Assembly (NCBI GenBank): GCA_965637545.1
Contig: OZ281497.1
Location: 8,246,001 to 8,310,000, forward strand
DNA from: Phallusia mammillata
Lineage: Eukaryota
Direction of reading: 5' to 3'
DNA length: 64,000 nt
In this document: piece after piece, positions 1 through 64,000 of the stretch
How positions within the stretch are numbered: position 1 is the stretch's first letter
Layout: each line of letters begins with the position of its first letter
Program-made: the position numbers and the translations under genes
The notes under the pieces: generated by a model
What the model was told of the DNA's origin: nothing
The model's database searches: none
What the model saw: the letters and a program-made list of their open reading frames with translations, nothing else

Positions 1-816
1 AATGAACTGGATAATGAAGATTTGTATGCAATTGTTTAGATGCCAGCACTCTGTTGATATCATACAGGTTTTTGGGATGACATGCCCTGTCAGCTTGCTG
101 TTATTGTTTATGTGCTTTTTACCAAAACTGTTTGCGTTAGGCAAAAAACATAGTTAGTTTCCTTTCCTAAAAAAAAAAACGAAAATATAATGTCGTCGTG
201 TCTCTTTTCACATTTATCGAGTAGTTAACAAAAACAAATAAATAATAATATTCAATAATATTCATTTAACTTTTTTTGCACCTGGTGTAAACTAGCTTAC
301 GTCTAGTCTAGCTTGGGTGTACAAAAAACTGTTGATTTGCATAAGAATGGACTTTATTTCCATAAACGTCTTGTGAACGTATTTTGTTCAGCATCAATCA
401 CTAGAAAAAAGGTAACTGTCAGTACAACGTATTTCCTGAATAATAGTTGCCTAGTATATAGTTGCAATCCACAATAAAATAATGTATTATTTAGTCTTTA
501 ATGCTGATAGACATTTCTTGAGGGTGTACTAAGTTTTGAGTGATGGCTGGGGCATGTTCTTTAGAAAGAGTTTAAATGTAAGAAAATGGAATCTGTGGCT
601 ATTTGTCGTTTTGTTTGTGAAAAAGATTGCCTCATACTTCAGTTAATTATTTGTTTAAAACACATGTCGTTAAGTTGATATTGTTGTTTTTTGTTTTTGC
701 ATGAATTGCCTACAAGTGCACACAGTAGCGCCGAGTTCGAAACACGTTTGTTATGAGCAAAAGACTGTTATGAGTTTTTGTTTTCATATGACAATCTTAG
801 AATCTCCTGTTTTTAA

Positions 817-1935
817 ATGGACTTTTTAGCTTTGTATTTAATCCGACCACTTTGTGGAGGCAAACACTTGTAATACTTTTTAAAGAATTTCAATATATTG
901 TCGAAATGATTCCAGTCAATACGTATGCACTTGCATAGATGGGTTGCTTTGCGTTGCAATCTAACGTGCCTAATAACTAAAGAAATCTTTAACGTTGTCA
1001 ATTCTTATATGAATCTAAAAGGTGGGTTTGTGTGTATGTAAAAGAAAATAAAAAACTTAAAAAAAAACGATTAACCAGTAATATTATTTAAAGGCAAGTC
1101 ACCAGTTTTTGATATATGTAAAACTTTTCGATGTATTTTAGAAAGCTTGTTCTCATTTAAAATTGGTGCAAAAAGGATCAATAGCACATAGAAATTTAAG
1201 TAGAGTGATGGGAGTGACGTTTTGATTCCAAGCACTGTGTGGAATTAGGGACAACAACAATAACGGGAACGAACACTGTGTTGTAATGAGTTTCAAACGT
1301 TATACTAAACCGCCTACATCGTACGGCTGGTATGACGTAGCGTGCCGTTATCATACTGCGGGATTTATTTGTGAGAAAGCCACACCAGGTAACCAAAGTG
1401 ATGTTTGAGAAAACATAGACACAAGTTGAAAACAATATATATTCGATAAAATAAAAACTGCTGGTTATTGAAAATTTATATTGACTGCATTTTTACGTAT
1501 AATTTGCTAAACCTCAACACAATGTAGCACTTGCTTCCGTTAATGTTTCATTGATTTTTTCATCACACAGATCTTATACGTTTTTTTCTATGTTTTACAT
1601 CTGAAGGTAAAAACGGAAAGATTATCTTTACTGTCATATCATTAGGTGACCTGCTGATCGCAATAATTTGCACTCTCGCTGTGGTAATGACGTTGCGAAG
1701 AAGTAAAAAAAGGTTATCATGTGCTTTCTGACAACCTTTGTATAATTTATGATGCAATTAGGGCAACTCAAAATTGGATGGTTGTAACGATCCATACATT
1801 TGCAAAATGTTAACACAGAACTTTGCAACATTGTTTTGTTCGCATATTTGGACCACAAACCATCATTGCTAATTTGGTTTTGGTAACAGTAAGTGCATTG
1901 ATAAACTTTGTTTTACACAGTTGAAGTAGAACGTA
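817..1935 (+). pseudogene. C-type lectin receptor copy L1 (decayed)
   Basis: Homologous to the exons of the 37923 copy: exon1 817-1021, exon2 1142-~1389, TM exon ~1590-1711, start of exon4 ~1920. Frameshifts and in-frame stops in exons 1-2, TM acceptor lost, exon 4 end and exon 5 deleted. Confidence 0.85.
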
Positions 1936-4044
1936 GATTATTCTAATGTCACATTTAAATAGGCAAGTTAAAACTTATCAACAGAAAAGAGAGTGCACAC
2001 AAAGTCAACCATGATTTTGCCTGTTTAAAAACAAAAAATGGATATATCCATAACCTGATCATTATTATACTCAACTAAGAGAGAGAGAGAATGCCTTCAG
2101 TATACTTTAATCAGTCTGCGTTTTTGGTTGTACAATGAAACGTTTTTGGTTGTACAATCTAATGAAACATAAAAATCGATTTCGCCATCATAATGGCTTT
2201 ACCGTTCTTACATTTCATTCTATCTCAAAATGTTTAAGTAAACACACTAAAGCAAAGCTCTGATTTGTAACCAGTGTGAACAAACCAACTGTAACGGACG
2301 TAATTACTCAAAAATCTGTACAGATTGATGCTGCACCGACCACCGCAACAGGGTTTCCTAAAGTCTCGAACGCAACACTGCCTGTCTGACAGGTACAAAT
2401 TCCTAATCTTTTGCACGACAGCATTGCTTCTCTGCTAAACGAACAGAAACATACATGATTTGAAACTGTGAGCAATAAAACTTGATTTAAGTTTTATTGC
2501 TCACAGTTTCAAATCATGTATGTACTTAACAAAAGGGAAAGGTAACTTTCAAAACATTTTGGACAAACGTTTACTTTGAAACCTAACAACTTTCATATTC
2601 AGTCGCAAATTATTGATGTTTATATTAACTTCAACGTCATCATTTACAGAAAACATTTCAAAAGGTTTTTAAATAATATTCAACTCCACTCCACTATCAT
2701 TGACAGCAATTCCAGTGATAATGCTTCACATTGGTAACAGAATGTCATGGGTGAACTAAACCGTTTTTCATGCCCTGGCCAAATAAAGTGTTGATATTGC
2801 GGAATCAGGCCACAAGATTGCCATACAAGTAAACAAGGAGTATATACCAACTTACCTTTAAGTATAGTTTGATATCAACATCTAACATTTAAAAATAAAT
2901 CGCATCGGAGCAATCAAGAATTTTTTTTATCCACCAAACGTTTATGAAAATTTGGTTGAATCTAAAAATTTGGATTTTGAATAACTTTGGCGTTGCTTTA
3001 GATTTCGTTCTGAAATTATTTCTGTCAAGCGAATGACACATCCTACATTATTAGCTTTTGATTTTCAATATATGCTGCAGAACGCTGATTAAAACATTGT
3101 GACTTGGTCAATCAATTTGAAAGCAAAACCTGTAGAATATTTGCCACATACGCGATAAAGTGTACGGAAGCTGGAATTTTGAAACGACACAATAAAAAAT
3201 CACCTTTTCTTCCATTAACTTGGTAATCCGTTGGCGATAATTCTTTGGAACATTATGACTAAACATTGCGTTTGCTTTACTTGTCAGAATGGCCTCGCAT
3301 TGCAGAAGAATGAATTTGTTGAAACAGAGAAAGCTTTTACCTTCACTGAAATAACAATCGATATTGTTGTATAGCAAAGATTGTGTGGGAAATTGGATTA
3401 TAGCTACAATTCCTGAAATAACCATACGTCAAAAAAAAATTATAGTAACCAACTTGTAAATGTTGTGCCTTTAGAATGATTTAACTTGAAAAAAGCAGAA
3501 GCAACCTTGAGCGATCGTAAACGTAATCGACACGTACACATTCAACAAAACGAGAGACATACGCAATTTTCAATATACAACTACTTAACCATGCAATCCG
3601 CAAAGGCACTTAATTCTGCAATGACTGTGGTTTCCTGTTACAGCATGCACAAATTCGTTGAAACAGGCAGACTTATTTTTAACGCATAGCAATAGATGGG
3701 CGGAAAACAGTCATAATTAGTCGTTGTCTGTTTAAACAGCTATTTCAATCAAACGGCCATGGCAACTTTTGGGCCATCACATAACCATTAAGGTACTGGA
3801 TGAAATAAAGAAAAGACTGCAGTCATATACGGCTGTCAGTAACAGGATGCAGCAAGTATTTGACAAATTGTTTAAACCTAGCACGCTTTAAGCAAGTCCA
3901 TTTCCTTCAAGAAAAAAATTTTGAGTGTGTTTGAACCTAACGCTCAGTAAACACAAGAGTTAACAACAGCAGCGTTTTGTAGCGTAGGATTTGAGAATAA
4001 TGATTGCGTCACAACCACTTTTAGGTTTACCGTAAGACCAAGAA

Positions 4045-5380
4045 GTCAAGCTATACAGGCGCAGATGGTTGTTTCTGGCAGCGCAAACACATTTAATGTT
4101 TATTGGCGGCTTTGCTTTTTCTTGTTTTGGCGAGATTAGCAGTGTATATGTTGCATTTTTTCATGTGGATTACTGGCAAGTGGACTGGACCACAATAGCA
4201 CACTTTATAGCGCCATTTGCAATAACTTTGTCACTAACTGCCTTGGCATCATGTCGTCACATCAAGTTGCGTTTCATAACAAACACTTCTGCCGCTTGTT
4301 TGACCATCAGTTATGCTTGTTTTACCATATCTCTCTTGCATGGCTCTTTGTTTATAGTGATGGTGATTGGCCAAGCGTTTGTGGGTATTGCTGCCCTTCT
4401 GTTGCAAGCCGTTTCGCCCATTTTCGCCGTACTTTGGTTTCCAGAGAGCGAAGTCGGTATTACATTAGGAATACAGTTGTTTGGATGTTACGGAGGCATG
4501 GTAGTAGGTTCCGCATTACCAGTGACGTTACTTGACAAATTGGGAAATACAAGTCACATCCAAGCCGATGAATCATTTCAAAATGACCAAAATATATTGA
4601 TGACGATGTACGGTTCGGTGCTGGCTGTTGCCATAGCAGTAAATATCTTTCTGGCAATTTTTATGACCGATCATCCACCAAAACCTCCGACAATCGCTCA
4701 AGCTCTGAAAGATGGAAATAAGCCCATTAAATTTAATGTTCTTTGCTATTGGAAATTGACAAAAAAAGTTCTGACCAACAAAAGTTTCTTAATCGCAACG
4801 CTTATATATGCAGTATTGTTGGAAATTATTGCAGTACAGTACGTACTAATGTCGCAATTAAATACTTCCCATCAACGCTACAGAAAATCTTCCGTTATCC
4901 ATCAATCAAGTTGCAGGATATCTTTTGACGGCCAATGCCGTTGGCGGTGCTATTGGTGCCTTTGTTATGGGAAGAATAGTAAAAAACTATAAAAAATACA
5001 AAGTCGCAACTATTGTCGGCTGCCTGGTGACACTCTTTTTCTCATGCGGCTTGACTGTCGCGTGTTTTGAATCCAGTTATCTATTTATGTGCCTCTGCAA
5101 CTTTATTCTCGGCGCCACTTCAAGGGCCGTAATGATTCCAACATACGAAATTATGACACAGGAAACATACCCGATTAACGAAACTTTTGTGAGTATTTGG
5201 ATGTCAAGCTTGCAGGCTCCGCTTGGACTTGTGTATGGCTTGATAGGCAGAGCGTTATTTGAAACATTAGGAAGTGCGTCAGTAATAATTTTTTTGCCAG
5301 TCCACTACGCTCTCACACTGCCACTAAGTTTTCTTATTACCAGCACGAACGAAAGATTTCAGGTAGCCCAAAGGTACTAG
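4045..5380 (+). pseudogene. FLVCR/SLC49-like MFS transporter, intronless, frameshifted (copy 1)
   Basis: KLYRRRWLFL N-terminal motif, VDW, W-F-P-E-S-E-V-G loop, DHPPKPPT loop and E-T-Y-P motif typical of FLVCR-type MFS. Two ORFs (4069-4992, 4925-5380) are joined by a 2-nt insertion near 4859 relative to copy 2; in-frame TAA at 4033 and no clear start. Confidence 0.8.
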
Positions 5381-6708
5381 AGCAAAATAGGAAATCAACA
5401 TTTTTGTGTCTGCCTGTGTATATAACTGATTTGTGTACCAGTGATGTGTCAAACCGAGCCCTAATTCCTTACATGAGCGCTACTATAAAAAAATAACTCA
5501 CTGCGGGTGTTACGTGTCAATTTGTACTTGAAATTATGCTTTTTTGTTGTATTAGCCCTCACATAACGGTTTACTTCAAGCAGACAAATGCAATAAATAG
5601 CCTTGTCGTTACAGGCCTAGCCATGCGGTGATAATAGTGAAAACAATTAAAAGTGTTTGTTTCGTACGATTTAAATTCATCTTTCATTTCACCCATTGTC
5701 GTTTATTTGTTTCCTTGTAAAGATCATTTTTTCTGTTTCGATTATTTCAAAAAATGTGGTAAATTGTCGTACCTCGTGCGACCCAATTTGTTACTAGGCA
5801 GTTTGGAAAAAAACGTTATATCTTCCAGAATAACTGCTTTTAAATGTTTTTGATCTTAATTATGAAATGTGCTAATAAAGAAGTAAACACATACTATTGT
5901 TAACTACAAACTCATTCGGCAACAAACAACATTTTTTGAATTTTTACTTATTCATTCAGGCAAACAATTTGATGTGAATCGGTCAAAACCGAATATTTTA
6001 CGAACACAAATTCAAAGTGCAATACCTATCTTTTCTGCTTAATGTACCACGCATTCTTCCAACTCCGTCCCAACAAAATCGGGTGAAGCTTTTTAATTTT
6101 TAAATCATTATCGTTTTTCCGATTTGGGACAAAAAGTCAGTAATTTATTAACAGACTGGCAATCATGGTCGAGGCAGTCTAAACAAACACAGAAACAAAG
6201 AAACACAACAATTCTGCACTGTTTGCCTGGTAGATAAACTTTTCATTGTATATCAAGCGTAATTACGTGCAACTTCAGTTGATTCGACCGTTTTATTTTT
6301 ATAAGGCAAAACTGCCGAATATTCAGTTTGGGCCAAACAAATTACCCCGATTTAGTGCATCTTTAGTTTTTACCAACACATGGAGGCGAAATTAAGAATC
6401 TATGCAATGACCAATCGGTCGTAATCGCTGCTTTTATTTGTGTCACTGTTTTTTTATCTGTCCGAAATATTAAACTTTCGAGTATTTTAACTTTTAAACT
6501 ATGCCCAATATCATACATTCATTGTTTGGTTCAAAAATGCACAGGAGCATGTGTTTTTCGTAAATTAAACAGAATTTAAAATTACACACAATTCGATACG
6601 GCTTGAATTAATTTAGACAAAAATAAAAGAAGTAGTAAAACCCAGTTACCAAAAACGTTAAATTAAACATGGACATCATTCAGGTAAATATTTCGTGTTT
6701 TTCGGCCA

Positions 6709-7201
6709 CTAGCGAGTCAAGTACTCGTGGCGAAGCGAAATATAGTTGTGCCACTGCTGAGCTACAAGACGAAGCTTGAGTGCAACAATCGGGTGATAAA
6801 ACATGTTGGTCACTTCGGTGTCTGAGTCACTGTTTCCGTAGAACATCTTCAAACACGAGTAACAAACATTTGCAGCTGATTTAAAGAACACTTTTTCTTA
6901 GCTAATCACCTGAAATAATTTACTCACATCAACTTGGACAAAATAGACGTGGCTAATAAACAATATCAAACAACTCCACATAAAATTGCTGGACTTTGAT
7001 AGAGGAAAATGTATACAATGCGAATTCAAATACAACTGACAATTTTCTATAAAAACTTGTCGAATATTGGCTGGTAACTTAGATCGTCATGGCCAGAAGC
7101 GTCTTAAACAGTTTGCCAGTTCAAGTAGTCTCATGAGGCCACATATACTGAATTTTGTACCTTGTCACTCATTGGTCAAGCTGATTTCTTCTTTGTGTGA
7201 T
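6709..7201 (-). pseudogene. F5/8 type C (discoidin) gene 3' fragment
   Basis: Terminal exon 6846-6709 (FYGNSDSDTEVTNMF...LRHEYLTR*) matches 42750-42613, with final Cys->Arg. The preceding exon remnant ~7201-7080 has an indel and a lost donor (ctaagt); upstream exons are absent. Confidence 0.8.
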
Positions 7202-7232
7202 TCGTTTAGGCCGCGTTGACTATTTCCTAGGC

Positions 7233-7471
7233 CAGTGGTTCCCAAATTTAACTTAGAAGTTCGCTTGTTTACAAATATCAATAATCTAAGAGCAGCTTGG
7301 GACATCACAGACGAGTTTAAGACATTTGATTATGCGCAAACAATTGTTGTTTTACACCACAAGTATACTTGAGATCTTATAAGATTGTAGAACCTTGGGC
7401 TCTTGGGTGTCCTACGAATATCGCTCTACGCACCGCTTTTGGATCATTTGACTATAGTTTGAAAACCGCTG
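7233..7471. mobile_element. hAT-like MITE, degenerate
   Basis: Imperfect TIR cagtggttcccaaa / tttgaaaaccgctg; flanks tcctaggc and acctagaa share cctag (decayed 8-bp TSD). Confidence 0.55.
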
Positions 7472-7653
7472 ACCTAGAACTAATCAAATAGTATATGGGA
7501 AATATTGGATAAAAAAATATGTTTCTGTCTATTTTTTAGCGCCTGGCGCAGTCCGTAATATCAATATCCTAAAATGTATTTTAATATCGAAGGCCGCACT
7601 TAGTGCCCTAAAAGGCCGCATGCGGCCTTTAGGCCGCAGGTTTCCCACCCCTG
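7472..7653. mobile_element. Right end of another hAT-like MITE
   Basis: Ends in ggccgcaggtttcccacccctg, with ggccgc subterminal repeats resembling the other MITE ends in the window; left end not found. Confidence 0.4.
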
Positions 7654-7714
7654 AACTAGTATGTGGCACCCCTTGCGTTTGACAAGTATAAACAGTTGCT
7701 CTAAAAAGATCGTT

Positions 7715-8450
7715 GTCTAAGTGTAAATTATTTGCTTCGCTCTTACCTGAAATTGTCTGTGTAGATTTTAATTAAAAGTAACAATTTTTCTAAAGATATT
7801 ATGTGCATGAGTTTGAGTGACGTAAACATCCCGAGGGACTCAAAGAAGCTTCATACAAGCGAGTTTTCATTTAGTACGGACGAGGAAAAAATGCGTTTCA
7901 AAAACTCAAGTGTTTTTTTATTGGTGATTAGGTTTGCTAACATAGCAAATTAATCAAGCAAATTAATCCACAAAACTGGTTATGTTATTATAATGGCACA
8001 ATAAGCTGCAGTTCTAAAAATGCAATTTAAAACCGTCACTAACTTAAATGATAGTTTTTTTTGTTATTTTCTTGGTGACATGGTGCTGTCGTGCAATAAA
8101 CACTCCACACTTTATTTTCTGTTGCATTTTTTATGAGCACAATGTGAATTTGGAATTTCAGGACATTTCACTTTACGACCATTCTGATTAAACTTTATGG
8201 AAACAGATTGCCGCCGAGGACTTAGCCGAGCCAGCTGAACAGCACATTCGTGGAATTTTTCGAAAATGGGATGAAACGTGAAAGAAAGTCTAACAAAAAT
8301 AAAGAACATTAAACGCAGCAGCCGCAAAACCCTCTTTTGGAGTAAATGGCGAACGAACATTACATGAAACAAAATTCCGGAGGGTGCTTTATTCCCTGAC
8401 CAAATCTAACTGTTGCGGAGTGAAACGCGTAATGCACCCTACACATCCTG
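7715..8450 (+). repeat. ~750-bp dispersed repeat, inverted copy at ~21035-21775
   Basis: For example, atgtgcatgagtttgagtgacgtaaacatcccgagggac at 7801 is the reverse complement of 21645-21683 apart from a few substitutions; colinear match over the whole length. Confidence 0.8.
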
Positions 8451-9462
8451 ACATCAAGGAAATGAAGACAAAATTTCATTTTAAAGATTTTTTTTTCTTG
8501 TAATCTTTCGTATTTTGTGTTAAAGTTTCTGTCCAATGAAAGAATCTTATAAGCCAAAGTTTAATTCCTACACATTTTCCTCTCCGAATATGTCCAACTT
8601 CTGGGTGTTTGGTGTTCTGCACCTCTAAACTGCATCCTCGTTTTTGTTGGCAATTAGTCGCAGGGAAAAGGAATAGAAACCTTGACATAATAATTTTTTT
8701 TTGCCTAATACAATCAATTCTGTTCTGCTTATAACTGACGTATTATTCCCTCTTATTAGGATTGGCTAACATAAAGTTTATTTGGGCCTTTTTTGGTAAG
8801 TAGCTTAATTGGAACATGATAATTTACTTATTTTTTTGACGTATGATTTTGCATGTGTTTCGTCATTTTTCGTGACGTCATATGATATCAAGTATGATTT
8901 CATTCTCCACATATAGATATAAAACATGCCAATGATTGTTGCTAACCAACTACCGTTTTATTTATGTTGTGATACATACAACTAGCTATTACCTCACAAC
9001 AAAATTGTTTTTTAGCTTTTATGCTTTGAAAAAGTATGGAAAACATGTGCAACGTGAAGCGGTGTTCACTTAGTTTGTTTATTCACTGTTTTCACTTAGT
9101 TTGGCACACGTTTATTTAATATTTAATTATTGCACATTCTTTTCACTGCAACTTTACTTACCCATTAATATATTAGTTCTTTTGTTTCATAATGTTTGTG
9201 TATTTTGTTTGGCCATATTTATTTTCACGTAATTCCTTCCACCTCTTGATTTTTCGCCTTTTGTTTTCTTGTGTTCCATTTTCACCCGTTTTCACTTTAA
9301 TATCTTTTTATGTACTTTTTAACACCGGCAACATTTGAACGCATCCCCGCTTCAGTGATTTCCCGTGGCGCATTGTGATTGGTCACATTCCTAGAGGCAT
9401 GTGACGTCGTTTCTCCTTGTGTTTGGTGTGGCAGTTCTCTCATGGCCCCGGTAAAGTGTGCG

Positions 9463-10340
9463 CAGTGCCGGATTAACCATTAGGCAAAGTAGGCACGTGC
9501 CTACAGGCCAGTCAAAAGTCCAGGCCATTTTAAAATCAACTGAAACGAATTAAAGACGTTAAACCAGGAGTGTGCAACATTTTTCGTCGTTGGCCGTATA
9601 ACCAATTTCGGACCTCAAGCGAGGGCCACATAATTTTTTTTTTCATGTGCACAATAAATTCGAAATTCTTCCAAAAGCATCAGTAAATTTATTTTCTACA
9701 ACATACAGGGTTTCAGCGCAACACTGCATGGCTTTCGCAACAAAATAATTGTTTACTAGACAAAGGGAATTGTTACGTCACATTCGGTGAAATAGGCTGC
9801 ATGCTGTAACTGCTGTATGATCCAACGGTTGGAAAACGCTGATTTAGCTTATATTGGTTTCGTGCAGTGTAGCAACTTAGGAGATGTACCAAAAACTAGT
9901 GAAAAATTTTGCTAAATTCTCAGAAGAATTGCATTTTTTTTTCTTAACCAGTGTGTTAATGAGGGCCACACTGAATAGCTTGGCGGGCCGGACAGTGGCC
10001 CGCGGGCCGTATGTTGCACGGCGCCCCTGCGTTAAACTTTCAACAATGTGTCAACAACGTTTTGGTCGCTGGCACATTTGTGTATTGAAAGCGATCTACT
10101 CCGTAAGATTGACCTCCAAAAACTAGTTAACGCGTTTTCAATCGCAAAAACGCGCTAAGTTGTTATTTAGTTAGGCATATGACCAAGTTTTTGCAGGGTA
10201 CCCTGTGTCATAGTTGCAACAACGATCTTTGTGACAATGATTTGGCAACACTGATAATTCTAATTTTTTGTCGGCAACCCTGATTTTCGGGCCACTTATA
10301 AAATGTGCCTACAGGCCAGCAGACCCTTAATCCGGCACTG
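9463..10340. mobile_element. hAT-type MITE
   Basis: TIR cagtgccggattaa / ttaatccggcactg; perfect 8-bp TSD agtgtgcg (9455-9462, 10341-10348); empty site present in the 3' LTR (~15445). Confidence 0.93.
9565..10029. mobile_element. hAT-type MITE nested in the previous MITE
   Basis: Imperfect TIR caggagtgtgcaacat / atgttgcacggcgcccctg; perfect 8-bp TSD cgttaaac (9557-9564, 10030-10037). Confidence 0.9.
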
Positions 10341-10394
10341 AGTGTGCGCGATTGTTTTGGTGCTGTTGTGCTGTTATTGTGTTTTGCTATAGTG

Positions 10395-10824
10395 CAGGGG
10401 TCACCAAACTTTTTTCACTGCGGGCCGGATGAGTGCTAATAATGATTCGCGCGGGCCGCATAGTTTACATGCCCTAGCGCCGTCTTTCCAAACTTAGCCC
10501 GCGAGGCGTTTTTAGGTGCGCCAATATATGGTCTTTCTACAATCCCATTCAAAAAGTAGTCATGCGACTGTTAAACTGTATAATTAGTCTCATCTTACGA
10601 GCAATGCTTGTATATTACGCCACAAGTGACAAAAGAAGGCACTTATTTGCGCACAATTAATACTTGTAGTCTTGTCTGTGACGTAACAAACTGGCTTTGG
10701 ATCAATTCTGGGCGTTATAATCCTATGAAACTCGGTAACATCAATTCTGAATATCCCCACAGAAAATTTTTTTTAAGGAGTAGATTAAATTTTCGGCCCG
10801 CGGGCCGTAGTTTGGTGACCCCTG
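10395..10824. mobile_element. hAT-type MITE
   Basis: TIR caggggtcaccaaact / agtttggtgacccctg; perfect TSD ctatagtg (10387-10394, 10825-10832); empty site in the 3' LTR (~15492). Confidence 0.93.
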
Positions 10825-11114
10825 CTATAGTGCAACGTGGTTATTGCTGTGACGTAACGTGATCGAACAGTACCTTTCAAAGGTTTTATTAATTACAATA
10901 TATATTATTTTCGGCCAGTAGCGAAGTCACCGTTGTAACAATTGGTTTTAGCGATAAGCCGTTAGTGCAGGGTCTTGGACCGTTTTACGAATTAGGGAGG
11001 TAGCCTCGGGCGTTAGAATACAATCGGGATAGTTGGGAAGATTTAGCGTTAAAGATCTCGCACCCAAACAACTTTCTCTAAATTTCGAGGTTACCAAAAT
11101 TATTCCGTAACAGT

Positions 11115-11132
11115 TGGCGAGCACGTCAGGAC
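11115..11132 (+). other. Primer binding site, probably tRNA-Arg type
   Basis: TGGCGAGCACGTCAGGAC 2 nt after the LTR end; the TGGCGAGC....CAGGA pattern resembles the complement of animal tRNA-Arg(ACG) 3' ends. The tRNA identity is inferred. Confidence 0.65.
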
Positions 11133-11267
11133 CCTGCTATCGCGAGACGGTGACTTTTCTGTGGAGAGAACTCCAATTTTTACACTATTTTTACAAGAGC
11201 TTTTACAGCATACTGTTGTTTTTATTATTTTAAATTGCTTTAAACTTTTTATTGCCTCCGCCTCGGC

Positions 11268-12074
11268 ATGGCCGGGAACGGATTTGCAAGATTTATTAGG
11301 CGGTTTGAATCGTACGCCGACAGCATTAAGGCTACTGAAGAGGTAAAAAGGCACCTGTTCTTGTCTACTATTGATGACGAGCTCCGCTGGTTAATACAAG
11401 GCAATTGGACCGTTCCGTATACAACCTGGATTACTCAGTCATGGTCGAGCGGTCTAAAGAACAGTACCGGTTGCGCGTATTTGCACAAACTTCGCCATCG
11501 ATTGATTACACGTCGGGAGATGCCTCGCGAAACGCCCAGAGAATTTGTGCGTGCAATCAGGGAGCTGGGAGACAAAGCGTACCCCAAGAAAAAGGAAGAA
11601 AAGGTCAAGAGAGAAGTAATGTACACTGTGTTGTTGTCTGGACTACTAGATCATAACCTTGCCGCTAACATTTCAAATAGATTAAACCATAAGCGTGACT
11701 TTTGGTCCGCTGCCGAGTTGCTTTTCAACAAACAATCCCCTGCAATTGTCGCAAAAGTCACTACGCCCGTAGAAGACAAACACAATTTTGACAATACTGT
11801 AATTACTACCCTAAATGAGCTGAAGCTGGGTCTGCACAAAAACACAGAGCATTTAACAAGCATTGTTGCGAGTTTGCAAGCCCAGTGCGAGAATTTGCAG
11901 CAACAAGTTCGGACGCTGGCGTTGGCTCAACACCGTTCCGATGTGCGCCCTTCCCGACCCTTAAATCAGCGAAGATGTTTCAGTTGTGGAGAGTCCGGTC
12001 ATCTGCAACGCCAGTGTCACCGTGGTAAAAAAAACGACGCGCTTTTTACGCGGTCCTATGCAACCCGTCGATAA
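11268..12074 (+). CDS. gag: Gypsy Gag with CCHC zinc knuckle
   Basis: 268-aa ORF after the PBS; CFSCGESGHLQRQC knuckle. Confidence 0.85.
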   Translation: MAGNGFARFIRRFESYADSIKATEEVKRHLFLSTIDDELRWLIQGNWTVPYTTWITQSWSSGLKNSTGCAYLHKLRHRLITRREMPRETPREFVRAIRELGDKAYPKKKEEKVKREVMYTVLLSGLLDHNLAANISNRLNHKRDFWSAAELLFNKQSPAIVAKVTTPVEDKHNFDNTVITTLNELKLGLHKNTEHLTSIVASLQAQCENLQQQVRTLALAQHRSDVRPSRPLNQRRCFSCGESGHLQRQCHRGKKNDALFTRSYATRR

Positions 12075-13455
12075 ACAAAACCTTAATTCTTCTTCTGTGC
12101 CCAGAGCAACCTCTAGAGTGGTCCCCACAAAAACGATGATGACTAACGAACGACTCCCAGACTTCCCGACCGTGCGCCCGAAGCAAGTGTTACCTCGGTT
12201 TATTGAGATTGTGCCCGAAAACGTGCCGGTATGTGCTTTGGTAGACACAGGGGCGACTGTATCTTTGTTATCCCAACACCTGTGGCGAAAACTTTCAAAC
12301 GTTGGTAATATAAACCTGGAGTCGTGTTCAACTAATTTTGGTCTGGTCGCTGCAAACGGCACACAGTTGAATTCTCTTGGGATAGCTAATGTAAACATTA
12401 AAGTTGGTGGTCTAACTGTGAGCCACCGATTCTGTGTATGCAACCACCCCGCGCATGAGTGCATCATAGGCCTAAACTTGTTGAAAAGGTATAACTGCTC
12501 TCTTTGCTACAAGACCGCACTAATGACCGCCGGGAAAGCAAGAGTGCCGTTGCTGAACCAGTCTTCTATTCCTGAAGAAAAGGAAGTCTTTCTAGCAGAA
12601 CTGACCCGAGTCCCTGCATCAACGGAGGTGCAAGTGATGGGAGAGTTTCCCCCCGACCGCAACGGTGAGTCTTTGTCTTCATTTACTACCGTGGTTGAAC
12701 GGAACCCAGAATTTACTGCACGATTTGGAGTTCTCACGGCCACCGCTGTTACCACTCCTGCCGGACTAACTGTACCTATACGACTTGCCAATTTAAGTGA
12801 CGACGACGTCGAGTTGCCTGCTGGGCTTAAAGTCGCATGCCTGTACCGGGTGGCAGCTTTTGGCCACGTACAATGTACAATGCATCTCGTGTATTATTAG
12901 GTGCCAATGTTGCTAAATGTAGTTGTAACGACTGTTTGCAGACTTCCAAACCTGAGCAAGTTTCCAGCGTCACACACAAAAGCAGAGGACGGCCAGGCTG
13001 ATGAACATTGGCGAAATATAGTCTCCGGAGTAAATATGAGTGATGAATTGACTGCAGGCCAAAGGCGCAAAGTACTTGAAGTTCTGTCAGCGCATACGCG
13101 CGTCTTTTCTACATCCGCAACTGACCTTGGTAAAACTAGTATTACGCAGCATTTTATTGACACAGGAGACGCTCGACCAGTGCGTCAAGCTCCTAGGAGA
13201 ATGCCGCAACGTCACAAGCACAAGGTTGAAGAGATCATCGACGAAATGCGCAAACAAGGTTTAGTCCGTCCGTCAACGTCTCCCTGGTCCAGTTCAATTG
13301 TCCTTGTGAAAAAAAGTCAGGTGACTTAAGATTTTGTATCGATTATCGTGACCTTAACGCCGTCACCAAAAAGAACAGTTATCCCATACCGCGTATAGAC
13401 GACAGTTTAGACGAGATGGCCGATTCCGTTTATTTCTCCACGCTCGACCTTAAAT
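11986..13455 (+). pseudogene. pol: Gypsy Pol: aspartic protease and N-terminal RT, disrupted
   Basis: ALVDTGATVSLL active site; in-frame TAG at 12898; RT motifs SPWSSSIVLVKK and (after a frameshift ~13320) RFCIDYRDLN...YPIPRIDD...FSTLDLK. The sequence then jumps, with no YxDD and no RNase H. Confidence 0.9.
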
Positions 13456-13572
13456 GTAAAAGGAAGGGTTTGCTGTCGATCAGAGTACACGAGCGTTAGC
13501 TGTTAAAGGAACTTCCATAGTCAGTCCCAATCTTTTGCGTACCTGTGGAAACGGGAACGTGACACCTTCGCT

Positions 13573-14895
13573 ATGCATCCCACTGTTTTAGCCGCGTTGC
13601 ATGCTCAATCTCATGGAGGTGGCCATCTTGGCATTGCGAAAACACTTAGTAAGGTGTCAGAAAAATTTTATTGGGCAAGATGGCGTGACGATGTCGAGCA
13701 GTTTTGTCGCCATTGTGCCGAATGTGCATTAAATAAGAAGCCCAGTACAAAACTGCGCGCATCTTTAGACCCTTCTCCAGAGACTCGGCCTTTAGAACGG
13801 ATTGAGATAGACGTGATGGGTCCTTTTCCTTTGACAAGGATCGGTTACCAGTATGTCCTTGTAGCGTGCGATTTGTTTACAAAGTACGGCCGGGCTTGGC
13901 CAATGCGTCACCAAACAGCGACAGAAACAGCCAATTTGCTGCTTCATCGTTGGCTTACCGTCCACGGCGTCCTCGAGGTAGTCCATTCTGATCAGGGCGG
14001 TAATTTCGAAAGCGCCCTGTTTCAGGAACTAATCCGCCTGATGGGTTGCAAGAAAACCCGAACTACCCCGTACCGGCCTTCGGCAAACGGCTGGGCAGAA
14101 AGGAATAACCGAACATTTTAAACATGCTCCGCAATTATGTTCAACAGGATGGAAAGCAGGGGATGAAGCCTTGTCAGCGGTGGTAGCATCATACAATTCC
14201 AGTCGGCATGAAAGCACTGGCTTCGCTCCCCACTACTTGCTTACAGGATCTCCGTTGCGTCTGCCCGCTGACCTGATACATGCGCCCTCGCCACACGACC
14301 AGCAGTCGCCATTGGTCCACCTGGAAGGACTCGGCTGGCACTTTTCAGGAAAGTGGCACGCGAGACCCTCCAGTGTTAACGCAAGCAAATGGAGAAGCAA
14401 TATAACAGTAAGCAAAGCGGTGACACCTTAAACGTTAACGATTCAGTCTTGTTGGAAAACCCGGTTGTGGCGCCGGACGAACGTAGAAAGTTTCAACTGC
14501 CCTATAAAGACCCTTTTCAGATAATAGAGAAGCAAGGACCTGTCAACTACAAAATTGTTGATCAAACCGGCAAAACCCAAGTAGTGCACTTCAATCGCTT
14601 GAAGAAAACATCTGCCAATTTTGATGAGAACAACAATGGAGATGAAATTGTTGGGAAGCGCCATGAAGAAGATGTCGCTTCACGTGAAGAAGCACGTGGT
14701 ACCAACAAGCCGTTACCAACTGTTGTTGTCCTGGTGATGGTCCCGAGCACCGAAGACGATTCAGGAAAACGCGGTTCTAAACGACCCCTATGCGACAACG
14801 GGTCTGGTTTATCAGCGGACGTGCAGCTTATGAGCGACGCGTTGGAAACTAGACCGAAGAGAATGCGTAAACAGGCGGAATTCTACCAGAGTTAA
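13573..14895 (+). pseudogene. pol: Gypsy integrase, frameshifted
   Basis: HHCC motif (H-x7-GH...C-x2-C), D (IDVMGP), D (HSDQG), E (AERNNR), GPY/F-like C-terminus (PYKDPFQI...VHFNRLK); frameshifts near 14120 and 14340-14390. Confidence 0.9.
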
Positions 14896-14924
14896 AGAAA
14901 GAGTACGCCGGGAGTAGGACTAAT

Positions 14925-14937
14925 GCAGGCGGGAGAG
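14925..14937 (+). other. Polypurine tract
   Basis: gcaggcgggagag immediately before the 3' LTR TG. Confidence 0.7.
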
Positions 14938-15773
14938 TGTAACGTAAACCGGTGTTCACTTAGTTTGTTTATTCACTGTGATTACTTAGTTTGGCATACG
15001 TTTATTTAATATTTAATTATTGCACTTGATTTTCACAGTACCTTTATTTATGTTTATCAATTAATATATCTGTGTTTCACTGTGTTCGTTCAGTTTGATA
15101 TACGCTTATTTAATATTTAATCATTGCACATTATTTTCACTGCAACTTTATTTACCCATTAATATATTAGTTCTTTTGTTTCATAATGTTTGTGTATTTT
15201 GTTTGGCCACATTTATTTTCACGTAATTCCTCCACCTCTTGATTTTTCGCCTTTTGTTTTCTTGTGTTCCATTTTCACCCGTTTTCACTTTAATATCTTT
15301 TTATGTACTTTTAACACCGGCAACATTCGAACGCATCCCCGCTTCAGTGATTTCCCGTGGCGCATTGTGATTGGTCACATTCTAGAGGCATGTGACGTCG
15401 TTTCTCCTTGTGTTTGGTGTGGCAGTTCTCTCCTGGCCCCGGTAAAGTGTGCGCGATTGTTTTGGTGCTGTTGTGCTGTTATTGTGTTTTGCTATAGTGC
15501 AACGTGGTTATTGCTGTGACGTAACGTGATCGAACAGTGCCTTTCAAAGGTTTTATTAATTACAATATATAATATTTTTGGCCAGTTGCGAAGTCACCGT
15601 TGTAACAATTGGTTTTAGCGATAAGCCGTTATAGTGCAGGGTCTTTCACGAATTAGGGAGGGAGCCTCGAGTGTTAGAATACAATCGGGATAGTTGGGGA
15701 GGTTTAGCGTTAAAGATCTCGCACCCAAACAACTTTCTCTAAACTTCGAAGTTACCAAAATAATTCCGTAACA
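14938..15773 (+). repeat. 3' LTR (836 bp, no MITEs)
   Basis: tgtaacg...cgtaaca termini, followed by TSD catg. Confidence 0.93.
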
Positions 15774-16211
15774 CATGTAGTTCAAAACTATAGCTTTTAG
15801 GAATGCTCGGAGATGGATTTATCTTGTATTTACACCAAATTAAGATTTGATGACTTTGTTGCTAAATTTGAAACATGCTAACTTTGATGAGGTTGTAATC
15901 TGGAAGGATTTTCATTAATTGCATGACACAGGTATACAACTTGGTTTGTTGTACAAATGAATAAAAGCATGCAACAAGAGTGATCTTGCGAAAACGAGCA
16001 TAAACCAAGTCTTAAACGAACCACAGACGTTGCAAAAAATATTTGATTCAGTACAGTAAATGCGTTATCTCGGAACAGTCTTTATACAGATGTCATCATG
16101 TTAACAAACAAAAACCATTTTACCCGACTAGGTATTGCTCTATCGTATTAGTATATTTTTATTTTACCTTTGACAGCATTCAAAATCAAGCACCAATTTG
16201 TGTAAGTGCCT

Positions 16212-18582
16212 TCACACATAAGTAATAATGTACATTGGATAAACGCTGGCGTCTTTAAATACTACATATAGTTTGGTTTTTTTTATATCATCAACGACAC
16301 TGTTATAGGGTGTTCCGTCTCGCTTGAGGGGTGCGACACTCAGATTGGATTTTCCCAAGCAGTAATGTCCAGTGATAACTTGCGCTAAAATAATGTGACT
16401 GAGTCCGTTTTGATCTGGTTCTGCATAGCCACTTGAGTAAGATGCTGTTGTAGCAAAATACACTCCTTTTCCAAAACGAGTGCCTAAAGGAAAAAATCTT
16501 CGTTTGTATACATGAAATGCTTTTAGTAACAGCTTTTGTTGCTTCGCAGTTGTTAATTGTCAAACCAAGGTTTTTACATAGACTGACATTGACAGAATGT
16601 GACCGCAGGTACTCTTTAGACGAAAATCAAATTGCAGTTTTTACCAACTAGGCCAACTTGTGTTAACAAATCTGTTAATTTGTCTACAAGAAAACGATGA
16701 AACTATAGTAGAACCTGCAAGTAAGCTAATTATTTAATCTAAACAGAAAACTAATTTAGAACGGGTATTAGAACAAAAATTTTTACCATTCTTCCCAGCA
16801 TATCCTTTGTCGAAACCATCCTTACATATTTTTTCTGTAACACCTTTTTGGTTTCCATGGAACAGATTCTGAGTGAATGGGATTTGTGTTAACCCTGAAC
16901 GGAGAAGTTGTTTCGTCACCGTCTCTTTCTGTGCCTTAAATTGTTTGTAGAGGGTGGGATTTTGCACTCTTACAATCTAAAAAATAATAATTTCGCCCCT
17001 TGTTTTCAATTACACAAGTAACAGTAAAAACTCTCGTAAGATAGTAATACTTATGTTATTTGCTATGCAAATCGCTTTTACCCAGCAAATAACCAAATGA
17101 ATTATTTTACCCTTACAACCCTTTTTTGAAGGGTTACTCTAAACTTCTTGTCAACGTCATGATATTCCATTGTATTGTTAGGGACAACGACATTCTTCGA
17201 AATGGAATTGCCCATACCCACCCAGGTATTTGGAAATTCTGAAAAACTGCCTGAAAAACGAATTTTAGTTTTTCTCAAAAAAAAAATGAAATAATAAATG
17301 TTTCTATTTTAATAAATGAGCACTTAATAATGAGATTGTCAGTCTAAACTAGCGTTAGAGACAAGAAGCTTGAAAGGCAATTGGATACACAGACAGACAC
17401 ACAGATGATGTAAAAGTGTATCTACAACAAGCAAATATTTGCAACAACAACCGGCTATTAAACTTTTGCCAGACGAAGATAACATGATTTTACATCCTTT
17501 ACGAAGGCGCAGCAAACAAAACAGTCAATAAAATTTACCTGTATTATAAATGTACGGTAGCACGGTTCGATTCCGAACCGTTCTTTTGAATCGCTGAAAT
17601 AAAATTGACACAATTTTGGGTTTTTCAAAAGAAAACAAACCTGATTTCTAAGATCCTTGTTTTTTCATAGCCAGTCACATGAAAAATGTAGGTCATGAAC
17701 GCAAAAAACAAACAAATTGAATTGAACTCACCACGTTTAAGCAACAGCTTTTAATTTTTCCCCAGGGTGTTTCGTCCCCATATAATGAATCTGGTTTATA
17801 ATTTAATGCAAATTGGTTTGTTTTTTAACTTAAATTAACATCGGCATACCTAACTCTGCTTTCCAACCGGGACAACAGCTAAAAGAGCTAAAGAGCCAAG
17901 CCCCAATACTATAGCCGTAACCTGTTCCGAGCCCCACGGTTCCAAATGCAATTGGGAAAATAACAAAACCGATGAAATATAAAGAACCTACATAGATGAA
18001 TAAATTGGTTATAAAACAAATTTCACAGAAACCAGAGTCTTGCAAAGCACTTACTTGATAGTATAGTTGTAAACCTCAAAGATAGTTTACAGTTTTCTTT
18101 TCTTTTGCAAAAATACAAAATGAACAGAAACAAAGAAACAAACTGTGTTAAAATACCAAGAAGCATCATGGCAGCTACAGCTCTTCTTTCATGAGTTTGA
18201 AGATCTGAGCAACTGTACAGAAAAAAAACATAACCTTTCCCTTTTGCAAGCGGTTGCGGTATTTACTGGAAATATGTGTATATAATAGCAGGAGTATTGG
18301 TTATTTCTCAAAATCGTCTTGTAAAGATTACAACTACTAAGTTTCTAAAACTTGCAATAAGTGCTTCTCCAAATGCTGTTTCGACAGAAACAATTGTTTA
18401 CAAGTTATATTCTTACCGTTAGGAATGGCCATACATGAATCATTTTCGCACAAAACGAACAGTCCCAGTGAACGGTTTTCATCTAACCATTGTGGTGAAG
18501 ATACAGCTGCTATTGCAAAACATAATGAAACTACGATAAATACTCCAGCTAGCAAATAGTGCACTTTCGGAGATAATTTCAT
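16212..18582 (-). CDS. Claudin/PMP22-like tetraspan - PARP-family mono-ADP-ribosyltransferase fusion, 8 exons, 385 aa (copy A, apparently intact)
   Basis: Exons 18582-18417, 18204-18055, 17987-17850, 17790-17732, 17593-17539, 17238-17111, 16976-16787, 16483-16212. All introns are GT-AG with matching phases, total 1158 nt with no internal stop. N-terminal W...GLF..C....C claudin signature and four hydrophobic segments; C-terminal FPNTW...EY..V...RVQN...LFHG...GVYFA...KLYVVF...YPMYII PARP core. Confidence 0.88.
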
Positions 18583-19407
18583 TGTAGTAGTTTAGGCGCT
18601 ACGAAGTTGTCCAGGAAACCTTGGCTGTTACAAAAGGTATATTTTGTTCGCTTGTGGAAACACGTTACGATGTAACATTATATTCCTGAAAGTCCCACAT
18701 ACCTTTGGTTCCTCTTTAATAGCTGCTTGATTTACAAGACCAAATAGTTTACACAACTTGTTATGCTTAAAGCAAAAAGTAACCCTGATTAACGGTTTTT
18801 CTGCCCCAAATAATTGCTGACACTATGTGCATATGGTGTAATAGTTCATCTGTGACTATAATCCACGATTTCCAACAGGCTTATTGTTTATCAGTATGCA
18901 AAAGTAGACTACCCCATTGCGCTAATCCTACCCAGGGTTTAGATAAATATTCATCAACTAAGTGCAAAAGAATCAACTGAAGCGTGTAACTAATACATCA
19001 GCCTTACGTACATTAAAATACTTTTCATTCACAAATAACAGGTTCAGTCTAAAATGTATCGTTTCAAAACTTTCGCTCAACATGTCTTAAAATCGTGTTT
19101 GCATCATGTTTCGATACGGGTATTTGAGACTATTTGACGCAATACGTGTTGCAATAAAGCATTGATTCCTTATTTTAAGGCGCTTTATCTATGTAAACTA
19201 CCTAACTTACACGCAACTAGTAGTCCACGTAAAGTACGTCAATACAAGCTGCAAATACAATGAGCACTGCTATAGGCTCATTTATAACCAGTTGTCAGTC
19301 CTTTACTGTCATGGAATGTTTGACTCTTTTTTGTTTGGACACGCTAGCTTCGAGTAATTTGACAAATTTCTAGCCTACAAGCCATCTGTCTCATTATTAT
19401 ACTTGGG

Positions 19408-19971
19408 NNNNNNNNNNNNNNNNNNNNNNNNNNNNNNNNNNNNNNNNNNNNNNNNNNNNNNNNNNNNNNNNNNNNNNNNNNNNNNNNNNNNNNNNNNNNN
19501 NNNNNNNNNNNNNNNNNNNNNNNNNNNNNNNNNNNNNNNNNNNNNNNNNNNNNNNNNNNNNNNNNNNNNNNNNNNNNNNNNNNNNNNNNNNNNNNNNNNN
19601 NNNNNNNNNNNNNNNNNNNNNNNNNNNNNNNNNNNNNNNNNNNNNNNNNNNNNNNNNNNNNNNNNNNNNNNNNNNNNNNNNNNNNNNNNNNNNNNNNNNN
19701 NNNNNNNNNNNNNNNNNNNNNNNNNNNNNNNNNNNNNNNNNNNNNNNNNNNNNNNNNNNNNNNNNNNNNNNNNNNNNNNNNNNNNNNNNNNNNNNNNNNN
19801 NNNNNNNNNNNNNNNNNNNNNNNNNNNNNNNNNNNNNNNNNNNNNNNNNNNNNNNNNNNNNNNNNNNNNNNNNNNNNNNNNNNNNNNNNNNNNNNNNNNN
19901 NNNNNNNNNNNNNNNNNNNNNNNNNNNNNNNNNNNNNNNNNNNNNNNNNNNNNNNNNNNNNNNNNNNNNNN
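19408..19971. other. Assembly gap (564 N)
   Basis: Run of N; the ORF-track call 19403-20044 is an artefact of it. Confidence 1.
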
Positions 19972-21034
19972 ATTTTATCTGGCCTTTACCGGATTTTCAT
20001 CAACACAACAACGCCAAGGCAACAGGGTATTCAAAAACATTTAGTTGACTTTTGGCAAGACCGAAGCGATGCAGCGTTGAAACTTAAGGCCCTCCACTGC
20101 GTACAAAGAGTAGACAACTTCTATAAACATTTCAAACATCCAACAATTTCTCTCACAGCAAGCATTTACGTAGTTCTGGGAAATACCACTGTGGGTAGCA
20201 AACTTTCTCTCACTCTACAGTACTGGTTTGATGTCATTTGTTACGCCAAAATCGATTTAACTGTTATAGCAAGCCCAACCAAAAAGGAACCGAGAGTTTA
20301 AGTTTGCATCATTATCCCAACGATTATCCCAAGTTTGTATGATTATGAGTTTGGAGCACGTGGTTCAGGACAGTAATGTACGAGCACAGTTTACAAAATG
20401 GAAATGGCGGTAATAGCAATCAGCAAATTCCACGATTTGATGCGTATAATGAACACTGTACCAAGGGCGCTAAAATTTCTTACTGTTATCATCAATCAAA
20501 CGTCTAACGCTTGTTCATGCTATAAAGTATTTTAGACCACGTTTTAGTCACGACATAACTGACAGAAAATCCTGTTCCAACAACATAGCAAATATTTCGA
20601 TTTTTGTCTTATGCCCCCTTTTGCCGAAACGTAGACTGAGCACGGTTCACTGTTGGTTACAATGTTCCATTTCTGGAGTAAATAATTATAGCTTAACAGC
20701 CCATGACCCTACTGAGGGTGTGCGTGTTGCATTAAATTTTCATGAAGTATTTTTAACGATACGACATCGTTACCTTTTTTTAGAGCCGATTTGTACGCTT
20801 ACGTGTAAGAGATGTTGTTGCCTCAAAAGCTTGAAGGGTGCTTACAGTCCACTAAACAGCCTAAACTGGGGTCCTAAATACGCATGCAAAAGTAAAACTG
20901 TAAAACATCAGATCGCGTCATCAGATAATCTTTAAACAGCGAAACTTTATTTAGCTCGACATCTTTTAGCACAGCATATCCCATGTGCACATGTTTTCCA
21001 CGAATCAATTTATAATTTTCTGGACACGAAAAGG

Positions 21035-21775
21035 TGTGCAGGGTGCAACATGCTTTTCCTTTCGCAACAGTGAGATTTGGTCATGGAATAAAGCACCCTC
21101 AGGAATTTTGTTTCATGTAAAGTTTTATCGCTCGCCATTTACTCCAAGAAGAACTTCCCGGTAGCTGCGTTCGGTGTTCTTTGCTTTCGTCACCCTTTGT
21201 TTCACGTTCCGTTCTACAAATTCCATGAATGTGCTGCAAGTGCTCGGCAAACTTTTTGCGTTTCCATAAAGTTTGATGGAATGTTCATAAAGTGCAATGT
21301 CCTGAAATGCGAAAAACACTTTGTGGTCATAAAAATACCTCAGAAATAAAAATGTAGAGTGTATACTACAAAACTGCACCATGTCACCAAGCACGTAAAC
21401 AATAAAATATTATTTAAAGCTGTAACGGTTTTAAATTGCTTTTCATAACACCGGCAGCTTATTGTTCCATTATAATATCTTAAGTAGTAGTATTAAATTA
21501 TATGCTTTGAATAATTTGCTACGTTGGTAAACCTAATCGCGAATTAAACAAAGAAAAACTCATAGGATGTTGTTGAGTTTTTGGAACGCACTCTTTTCCT
21601 CGTAGGACCTAAATGGAAATTCGCTTGTATGAAGCTTCTTTGTGTCCCTCGGGATGTTTACCTCACTTAAACTCATGCACATAATATCCTAACAAAATTT
21701 GTTACTTTTGATTAAAATCGACAAACACAATTCCAGGTAAGAGCGAAGCAAATAATTAAAACTTAGACAAAGACC
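21035..21775 (-). repeat. Inverted copy of the 7715-8450 repeat
   Basis: Colinear reverse-complement match; includes the minus-strand ORF 21125-21394. Confidence 0.8.
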
Positions 21776-22220
21776 TTTTTTAGCAACAGTTTATATTTGT
21801 CAAACGCAAGGGGTGCGACATCCGGTATAAGGTCTAAACCTAATCGACGTTTTGTTTTTCAAATAGAATACTTGTGTTAAGTGATACATTTTTGTTTCAA
21901 TTACTGCACTAAACGGACCTTTAACAACACCAATGACTCATCCATATATACGTTGACCATGACAAGATCCAATTCATTGTCTAACTTTTGAATTTTCTTT
22001 TAATTTCCGCCTTATCGGTTAACATTGCATTAATTCCAAGATCATGTGATTGATAATAGTGAACTTTTTACGTAATTACACAATACATAAGTTTTAAAAA
22101 CAAAGACATTTTTTTCATTATTTAGTTGTTAAAACAATTACGATTTAGACATAATAAACCTGAGAATTAGAATATTAAAGTTCGAGGGAATAAACACGTT
22201 TCTTAAAATAAACAAAGTAT

Positions 22221-22286
22221 AAATAACCGTGATGAAAACGGTAAATAACCGTGATGAAAACGGTGAATAACCGTGATGAAAACGGT
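22221..22286. repeat. 22-bp tandem repeat x3
   Basis: aaataaccgtgatgaaaacggt, three copies with one mismatch. Confidence 0.95.
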
Positions 22287-22287
22287 A

Positions 22288-22471
22288 ACACTGGACTTTC
22301 GCTGACGCCCGGTCTGGGAATTTCTGGTAGGTAGCGCAACGGAGCATATGCGTTTATGGTGCTGACTCAGTAATTCGGGTTTATGGTAAGAATGATTTCT
22401 GAGTCAGCACCATAAACGCATATGCCCTGTTGCGCCACTTACCAAACCGGGTGTCAGCGAAATTCCAGTGT
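22288..22471. mobile_element. Foldback MITE-like palindrome (184 bp)
   Basis: Long inverted arms acactggactttcgctgac...gcatatgcgtttatggtgctgactcag / ctgagtcagcaccataaacgcatatgc...gtcagcgaaattccagtgt, flanked by TA on both sides. Confidence 0.75.
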
Positions 22472-23346
22472 TAGTAGTTCTACCGATGAAAACAAAGTCT
22501 ACAGTTGAAACCGATCAAATTTTAATTGATGCAAGATTCATTAAACAAATATTACCTGAAGTACCAGGACACTGAATTGTGAACCAACTTTGAGGATCTC
22601 ATTAGAAACTCGTTGACAGTTAAGTTTTGTCCCCGGTTAACATATACAATATGCATTCCAAAACAATTTAATTTATCTATCAGCTTATAGGCTGATACAG
22701 ACTAACCAGATTTCGGGCAGGTAACAGCGTCGCATTTCATCGGCATCGAATCTCGTATGCAATAGGGTCATTGTACCATTCCTCGAATTTCTAAAATCGC
22801 ACCGAAATTTTCCCGGATATCCTCCGACGAACGGATCGGGAAAAGGTGTAACCAATTTCTGTTTGAATAGGTGCTGTTTTAACAGTTATGCTTTGATGTT
22901 GTTGTTCAGAATCAGAACATCTAACAAATTGTTGACATCACATAACTATTCCAACTAACAGAAACAAGATAATACAACTTACATGATATCATTTGTGTTT
23001 TAGGATGTAATAGTAAAACAGAATGATTTTGTGCGATAAAAAAATAATTCACTTGTTTAACATATTCGTTTTAGATGACACACTTGATACGTACTATGAG
23101 AAAAACGTTCTTTTTGGAACCTGGTTGGCGTTATTAGTTCGTTGTTGCCCTTGTGTGCCATAGCATTATATGCAGTGAAAACACTGAATCTAAACTCTTA
23201 TTTGGAAAAAATATCCAACGACATATACAAAGGTATTCTTATTTTTCACATGCCATTGCTTCTTTTTTTGTTCGTAGGAAACTTCGTCAATCTGCAGTAT
23301 GTTACGTTTTGCATTGAGATGTTACGATATTTCATGGCTTTTACCC

Positions 23347-24290
23347 TTTCTCCTTCTCGGGGATGCACCTACTTATCCACGTGCATCGACCTGTCACCAG
23401 ATGGCCAGAAGCTTTCCCTATTGCAGATGCAACAGCGCAGTCTTGCACAAGAGCTCTACTCCCTTGAGTCTCACGATTCGGAACGCCACAAACCATTACA
23501 CCAGATAAAGGACGTAAGTTTGAGTCAACACTTTGTGCCAGACTTAATATGTTATTGGGTGCCCATCGACAACGAGCAACCTCCTACCATGCCCAATGCA
23601 ACGGAATTGTGGAACGAATGGATCGTCAGCTGAAGGCCGATTTAAAAGCACGTTTAACAACCACCGTATGGTTGGACCATCTTCCAATTGTACTGCTTGG
23701 AATGAGAATCTGCTGTACAGTAAGACCTTGGATGATCTGCCGCAGAGTTGATGTATAGTGCTACACTACAGTTGCACGGAAGGTTTTTCACGTCGTCAAC
23801 TGAACCACAAGATCCAACGTCGTTTTTGTCAAAACTAAATAAAGCAATGCATGACTTGCGACCGACTCCGACAACCTGGCATCGACACTCTCACGACAAA
23901 GTGCCCACTTATTACGCAATTACAGTTTAGTTATTGTTCGTAACGACACGCACCGGACACCCTTACAACGCGCCTATGACAGTCCATTTAAAATGATTAG
24001 TAAACATGCTAAATATTTTGTCTTGAAATTAATGGGTGACAATTAAGACACTGTGTCCAATGACCGTTTGAAACCGGCCTATATTTATCATACTTTTATG
24101 TCGCGAGAATCTACCAATCGTGTTTTACCTGTTTCTCCTTCTATCATATCCCAACAGTGAAGCGCTCCGGTCGAGTTATTAATTTACCTTTGCGTTATCG
24201 TGTTCGACTCTTGTACACTGGTGTAGGGTATTGCAGCCTATCTTTAAACTGCACGCGACACGGGAGAGCACTTGCGTTGTTTTGCTCGGG
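23347..24290 (+). mobile_element. Gypsy integrase-PPT-LTR remnant (CsRn1/Kabuki-like motifs)
   Basis: Broken frames read PSRGCTYL..., WPEAFPI, YHAQCNGIVERMDRQLKA, WLDHLPIVLLGMR; colinear with 36395-37430. The clade assignment is by motif recollection only. Confidence 0.85.
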
Positions 24291-24765
24291 TCGACGAAAG
24301 ACTGTTCATTTACATAAGAATGGACTTTATTTGCATAAGTGCCACGTTAAATTTGTAAAGCCTATCTTGTTCATTAAAAGGTAACCGTCAGTACAACGCA
24401 TTTCCTGACTGTAGTGACCTGGTACATAATTGCAACCCACAATGAGAAATGTTTTATGAGGTTTTGATGCTGGTGAAACAGTGTATTGAGTTTTAATGTT
24501 GGCTTAGGCATGTTCATTAGAAACAGTTTAAATCATGGTTCTTCAGCGGGGGCGAAATCGCACACCGAGAAGGCGATGGTAAAAATTTTGGGAGTCGGGA
24601 AGCAATTTCAACATGATTAATTGTATTAATATATAAAAGAACTGCGAGCCTCAGTCAACTTTAACTAGCGAGTAGATTTGATGCATATCAGCCTAAACAT
24701 GCTGCTACTTGAGTACATTGAGTTTTTGTAATCAGATGATATACTTAGAATTACCTGTTATTCAA

Positions 24766-26217
24766 ATGGCCATTTTATTATTGTTGGTTGCATTCTGCCT
24801 GACTGCTTTTGGGGAGGCAAAACCTTGGAATACTTTTGGAGGATTTCAATATTTTGTCGAAATGACTCCAGTAAATGGGTATGCACAAGCGGAGATGGGT
24901 TGCTCCGCGTTGCAATCTAATATATCTAATATTAAAACTACAGAAATCTTTGACTTCGTCAACTCTCTTATGAATCTGACAACAGGTGAGTTGTTGCAAT
25001 ACGGTAAAACACAAAAAAATCAATAGAAGCGAAAAAAGTCGATTAACCAGTAACATTATTTAAAGGCAAGACATCAATTTTTTTATATTTTAAACCATAC
25101 AATAACTGTATCTCAGAAAGTTTGTACACATTCTACATTGGTGCAAAAAGAATCAACGGCACAAAGAAGTTTGAGTGGAGTGATGGAAGCGAAGTTTTGG
25201 TTCCAAGTACTATGTGGAAAGTAGGACAACCAAACAACAAAATCGGAAACGAGTTTCAAAGGTTCCAGTGGACCCCCTACACCGTACGGCTGGTTTGATG
25301 TACCGTGCTATCATTTTGCGGGATTTATTTGTGAGAAAGCCGTACCAGGTAACCAGAGTGATGTATGAGAAAACACAAACTGAAGTTAAAGCAATATACT
25401 GTGAATGATAAAGTAAGAATTGCTGTTCATTAGAAAAAGAAATTGGCTGCATTTTTTAAAAAGAATAATCTGCTAAACTTAACACATTGTAGCACATGCT
25501 TTCATCAATGTTTCGTTGTTGTTTCCTGTAGATCTTTCGTTTTTTTTTTTCAGGTTTTACTTCCGAAAGTGAAAACGGTAATTTCATCCTAACTGTTATA
25601 TTAGCAGTATTTATTTGGTGGCCTAATGTTCGCTATAATTTGCACTCTCGTTGTGGTAATGACGTTGCGAAGACGTAAACAAAGGTAATCATCTGCTTTG
25701 TGACAACCTATATAATTTATGATTATTCAAGTTCGACTAACCTTTATATGCAAATTATTACCACACAACACATTGTTCAAAGATGGCGAGTTAGGTTGAG
25801 TTAATTGGTAAACTGGATGGTTGTAAGGATTCATACATTTGTAAAAATGTTAACAGAGGGCTAGGCAACAATGTTTTATTCATAGATTTAGAAGATGAAA
25901 CTATGATTGCTGATTTTTTTCTGGTACAGATGAGTGCATTGAATAACTTTGTTTTACAGAGTTGAAGTAGAACGTGAACCAGTATATGAAAACGTTTTAG
26001 GTAAGTTGAATGTTTGAACCATAACAAAGAAATAAATAAACAAATCAAAAAATATTAATTTAAAGAGCTGCCATAGATTTTTCGTTAAAAGAAATTACCT
26101 ACTTTGCATTTAATTAAATATCATTTTGCCACGTGCAACAAAACAGGGCTTCGCCATGCCGAAGAAGAAGTGCACAACTTTTAGGAAGTTGAGACCGATG
26201 CCTCGCAAAGAATCTGA
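24766..26217 (+). pseudogene. C-type lectin receptor copy L2
   Basis: Exons 24766-24985, 25117-~25348, 25554-25684, 25960-26000, 26147-26217. A 17-nt deletion removes EDCVVM (stop at 25296), a 4-nt duplication disrupts the TM exon, and there is a TAG at 26182. Confidence 0.88.
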
Positions 26218-27116
26218 GAATAACATCAAGTGAATTAATTTCAACGAGTCGATTGTATATAAATATACAGGAGGAAGAATGCACACAAAGTCCACAATGA
26301 CCTGGTTCTCGCCTGTTCTAAAACAAACAAAGAATTGATATATTCATAACCTGTTTCTTATTATACTCAACTAAGATACAAAGAGAGAATGTCTTCAGTA
26401 TTCTTGAATCCAGTCTGCAGTTTTGGGTATACAATATAATAATCATAAAACCATAATGACATTATCAATTCCTATTTTTTATATTATCTCAGCATTTAAG
26501 TATATACATTAGGGCAAAGCTCTGCGTTGTAAACCGCGTTCTTGACATGTTTTTTTTTTCTGTGTACAAACAAACTGTAGTTGGGGACGCAATTTACACA
26601 AAAATTTGCACAGCCTGAATCTGCACCGACCACCGCACTATGGTTTTCTAATTTGTCTCGAATGCAGCAATGCCTGCATAAAGGGTAGAAATTCCTTCTC
26701 TGTTGCACAACAGCATTGTTTCTCTGTTACACGAACAGAAACGTTTTTTTGAATTTTACTGCCCATAGTAAATCATGAATGTTTTTAAGACTTTCAAACT
26801 ATTTTTGACAAACGTTTACCTTAAAATTGATAATGGAACACAACGATTCTGCACTGTTTTTCCTAGAAGATATATAAGGTGTAAATGCGTGAGATTTTGC
26901 GTGACATCATATATCATTCAGTTGATTCTGTCGAATTTATACGGCAAAACCGAATATTCGGAATATTCGGAAAAATAAACCAAGGCTTAAAAGAACTTAA
27001 ATAGAAAAAATATTTGTTTCAGTACTGTAAATGCGTAATGTCCGAACAGTTATGATACAGATGTCACCATGCTAACAAACAAAAACATTTTTACCCGACT
27101 AGTTAAAGCTCTATGG

Positions 27117-28037
27117 CATTGGTTCTTAACCGGGGTTCGATCGAACCCCAGGGGTTCGGTAACGCCGAATCAGAAGTACAATACAAATAAAAGTACAATA
27201 TTTTGAAGTACAATACAAATACAGTTTTTGTCAAACTTTAGGGTCTATAGTCTAGAAACGGCTAAAAACGGCAATTTGTATTTGCTCAATATCAAAACAC
27301 TTGAAAGATAAACTGATGCAGGGATGTTTTGAACTGCTCTAACAGTTTTTGTGGTACTTAAAAGAGTATTACTGGCCTAATAACCATATGTGTCAGACTT
27401 TTTGCACGCCTATTGTGTGCCAACAATGCGAACAAAACAGGACATCATAAACACTTCTCCTCGCTGTGCAGATCAATCTCTGCACCAAGCTAAAAATTAA
27501 TCTGGGCTTTTTGGGCGCTATTAGATGGTAAATACATCATATAAACCAAGTATTTTTATACAAAAAAAGCAGGTAATTGGCGGCCGTTGGTGAAATAAGA
27601 ATCTGCGATGCGACTGTCTTAGCAAAATGGTTGTGCACCCCTGCATTAAGGTTTTATTTCCCTTTTTTGACGTAACAAAGAGCATCGTTCGCGCTGTTCG
27701 TAAGCAGAAAAACAACGAAACTTTGTTGGCAGCAAAAACTTATCATTACTTCATCTTTTATATGTTTGTGTACTTATGCTAAAAATATACAATGCTTCAT
27801 TTGGGTAAAAACTAAAAATTGCCGAAATTAAAGCAATCATGAAACAAGTTGGTAATATTATTATGTCAGAATTTAACAAAATGAAAAACAGTAAATCTTG
27901 CCATTACGTTTAGTCAAAAGTTAATAATGACCCACAAAACAAATGGGTTAAAAACCTAGGATGTAACTTTGGGTTTTCGACCCAAGGCTGAAGAATATGG
28001 CAGGGGTTCGGCCGTTATGAAAAGTTAAGAACCACTG
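27117..28037. mobile_element. hAT-type non-autonomous element (921 bp)
   Basis: TIR cattggttcttaac / gttaagaaccactg; perfect TSD ctctatgg (27109-27116, 28038-28045); empty site at ~16138 in the paralogous block. Confidence 0.92.
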
Positions 28038-28111
28038 CTCTATGGTATTAGTATATTTTTATTTTACTTTTAACAGCATTCAAGATCAAGCAGCAATGTG
28101 TGTAAGTGCCT

Positions 28112-29935
28112 TCACACATAAGTAATAATGTACATTGGATAAACGCTGGCGTCTTTCAATACTACATATAGTTTGGGATCTTGCTTCTCATCAACGACAC
28201 TGTTATATGTTGTTCCGTCTCGTTTGATGGGTGCGACACTCAGATTGGATGTTCCCAAGCAATAATGTCCAGTGATAACTTCAGCCAAAATAATGTGCCT
28301 GAGTCCGTTTTGATCTGGTGCTGCATAGTCACTTGAGTAAGATGCTGTTGTAGCAAAGTACACTCCTTTTTCAAAACGAGTGCCTGCAAGAAAAAAGTTT
28401 TTGTTTGTATACATGAAATGCTTTCAGTAACAGCTTTTGTTTCTTCGCAGTTGTTAAACCAAAGATTTTACAAGGACTGCCATTTGCAAAAGGCGGCCAC
28501 AGCTAGTTTTAGTTACTTTAAACCTTGGTCAACTTGTTTTAACAAATCTGTTTATTGGTCTACAAATAAACGATGGAAATGTGGTTGAACCTGCAAGGAA
28601 GCTAATTTTGTTAATTCTTACAAAAAATAATTAAGAATGGGTATTAGAACATCAAATTGTTACCGTTCCTTCCTGCATATCCTTTGTCGAAACCATCCTT
28701 ACATATTTTTTCTACATCATCTTTTCGTGTTCCATGGAAAAGGTCCTGAGTGAGTGGAATGTGCGCTAAACCAGAAATGCGAAATTTGTCGTCTTTGCAT
28801 GTTTCTGTGCTACGAATTGCTTGTACAGCGTGGAATTTTGCACCCTTTCAATCTAAAAAAATAATTTTGCTCCTTGTCTTTATTTACACAAGAGTAACAG
28901 TAAAACCGCTTCTAAGAGAGTAATAATTTAGTTATTTGGAATGCAAATCGCTTTTATCCAGCAAAAAAACAAATGAACATTTATCACCCCTTTTTTAAGT
29001 TTTTTTTTCAAACTTGATGCAAACGTCGTTATATTCCTTTGTATTGTTGGGGACGGGGACATTCTTCCAAATGTCATTGCCCATATTCACCCACGTACTT
29101 GGATATTCTGAAAAAATTCTTTTCAAAATTGTTCCCTCGGACACAACATGGGGAATTTTAGTTTAAAAATATCAGAATAACACATGTTTCAATCTTTATA
29201 AATCAGTATTTATTATTCAGATTGTCAAGCTCAACTACTGTTAGAGATGAAAAGCTTGAAAGGCAAGTGGATACACAGATAGACCTACATATTGTTTAAA
29301 AGTGTACCTGCAGCAAGGAATTAGTTACTGCAACAACAACCGGCGTTTCAGATATAATTATTGTGCTCGGTAAAAACTCGATACTCAATACCATTTACCT
29401 GCATTGTGTTCTCGATTTCGAACCTTTCGTGTGAGTGGCTGAAATGAATTTGACACAATTTATACAATTCTGGATGCAAAATGCATGATGTGATGTACGC
29501 AGCAAATCAAAAACTTGCACTTACCACGCTTAAGCAACAGCTTTTAATTTTTCTCCAGGGCGTTTCGTTTATATCTGTTTTCCAATTTAATTTCAGTTGA
29601 CTGGATTTTGATTTTTTTTTGTATTAACATCAACATACCTAATTTGGCGTTCCACCCGGTGCAACAACTTAAAATACTAAAACCACAAGCCCACATACTG
29701 TATCTGAAACCCGAACCAAGAGACAAGCGATCTGGTAAATCTTCGAAACCACCTTCACTTACCAAAGCAACAACAATACCAGTTGAACATAGGAAACCTA
29801 CATACAGCATAAGTGGAAATTATCTAAAATAAGAGATTTTACAGTAATTAAAGTTGAAAAGAACCTGCTTGTTGCAATAGTTGTAACTAACATAGATAGT
29901 TTACGAGATTTGTAGACTTTGCACGAAAATGCGAT
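28112..29935 (-). pseudogene. Tetraspan-PARP fusion copy B, 5'-truncated and frameshifted
   Basis: Exon2 3' part ~29935-29869 (donor GC), then exons 29797-29639, 29574-29525, 29438-29399, 29107-~28980 (TAA, lost donor), 28852-28664 (1-nt deletion) and 28383-28112 (open). Exon 1 is absent. Confidence 0.88.
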
Positions 29936-30212
29936 TTTAACTTGTATGTTTCACATTTATCGAGTAGTTACGAAATAAACAAATACTTAACCATTTGTTT
30001 TGACACCAATGTAAGCAAGCCTACGTTTGTGTTTTGTGTATTATTTGACAAGGGAGACGCACAATAGCGCAACTGCAACTCACCGTTTTACAAATTCTTC
30101 AAACGTATGTTTAGGTTTCTAAACACAAAGTTTCTGAATATTATTTGATAGTGTTCAACTTAGTTTCAAAATATTGCGATTAGAAACTACTCGGGTGAAG
30201 GAAATAATGCTC

Positions 30213-30241
30213 ATTTGCATAAGAATGAACTTCATTTGCAT
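30213..30241 (+). promoter_or_regulatory. Tandem octamer (ATTTGCAT x2, 21-bp spacing) upstream of lectin L3
   Basis: Perfect octamers at 30213-30220 and 30234-30241; homologous pairs at 335/356, 24308/24329 and 37452/37473 with varying decay. Function inferred. Confidence 0.45.
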
Positions 30242-31290
30242 AAGCGTCTCGTGAACTTTATAAAGCGTTTAACGCCAATACAACGTATTTCCTGACTGTA
30301 GTCACCAGCCAGCCAGCTATAATTGCAATCCACAATAGGAAATATATTATGAGGTCTTGATGCTGATAAACATTTCTTGATAGTATACTGATTTTTAGTA
30401 TCGGCTGAGGCAAGAGTTTTAATGAAAGGAACGAGATATGTAGCTATTTATCTATCTATTTGTTAAATCTCTTTTCCTTAAGCTCTATTTAACTATTTGT
30501 TGAAAAATACTTTTAAATACTTTTAATTAAAATATTAAATACACATGTGGTTAAGTTGTTATTGTGTGTGTTTTTTTTTTGCACAAATTGCCGACAAGTA
30601 CAAGCAGTGGCTTCAATATATAAACACGTTTGTTATGAGCAATTGACTTAACTACAGTTTTTGTAATCAGATGACAATCTTTCTGTTCTTCAAATGGCCA
30701 TTTTAGCTTTGTTGGTTGCATTCAGTCTGATTGCTTTTGCGGAGGCAAAAACTTGGAATACTTTTAAAGGATTTCAATATTTTGTCGAAATGGCCCCAGT
30801 CAATACGTATGCACAAGCGGAGATGGGTTGCGCCGCATTGCAATCGAACATATCTAATATTAAAACTGTAGAAATCTTCAACTTTGTCAATTCTCGAATA
30901 AATCTAACAGGTGAGTTTTGTGTATGCACATAAAACTAAAAAAAGACACGTCGACTAGTTTCTGATATATTTTAAACCATGTAATAACTATTCGTTTTTT
31001 TTTTAGAAAGCTTGTTCTCATTTTACATTGGTGCAAAAAGAATCAACAGCACAGAGAATTTTGAGTGGATTGATGGAAGCGAAGTTTTGGTTCCAAGCAC
31101 TAAGTGGAACGAAGTGCAACCAAACAACAAAATCGAGAACGAAGACTGTGTTGTGATGAGTTTCAAAGGTTCTAATGTACCCCATCGTAAGGCTGGTTTG
31201 ACGTAGCGTGCAATAATCATACTGCGGGGTTTGTTTGTGAAAAAGCTGCACCAGGTAATCAAAGTGATGTATGAGAAAACATAAACACAA

Positions 31291-33798
31291 CCCAATCAGA
31301 AATTTATCACTGCCCCAAGCTTGATTTATCCATAAATTATCGATCAGTTGTCATAGTCCATTGATAAAATTGGGATAGACACTTGTTTATACCCCTGAAA
31401 TTTGACATCGGCCTTTCGATGGCCCACACGTGCATTATGCACTGCGCAAGTACGATAACACTTGGGTGTTCCAAACTTAAATACATTAAAATTCAGATAA
31501 CCCTTGCATGTCCCAAGCCTAAACACGATAAAATTACATACTTCTTTACCCCGGCGCATGGTAAAAATGACAACATATTTTATTTATATACACTTTGTAT
31601 TGAAAAGAACATTTCGCTTTTAATCAATGCTGCCAGTAATGCCGTAGTGCACGTCCTCATTCCATTCCCCAGCTCTTGCTCACCGTGTGATAAAACATCT
31701 GTAAACAGAATGACTGCAAGTTAGTTCAGACTTTTGAAACTTGTGATGTGATGAGAAAAATAAAAGGCTCAACCGACTTGCTGAAAAGTAGACGTCCCAA
31801 TTCTGCAACTTATTACACACATAATACTATTTTAGTCTAATTTGTTTTAACACAGTTAGTTAAAGGGACTTGAACATACAAACCAAGAACTTACCACTTA
31901 TAACAGACGATGTACATCACGCTTTCCCAAACCTATGCTGATACGTTTTTTGGTTGAAGATTCTAAATAAATTCCATTAATACCACAGTCTACACTCTTC
32001 GCCATTGTTGTATAGCAAACGATGACTCCATTTAAGCTGTCTTGAAAGTTGATGACTCGGTTTTGAAAAAGTCATAGCAGTGACACTGTAACACCTTTCT
32101 CTCCAACTGCCACACTTTGTAACTAATCAACACGAGGCACAAGTCGCAAATACTTAGTCCAGGGGTGGCCAACCTTCTACATACCATTCGCCAACTTTTT
32201 AACATACTGTGTTGGATGCGCCATAAACGTTTTAACAGTCTATTCTGGGTGCCAGACGATTTTACACAGATTAGTAAGGATCTGCTGGATTTAAAACCGT
32301 ACAGAATATCTCAATCACCCCTTTGATCCATATACCCTCCCTAATCTAAATAAAATTGTCAAAAATATCCAAAAAACAAAAAGGAACTGCGTCCCAGTTG
32401 CATGAAAGGGTTAAATTTCGAAAATAACTGCAAATGTTCACAAACGAAAGACAATGCACAACGCACCAGGTAGAGCTACTAACAGTAACACCATAGCGAG
32501 AATCAGAACTTCGCTTTCACAAAGGAGCGTAAAGAGTTGAATTTTCATTTAGCGGCTATAAATGGGTTGGGTTCGGGAAATATTTACACAAAATTTTTAT
32601 ATTAGTAACTAATTTGTTGGGTTAGTTTTATTGAGTTTTAAGTGCTTATACTATACCCTGACCCTAATAGGTCTAACCGTGAGCATTTTTGGAGATATAA
32701 CCAATCAAATTTGGGGGCAGATTCTCGTTATGGTGTTAGTAGCTCAGCTGCTGGCAGGACCGCTGCTGGCAGGACCACACGAGTATGACACGCGTACGGA
32801 AAGAGTACTCCAGTGACGGGCACGAGTATAATTTCAGTACGAAAATCAATCTCTTTATATTTTAATTAATTAGGCCTAGTCATATTTTTAACTGCAAGAA
32901 GAATAGTGGAAATAAAGATATGTTTGAATAATGTTGTGCATGAATATATATATATATATGTATAAATAATAAGGCTGGCTTACTTTATTTATTTATTAGT
33001 TTATTAATTTGATTTTCATGATTATCAAAAGAAGGCAATGCGCCCTTTCTAATCATGCAATGCGCCACGTTTGGCGCATGCGCCATAGGTTGGCCACCAC
33101 TGACTTAGTCTATCATATTCAAATACATACTCACGTGATTTTGTCAACCAATTACACAATAGGACGTTGTTTGACGTCACAAAGGAACAATTTGGACAAG
33201 ACTGTGGTTGCACACAAAGTTTTTCAAAGTCCCCAAACAATACCTAGGTGCTGTTTTTTATTTGATAAACTGTACAGTCTATTTAAATTTGTTTCAACGT
33301 TACCCGACAGCTATTAAAACACATTGCGCTTTTCGTCACCCGAAAGTTAGGTGCTGCTGTTGCTTGAACTAAATGGTGATATAATTTTACCAAAAAAGAC
33401 GCCATTTTAACGCACTACATTTTGATGTATTCGTCACATGCAGATTATGAGTTGTCCTATGATCGAACTGAAACGAACCCAGGTTGTTTTAATATTTATT
33501 ACATGCATTTTGCCAAGCGTTTCAAAACCAACACCAAGTTTTAACGCAGGTCAAATTAAACACTGTTGTAATTTAAGACAAAATGAAAAAACGAGCATTT
33601 TTCCCCAAATCAATAAATCTGACCATGCTTAAAAAATCCTTCAGGTGGCCACGCATAACAAACCAAGCTTAAAACCGCCTAAAATATCTTCGATAATCGT
33701 CAAATTAGGACCACGTGGCCGAGTGTGGCATAATCCAGACATAAACTGGTCAAATCAACAGTTGGCCGGAGATACGCCGACTTAAATTTTTGATTGGG
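31291..33798. mobile_element. DNA transposon derivative with CCC...GGG ends and 2-bp TSD (CACTA/EnSpm, CMC-like)
   Basis: 16-bp TIR cccaatcagaaattta / taaatttttgattggg (1 mismatch). The empty site acacaagttgaaaac in L1 (~1419) shows duplication of AA. Confidence 0.75.
32160..33102. mobile_element. hAT-type element nested in the CCC element
   Basis: TIR caggggtggccaacct / aggttggccaccactg; perfect TSD acttagtc (32152-32159, 33103-33110). Confidence 0.92.
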
Positions 33799-35221
33799 AA
33801 GTTGAAAACAATATATTCTGAACGATAAAATTGAGAGTGGATGGTTATCAAAGTATAAATTGGCTGTATTTTTTATTACGTATTATCTGCTAAAACGCAA
33901 CACAATGTAGCACATGTTTTCAATGTTTCAATGTTTTTTATATCATTTTTACCTTGCGTTTTTACAAGTTTTTTCCTCTAACAGTGAAAACGGAAAGATT
34001 ATCTTTACTGTTATATCAGCGGTATTTGGTGACCTGATGATCGCCAGAATTTGCACTCTCGTTGTTGTAGTGGCGTTGCGAAGACGTAAACAAAGGTGAT
34101 CACTTGCTTCTTGACAACCTATGTAATGTATGGTCATATAAGGCCGACTCACCTTTTTTGCACGATTTTGCCACACAACGAATAATTCAAAGATGACGAA
34201 TTAGTTGAGTGAATAGTTAAATTGGATGGTTGTAAGGATTCATACATTTGTAAAAATGTTAACAGAGGGCTCTGCATAATGTTATATTTACATATTAAGA
34301 TCATATAAGATAGATGATTTCATTCTGGTAACAGTGCAAACATCGAAAAACTTGTTTTACAGAGTTGACGTAGAACGTGGACCAGGATATGAAAACGATT
34401 TGGGTAAGTTATATGTTTTGACCAAAACAAAATCACGTTAAAGTAAATTTAAAGAGCTGTCATAGATTTTTCGTCAAAAGAAATACTACTTTGCATTTAA
34501 TTAAATTTCATTTTGCTAAATGCAACAACACAGAGATTCGCCATGCCGAAGAAGAAGTGCACAACATACAGGAAGTTGAAACCTATACCTCGCAAACAAT
34601 CTGAGAAAAGCAATCAAGCAAAATAATTGCTTTGCGCCGATTGTATTCTAATGTCACATTTAAATATGCAAGTTTGAACTTATAAACAGAAAGGAGAGTG
34701 CACACAACGTTCACGAAGATTTGGTTTTCTCCTGTTCCGAAACAAAAATGGATCTATTCATAACCTGTTTATTATTATACTCAACTAAGAAAAGGGAAGA
34801 AATAATGCATTCAGTATACTTGAATTAGTTTGCTTTTTTGGTTGCAAAATGTAATGAAACATTAATTTCGCCACATTACTTGCATTATCAGTTCTTATTT
34901 TTTATTTTATCTCAGCATGTTTGAATAAATACACTAGGAAATAAATACATGTAACAAACTGCAGCGGACGAAATTTACTCAAAAATCTGTGCAGCCTTGA
35001 TCTGCACCGACCACCCCACTAGTGTTTCCTAAATAGTCTCAAACGCAACACTGCCTGTCTGACGGGCACAACCTTCTCCATTGCACAACAGCATTGTTTC
35101 TCGGTTGAACGAGCAGAAACGTTTATTTACGTTTTATTCACATAGTCTAATCATGTATGTCTTTGTGAAAAGGAAAATGTAGCTTCAGTTTTGCACTTTC
35201 AAAACATTTTTGACGAACGTT

Positions 35222-37420
35222 TGTAGCATTTTATTGACATTCATATCAAACACATTGTCATCAGTTACAGCCGTAGACATTTGCGTTTGTTTTTCACACG
35301 GCTATAAACCCATGGGATTGTTATGAATCCTGACAAATGTGAATTCGGATGCACAACAGTAGCAATTTGAGGACATCAAATCACCACAAGGCATTTCTCC
35401 ACTGTCAAGCAGGGTTGAATTCATCCAAAAATTTCCTCAACCAACGTCTAAGAAAATTCTTAATGAATACTTGAGACTGTTAAATTTCTTTTATTGTTTT
35501 ATCTCTGGTGCACCAAAAATTTGCATTCCACCAAGCATTTGCAGGCACAGAGAGAAAGTTTAAATGAACAGTGGACAACTGCATTGAAGGCATCAAAACA
35601 AGCCCTGGCAAGATCAGTGATGCTTATTCACCTTAAGCATGACGCACCTACACGAATTACTAGTGATGCTTCACGCACTGCGGTTGGCGATCAACTGGAA
35701 CAACGCCACAACGGTGAATGGAAACCAATACCTTTCTTTTCAAGAAAACTTAAACCTGCAGAAACACAGTACTGTACATTTGGTTGTGAGCTTCTCTTAT
35801 TATTTATCTATTCGTCACCTTCCTTACTTTGTTGAAGGCAGGTCGTTTGCTGTATTTACTGATCACAAGCTATTAATTCATATGCTCCAACGAAAATTTA
35901 CTGCATTGTCACCTCGACAAACTCGCCATTTGTGTTTCATTTCAGTTTACCACCGACATTCACCACATAAAGGATGGAAGTAATTTTGCTGTCGACGCAT
36001 TGTCGAGAGCCAGCAACATCATCTGCAATTGATTTCGCTCTAATGGCACTTGCACAAAAAAATAATGCATATCGAACCTCGGTCACGTCACTTAATTTGT
36101 GTGATGTACCTTTGTTCGGCACAAAACTAACAATTCTTTGTGATATTTGTAAAGGCGGCTCCCCGTCCTACCGTTCTTTATGCATATCGTCGCCAAATCT
36201 ATGATGCGAATCATAATATGTCGCATCCGCAGGCTTACGCGCAAGTCGTAGACTGGTCCCAGATCGTTTTGTATCACATGGTTTGAACAAAGATGTTGGT
36301 AACTGGTAACGAACCTGTATACAAGGTCAAAAAGCTAAAATCCACAGCCGACCAGAAGATTTACCGATATCCATGTAGACATTGTCGGACCTCTTCCTCT
36401 TCTCGGGGATGCACCTACTTATCCACGTGTTTCGACCGGTCACCAGATGGTCAGAAGCTTTCCCTATTGCAGATGCAACAGCGCATTCTTGCAGAAGAGC
36501 TCTACTCCCTTGAGTCTCACGATTCGAAACGCCAAAAGCCATTACATCAGATAAAGAACGTCAGTTTGAGTCAACACTTTGTGCCAAACTTAATATGTAA
36601 TTGGGTGATCGTCGACAACGAGGACCTCCTACCATGCCCAATACAACGGAATTGTGGAACAAATGCATCGTCAGCTTAAGGCCGCTTTAAAAGCACGTTT
36701 AACAACCACCGATTGCTGGACCATCTTCCAATTGTACTGCTCGGAATGAGGTCTGCTGTACAGTAAGACCTTGGATGTTCTGCCGCAGAGTTGATGTATA
36801 GTGCTATACTACAGATGCACGGAGAGTTTATCACGTCGTCAACTGAACTACAAGATCCAACGTCGTTTTTGTCAAAACTAAAAAAGCAATGCATGACTTG
36901 CGACCGACTCCGACAACCTGGCATCGACACTCTCACGACACAGTGCCCAACTTATTACGCAATTGCAGTTTAGTTATTATTCCCAACGACGGGTACCGGA
37001 CACCCTTACAACGTGCCTGTGACGGTTCATTCAAAGTGATTCGTAAACATGCTAAATAATTTTGTCTTCAAATTAATGGGTAACAAGACATTGTGTCCAT
37101 TGACCGTTTAACACCGGCCTATATTCAACAAACTTTTATGTCGCGAGAATCTACCAATCTTGTTTTACCTGTTTCCCCTCCTATCATATCTTAACAGTGA
37201 AGCTTTCCGGTCGTGTTATTAATTTACCTTTGCGTTATCGTGTTTGACTTGAACACTGGTGTAGGGTATTGTAGCCTATCTTCAAACTACCCGCGAATCG
37301 GAAGAGCACTTGCGTTGTTGGTTTGATTGCACGCATCATTCCAATTAGTGCCTCGCAATAAACGGAATTATAACAAGTCGTGTCTAATAGTATTCAAATT
37401 AATTTTACAATATTGCAACC
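35222..37420 (+). mobile_element. 5'-truncated Gypsy remnant (RT end, RNase H, integrase, PPT, short 3' LTR)
   Basis: Broken frames: NPDKCEFG, SDASRTAVG..LEQ...PIPFFSRKLKPAETQY, FTDHK, integrase core; ggtgtagggtat then tgtagcc LTR start at ~37271. Confidence 0.87.
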
Positions 37421-37922
37421 TGAAACTGCTCGGGTCGACGAAAGACTGTTCATTTCCATAAGAATGGACTTTATTTCCAAAAGCGCCTCGTGAACTTTGT
37501 AAAGCGTATTTTGTTCATCATCAACAACCAGAAAAAGGTAACCGTCAGTACAACGCATTTCCTGACTGTAGTGACCTGGTACATAATTGCAACCCACAAT
37601 GAGAAATGATTTGTGAGGTTTTGATGCTAGTGAAACAGTGAATTGAGTTTTAATGTTGGCTTAGGCATGTTCATTTGAGACAGTTTAAATCATGGTTCTT
37701 CAGCGGGGGCGAAATCGCACACCGAGGAGTCGATGGTAACAATTTTGGGAGTCGGGGAGCAATTTCAACATGATTAATTGTATTAATTTTTAAAAGAACT
37801 TTGAGCCTCAGCCAACTTTAACTAAGGAGTAGATTTGATGCATATCAGCCTAAACATGCTGCTACTTGAGTACATTGAGTTTTTGTAATCAGATGATATA
37901 CTTAGAATCACCTGTTATTCAA

Positions 37923-38540
37923 ATGGCCATTTTAGCTTTGTTGGTTGCATTCTGTCTGACTGCTTTTGGGGAGGCAAAAACTTGGAACTCTTTTGGAGGA
38001 TTTCAATATTTTGTCGAAATGACTCCAGTAAATGGGTATGCACAAGCGGAGATGGGTTGCTCCGCGTTGCAATCTAATATATCTAATATTAAAACTACAG
38101 AAATCTTTGACTTCGTCAACTCTCTTATGAATCTGACAACAGGTGAGTTGTTGCGATGCGGTAAAACACAAAAAAATGAAGCGAAAAAAGTCGATTGCCC
38201 AGTAACATTATTTAAAGGCAAGACATCAATTTTTTTATATTTTAAACCATACAATAACTGTATCTCAGAAAGCTTATACTCATTCTACATTGGTGCAAAA
38301 AGAATCAACGGCACAAAGAAGTTTGAGTGGAGTGATGGAAGCGAAGTTTTGGTTCCAAGTACTATGTGGAAAGTAGGACAACCAAACAACAAAATCGGAA
38401 ACGAAGACTGCGTTGTAATGAGTTTCAAAGGTTCCAGTGGACCCCCTACACCGTACGGCTGGTTTGACGTACCGTGCTATTATCGTTTTGCGGGATTTAT
38501 TTGTGAGAAAGCCGTACCAGGTAACCAGAGTGATGTATGA
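37923..38540 (+). CDS. C-type lectin L4, putative secreted read-through form (163 aa)
   Basis: Exon 2 read past the 38520 donor gives PGNQSDV-stop. Confidence 0.55.
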   Translation: MAILALLVAFCLTAFGEAKTWNSFGGFQYFVEMTPVNGYAQAEMGCSALQSNISNIKTTEIFDFVNSLMNLTTGELLRCGKTQKNEAKKVDCPVTLFKGKTSIFLYFKPYNNCISESLYSFYIGAKRINGTKKFEWSDGSEVLVPSTMWKVGQPNNKIGNEDCVVMSFKGSSGPPTPYGWFDVPCYYRFAGFICEKAVPGNQSDV

Positions 38541-39137
38541 GAAAACACAAACTGAAGTTAAAGCAATATGCTGTGAATGATAAAGTAAGAATTGCTGGTT
38601 ATTAGAAAAAGAAATTGGCTGCATTTTTTAAAACGAATAATCTCAACACATTGTACCACATGCTTTCATCAATGTTTCATTGTTGTTTACTGTAGATCTT
38701 GCGTTTTTTTCAGGTTTTACTTCCGAAAGTGAAAACGGTAATTTCATCCTAACTGTTATATTAGCAGTATTTGGTGGCCTAATGTTCGCTATAATTTGCA
38801 CTCTCGTTGTGGTAATGACGTTGCGAAGGCGCAATCAAAGGTAATCATCTGCATTTTTGACAACCTATATAATTTATGATCATTTAAGGCCGACTAACCT
38901 TTTCTTGCTAAAACAACACATTGTTCAGAGATGACGAGTTAGATTGAGTTAATTGTTAAACTGGATGGTTGTAAGGATTCATACATTTGTAAAAATGTTA
39001 ACAGAGGGCTAGGCAACAATGTTTTATATACAGATTTAGACCATGAAAATATGACTGCTAATTTCTTTGTGGTATAGTGAGTACATCGGAAAACCTTGTT
39101 TTACAGAGTTGGAGTAGAACGTAGACCAGAATATTAA
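37923..39137 (+). CDS. C-type lectin, type I membrane form, copy L4 (209 aa, short tail)
   Basis: Exons 37923-38142, 38269-38520, 38714-38840, 39107-39137, GT-AG and in phase. Signal peptide, four canonical CTLD cysteines, QPN and WFD motifs, TM FILTVILAVFGGLMFAIICTLVVVMTL followed by RRR; TAA at 39135. Confidence 0.82.
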
Positions 39138-40474
39138 AACGATTTAGGTAAGTTATATGTTTTGACCAAAATATGTCATGGATTTTTCGTTACAATAAAT
39201 TAACTACTTTGCATTGATTTAAATATCATTTTGCTTAATGCAACAACACAGAGCTTCGCCATGCCGAAGAAGAAGTGCACAATATTTAGGAAGTTGAGGC
39301 CTATACCTCGCAAACAATCTGAGGAGTGCATCAAGTGAATTAATTTCAACGAGTCGATTGTATTATTCTAATTTCACATTTAAATATGCAAGTTTGAACT
39401 TATAAACAGGAAGGAGAGTGCACACAAAGTCCACGATGACCTGGTTGTCGCTTAATTGTTCTGAAACAAAACATTGATATGTTCATAACCTGTTTCTTAT
39501 TATACTCAACTAAAATACAGAGAAAGAATGCCTTCAGTTTACTTGAATCAGTCTGCAGTTTTGGTTATACAATGTAATAATCATAGAACCATAATGACAT
39601 TATCAATTCTAATTTTTTATATCTCTGCATGTTTAAGTAAATACATTAGCGCAAAGCCCTGTGTTGTAACCAGCGTTCTTGACATGTTTCTTGTTTTGTT
39701 TCTGTGTACAAACAAACTGTAGTTGGGGACGCAATTTACTCAAAAATCTGGACAGCCTGAATCTGCACAGACCATGACCGCACCAGGGTTTTCTAATCAT
39801 TCTTAAACGCAACACCGCCTGTCTGACAGATACAAATTCTTCCTTTGCTGCACAACAGCGTTGTTTCTCTGTTAAACGAACGAAACTTTTATTTGAGGTT
39901 TATGCCCCATAGTTTCAAATCGTGTATGTTTTTAAGAAAGGGTTTTTCGCGTGTGCTACTTTTACCCACGTTTGTGAAGATTTGGTTGAATCTAAAAATT
40001 TGACTTTTAAATAACTTTGGAGTTTCTAGAATTCGTTCTTAAATTATGTCTGTCAAGCGAATAAAACATCCTATATTCTTGGCTTTTAATTATCAATATT
40101 TACTTCAGAACGCGATTCAAACATTCTGACTTGGTGCATAAATTCGAAAGCCAACACTTTAATATATTTGCCACATATGCAATAGAATGTAAGACAGCGT
40201 GAATTTGTAAAACGACCCTACGAAAAATCGCCTTCTTTTCCATTAACCATACAGTCCGCAATTGCACATCATTCTGCAATGATTGTGGTTTCCTGTTGCA
40301 GCACAAATTCGTTGAAAAAGGCCGACTCATTTTTGACGCATAGCAACAAATGTGCAGAAACAAGTCATAATTGGTCGATTTATATTTGAGTGACCATTTC
40401 AATCAAACGGCTATAGCAAGTTTTGGCCATTTCATAACCAAAAAGGTATTAAATGTAACACAGAGAGAACCAAG

Positions 40475-41717
40475 AAAGTCAAGCTGCACAAGCGTAGATA
40501 GTTGTTTCTGACAGCGTAAGCACATTTAGCGTTGATTAGCGGTTTTGCTTTTTCTTGTTTTGTCGAGATTAGCCGTACATATGTTTCAATTTTTTCATGT
40601 AGATTACTGGCAAGTGGACTGGACCACAACAGCACACTTTTTGGCGCCATTTGCAATAACTTTACCACTAACTGCTTTGGCATCATGTCGTCAAATCAAG
40701 CTGTTTGACCATCGGTTATGCTTATTTTACCATATCTCTCTTGCATGGCTTGTTGTTTGTGGTGATGGTGATTGCCCAAGCGTTTGTGGGTATTGCTGCC
40801 CTTCTGTTGCAAGCCGTTTCGCCCATTTTTGCCGTACTTTGGTTTCCCGAGAGCAAAGTCGGCATTGCAATAGGAATACAGTTGTTTGGATGCTACAGAG
40901 GTATGGCAGTAGGTTCCGCATCACCGGTGACGTTACTTGACAAATTGGAAAATACGAGTCACATCCAAGCCGATGAATCATTGCAAAATAACCCCAAAAG
41001 ATTGATGCCGATAAACGGTTCGATGCTGGCTGTTGCCATAGCAGTAAATATCAGTCTGGCACTTTTTATGACCGATCATCCACCGAAACCTCCGACAATC
41101 GCTCAAGCTCTGAAAGATGGAAATAAGCCCATTAAATTTAATGCTCTTTGCTATTGGAAATTGACTAAAAACGTTCTGTCAAACAAAAGTTTCTTAATCG
41201 CAACGCTTATATACGCAGTATTGTTGGAAATTATTGCAGTACAGCACGTACTAATGTCGCAAATACTTCCCATCAACGCTACAGAAAATCTTCCGTTATC
41301 CATCAATCAAGTTGCAGGATATCTTTTGACTGCCAATGCCGTTGGCGGTGCTATTGGTTCATTTGTTATGGGAAGAATAGTAAAAAACTATAAAAAATAC
41401 AAAATCGCAACCATTGTCGGCTGCCTGGTGACACTATTTTTCTCATGCGGCATGACTGTCGCGTGGTTTGAATCCAGTTATCTATTGATGTGCCTCTGCA
41501 ACTTTATGCTCGGCGCCACTTCAAGGGCCGTAATGATTCCAACGTACGAAATTATGACACAGGAAACATACCCGATCGACGAAACTTTTGTGAGTATTTG
41601 GATGTCAAGCTTGCGTCAGTAATAATTTTTTTGCCAGTCAACTACGCTCTCACACTGCCACTAAGTTTTCTTATTACCAGCACGAACGAAAGACTTCAGG
41701 TAGCCCAAAGGTACTAG
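40475..41717 (+). pseudogene. FLVCR/SLC49-like MFS, intronless (copy 2)
   Basis: Colinear with copy 1; TGG->TAG at 40499, deletion at ~40701 and a further deletion at ~41613. Confidence 0.82.
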
Positions 41718-42612
41718 AGCAAAGTAGGAAATCAACATTTTTGTGTCTGCCTGTGTATATAACTGATTTGTGTACCAGTGATGTGTCAAACCGAGTCCTA
41801 ATTCCTTACATGGGCGCTACTACAAAAAAATAACTCACTGCGGGTGTTACGTGTCAATTTGTACTTGAAATTATGCTTTTTTGTTATATTAGCCCTCACA
41901 TAACGGTTTACTTCAAGCAGACAAATGCAATAAATAGCCTTGTCGTTACAGGCCTAGCCATGCGGTGATAATAGTGAAAACAATTAAAAGTGTTTGTTTC
42001 GTACGATTTAAATTCATCTTTCATTTCACCCATTGTCGTTTATTTGTTTCCTTGTAAAGATCATTTTTTCTGTTTCGATTATTTCAAAAAAATTGGTAAA
42101 TTTTCGTACCTCGTGCGACCCAATTTGTTACTAGGCAGTTTGAAAAAAAAAACGTTATATCCTCCAAAAAACTGGTTTTAAATGTTTTGGTCATAATTAT
42201 GTGATGTGACAAATAAAAATTCGACATGTACGTTTGTTAATTGCAAACGCCCAGTTGTCATGTTTAGAATCTATGCAATGACCCACCAGAAAACGCTACC
42301 AGAAAACACTGTTTTGATTTGTGACACTGTGAATATTTTTCTGTCCGAATTATTACACTGAGAAATTTTCAAATTATCTCACACAAATTATAAACTTTGA
42401 AACTGTGATCAATCTTATACATCAATTGTTTGGTTCCAAAATAGGCAGTAATATATAGTTTTTGTATTATAAACAAAATTGAAAACTACCCACAATTCGA
42501 TACAGCTTGAATTAGTTCAGTAAAAATTAAATGAAATAATTAAACCCAATTGGCAACAACGTTATATTAAACGAGGACATCTTTTGGGTATATTTTTCGT
42601 GTTTTTTGGCCA

Positions 42613-44353
42613 CTAACAAGTCAAGTACTCGTGGCGAAGCGAAATATAGTTGTGCCATTCCTGAGCCACAAGACGAAGCTTGATTGCAACAATCGGGTGA
42701 TGAAACATGTTAGTCACTTCGGTGTCCGAGTCACTGTTCCCGTAGAAATTCTACAAATACGTGAAACAGACAGTTGCAGTTAACCTAAAGAACAATGTGC
42801 CTTAGCTACTCACCTGAGGCAGTTTACCTACATCATATTGGATAAAATAGACGTGGCAAACAAACAATATCAAACCAACCCCACATAATAAATGGTGGGT
42901 TTCGATAATGAAAAGGGTATACCGTTCAAATTTAGATCAAATGCAACTGACAACGCAAGCAAATTTTATAAAATTATGTCGGATATTGGTTGGTAACTTA
43001 CATCATCATGACCAGAAGCGTCTTTAACAGTTTGCCACGTAGTCTCATGAGGCCTCGTATACTGAATTTTGTACCGTGTCACCCATTGGTCATGCTGGTT
43101 TCTTCCTTGTGTGATGACTCCAGTGATTCTTTTTGGTTGAAGCAAATCGACTTGAATCCATTCCCCTGCCACCCCTAGAAAAAAAATGTACAAAAACAGC
43201 AATCAGCGTTAAATACTTTGCGTTATTGGTTAAAAAACGTGTTAACAGATGCTTTCTTAAAAGTTAATTTTTTTTTAAATTTTTTTTCAGGCATTATACG
43301 CAGATGTACAAAGGGTATAACTTACTATTTAAAGCAACCCATGACCCGTAGTGTAATCCGGGTCTGTTGGGAGTATACAGTCGGCCGTATCTAGTGTGAT
43401 GCAAGTCGCTGATTGCGGAATCAAAAAACGTTGATGAAGAGAGCGCATCGTCGGCAATGTGACCACTTCTGAGTCCAAGCAAACACAAGGAGTCTACAAC
43501 ACCGATTACTTTTAGGCTCAACTGTTTTTTCTACACAACAATATTTCGAATTTGTAGCAATAATTTTTAAAGGCATAAAGTTGGTTTAAAATGAAGGACA
43601 AATGCATGAAGAGAGCTAAATGTATTTTTTTCGATTAGTTGGTGTAAAAATAAAAAACAAGGTTTATATACGCTCAAATAGATGACTTGAGCAAGTACAA
43701 CATTATATTACTTCATATTGTTAAATAAACTTTAAGCGATAGATTTTAGATTTTGCGACTACTCAAAATGTAGAGCTATGTTCGTTCCGTGTCCTGCCAA
43801 AAGTTATTAGTGTTTTTTTTGCAATGGCCTAAACAGCTTATCTTCCGTGCACGTTAAATTTCCACACCATGTAAACTTTGGCTTCTTAGGGATTAATTGT
43901 TTCAAGAAAATACATGTTATTAGGGCCAGAAATATGTAACGCAATTTTTGGAGGCATGGCCTATTGTGATACACTTTCATCATTTACTTGAAGACAAATT
44001 TCATTTTTTTACTTACAGCGGTTTGCTTCGATTGATACCTCAGACCATTTATCCCCATCTACAATATATTGGAAAATTATGCTTTAGTTTACGTTTGTAA
44101 GAAGCAACTTTACGTTGTGAAGCATTTCTGGTTAGTTTTTTAATTTGAAAAAAAAATGTCGCAAAAATTATGCTACATTTCAAATAAATGACATAAATTG
44201 TACCAAAATACCTCTACATCCAAATGCAGCTGAAAAAAAACACAATGTGGTTTTTGATATCTTGAATAAATCTTAAAGCAATTATCAATCGCATAACATA
44301 TTCTTACCGCACAATCCTGTGATCGCAAGAAGCACAATTATTGTCTTCAGCAT
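42613..44353 (-). CDS. Secreted single F5/8 type C (discoidin/FA58C) domain protein, 5 exons, 188 aa
   Basis: Exons 44353-44308, 44058-44017, 43493-43326, 43174-43002, 42750-42613, GT-AG and in phase (567 nt). Signal peptide MLKTIIVLLAITGLC; C..LGLRSG.I.D, EWIQVDL, ITGVITQGR, WVTRYKI, FYGNSD, LRHEYLTC. The first two exons are less certain. Confidence 0.85.
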
Positions 44354-44439
44354 GATTTCTGTGTAGAATACTATAAGTCAGAAGCACTTGAAAACATAAC
44401 ACCAGCTGGAACGAACTGACTCTTATATACGGTTATTAT

Positions 44440-45860
44440 TGCCTCAGATCATGTCATTTGCAATTTTGCAACGTTTTCACATAACTTATTTTCCGATATG
44501 CAGCACTGACACGAGAAGACGAGATGATTTGTGTTGACGAACAGACTGATAACATTTGGCAGCCGTTCTTGAATGACCCTTCTAAACACAGTCATCTTTT
44601 GCTGATTGGGCAAAAGTCTCTTATTAACTATGTTCGGCATTTTGTGGCAAAACAAGTTTCTATTTGTTTGACGACTGTCTGCCAACCGAAACCATTTTTA
44701 CCTTTTTATGTTATACATAAACGTGGCTCAGATATTTTATAGACATTGATGGTTAATGAAGATTCATGTCTGGCCAACAGTCCAACAGCAGGATAAAATT
44801 ATTCCAATAGAATTTTCAAACATTACTGGATAAGCTTTACGCACCTTTGCGTTCCTGTGTAATGCCCATACTACAGAACTAATATTAGAAAAGAAGCATT
44901 TGTGTCATTGGTGATCTTGACAACATTTACTTTATGTTATTTTGAAATATTTCATTATGTGCAACTAATTTTATGCTTAATGAATTATGAGCCCTCGCGT
45001 GGTGTATAGTTTGCACCGTTGTAGTCTGGCGTTTATTCTGCACCGCTATAAAATGACAAAAACAACTTTATTCCCACGCAGTTAACCAGCCTGAACGTGC
45101 ATAAACGGTTTGAACACTTGAGTCAAATGCTTCTGTTTTTTAAAAAAGTTGTAAATCTGTAATATTCATTTTACCACAACTATAGTTCAACCTACTGCAA
45201 AGTTGACCCAACTATCAAATTATCCATTCTAGCTACAATGGCTGTTACGCCGACAACTTTACTTGTTAATTAGCCTGCATTTAACTGCATCTGTCAAGTT
45301 AATGGACAACCGAACGTGTATGTGTAAAACAAAGTCTGTTGTATAAGTAAGCAACTATAACTTTCGATACCATATGTTCGTCGATATAGTCGTCATGAAT
45401 TGAAATATGCATGTAAACCTTACACGTAGTCACTGCACAAGTAGGTTACGTTGCGTATGAAGCTAATGTGGATACGGAATTATGGACGATATAGCTGGAA
45501 AAGATCATGTCATTTGTGAATTTGCAACGTTTTTACATTTTTCGTATGCACCACTGACATGAGATGGTTTGTGATGACGAACAAACTGATAACGTTTTGC
45601 AGCCGTTTTTGAATGACTCTTCTGCACACAGCTCACCTTTGCTGGTTTGGGCAAAAGTCTCCTATTAACCTTGTTTGACATTTTGCATCAATGTGTAAAT
45701 TAGATCTGTTGATCTGCCAAGAAAAGTTTCGATTTGTTTGACGACTGTCTGCGAACCGAAAGTATGTTTACCTTTATATGTTATACATGAACGTGGATCA
45801 GACAGCCACCGAGGGTTTAAGTAGGGTCATGTCTGTCCAGCAGCAAGATAAAAAAAGTAT
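44440..45860. repeat. Local direct duplications upstream of the F5/8C gene
   Basis: ~44440-44800 matches ~45500-45860; ~44950-45130 matches ~46640-46800. Boundaries approximate. Confidence 0.7.
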
Positions 45861-48066
45861 CAAAAAATACTAAATAGGATTTATGCAACTTTGTCACAAA
45901 GAAATTAGGAATGCAGCACATAGAAATAGCATTAAGTAGAAACCAAATAATCACCTTCGAGCCACAGCGGACTTCAAAATGGTTATGTTTGTCGCCTTTT
46001 CATACATTTTCTGTGATCAATGTCTTCACTACAGAGCAAATATTAGAATACAAGTATTTTGATAATTGGTATTTTGTAATTGTGATAACAAAGGTGTGGC
46101 CTCCAAACTTGTTTTGGTCCACCTTAACTGTCGGGTCTATGGAAATTCAGATCCATTTTGTATTCTTAAATCGTCTGTTTGTGAACCAAAGCAACACTGG
46201 CCGTAACAAAAGGTTTATGTCATCATATGATAGTTCATTATGTTTAAATAACTTTATGATGAATGAATCATTTTCTAAGTTAAAAATTGCTTCAACTAAA
46301 GCTCGAACAATCTTGTTAACATAACATGTTTATTATCTCCGTTTTGCTGTAATTGGGTTGTGATAAGAGCGCAAGTTATTCGGCCAATAAATATTTACAA
46401 ACTTCGAAAAGATTTGCCTTTTCTAAAATTAAAACTCCTGTTTCTAAAATAAAATACTAATTACGAGTTTCTTAAAGCAACAACTTGTTGCACACTTCCA
46501 GGCATTTATTGCTGTAACAACGAAATCCCATTAATATGTAAGAATATATAATTGCGGAACCTGAAGAAATTATAAACAAATTTCGTCAACAAATGTACAA
46601 ATACATTTAGAAAGTGGATGCAGACTCTTCTACGTTTTATCAATATTCACAGATAAGTTTACGTGGCCCTCCCGTGGCTTGAAGTTTGCACCGTTGTAGT
46701 CAGGAGGTGGCTCCTTGTCTGCACCACCGTAAAATAAAAAAGACTTTGTGCACACACAGTTAACTTAGCAACCTGAACTTACATAAATGCTTTGACCACT
46801 TTAATCAAAATCCTTTAGATTTGGAGCAGGACCATAACTTGCGAAACCATTTGTTTGTCGATACAGTCGACTGTTTTCTTTGAAGGTACTCCGCCGTAGC
46901 GATATTTAAATTAGTTTAAGTAAACTTTGCAAATGTTATAAGAATTGAACTGAATTTGACCCAGCAACAACATTATTTCATGTATGTTTTTAATAGTTAC
47001 TGCATAAATGGGTCAAACTGCGTTTTAAGCTAGTATGGAGACAAAATCCAAAGCCTTTCGGTGATGTCGCTTGACTCTTGCTATATGTATATAACTTTGT
47101 TAACATAAACTCAGAATAAAAGATAGCAATTTTTTTTAAATCATGAAAAATTCGTACCATTTCATGCTACGAGATTCAATACACCTTTTTTCTAAATAAA
47201 TGCTTGCATGTACAGGTTATGCAAATCTAATCGCTTATAGTCTCATCTGAATTGATAAGACATTATATACATTCACATGTGACAGACATTTTGGTCCTAT
47301 ACATACATTCTTATTGACATCTCAGCAGGAGGTACGCTTGCCAAATATATAAGCGTAACATTTTGTGTTTTATTTCCCGCCTCTTTATTCAGGGCATTTA
47401 CTTTTTTTAAACGCAAAATATTTCTATATTAAGGCCAACCTAGGAAATTAGAAAACTTTATGTCGGTGTAAGTTTATGTCTACATATATAGAAATTTAAA
47501 TAAACATATGTTGAACAAAAAATATTCTGAAGACAAAAAAAATGTGCTGGTTATTGTCTGGTATCGCATTTTAGACTCTTTCTTTAAATCAAGTGTTATC
47601 TAAATATAAATATGGTCGTCGAAATGGGACCATATACAATGCCCTATACCCGCAAAATCCTTGACTGTGCCAACGAAAATAAATAACAAGGCGCAATAAA
47701 AATAACACTTCAAAGAAAGTTCAAAAGAACACGATATAAAGTATTACAATTTTACGGTTTTTGCACCAATTTTTGATGTAACTTTTATAGTTTGTAATTA
47801 AATTACTCTTCAAGTCCATTTATAGTGTTCCCATGTATCATACAAACAATAAAGCTCCAGCTTCGGCCTTTGTTACAGTTTGTAAGAAGAAAAAGGGGAT
47901 AAACATGAAGTCAAGTGATAAAGGTTTGGAATCAATATGTGTTTTAATAAACTAAATTTACAATTAGCTTCATTTTATTTAGCAACATAAACAAATAGTG
48001 TTGTTGCAGTACCTTTGTACGAACTATTCCAAATGATATTCCAAATATAAGAGACTTATTAAGATG

Positions 48067-50763
48067 TCATCGATGTTTGTTTACAAAGGTTCGGAGAGTG
48101 CGCAAGGATTTGTCTGGAACGTAATGTTCTCTGTATGCCGAGAGTTCCAACTTACACTGAAAACTGTTTAGAGCATGCCTGAAGTTCCGTCGTTTAAAGC
48201 TGCACAGCCCCAACAAGCGGAGGGTTTTAGTTGTGTAGGAAAAATATTTTCTTTCCAACTTTGCACACTCATTTGTTACGCAGGTCAGTGAATCAAAGCA
48301 GCACCGCATTGAATCTTGGTAGCATCCTTTTCTGTACCAAGCTAGTGCCACATGGTATATTAATTCTGCCTTTGCAAAACTCAAACCAAGTATAACCCGG
48401 TCAATGAAAACGGAAACCATCACTCTGTTTGGTAAAGATGGAGTCAGCCACGAGAATTGGTTAAAAATTGCATTACTTGATTGGGTTCTATTCAACATTC
48501 GACTGTGATAAAACTCAGGTTTTTCCTGCAGAAGACGTTTAAACATGTTTTTAGTATCACTAAGGCCATACAGAGGCTTGTCAGCTTTGACCACATTCTT
48601 TGCAAGTGAAACTAAAACAGATTGAAGTTTAGAGTACTTGGGGCGAACGCGATTCATATTTGCTTTCACTTCATCTATACATTTACAGATTGTTCCACAT
48701 GTGTCGCTAATTTGCAACATTTTACTTTCGTCGAAATTTTTCCAGCTTTCTTGAAGTGTGCGAAGTTCGTCACAGAGATCCCCTACCCGGTAAAAACAGG
48801 CACCGAACCTTGATATTTGTTTCAAATCAACGTAAGGAGAAATAATGCACGCCGCTGTGTACGCAGCATCGTAAAACCTTTCAAAGCAAGGACTGTCGTA
48901 AACTCGACCGAAAAAGCACGTCGACAGGTCGGTTAAAGAAATGAATCCACCCGTTGTCTTTGGTTTACGTGGGAACGCCACAAAGGAATCAAACATTTGC
49001 TTTAGTTTTGTTGTAACTCGCTCTGTGTCAGAGATGTGCGGACAAGAAGTTGAGTCGAACTCACGAAATACCTCTAAGAACAGATTAAACGCCTGCTCGA
49101 CATGAACCAATGCAACTTGGGCAAAAAGACCACTCCACAAATTATTCTTGATGTACAATAAAGGATCCGATTTTCTGCTTATATCCAGTTCTTTGGGACA
49201 CAGAAAGGCTGTACACAGCTTTGCTATCCTCGAGTCTTTTGATCTCATACTGTCATGAGAAATCTTTATTTTGTCCCTTAAGCCCCTTGCGGTGTCTGAC
49301 AGCACTATCGGTTGAAGAACGTTCCAAAAACTAAACCAGATAGTGCAAAATGCAAAAAGGCTATTTCTTCCGATGACATCAGCAAGTTGCGTCACGGCGT
49401 TTTGTGTACGGTTTACTTCAGCTATTTGTTGCTGTGCATTTTCGTAGAGTTTTGAACGCAATTCCCACGAAAGTGCGACAATGTACTTCAAGTTGTGTCC
49501 AGCGTCGTGATTTAAGTGCCCGAATTTAACTAGTTGGTCAATGATCGTAAATGAGTTTGAATCAGCTACGTTGAACATACTACCTAAATGTCCTATTATT
49601 ACGCTACATCCACGGTAACATATTTTCTTGATATTTCCACCGTTGTTTCTATTCTTCATTTCAAAAAGAATGTTTTCTTTATCCATGCAGGTTTTGATGC
49701 TGGACAAAATTGTACTCGTTTGACCCTGTAGTTTATTGGTAATCTTTTTCTTGTATTTGTCGTGCAAAGATAGAGATCCAGCTACCAATACAGACTTTGA
49801 CAGAACCGTGTCAAGGTGATAACCATTTCTGCAAATAGCGTCGGTTTTCAGGTATTGCACCATAATACTCACAGGTTGAATTAACTCCGTTTTGAACGAT
49901 TTTTTTATTGTTTCCTTTCGGGACAAAGGGTGGATACTGGCAAACGGCATGTTACTGTCGAATCGAATTCCGCATGGCGTAATTATGTCGTAAAACCAGT
50001 CCTTACTTTTATCATCGGTGTAAAAGTCGTTGAGGCACGGTACGCCCAACAAACGAACTGGAGTTTCTCCGAGGTTTACAATCAGGAACTGAAAAATTAT
50101 TGCGTACCAACGCATCTGTTCCTTCAGTCTTTGCAATACCATTTCGTCTAAGTCGTCTTCCAGCAGTATCATATGTTCAAAATCAGAATATGGTGTTGCT
50201 TCACCTTTAGCAACTGAACCGAGAGCACAGAGTGAAAACATGGGAACCGGGTTATCCTCACCGTACAAAATTTTAACACAAATGTTTGAAACGTTTTCCA
50301 TAACGTCAATAAACTGACCAGAAATCTCTTCCGCTACGGAGCGGACAAAAACTATTTTCTCTCGTTCCTCGGGCTCAGAAAAAGAATTAACTTTCGAAAT
50401 TTTACTCACTTTCATTGACGAATGGTGCCTCATAGTCTTTATGAGGTCCTCTATAGGCGCCATAACTGAGACCAAATTGGAATTGAACTTAACCGCATTG
50501 GCTTGCTGTAGCAAAGAAATCCACAAACACTGAATACTATCTTGGATCAACGGAATTTCTACTGTTATTTTGGATGCCACCAGCAATCCTAGACTGTATA
50601 TGTAGTTGTAGGCGTCTTCGTGTACATTAGCTGCGTAAAGCTTGCCTAATTTGTGGAATATATCTGCAGACTTACTACGATCGTTTTCAACTATTCTTCC
50701 AGAATCATTTTTGATGCAACTAGTTTTTAGGTCCTCACACAATATTTCAGCGTTGGAATACAT
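48067..50763 (-). CDS. TPR - DUF294/GlnD-like nucleotidyltransferase - helical domain - TPR protein, copy N1 (898 aa, intronless CDS)
   Basis: 2.7-kb open frame; LGSVAKGEATPYSDFEHMILL fits the Pol-beta-family GS...DxE motif of DUF294/GlnD type; TPR-like helices at the N-terminus (ADIFHKLGKLY) and C-terminus (AELIYHVALAWYRKGCY, TLRLLGLCSFKRRNFRHAL). Confidence 0.85.
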   Translation of the reverse strand: MYSNAEILCEDLKTSCIKNDSGRIVENDRSKSADIFHKLGKLYAANVHEDAYNYIYSLGLLVASKITVEIPLIQDSIQCLWISLLQQANAVKFNSNLVSVMAPIEDLIKTMRHHSSMKVSKISKVNSFSEPEEREKIVFVRSVAEEISGQFIDVMENVSNICVKILYGEDNPVPMFSLCALGSVAKGEATPYSDFEHMILLEDDLDEMVLQRLKEQMRWYAIIFQFLIVNLGETPVRLLGVPCLNDFYTDDKSKDWFYDIITPCGIRFDSNMPFASIHPLSRKETIKKSFKTELIQPVSIMVQYLKTDAICRNGYHLDTVLSKSVLVAGSLSLHDKYKKKITNKLQGQTSTILSSIKTCMDKENILFEMKNRNNGGNIKKICYRGCSVIIGHLGSMFNVADSNSFTIIDQLVKFGHLNHDAGHNLKYIVALSWELRSKLYENAQQQIAEVNRTQNAVTQLADVIGRNSLFAFCTIWFSFWNVLQPIVLSDTARGLRDKIKISHDSMRSKDSRIAKLCTAFLCPKELDISRKSDPLLYIKNNLWSGLFAQVALVHVEQAFNLFLEVFREFDSTSCPHISDTERVTTKLKQMFDSFVAFPRKPKTTGGFISLTDLSTCFFGRVYDSPCFERFYDAAYTAACIISPYVDLKQISRFGACFYRVGDLCDELRTLQESWKNFDESKMLQISDTCGTICKCIDEVKANMNRVRPKYSKLQSVLVSLAKNVVKADKPLYGLSDTKNMFKRLLQEKPEFYHSRMLNRTQSSNAIFNQFSWLTPSLPNRVMVSVFIDRVILGLSFAKAELIYHVALAWYRKGCYQDSMRCCFDSLTCVTNECAKLERKYFSYTTKTLRLLGLCSFKRRNFRHALNSFQCKLELSAYREHYVPDKSLRTLRTFVNKHR

Positions 50764-52428
50764 TTGGTGTGTCTGGAACACAAAAAGTATTTTAATTAAA
50801 AAGGAACAGCGAAGTGAATATTTAAAGTTGATATAAGACTGCAGCGCACAAATTTATGGCAACTCACTCACACACACGGCTCCGTGATTGTCTGATAGAA
50901 CCAAATGAACTCCAATCCACTGAATAAGGCCTTTTATTTTATATTTACTTGGCGAACAATTAACCCTATCCCTTTTTACTACATATTGTGTGCTGAATTT
51001 ATGATGCGCTTCTTTTATTTATAGGTGGGCTTTCGCAAAACGACAAGAATTATTCATTGCGTGGTTGGACTTCTACAAAGTAGTGTAAAATGTTTTGTAA
51101 AACTAGTTTAACGGGTAAAAATATGTATTTAGTAAATATATGAGACTTACATCTTTAAAAATATTTTTGTTCAGGGTTTGTATCTTTCAAAAAATTAAGT
51201 TGATGTTAATTTGAAAAAATATTTTTTTTAATTTGAAACATAAGTTAATTCATTGGATTTTTTCGTGAAATCCCACAAAACATTTTTTAACTTAGACTTA
51301 GTTAAGCACAAAAGTTATTCTTTTCTGGTGAATAAACTTAGTCATTATTCTGCTCACAGAAGAACCGGACGAAACAGGGTTGAATCTCTCACCTTAAAAA
51401 ATTAAAAAGGCACTGTAAACATACCATTTAGCGTTAAATATATAAGTACTTGTGCCCGCCGTGGCTTAAGGTATCGTACAAGCTACAAACTGTAATAATA
51501 AGAAAAAAACAATGAAAAGTAGGTCACCTTATACGAACATCTCTGCAGTAAACAAACCAAGGGATTCAACCAATATTACTGTGTTTTAAGAATTTGTAAA
51601 AAAAGGTTGTTGAATTTAGTTTATGATTTAAAAAACTACTTTTAAACTTTCCAAATTACTCCTGTGATCTTTAGTTAGTGAAAACAAAGTTTATTCGACT
51701 GACTGCCGTAACCAAACTCTAACTGTTGTTGTTATTCTTGTTAGCACTGTCAACTTTGGACTTACTTTAACCATTTGCCAACAGCACGCTTAAAAAAAAC
51801 TTTACGAAATTATTTGACCACAAGGGCGCAGTAAAAGTACCTAATCGTGTTTGACTGTGTTACTAAAAAATGAATCACTAAATAAAAAAATAAAAATAAA
51901 TAAAACTGAATCACCTTCAGAAGCGGAAGGGTTAAATTATGTTTACAAGCAAAAGTACCTGCGGCACTCAAACACCATGGCTACAGTTCTTGGTTAATTA
52001 GTATAAGGCTGAAACTTTAATCTTTAAGGTAGATTAATTGGTTTAAGGGTAGTTACGGATTGCAGTGTTTTTCATTGCTTGTATATTGTATCGGAAGGGA
52101 ACTAACGTGTATTCCTGTGCTGTAGTGCTTCTTCGTCAGTTGAGTAGCCCCTATTTCCAAGTTTGCCACAGAGACATCGTTGGGGCAACGACAGGGAGAT
52201 AGTTTTGTTTGGCTTTAAGTTATTGTAATAAGGCTAAACATGTCACTTTGAGTACGTATCAACATAAAAGTAGGCAACACTGAACTCGGTGTATAATATT
52301 TGCGTTGCAAACAAAAGGGCGTTGTTGAGTTAGCAGTGGTTTGTTGGTACGAAACTACCCGAACAAACCTTTGTTTACTCGTGCTTTGATGGGACGCAAA
52401 ACGTTGCCCTGTGCCCTATTATCCCCTA

Positions 52429-53952
52429 CTAATTTAGTAAATCCAGAGAAATCTTTATTTTGTCCCTTAAGCCCCTTGCGGTGTCTGACAGCACTATCGG
52501 TTGAAGAACGTTCCAAAAACTAAACCAGATAGTGCAAAATGCAAAAAGGCTATTTCTTCCGATGACATCAGCAAGTTGCGTCACGGCGTTTTGTGTACGG
52601 TTTACTTCAGCTATTTGTTGCTGTGCATTTTCGTAGAGTTTTGAACGCAATTCCCACGAAAGTGCGACAATGTACTTCAAGTTGTGTCCAGCGTCGTGAT
52701 TTAAGTGCCCGAATTTAACTAGTTGGTCAATGATCGTAAATGAGTTTGAATCAGCTACGTTGAACATACTACCTAAATGTCCTATTATTACGCTACATCC
52801 ACGGTAACATATTTTCTTGATATTTCCACCGTTGTTTTTATTCTTCATTTCAAAAAGAATGTTTTCTTTATCCATGCAGGTTTTGATACTGGACAAAATT
52901 GTACTCGTTTGACCCTGTAGTCTATTGGTAAGTCTATTGGTTTTCTTGTATTTGTCGTGCAAAGATAGAGATCCAGCTACCAATACAGACTTTGACAGAA
53001 CCGTGTCAAGGTGATAACCATTTCTGCAAATAGCGTCGGTTTTCAGGTATTGCACCATAGTACTCACAGGTTGAATTAACTCCGTTTTGAACGACTTTTT
53101 TATTGTTTCCTTGCGGGACAAAGGGTGGATACTGGCAAACGGCATGTTACTGTCGAATCGAATTCCGCATGGCGTAATTATGTCGTAAAACCAGTCCTTA
53201 CTTTTATCATCGGTGTAAAAGTCGTTGAGGCACGGTACGCCCAACAAACGAACTGGAGTTTCTCCGAGGTTTACAATCAGGAACTGAAAAATTATTGCGT
53301 ACCAACGCATCTGTTCCTTCAGTCTTTGCAATACCATTTCGTCTAAGTCGTCTTCCAGCAGTATCATATGTTCAAAATCAGAATATGGTGTTGCTTCACC
53401 TTTAGCAACTGAACCAAGAGCACAGAGTAAAAACATGGGAACCGGGTTATCCTCACCGTACAAAATTTTGACACAAATGTTTGAAACGTTTTCCATAACG
53501 TTAATAAACTGACCAAAAATCTCTTCCGATACGGGGCGCACAAAAGTAATTTTCTCTCTTTCCTCGGGCTCAGAAAAAGAATTAACTTTCGAAATTGCAC
53601 TCACTTTCATTGACGAATGGTGCCTCATAGTCTTTATTAGGTCCTCTATAGGCGCCATAACTGTGACCAAATTGAACTCAACGGCGTTGGCTTGCTGTAG
53701 CAAAGACTTCCACATACACTGTATACTATCTTGGACCAGCGGATTTTTTACTCTTATTTTGGATGCAACCAGCAATCCTAGACTGTATATGTAGTTGTAG
53801 GCGTCTTCATCTACATTTGCTGCGTAAAGCTTGCCTAATTTGTAAAATATATCTGCAGACTTGCTACGATCGTTTTCAACTATTCTTCCAGAACCATTTT
53901 TGGTGCAACAAGTTTTTAGGTCTTCACACAATTTTTTAACGTTGGAATACAT
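52429..53952 (-). CDS. Nucleotidyltransferase copy N2, C-terminally truncated (507 aa)
   Basis: Open frame homologous to N1 up to KIKIS; breaks at ~52444 into N1 upstream sequence and stops five codons later. Could be a pseudogene. Confidence 0.7.
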   Translation of the reverse strand: MYSNVKKLCEDLKTCCTKNGSGRIVENDRSKSADIFYKLGKLYAANVDEDAYNYIYSLGLLVASKIRVKNPLVQDSIQCMWKSLLQQANAVEFNLVTVMAPIEDLIKTMRHHSSMKVSAISKVNSFSEPEEREKITFVRPVSEEIFGQFINVMENVSNICVKILYGEDNPVPMFLLCALGSVAKGEATPYSDFEHMILLEDDLDEMVLQRLKEQMRWYAIIFQFLIVNLGETPVRLLGVPCLNDFYTDDKSKDWFYDIITPCGIRFDSNMPFASIHPLSRKETIKKSFKTELIQPVSTMVQYLKTDAICRNGYHLDTVLSKSVLVAGSLSLHDKYKKTNRLTNRLQGQTSTILSSIKTCMDKENILFEMKNKNNGGNIKKICYRGCSVIIGHLGSMFNVADSNSFTIIDQLVKFGHLNHDAGHNLKYIVALSWELRSKLYENAQQQIAEVNRTQNAVTQLADVIGRNSLFAFCTIWFSFWNVLQPIVLSDTARGLRDKIKISLDLLN

Positions 53953-56900
53953 TTGGTATGTCTGAAACACAAAAAGTCTTTAATTAATAAAGAACAACGA
54001 AATAAATTTTTAGTTGATATAAGCCTGCCGCGCACAAACTAATGGCAACTTACGCACACACTGTTCTGCTATTTTCTGACTCAAATAAACTCCATTCCAC
54101 TGAATAAAGCCTTTTATGGTATATTTACTTGACGAACAATCAACTCTATCCCTTTTTACTGCTTATTGTGCGCTGAATTTATGATGGGCTTCTTTCATGT
54201 ATAGGTGGGTTTTAGCAAAACGGCAAGAATTAATTATTGCATAGTTCGGTTTCTATAAAGTAATGCTGTAAAAAGTATTATAAAACTAATGTAGCGGGTA
54301 AGAAAAGATGCATTTAGTAAATATATGACACTTACAGCATTAAAAATAATATTTGCTTAGTTTTTGCATCTTCCAAAAAATAAAGCTGCTGTTAATTTGA
54401 AAAAATATTTTTTTAATTTGAAATAAAATAGTTTATCTGATTTTTTCGTGAAATCCCATAAAACATTTTTAACTTAGACTTAGATAATCGCAGAAGTTAT
54501 TCTTTTCTGATGAATAGTTATTATCTTGCTCACAGAAGAACCGGACGAAACAGGGTTGAAACCCATTACCTTGAAAAAACAGAAAAGCACCTCGAACAAG
54601 GGACTATTTAGCGTCAATTAGATACTTGTGCCTGTTGTGGCTTAAGATATCGTACCAACGACAAGTTAAAGGATATTGTAATATCAAATACATCAACAAA
54701 CAATAAAAAGTAGGCGACCGTATACGAACATCTCTGCAATAAACAAACCAAGAGGTCAAACCAAAATTAACGTCTTTTAAGATTTTGTAAAAAATGTTTT
54801 TGCACGTGGTTTATGGTCTAACACCACCCGTCCACATTTGTGTCATAATTTCTACCTATAAACGGCTTAAAGCTATTTTTAAAAATTCAAATTAACTCCT
54901 GCGATCTTTAGGCAGTGAACACAAAGCCTGTCTGTGGCAACAGAACACTGTTTTTTTGTTGTTCTTATTAGCACTGTGAACTGCAACTTTAGCCATTTGC
55001 CAATAGCCCGCTTAAAAAAAACACGTTTTAGCCACAAGTGGGCAGTAAATGTACCGAATCGTGTTTGACTGGGTTACTTAAAGCGGAACCATCTTCTAAA
55101 GCAGATGGGCTGAACAATTCACAAATAAAACTGCCTGTGGCTATGAAACAAAGGCTGGGGCATTTGCAACAGTTGCTAGGTTCAGTTGAGGTGGAAAAAA
55201 CTTACGTGAGTGGAAACAATTCTTGGTCAGTTAGTATAGGGCTGAAAACTTAAATTATTGCGATAGATTAAATTGGTTTGAAGGTAGTTACCGATTGCAG
55301 TGTTTTGTAAAAACAACAACATATTATTGCTCATAAGTATTGTCGGTAGGGAACTAACGTGTATTGCTGTGCTGTAGTTCTTCTTCGTCAGTTGAGTAGC
55401 TCCAATTTCCAAATTTGCCAAAGAGACATCGTTGGGATAACTACAGACATCGCTTTGTTTGGCTTTAAGTTATTGTACGAAGACTAAACATGTCACTTTG
55501 AGTACGTAACAACATAAAAGTAGGTAACGCTGAACCCTGTTTATAATATTTGCGTTGCAAACAAAAGGGCGTTGGTTGACAGTGATTTGTTGGAACGAAA
55601 CTACGCGAGCAAACCTTTGTTTACCCGTGTTTTGATGTGACGCATAACATTGCCCTATGACATATTGTCCCCTACTAATTCCATGAACCGGTGCAATCAA
55701 CCCATAGAATAAACAGGAAATCTCTACAATGTGAGATTAGCCTGGAATCAGCCTGGAAGCAACTACAGTAAAATGTATGCAGTACGTATACACACTCTTT
55801 TTGTTTTGCATCAGACAACTTATTAGATTCGTCACTAGTGTTTCTGTTAATTTTCGATTATTGTTTCTTTAAATAGTTTTGAATTTTAACTTAGGGAATT
55901 GGGTAAGATTTTTTGTTTTTTCGTTGCATCGGTTGAATGAGTGTTTAAAGTGTAACTTTGTTGTAAGAAAAATGCTGTTAAAAAGGGAACTATTGGTTCT
56001 TAAGGTTTGTTTATACAGAGAATTAAATACGTTGAACCATGGGTGTAATGTGTCCACCTATCTTGTATGTTAAACAGGCTCCTATTAAGGAGTTTGTTAC
56101 AGAATGACGATATGGTTGCGACACGACCTAGTCCTTTGTTGTGCAAAGCGGCACCACTCAGGTTATTGTTGCGACATGAACTGTATCGTTGCAGTAAGTG
56201 TAAAATAAAGCGAAGCATATACTGACACATTACTTCCTGGAATTCAGGACTTTGGGAAATAAATAAATCCGTTTTCATTATAACTAATGCGAAAGGTTAC
56301 CAAGCTATGGCCACAATTTGTAAATATCCTTCTAATCATCGTCGTAAAATAACACATTGCATTACCAACATGACATACCTATCTAAACATAAAATTGTCA
56401 GCGTAATTCGGCGTAGTTCTTCCGCAATCTGTGTTTCAATATTAATTAACATCATCTTGTGTGCGCGGGTGTTACGTACATCGGTGACAAAACAAAATAC
56501 GACGTGACAACAACGACTGTTCTTTTTATTTCTCGGCCTTTTTTCAATAAAACATGATGAATCGCTTTTTTAAATCCTCACTGCCTTCTAAGGTCTAAGT
56601 GGCTTTCGTTGTGATAATAATCAGAAAGGTTTCAGTTTTGCGTCAACTTGCCCTTTCTTGGTGCGTCCGCGGCAACGATTTTGTACATTTGTACATGCTA
56701 TTGCATGTATACATGTTTTGTTTTTACGCCCAAATGCGTTTTTGTTCACTGGGATTGAAAAAAGGTAAATTAGTAACCAAGTCAAACAAACCTTTGTAAT
56801 GAGTGTGCAAAGCAATCTCACTAAACAGTGATGTGGCCAATAAATTGGACAAGCCGCCTAAGTTTAACACTGGTGGCAGTAAGATAAGGAACACTTTTTT

Positions 56901-59417
56901 TTGTCTTACCGATCCCTTCGCAATTTTTTATATCACTCACTTCTGTATGATAACTTTGCATGGGAATGTTTTAAGGGCAATTTGTCACGTCCAAAATAAG
57001 ACTAAAACAATACAAATACAGTGCGTGAACAATTGCCTATGTTTTTTTTACTTAAAAATGAAGGTAAGCGTCGCTTCATGTCGCATAATACTCGTATCTC
57101 TTTATTTTTTGCTGATACAGTCGCAACATCTCGTGTTACCTATGGTTGTAGAAAGACTTTAAGCTCGGGAATGGTTGTAGAAATACTTTAAGCTCTCCCC
57201 CGGGAACCGTGTGGTGGAACCCTAAGGGACCGCGGACCACAGTTTGAGAAAAGGGGAAGTTGTCAATTTTCTATTGCTCTGTTAAAAAGGAACCGTTGCT
57301 CACAAGTTACGGAAGGTAACTAAAGCGCTTTTATTGAGCTACGGTTCTTCCTTTATAAAGCTTTATACGGCAAAGTAACGACATAGGTGGGCCTGTAGTA
57401 AAATGACTTCACAAAAAGTAATGAAAATGATTAAATATTCTTGGAAAACATATTTTAGACTTTAGAGAGTATGCATTTTTTACAAAAACATGTTGTAAAT
57501 ATGAGTTTTGATCATACTTTGATGTTTAAAAGATTTGTTATTTCGTTATAAAAGCATAAAAATCAGTGTGACCTGTCAGTTTGTAAGTTGCTTCTACTAT
57601 TTGCATTGCAAACATGACCTTTGTGGTGTTGTCATCGGTTATTAGATACAAAGCGCAGTTAAAAACGGTACCCGTTGCTCACAAGTTTCGAAAGGGAACC
57701 AAAGCGCTTTTAGCGAGCTGTGGTGCTTCCTTATAAGGCTTCATCACAAAGAGTCGACGTAGTTGGGGTAATAAAGTCTTTTGTGTTTGCAAAGCCAAAT
57801 CGCTCGTTTCACATGAACTGGTTGTTGTCGCAATAGGTATCACGAAGGCACAAGTATCTTACCAATGTCGTATATGTGGCATTGTTATAATCAAAATGAC
57901 TTTGGTTCTACGACGCTTACAGCACAATGCTTGTCCAGCTCATTTATACGCAGACTTTATTAAATATTTGTGACGTACAGTAAATTATATTTCGCTGCTT
58001 TTCGCACAGGCTTTATTTGCATTTGGGATCTATTGTACCTTTGCATAATAGTTTAGGAATTTTAACTAACAGCCATTGCATAAGACTGTACGGTTATATC
58101 ATTGGCTCGGTTGAATGTCGACTCTGTTATAAGGGGAAGTGCTGTTAAAAAGGGGTACTATTGGTTCATGAGTTTTGTTTCTCTAGAGAACTGAATTACG
58201 TTTAGGAGCCATGGGTGTAATGTGTGCACCTATCTTGTAAGTTACAAAGGCTTTTATTATCGGAGTTTGTAACAGAATGACGACATGGTTACGACACGAC
58301 CTAGTCCTTGGTTGCGTAAAGCGGAACCACCCGTTCCACATGAGCTGGTTGTTGTTGCGACAAGAACTTTTTTGTAACGCTGTTGCAATGCATTGCAAAC
58401 GTGTTTATTAGTAAATGGATTTAGAAATTCAATCAAACCGTTATCGAAAATAATTGTTATCGTAAGTTACGTTTCGCAAAATCACATTGCTCTATCAATA
58501 TGACGTACCAGTCTATACAAAAATATGACAAAACTCTCCCTCAACCTGTATGTCAAAATAAAATGACATCATCACAAGTGTGCATATGTTACGTACATCC
58601 GCCATGTTAACTATAGGAGAAAATTCCAAAATGTAGGTGGTATAATATAGTTAGACATTGTATTTACTAGCGAATTTGTGTGTGGGCATTTCTTTAACAG
58701 GCGCCTACAGTTTGTGCTACAACTGGATTGATTGCTGGCTTTTTTCTGGTCGTTTTATCAGAAAAACGTGCTTTAGCAGTAAGGGTCTTGTGAAATTATC
58801 AATGCCATCTAAGGTGTTATAATATCAGCAATGTCGCTATTTTGCTGATATTATAATCAGAAACGTTCGCGACTGCTTTCGCGGTGCGTTAGGAACGTTT
58901 TTGACAAAAACAGTTAACAATACAATTGTAATGAGTGTATCCATTCCCAAACCATAGTGATGTGTCCGAAGGATGGAAGAATGGGTCGGTTTTTCCAGAG
59001 AGGTTCTTTGCTGATGCCATGAGCAGGCTTAAAGCAACCATTATTTGTGTGAAAATTGATCATGTTGAACTTGCTTTTTGACAAAAAGGATAAGTGCTCA
59101 TTATTTTAAAAACAAGGCATAAACTTATATGGCAACCATTGCGTTTTTAAGGTTGACAAAATGTAGATAGTTTGACACAAACTTTAACTGAAACCTAAAA
59201 TCTGGGTTAAAGCATTAAAAATATTTCATAAAAAATTACGGTGATATTGCGCGTGCTGAAGACGTTCGGTTTAATTCAAAAATACAACTAATTTTTTTCA
59301 ATTTAGGGCTGTGAAGTTATATAAATATGTGTCATGATAAAACTGAGTAAAAAGCTATCAATTTTTTCCCTTCTTTACTTGTGACCATTGTGACTTAATA
59401 TATTAAAATTCAGCAAC

Positions 59418-59984
59418 TGTTGCTTCACCTTTAGCAACTGAATCGAGAGCACAGGGTGAAAACATGGGAACTGGGTTATCTTCGCCGTACACAATTTTAA
59501 CACAAATGTTTGAAACGTTTTTCATAACGTTAATAAACTGACCGGAAATTTCTTCGGCTACGGAGCGCACAAAAGTATTTTCTCTCTTTCTTTGGGCTCA
59601 GAAAAGGAATTAACTTAAAAAAATGTACTCAGTTTCTTTGACGAATTGTGTCTCATGGTGTTTATTAGGTCCTCTATAGGCGTCATAAGTGACCAAATTG
59701 GAATTTAACTCAACCGCATTGGCTTGCTGTAGCTAGGATTTCCCCAAAAACACTGCATACTAACTTGGCAACGGATATTCTAATCCTATTTTGGATGCCA
59801 CCAGCAATCATAGACTGCATTTGTATTGGTAGGCGTCTTCTTGTACATTTGCTGCGTAAAGCTTGACTAATTTGTAGAATATATCAGCAGACTTACAACG
59901 ATCGTTTTCAACTATTCTTCCAGAATCATTTTTGATGCGACAAGTTTTTAAGTCCTCACACATTGTTTTAACGTTGGAATACAT
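59418..59984 (-). pseudogene. Nucleotidyltransferase copy N3, 5' fragment
   Basis: Homologous to the first ~190 codons with frameshift/stop; homology ends at GSVAKGEAT. Confidence 0.85.
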
Positions 59985-62900
59985 TTAGTATGTCTGGAAC
60001 ACAAAAAGTTATTAAAAGAGAACAACGAAATTAATTTTAAAATTTATATAAGCCTGCAGCGCACGAACTTATGGCAACTTACTTACACACATCGCTCCGC
60101 GATTGTCTGTTAGACTCTATTTTTTGTGTTCCAGACTTACTAAATGTATTCCTTTTTGAAAAAACGATTGTCTGTTAGATAAACTCCAGTACACTATAAA
60201 TAAAGTCTCTTATTTTATATTTACTTGACGAACAATCAACCCTATCCCTTTTTACTGCATATTGTGCGCTGAATTTATGATGCGCTTCTTTCATGTATAG
60301 GTGGGTTTTCGCAAAACGACAAGAATTAATTATTGCATGGTTCGGTTTCTATAAAGTAATGCTGTAAAAAGTATTATCAAACTAATGTAGAGGGTAAAAA
60401 AAGATGCATTTAGTAAATATATGACACTTACAGCATTAAAAATATTTTTTGCTTAGTTTTTGCATCTTCCAAAAAATAAAGCTGCTGTTAATTTGAAAAA
60501 ACATTTTTTTAATTTGAAATAAGATAGTTCATCTGATTTTTTCGTGAAATCCCATAAAACATTTTATGACTTAGATAAGCGCAGAAGTTATTCTTTTCTG
60601 ATGAATAGTTATTATCTTGCTCACAGAAGAACCGGACGAAACAGGGTTAAATCCCATTACCTTGAAAAAAACAGAAAAGCACTGCGAACAAGGGACTATT
60701 TAGCGTCAATTAGATACTTGTGCCTGTTGTGGCTTAAGATATCGTACAAACGACAAGTTAAAGGATATTGTAATATCAAATACATCAACAAACAATAAAA
60801 AGTAGGCGACCGTATACGAACATCTCTGCAATAAACAAACTAAGAGGTCAAACCAAAATTGACGTCTTTTAGGATTTTGTAAAAAATGTTTTTGCACGTG
60901 CTTTATGATCAAACACCACCCGTCCACATTTGTGTCATAATTTCAACCTATATAAAAGGCTTAAAACTACTTTTAAAATTTCAAATTAACTCCTGCGATC
61001 TTTAGGCAGTGAACACGAAGCCTGTCTGTGGCAACAGAACACTGTTTTTGTTGTTCTTATTAGCACTGTGAACTGCAACTTTAGCCATTTGCCAATAGCC
61101 CGCTTAAAAAAAACACGTTTTAGCCACAAGTGGGCAGTAAATGTACCGAATCGTGTTTGACTGGGTTACTTAAAGCGGAACCATCTTCTAAAGCAGAAGG
61201 GCTGAACAATTCACAAATAAAACTGCCTGTGGCTATGAAACAAAGGCTGGGGCATTTGCAACAGTTGCTAGGTTCAGTTGAGGTGGAAAAAACTTACGTG
61301 AGTGGAAACAATTCTTGGTCAGTTAGTATAGGGCTGAAAACTTAAATTATTGCGATAGATTAAATTGGTTTGAAGGTAGTTACCGATTGCAGTGTTTTGT
61401 AAAAACAACAACATATTATTGCTCATAAGTATTGTGTCGGAAGGGAACTAACGTGTATTGCTGTGCTGTAGTTCTTCTTCGTCAGTTGAGTAGCTCCAAT
61501 TTCCAAATTTGCCAAAGAGACATCGTTGGGATAACTACAGACATCGCTTTGTTTGGCTTTAAGTTATTGTACGAAGACTAAACATGTCACTTTGAGTACG
61601 TAACAACATAAAAGTAGGTAACGCTGAACCCTGTTTATAATATTTGCGTTGCAAACAAAAGGGCGTTGGTTGACAGTGGTTTGTTGGTACGAAACTACGC
61701 GAGCAAACTTTTGTTTACCCGTGTTTTGATGTGACGCATAACATTGCCCTATGACCTATTGTCCCCTACTAATTCACTAAATCGGTGCAATCAACCCATA
61801 GAATAAACAGGAAATCTCTACAATGTGAGATTAGCCTGGAATCAGCCTGGAAGCAACTACAGTAAAATGTATGCAGTACGTATACACACTCTTTTTGTTT
61901 TGAATCAGACAACTTATTAGATTCGTCACTAGTGTTCCTGTTAATTTTCGATCATTGTTTCTTTAAATAGTTTAGAATTTTAACTTAGGGAATTGGGTAA
62001 GATTTTTTGTTTTTACATTGCATCGGTTGAATGAGTGTTTAAAGTGTAACTTTGTTGTAAGAAGGACTGCTGTTAAAAAGAGAACTATTGGTTCTTAAGG
62101 TTTGTTTAGACAGAGAACTAAATACGTTGAACCATGGGTGTAATGTGTCCACCTATCTTGTATGCTCCTATTAAGGAATTTGTTACAGAATGACGATATG
62201 GTTGCGACACGACCTAGTCCTTTGTTGTGCAAAGCGGCACCACTCATTCAACATGAGCAGGTTATTGTTGCTACAGGCACTGTATCGTTGCTGTAAGTGT
62301 AAAATAAAGCGAAGCATATACTGACACATTACTTCCTGGGATTCAGGACATGAGGAAATAAATAAATCCGTTTTCATTATAACTAATGCGAAATGTTACC
62401 AAGCTATGGCCACAATTTGTAAACATCCTTCTAATCACCGTCGTAAAATAACACATTGCATTACCAACATGACATACCTATCTAAACATAAAATTGTCAA
62501 CGTAATTCGGCGTAGTTCTTCCGCAATCTGTGTTTCAATATTAATTAACATCATCTTGTGTGTGCGTGTGTTACGTACATCGGTGACAAAACGGTATGCG
62601 ACGTGAGAAAAACGTTAAAGGAAACAAAATTATCAAACAACCGAAAAAGAGAATGAAATTTTTAAAAAAGATGTGAAACTTATGGCGTGAAACATTGTTT
62701 TTCTAGCTGGTATGTAGGTCACTGTTAGCAGGCGCTTGAGATTTTTGGTGAAGCGGATTGATTGTTCTTTTGATTTTTTGGCCTGTTTTTAGTAAAACAT
62801 GATGAATGCCCGTTTCAAATTATCACTGCCTTCTATATTACCTAAACCGAAGTGGCTTTTGTTGTAATAATAATCAGAATGGTTTCAGTTTTGCGTCATT

Positions 62901-63600
62901 TTGTCCTTTCTTGGTGCGTCCGCGACAACGATTTTGTACTTTTTTGCTGTATGGTTTGTTTTACGCCCAAATGCATTTTGTTTACTGGGATTGACAAAAA
63001 GGTAAATCAGTAACCAAGTTAAACAAACCTTTGTAATGAGTGTGCAAAGCCATCTCATTAAACAGTGATGTGGCCAATAAATCGGACAAGCCGCCTAAGT
63101 TTTACATTAGTGGCAGAAAGATGTTAACATTTATTATTTATCTTAACGGTCCCTTCGCAACTTTTTCGAGTACTCGCCGTCCATTAGTTAGTTTATTCCT
63201 TTCAAAGTATTTCCATGACGACACGCAGAATGAATTTAGTTTACTTCTGTATGGTCACTGTGCATGGGAATGTTTTAACGGCAATTTGTTCCGTCTCAAA
63301 CAAGACTAAAACAATCCAAATGTAGTGCGCGAACAATTGCCTCTGTTTTGTTTTTACTTAAAAATAAAACAAAGCATCGTTATCTGTTTAATTGTTGCTT
63401 ATTTAGTCGCAAGATCTCATATTACCTATGATTGTAGAAAGACTTCTACCGCAAAGAGCCCAGTTCTAGAAAAAAAGGAATTTGACAATTTTCTATTGCA
63501 CTGTTAACAAGGAACCGTTGCTCACAAGTTTCGGAAGGTAACTAAAGCGCTTTTAGTGAGCTACGGTTCTTCCTTTATAAGACCTTATATGGCGTAACGT
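59418..63600. repeat. Tandem segmental duplication of ~53400-57400 (period ~6.1 kb)
   Basis: Near-identical blocks, e.g. 55038-55253 vs 61130-61345 and 56307-56507 vs 62406-62606. Also, 50790-52430 matches 53990-55680, and 55960-56780 matches 58140-58930. Confidence 0.9.
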
Positions 63601-64000
63601 AATAGTTGGGGTAATACAAGTTTTTGTGTTTTAAAAGCTGAAACACAAAAAGCGAGTCAATGCTTATAAGTATTGTGCCGGTAGGGAACTAACGTGTATA
63701 TAACTGTGCTATAGTGCTTTCTCGTCTGTTGAATAGCTCCTATTTCCGAGTTTGCCACAGAGTTGCAAAATTGTACATTGTGAGATTCGCCTGTAATCAA
63801 CCTGGAAGGGCTTCCTATGTTGATACAAAACTTGCTGACCAATGTCCCATTACTGATCTCAAAACCACAAACAAAACCTTTGAATTGGTAATCAGTTGGT
63901 GCAACTCAGTAGTGTCAAAATGACATGGAAAATATTGAACAACATGGTCAATGTTATTTTTTTAGCAATTATTGGGTTTGCAAAAATGCTGGCCTACGAA

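What the first reader, a model, noticed from the sequence alone, without database searches (positions are those of the whole stretch)
16212..18582. Claudin/PMP22-like tetraspan fused to a mono-ADP-ribosyltransferase (PARP) domain
Seen: eight GT-AG exons join in phase into a 385-aa frame. The order is TM1 + W-GLF-C-C loop (SPQWLDENRSLGLFVLCENDSC), TM2, TM3-loop-TM4 (SLYFIGFVIFPIAF...GYGYSIGAW), a Cys/basic linker, then a complete PARP core. The ORF track hides this as unrelated fragments. Established: the W-GLW-C-C signature defines the claudin/PMP22/EMP superfamily. H (LFHG), Y (GVYFA) and Leu at the catalytic-Glu position (KLYVVF) match the H-Y-L mono-ART type of PARP14/15. Inference: a tetraspan C-terminus is cytoplasmic, so this would be a junctional or surface membrane protein wired directly to intracellular ADP-ribosylation. 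I do not know this architecture from characterised PARPs.
Basis: partly seen in the sequence, partly recalled or inferred. Interest (0 to 1): 0.92.

Follow-up and report, generated by a model that had tools for sequence, protein, structure and literature searches.

The report
Membrane-anchored PARP gene model, sea squirt
In this sea-squirt genome, eight short exons can be joined into one protein with a claudin-like membrane anchor and a PARP14/15-type ADP-ribosylating enzyme domain, but no RNA data show that the two halves are made as one protein.

Summary
On the minus strand, eight GT-AG exons (18582 to 16212) join in phase into a 382-389 aa frame. The length depends on two alternative splice sites at exon 6.

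The C-terminal three exons are a complete PARP14/15-type catalytic domain. Exon 8 alone passes the Pfam threshold, PARP15 matches at E 5e-16, and the H-Y-L residues align. Intron positions and phases match WWE-PARP loci from another assembly, so this is a shuffled catalytic cassette.

The N-terminal part has three strong hydrophobic helices and one weak one. Its first two exons point to the claudin superfamily only at lead level. The third exon is unrecognised.

The fusion is unproven. No RNA run holds the locus. No protein with this architecture turned up in the searches. Intron 1 must use the second of two nearby AGs.

In favour:
- Introns are 59-303 nt.
- The only AATAAA follows the PARP stop codon.
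- All relevant junctions are phase 1.
- A tandem paralog at 29941-28036 keeps the exon order with in-frame indels. That copy starts mid exon 2 and is disrupted.

Verdict: a plausible lineage-specific chimeric gene. If real, it is a new variant of membrane-tethered mono-ADP-ribosyltransferases. This scan had already noted the paralog and another orphan PARP cassette in this genome.

The parts
18417..18582 (-). Exon 1: ATG, TM1 (aa ~9-30), start of extracellular loop 1 with W32, G40-L-F, C45, C50 and two N-x-S sequons (N36, N47)
   Evidence: In-frame TAA 12 nt upstream of the ATG. Weak GSG-1 hit at E 0.13 and MOSMO at E 0.84. Nearest named Atlas clusters are all in the claudin clan, 0.77-0.92.
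18055..18204 (-). Exon 2: end of loop 1, TM2 (aa ~64-88), basic intracellular loop KRKENCKLSLR. Its acceptor is the second of two AGs (18213 and 18205).
   Evidence: Claudin_2 at E 0.022 and MARVEL at E 0.016, both below threshold. Claudin-clan Atlas clusters at 0.78-0.84.
17850..17987 (-). Exon 3: TM3 (aa ~101-125), a very short loop, a weak TM4 (GYGYSIGAWLFSSFSCC), and a juxtamembrane CC
   Evidence: No family hit. The paralog keeps the frame with a 21-nt insertion.
17732..17790 (-). Exon 4: linker DSLYGDETPWGKIKSCCLNV, with no Met
   Evidence: 88% nt identity to the paralog against about 70% in the flanking introns. A 9-nt in-frame indel and conserved splice sites.
17539..17593 (-). Exon 5: basic linker RFKRTVRNRTVLPYIYNT, with no Met
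   Evidence: Splice sites are conserved in the paralog, with a 15-nt in-frame deletion.
17111..17250 (-). Exon 6: start of the PARP catalytic cassette (FPNTW..M..EYHDV..F). Alternative acceptor at 17238 and alternative donor at 17120.
   Evidence: Aligns with the exon-6-like exon of L002. Same phase-1 acceptor as in L001 and L002.
16787..16976 (-). Exon 7: PARP, IVRVQNPTLY...LFHG (catalytic His-Gly)
   Evidence: Pfam PARP at E 0.004. PARP14 structure at E 4e-06 with LFHG aligned.
16212..16483 (-). Exon 8: PARP, GKGVYFA (Tyr), ASYS, KLYVVF (Leu at the Glu position), stop at 16214-16212
   Evidence: Pfam PARP at 40.2 bits, E 3.5e-10. PARP15 at E 5e-16 with the residues aligned.
16158..16163 (-). 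AATAAA poly(A) signal, 49 nt after the stop. It is the only canonical one on this strand between 16000 and 18700.
28036..29941 (-). Tandem paralog B. It is collinear from mid exon 2 to the 3' UTR at 72% nt identity. It lacks exon 1 and TM1. It has a TAA at 28997-28995, a 1-nt deletion near 28787, and an exon-2 donor that is out of phase.

Best explanation
This is a lineage-specific chimeric gene made by phase-1 exon shuffling. The last three exons of a PARP14-like (WWE-PARP) gene, which form the whole catalytic domain, came to lie behind the exons of a small claudin-like multi-pass membrane protein, and they are spliced to it through two short linker exons.

The predicted product is about 385-389 aa. 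It has a short N-terminus in the cytosol, TM1, a small glycosylatable loop with two Cys, TM2, a basic loop, TM3, a minimal loop, a weak TM4, a Cys-rich basic juxtamembrane linker (possibly palmitoylated), and an H-Y-L mono-ADP-ribosyltransferase domain facing the cytosol. It would mono-ADP-ribosylate substrates at a membrane surface.

Shown: the exon anatomy, the PARP identity and residues, and the cassette's origin. Inferred: joint transcription, topology, enzymatic activity and any biological role.
For: - Eight in-phase GT-AG exons with mostly strong GTRAGT-like donors give one open frame of 1170 nt.
- Introns are 59-303 nt, so there is no room for a normal intergenic region.
- The only AATAAA follows the PARP stop.
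- Linker exons 4 and 5 contain no Met, so if they are coding they need upstream exons.
- Exon 4 is more conserved than its flanking introns (88% against about 70%). All three indels in exons 3-5 of the paralog are multiples of 3.
- The paralog has far fewer stops in this frame than unconstrained change predicts: 1 observed against about 9 expected, P 0.0004, or 0.03 if only half of the changes fell on it.
- dN/dS is similar for the membrane+linker part and the PARP part, at 0.66 and 0.62.
- The PARP cassette has the same three exons and phases as the WWE-PARP loci L001 and L002. Its phase-1 acceptor matches the phase-1 donors of exons 1, 2, 3 and 5.
- The PARP residues H, Y and L align with PARP14/15.
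- The positive-inside pattern (5 K/R in the TM2-TM3 loop, 8 after TM4) and the N-x-S sequons confined to loop 1 fit a cytosolic PARP domain.
Against: - No transcript evidence. The species-labelled RNA runs hold none of the locus, and four of them, laid on it, gave zero contigs.
- No protein with this architecture was found among the 150 best of 2538 PARP hits in 1.84 billion representatives, nor in the word-based searches. Length filters and the lack of a reference for the spliced protein limited these searches.
- Intron 1 needs the second of two AGs 8 nt apart. The first gives a stop.
- TM4 is weak.
- Phase compatibility between the two halves has a 1-in-3 prior.
- Exon identity to the paralog is not generally above intron identity, and the paralog is truncated and disrupted.
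- Another note of this scan (s1-358907) reports the same kind of orphan PARP cassette beside an unrelated kinase gene. Such juxtapositions therefore recur in this genome and need not be spliced.
Confidence: 0.55

Rival explanations
1. There are two transcription units. A small claudin-like membrane protein gene (exons 1-3 or 1-5, about 158-195 aa) is followed closely by a stand-alone or spliced-leader trans-spliced PARP catalytic gene. That gene would start at the Met of WVGMGNS in exon 6. Ascidians have operons and trans-splicing (my background knowledge, not tested here).
For: - Read-through of the exon-3 donor stops after 6 codons and gives a 158-aa protein, the usual size of PMP22/claudin-like proteins. 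Read-through of exon 5 stops after 5 codons, and the stop is conserved in the paralog.
- ATTAAA variants lie in intron 3 and in intron 5, about 55 nt before the exon-6 acceptor.
- The first ATG after the exon-6 acceptor is in frame.
- The PARP cassette occurs next to unrelated genes elsewhere in this genome (s1-358907).
Against: - The Met in exon 6 is the conserved 'W..M' residue of this PARP family, not a start signal. A protein starting there would lose the conserved FPxxW segment.
- There is no canonical AATAAA between the two halves.
- The exon-5 donor CAG|GTAAAT is strong and is conserved in the paralog.
- About 0.7 ATTAAA or AATAAA are expected by chance in a 288-nt AT-rich intron (my estimate).
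Confidence: 0.25
2. This is a silent or decaying chimeric locus. A segmental duplication placed a PARP cassette behind a fragment of a membrane-protein gene. The open frame is young or fortuitous, and no functional protein is made.
For: - No RNA support.
- The sister copy is truncated and carries a nonsense codon and a frameshift.
- Exon identity is about the same as intron identity for most segments, and dN/dS is about 0.65.
- TM4 is degenerate, and exon 3 is not recognised by any family method.
- A retroelement lies 1.3 kb downstream.
Against: - Copy A keeps 389 codons open with all catalytic residues and 14 canonical splice sites, despite 8-38% nucleotide divergence from B across the exons.
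- Copy B has fewer stops than neutral decay predicts, and its indels in exons 3-5 are in frame.
Confidence: 0.15
3. The fusion protein is real but spans the membrane only three times, because TM4 does not insert. The PARP domain would then be lumenal or extracellular, like an ecto-ADP-ribosyltransferase.
For: The TM4 segment scores only 0.7-1.0 on Kyte-Doolittle over 15-19 residues. The loop before it is about 8 residues.
Against: - There are eight K/R in the 46 residues after TM4, which argues for a cytosolic side by the positive-inside rule.
- The PARP domain carries free Cys and has no signal-type features.
- All characterised PARP-family enzymes work on the cytosolic or nuclear side (background knowledge).
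Confidence: 0.05

Closest known systems
PARP14 / PARP15 catalytic domain (clade 3 mono-ADP-ribosyltransferases, H-Y-L)
   Same: This is the best structural-sequence match, at E 5e-16 for the last exon. His-Gly, Tyr and Leu align. The closest representatives, P0005, P0006 and P0011, are KH-macro-WWE-PARP14-like proteins at 50-54% identity. The three-exon structure is the same as in the WWE-PARP loci L001 and L002.
   Different: There are no macro, KH or WWE domains. A multi-pass membrane segment and a 37-aa Cys/basic linker take their place. It is not an orthologue of PARP14.
PARP16 (tail-anchored ER mono-ART) and catalogued N-terminal-TM clade-3 PARPs (a sponge PARP12-like protein and Rhizaria proteins; PMC4245714, PMC3372510)
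   Same: A PARP-family mono-ART is held at a membrane with the catalytic domain in the cytosol. Predicted N-terminally anchored PARPs, P0042, P0056 and P0123, are also among the hits here.
   Different: PARP16 has a single C-terminal anchor and belongs to clade 6. The catalogued N-terminal anchors are described only as a transmembrane domain, with no claudin-like part. Here the anchor is a 3-4-pass claudin-like segment.
Claudin / PMP22 / EMP / MOSMO / GSG1L / clarin superfamily of tetraspans
   Same: It shares a short N-terminus and TM1, followed by a loop with Trp, G-L-aromatic and two Cys. It also has TM2, a basic loop, and juxtamembrane Cys pairs of the kind that are palmitoylated in claudins (background knowledge). 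The weak hits all fall in this clan.
   Different: All hits are below threshold. Phe replaces the motif Trp, and the Cys-Cys spacing is 4. Loop 2 is about 8 residues, TM4 is short and weak, and exon 3 is unrecognised.

Membership tests
PARP catalytic domain (Pfam PF00644) | Profile match above the curated threshold | tested here: met
   Exon 8 alone scores 40.2 bits against a cutoff of 26.7, E 3.5e-10. Exon 7 adds 17.1 bits.
PARP14/15-type active mono-ART (H-Y-L/I) | His-Gly of the NAD+ site, Tyr of G-x-Y-F-A, and Leu/Ile at the position of the poly-ART Glu | tested here: met
   LFHG aligns with PARP14 LFHG. GVYFA aligns with GTYFA and KLYVVF with KLFVVF of PARP15.
PARP14/15-type active mono-ART (H-Y-L/I) | ADP-ribosyltransferase activity | not testable with these tools
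   Needs a recombinant domain, NAD+, and a His-to-Ala control.
PARP14 orthologue (macro-PARP) | Macro, KH and WWE domains upstream of the catalytic domain | tested here: not met
   No such Pfam hits in exons 1, 2, 3 and 6; exons 4 and 5, under 20 aa, could not be scanned. By eye, no recognisable macro or WWE segment among the minus-strand stop-free segments between 18583 and 28035; these were not scanned against Pfam. The relatives L001 and L002 do carry WWE-like exons, again judged by eye.
Claudin/PMP22 superfamily (PF00822, PF13903 and clan) | Profile match above the curated threshold | tested here: inconclusive
   Only single exons could be submitted. Claudin_2 scores 15 bits (cutoff 29.1), GSG-1 12.5 bits (cutoff 27), and MARVEL is an equal rival. 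The spliced protein has no reference, so the whole-domain test was left out.
Claudin/PMP22 superfamily | Four transmembrane helices with both termini cytosolic | tested here: inconclusive
   There are three strong hydrophobic segments (KD above 1.9). The fourth scores 0.7-1.0. The charge distribution fits N-in/C-in.
   W32 is present. The rest reads G-L-F-V-L-C-E-N-D-S-C, with Phe in place of Trp and only 4 residues between the Cys, which is shorter than I recall for claudins. It has the general W...GL[aromatic]..C..C shape only.
Claudin/PMP22 superfamily | Language-model or fold resemblance | tested here: inconclusive
   For exons 1 and 2, the nearest named clusters are all in the claudin clan, at scores of 0.77-0.92 (lead level). 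Exon 3 gave no usable hit. No structure could be predicted for the spliced protein.
Single fused gene (one mRNA) | Reads or cDNA that join exons 3-4-5-6 | tested here: inconclusive
   The only two runs holding the stretch hold 97% of its sampled words, introns included, so I take them for genomic DNA; none is on record as RNA. Four RNA-labelled runs of the species laid zero contigs.

The most novel reading that the evidence does not exclude
The gene is expressed as modelled. It gives a claudin-like four-pass membrane protein whose cytosolic tail is an active PARP14-type mono-ADP-ribosyltransferase. That would be the first tetraspan-anchored PARP. It sits in a duplicating cluster with C-type lectin genes, which suggests a membrane-proximal immune or stress signalling enzyme that arose in ascidians by exon shuffling.
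Probability: 0.4. Interest if true: 0.6.

Novelty: new variant of a known kind. Interest (0 to 1): 0.42.

Why it matters
If the fusion is real, the promiscuous PARP14-type catalytic cassette can be wired straight to a multi-pass surface-type membrane protein. This would add a membrane-proximal mode of intracellular mono-ADP-ribosylation beside tail-anchored PARP16. It would also be a clean, recent example of phase-1 exon shuffling in a chordate relative. Together with the other orphan PARP cassettes noted in this genome, it suggests that ascidians are experimenting with PARP domain fusions, possibly in immune gene clusters. If the fusion is not real, the locus is a cautionary case of in-phase exon chaining across neighbouring units.

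Tried and rejected
- RNA support. One run search and one read-laying run were allowed, and no RNA run holds the locus. This is uninformative rather than negative.
- Whole-protein searches. The spliced 389-aa protein has no reference, so I did not type it in. Pfam, structure prediction, DeepTMHMM-like analysis and length-matched homologue searches on the full protein were therefore left out. Exons were searched one at a time.
- Scaffold search. To bypass the length filter I aligned exons 7 and 8 to a 419-aa scaffold (P0056, alignment A2). This returned only relatives of the scaffold, which are diatom and protist PARPs. It found no protein from this genome and no claudin+PARP architecture.
- Word searches. 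The search with exon 8 gave two ORF fragments from one ENA assembly, and their loci are WWE-PARP, not tetraspan-PARP. The search with exon 1 found nothing.
- A nine-row alignment of all the exon pieces (A1) was too scattered to use.
- A larger PARP14-like gene with the membrane exons nested in an intron. I rejected this because no macro or WWE-like segment was apparent by eye on the minus strand between the two copies.
- The paralog as strong proof of the architecture. I downgraded this. The paralog starts in mid exon 2, is disrupted, and its exons are mostly no more conserved than its introns.

Full report
**1. Observation**

The feature lies on the minus strand. I rebuilt the exon chain in a script. 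The exons are 18582-18417, 18204-18055, 17987-17850, 17790-17732, 17593-17539, 17250-17111, 16976-16787 and 16483-16212.

Every intron is GT-AG and the phases fit. The chain is 1170 nt, which gives 389 aa plus a TGA stop. Exon 6 has a second in-frame acceptor 12 nt downstream (17238), and this is the only one present in the paralog. It also has a second in-frame donor 9 nt upstream (17120).

An in-frame TAA lies 12 nt before the ATG. The only canonical AATAAA on this strand between 16000 and 18700 lies 49 nt after the stop. Introns are 59-303 nt.

There is one weak joint. Intron 1 ends in two AGs 8 nt apart. Only the second (18205) keeps the frame, and the first (18213) runs into a stop after 12 codons.

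**2. The PARP half**

Pfam scans of single exons give PF00644 at 40.2 bits for exon 8 (cutoff 26.7, E 3.5e-10) and 17.1 bits for exon 7.

Against solved structures, exon 8 matches PARP15 and PARP14 at E 5e-16 to 2e-15. It matches PARP10 and PARP12 more weakly. Exon 7 matches PARP14 at E 4e-06.

The alignments pair these residues:
- LFHG with LFHG
- GVYFA with GTYFA
- ASYS with ASYS
- KLYVVF with KLFVVF

The H-Y-L reading therefore holds.

An exhaustive HMMER search with exon 8 against 1.84 billion representatives found 2538 hits. Among hits with a single matched stretch, the closest are P0005, P0006 and P0011 at 50-54% identity. These are KH-macro-WWE-PARP14-like proteins.

A word search with exon 8 found two ORF fragments at 54-56% identity on large contigs of one ENA assembly. 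I fetched their loci, L001 and L002. Both carry the same three-exon catalytic cassette with identical intron positions and phases: a phase-1 acceptor before the 'P..W' exon, then phase 0, then phase 1. Upstream they carry WWE-like exons, judged by eye, and not membrane exons.

Exons 6-8 here are therefore a PARP14-lineage catalytic cassette that has lost its WWE partner.

**3. The membrane half**

Kyte-Doolittle scanning gives three strong segments, at aa 8-30, 64-88 and 101-125. The proposed fourth helix, GYGYSIGAWLFSSFSCC, scores only 0.7-1.0.

Several features fit an N-in, C-in four-pass topology with the PARP domain in the cytosol:
- Loop 1 has the two N-x-S sequons.
- The TM2-TM3 loop has five K/R.
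- The 46 residues after TM4 have eight K/R and a second Cys-Cys pair.

TM4 insertion is inferred, not shown.

Family evidence exists only at lead level:
- Exon 1 hits GSG-1 at E 0.13 and the claudin-like MOSMO structure at E 0.84.
- Exon 2 hits Claudin_2 at E 0.022, but MARVEL equally well at E 0.016.
- For exons 1 and 2, the nearest named clusters by language-model features are all in the claudin clan: claudin, clarin, LHFPL, MOSMO and CACNG, at scores of 0.77-0.92.
- Exon 3 is recognised by nothing.

The loop-1 motif is W-x7-G-L-F-x2-C-x4-C. Phe replaces the Trp of the W-GLW-C-C motif, and the Cys spacing is shorter than I recall for claudins, so only the general shape is kept.

I therefore call this a claudin-like anchor with an atypical second half. 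I do not call it a claudin or PMP22 family member.

**4. Is it one gene?**

Direct evidence is missing. The only two runs that hold the stretch hold 97% of its sampled words, introns included. I take them for genomic DNA, and none is on record as RNA. All species-labelled RNA runs show 0.00. Four of them, from four studies, laid no contig on 16000-18800.

Indirect evidence in favour:
- The gene is compact, with a single AATAAA after the PARP stop.
- Donors are strong at every exon end.
- The donors of exons 1, 2, 3 and 5 and the ancestral cassette acceptor are all phase 1. This is the classic condition for exon shuffling.
- Exons 4 and 5 have no Met, so they can be coding only as internal exons.

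The tandem paralog B (29941-28036) is collinear with A from mid exon 2 to 75 nt past the stop, at 72% nt identity. Its splice sites for exons 3-8 are conserved. The three indels in exons 3, 4 and 5 are 21, 9 and 15 nt, all in frame, while intron indels are not. Exon 4 is 88% identical against about 70% in the flanking introns.

In A's reading frame, B has one stop where about 9 would be expected from unconstrained change (P 0.0004). If only half of the differences fell on B, about 5 would be expected (P 0.03). For the membrane+linker exons alone, the figures are 0 observed against 4.5 expected (P 0.006), or against 2.7 expected (P 0.06).

dN/dS between the copies is 0.66 for the membrane+linker exons and 0.62 for the PARP exons.

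Evidence against:
- B lacks exon 1 and half of exon 2.
- B has a CAA-to-TAA change at 28997-28995 and a 1-nt deletion near 28787, and its exon-2 donor is out of phase.
- Apart from exon 4, exons are no more alike than introns. Exon 8 and the 3' UTR are both 92%, which looks like gene conversion.
- Splicing exon 3 directly to exon 6 would also be in frame, so the phase match between the halves carries only a 1-in-3 prior.

**5. Comparison with known systems**

No protein with a claudin-like domain plus PARP appeared among the 150 best representatives. None appeared in the scaffold search either.

PARPs with simple N-terminal hydrophobic anchors do occur, namely P0042, P0056 and P0123. Pfam finds only PF00644 in them.

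The literature records PARP16 as tail-anchored (PMC3372510). It also records a sponge PARP12-like protein with an N-terminal TM domain, and TM-bearing clade-3 PARPs in Rhizaria (PMC4245714).

Membrane tethering of mono-ARTs is therefore known. A multi-pass claudin-like tether was not found in any source I could search.

**6. Verdict**

The best explanation, at about 0.55, is a young ascidian chimeric gene that encodes a membrane-tethered PARP14-type mono-ART. The rivals are:
- two adjacent units, possibly operon-like (0.25)
- a silent or decaying chimera (0.15)
- a three-pass topology with a lumenal PARP domain (0.05)

- The spliced protein could not be submitted anywhere as a whole, because it has no reference.
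- No eukaryotic genome or transcriptome collection was searchable for orthologues.
- The N run at 19408-19971 was left untouched.

Noticed in passing
window 11268-14895 (+): Long ORFs that look like the gag, protease and reverse-transcriptase/integrase of an LTR-type retroelement. They lie 1.3 kb beyond the 3' end of the gene. I only describe them here.
   Followed up: no
window ~24709-25026 (+) and ~30690-30760 (+): Two similar signal-peptide exons (MAIL..LVAF..AEAK.WNTF) of C-type-lectin-like genes, each upstream of one PARP copy. The lectin and PARP units seem to have been duplicated together.
   Followed up: partly
window 28036-29941 (-): Paralog B starts in mid exon 2. It has a TAA at 28997-28995 and a 1-nt deletion near 28787. 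Even so, it keeps in-frame indels and few stops, so it was probably coding until recently, perhaps with a different 5' end.
   Followed up: yes
L001:670-10297 and L002:2836-10336: Contigs of ENA assembly ERZ25067576 carry WWE-like exons followed by the same three-exon PARP cassette. Intron phases are identical and introns are 2-2.5 kb. The organism was not identified.
   Followed up: partly
P0001, P0002, P0003, P0008: The top representative hits are predicted proteins with two or three tandem PARP catalytic domains. These are either tandem gene arrays merged by gene prediction or true multi-PARP proteins.
   Followed up: no
window 19408-19971: A 564-base run of N between the gene and the next features. 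It was left as it is.
   Followed up: no
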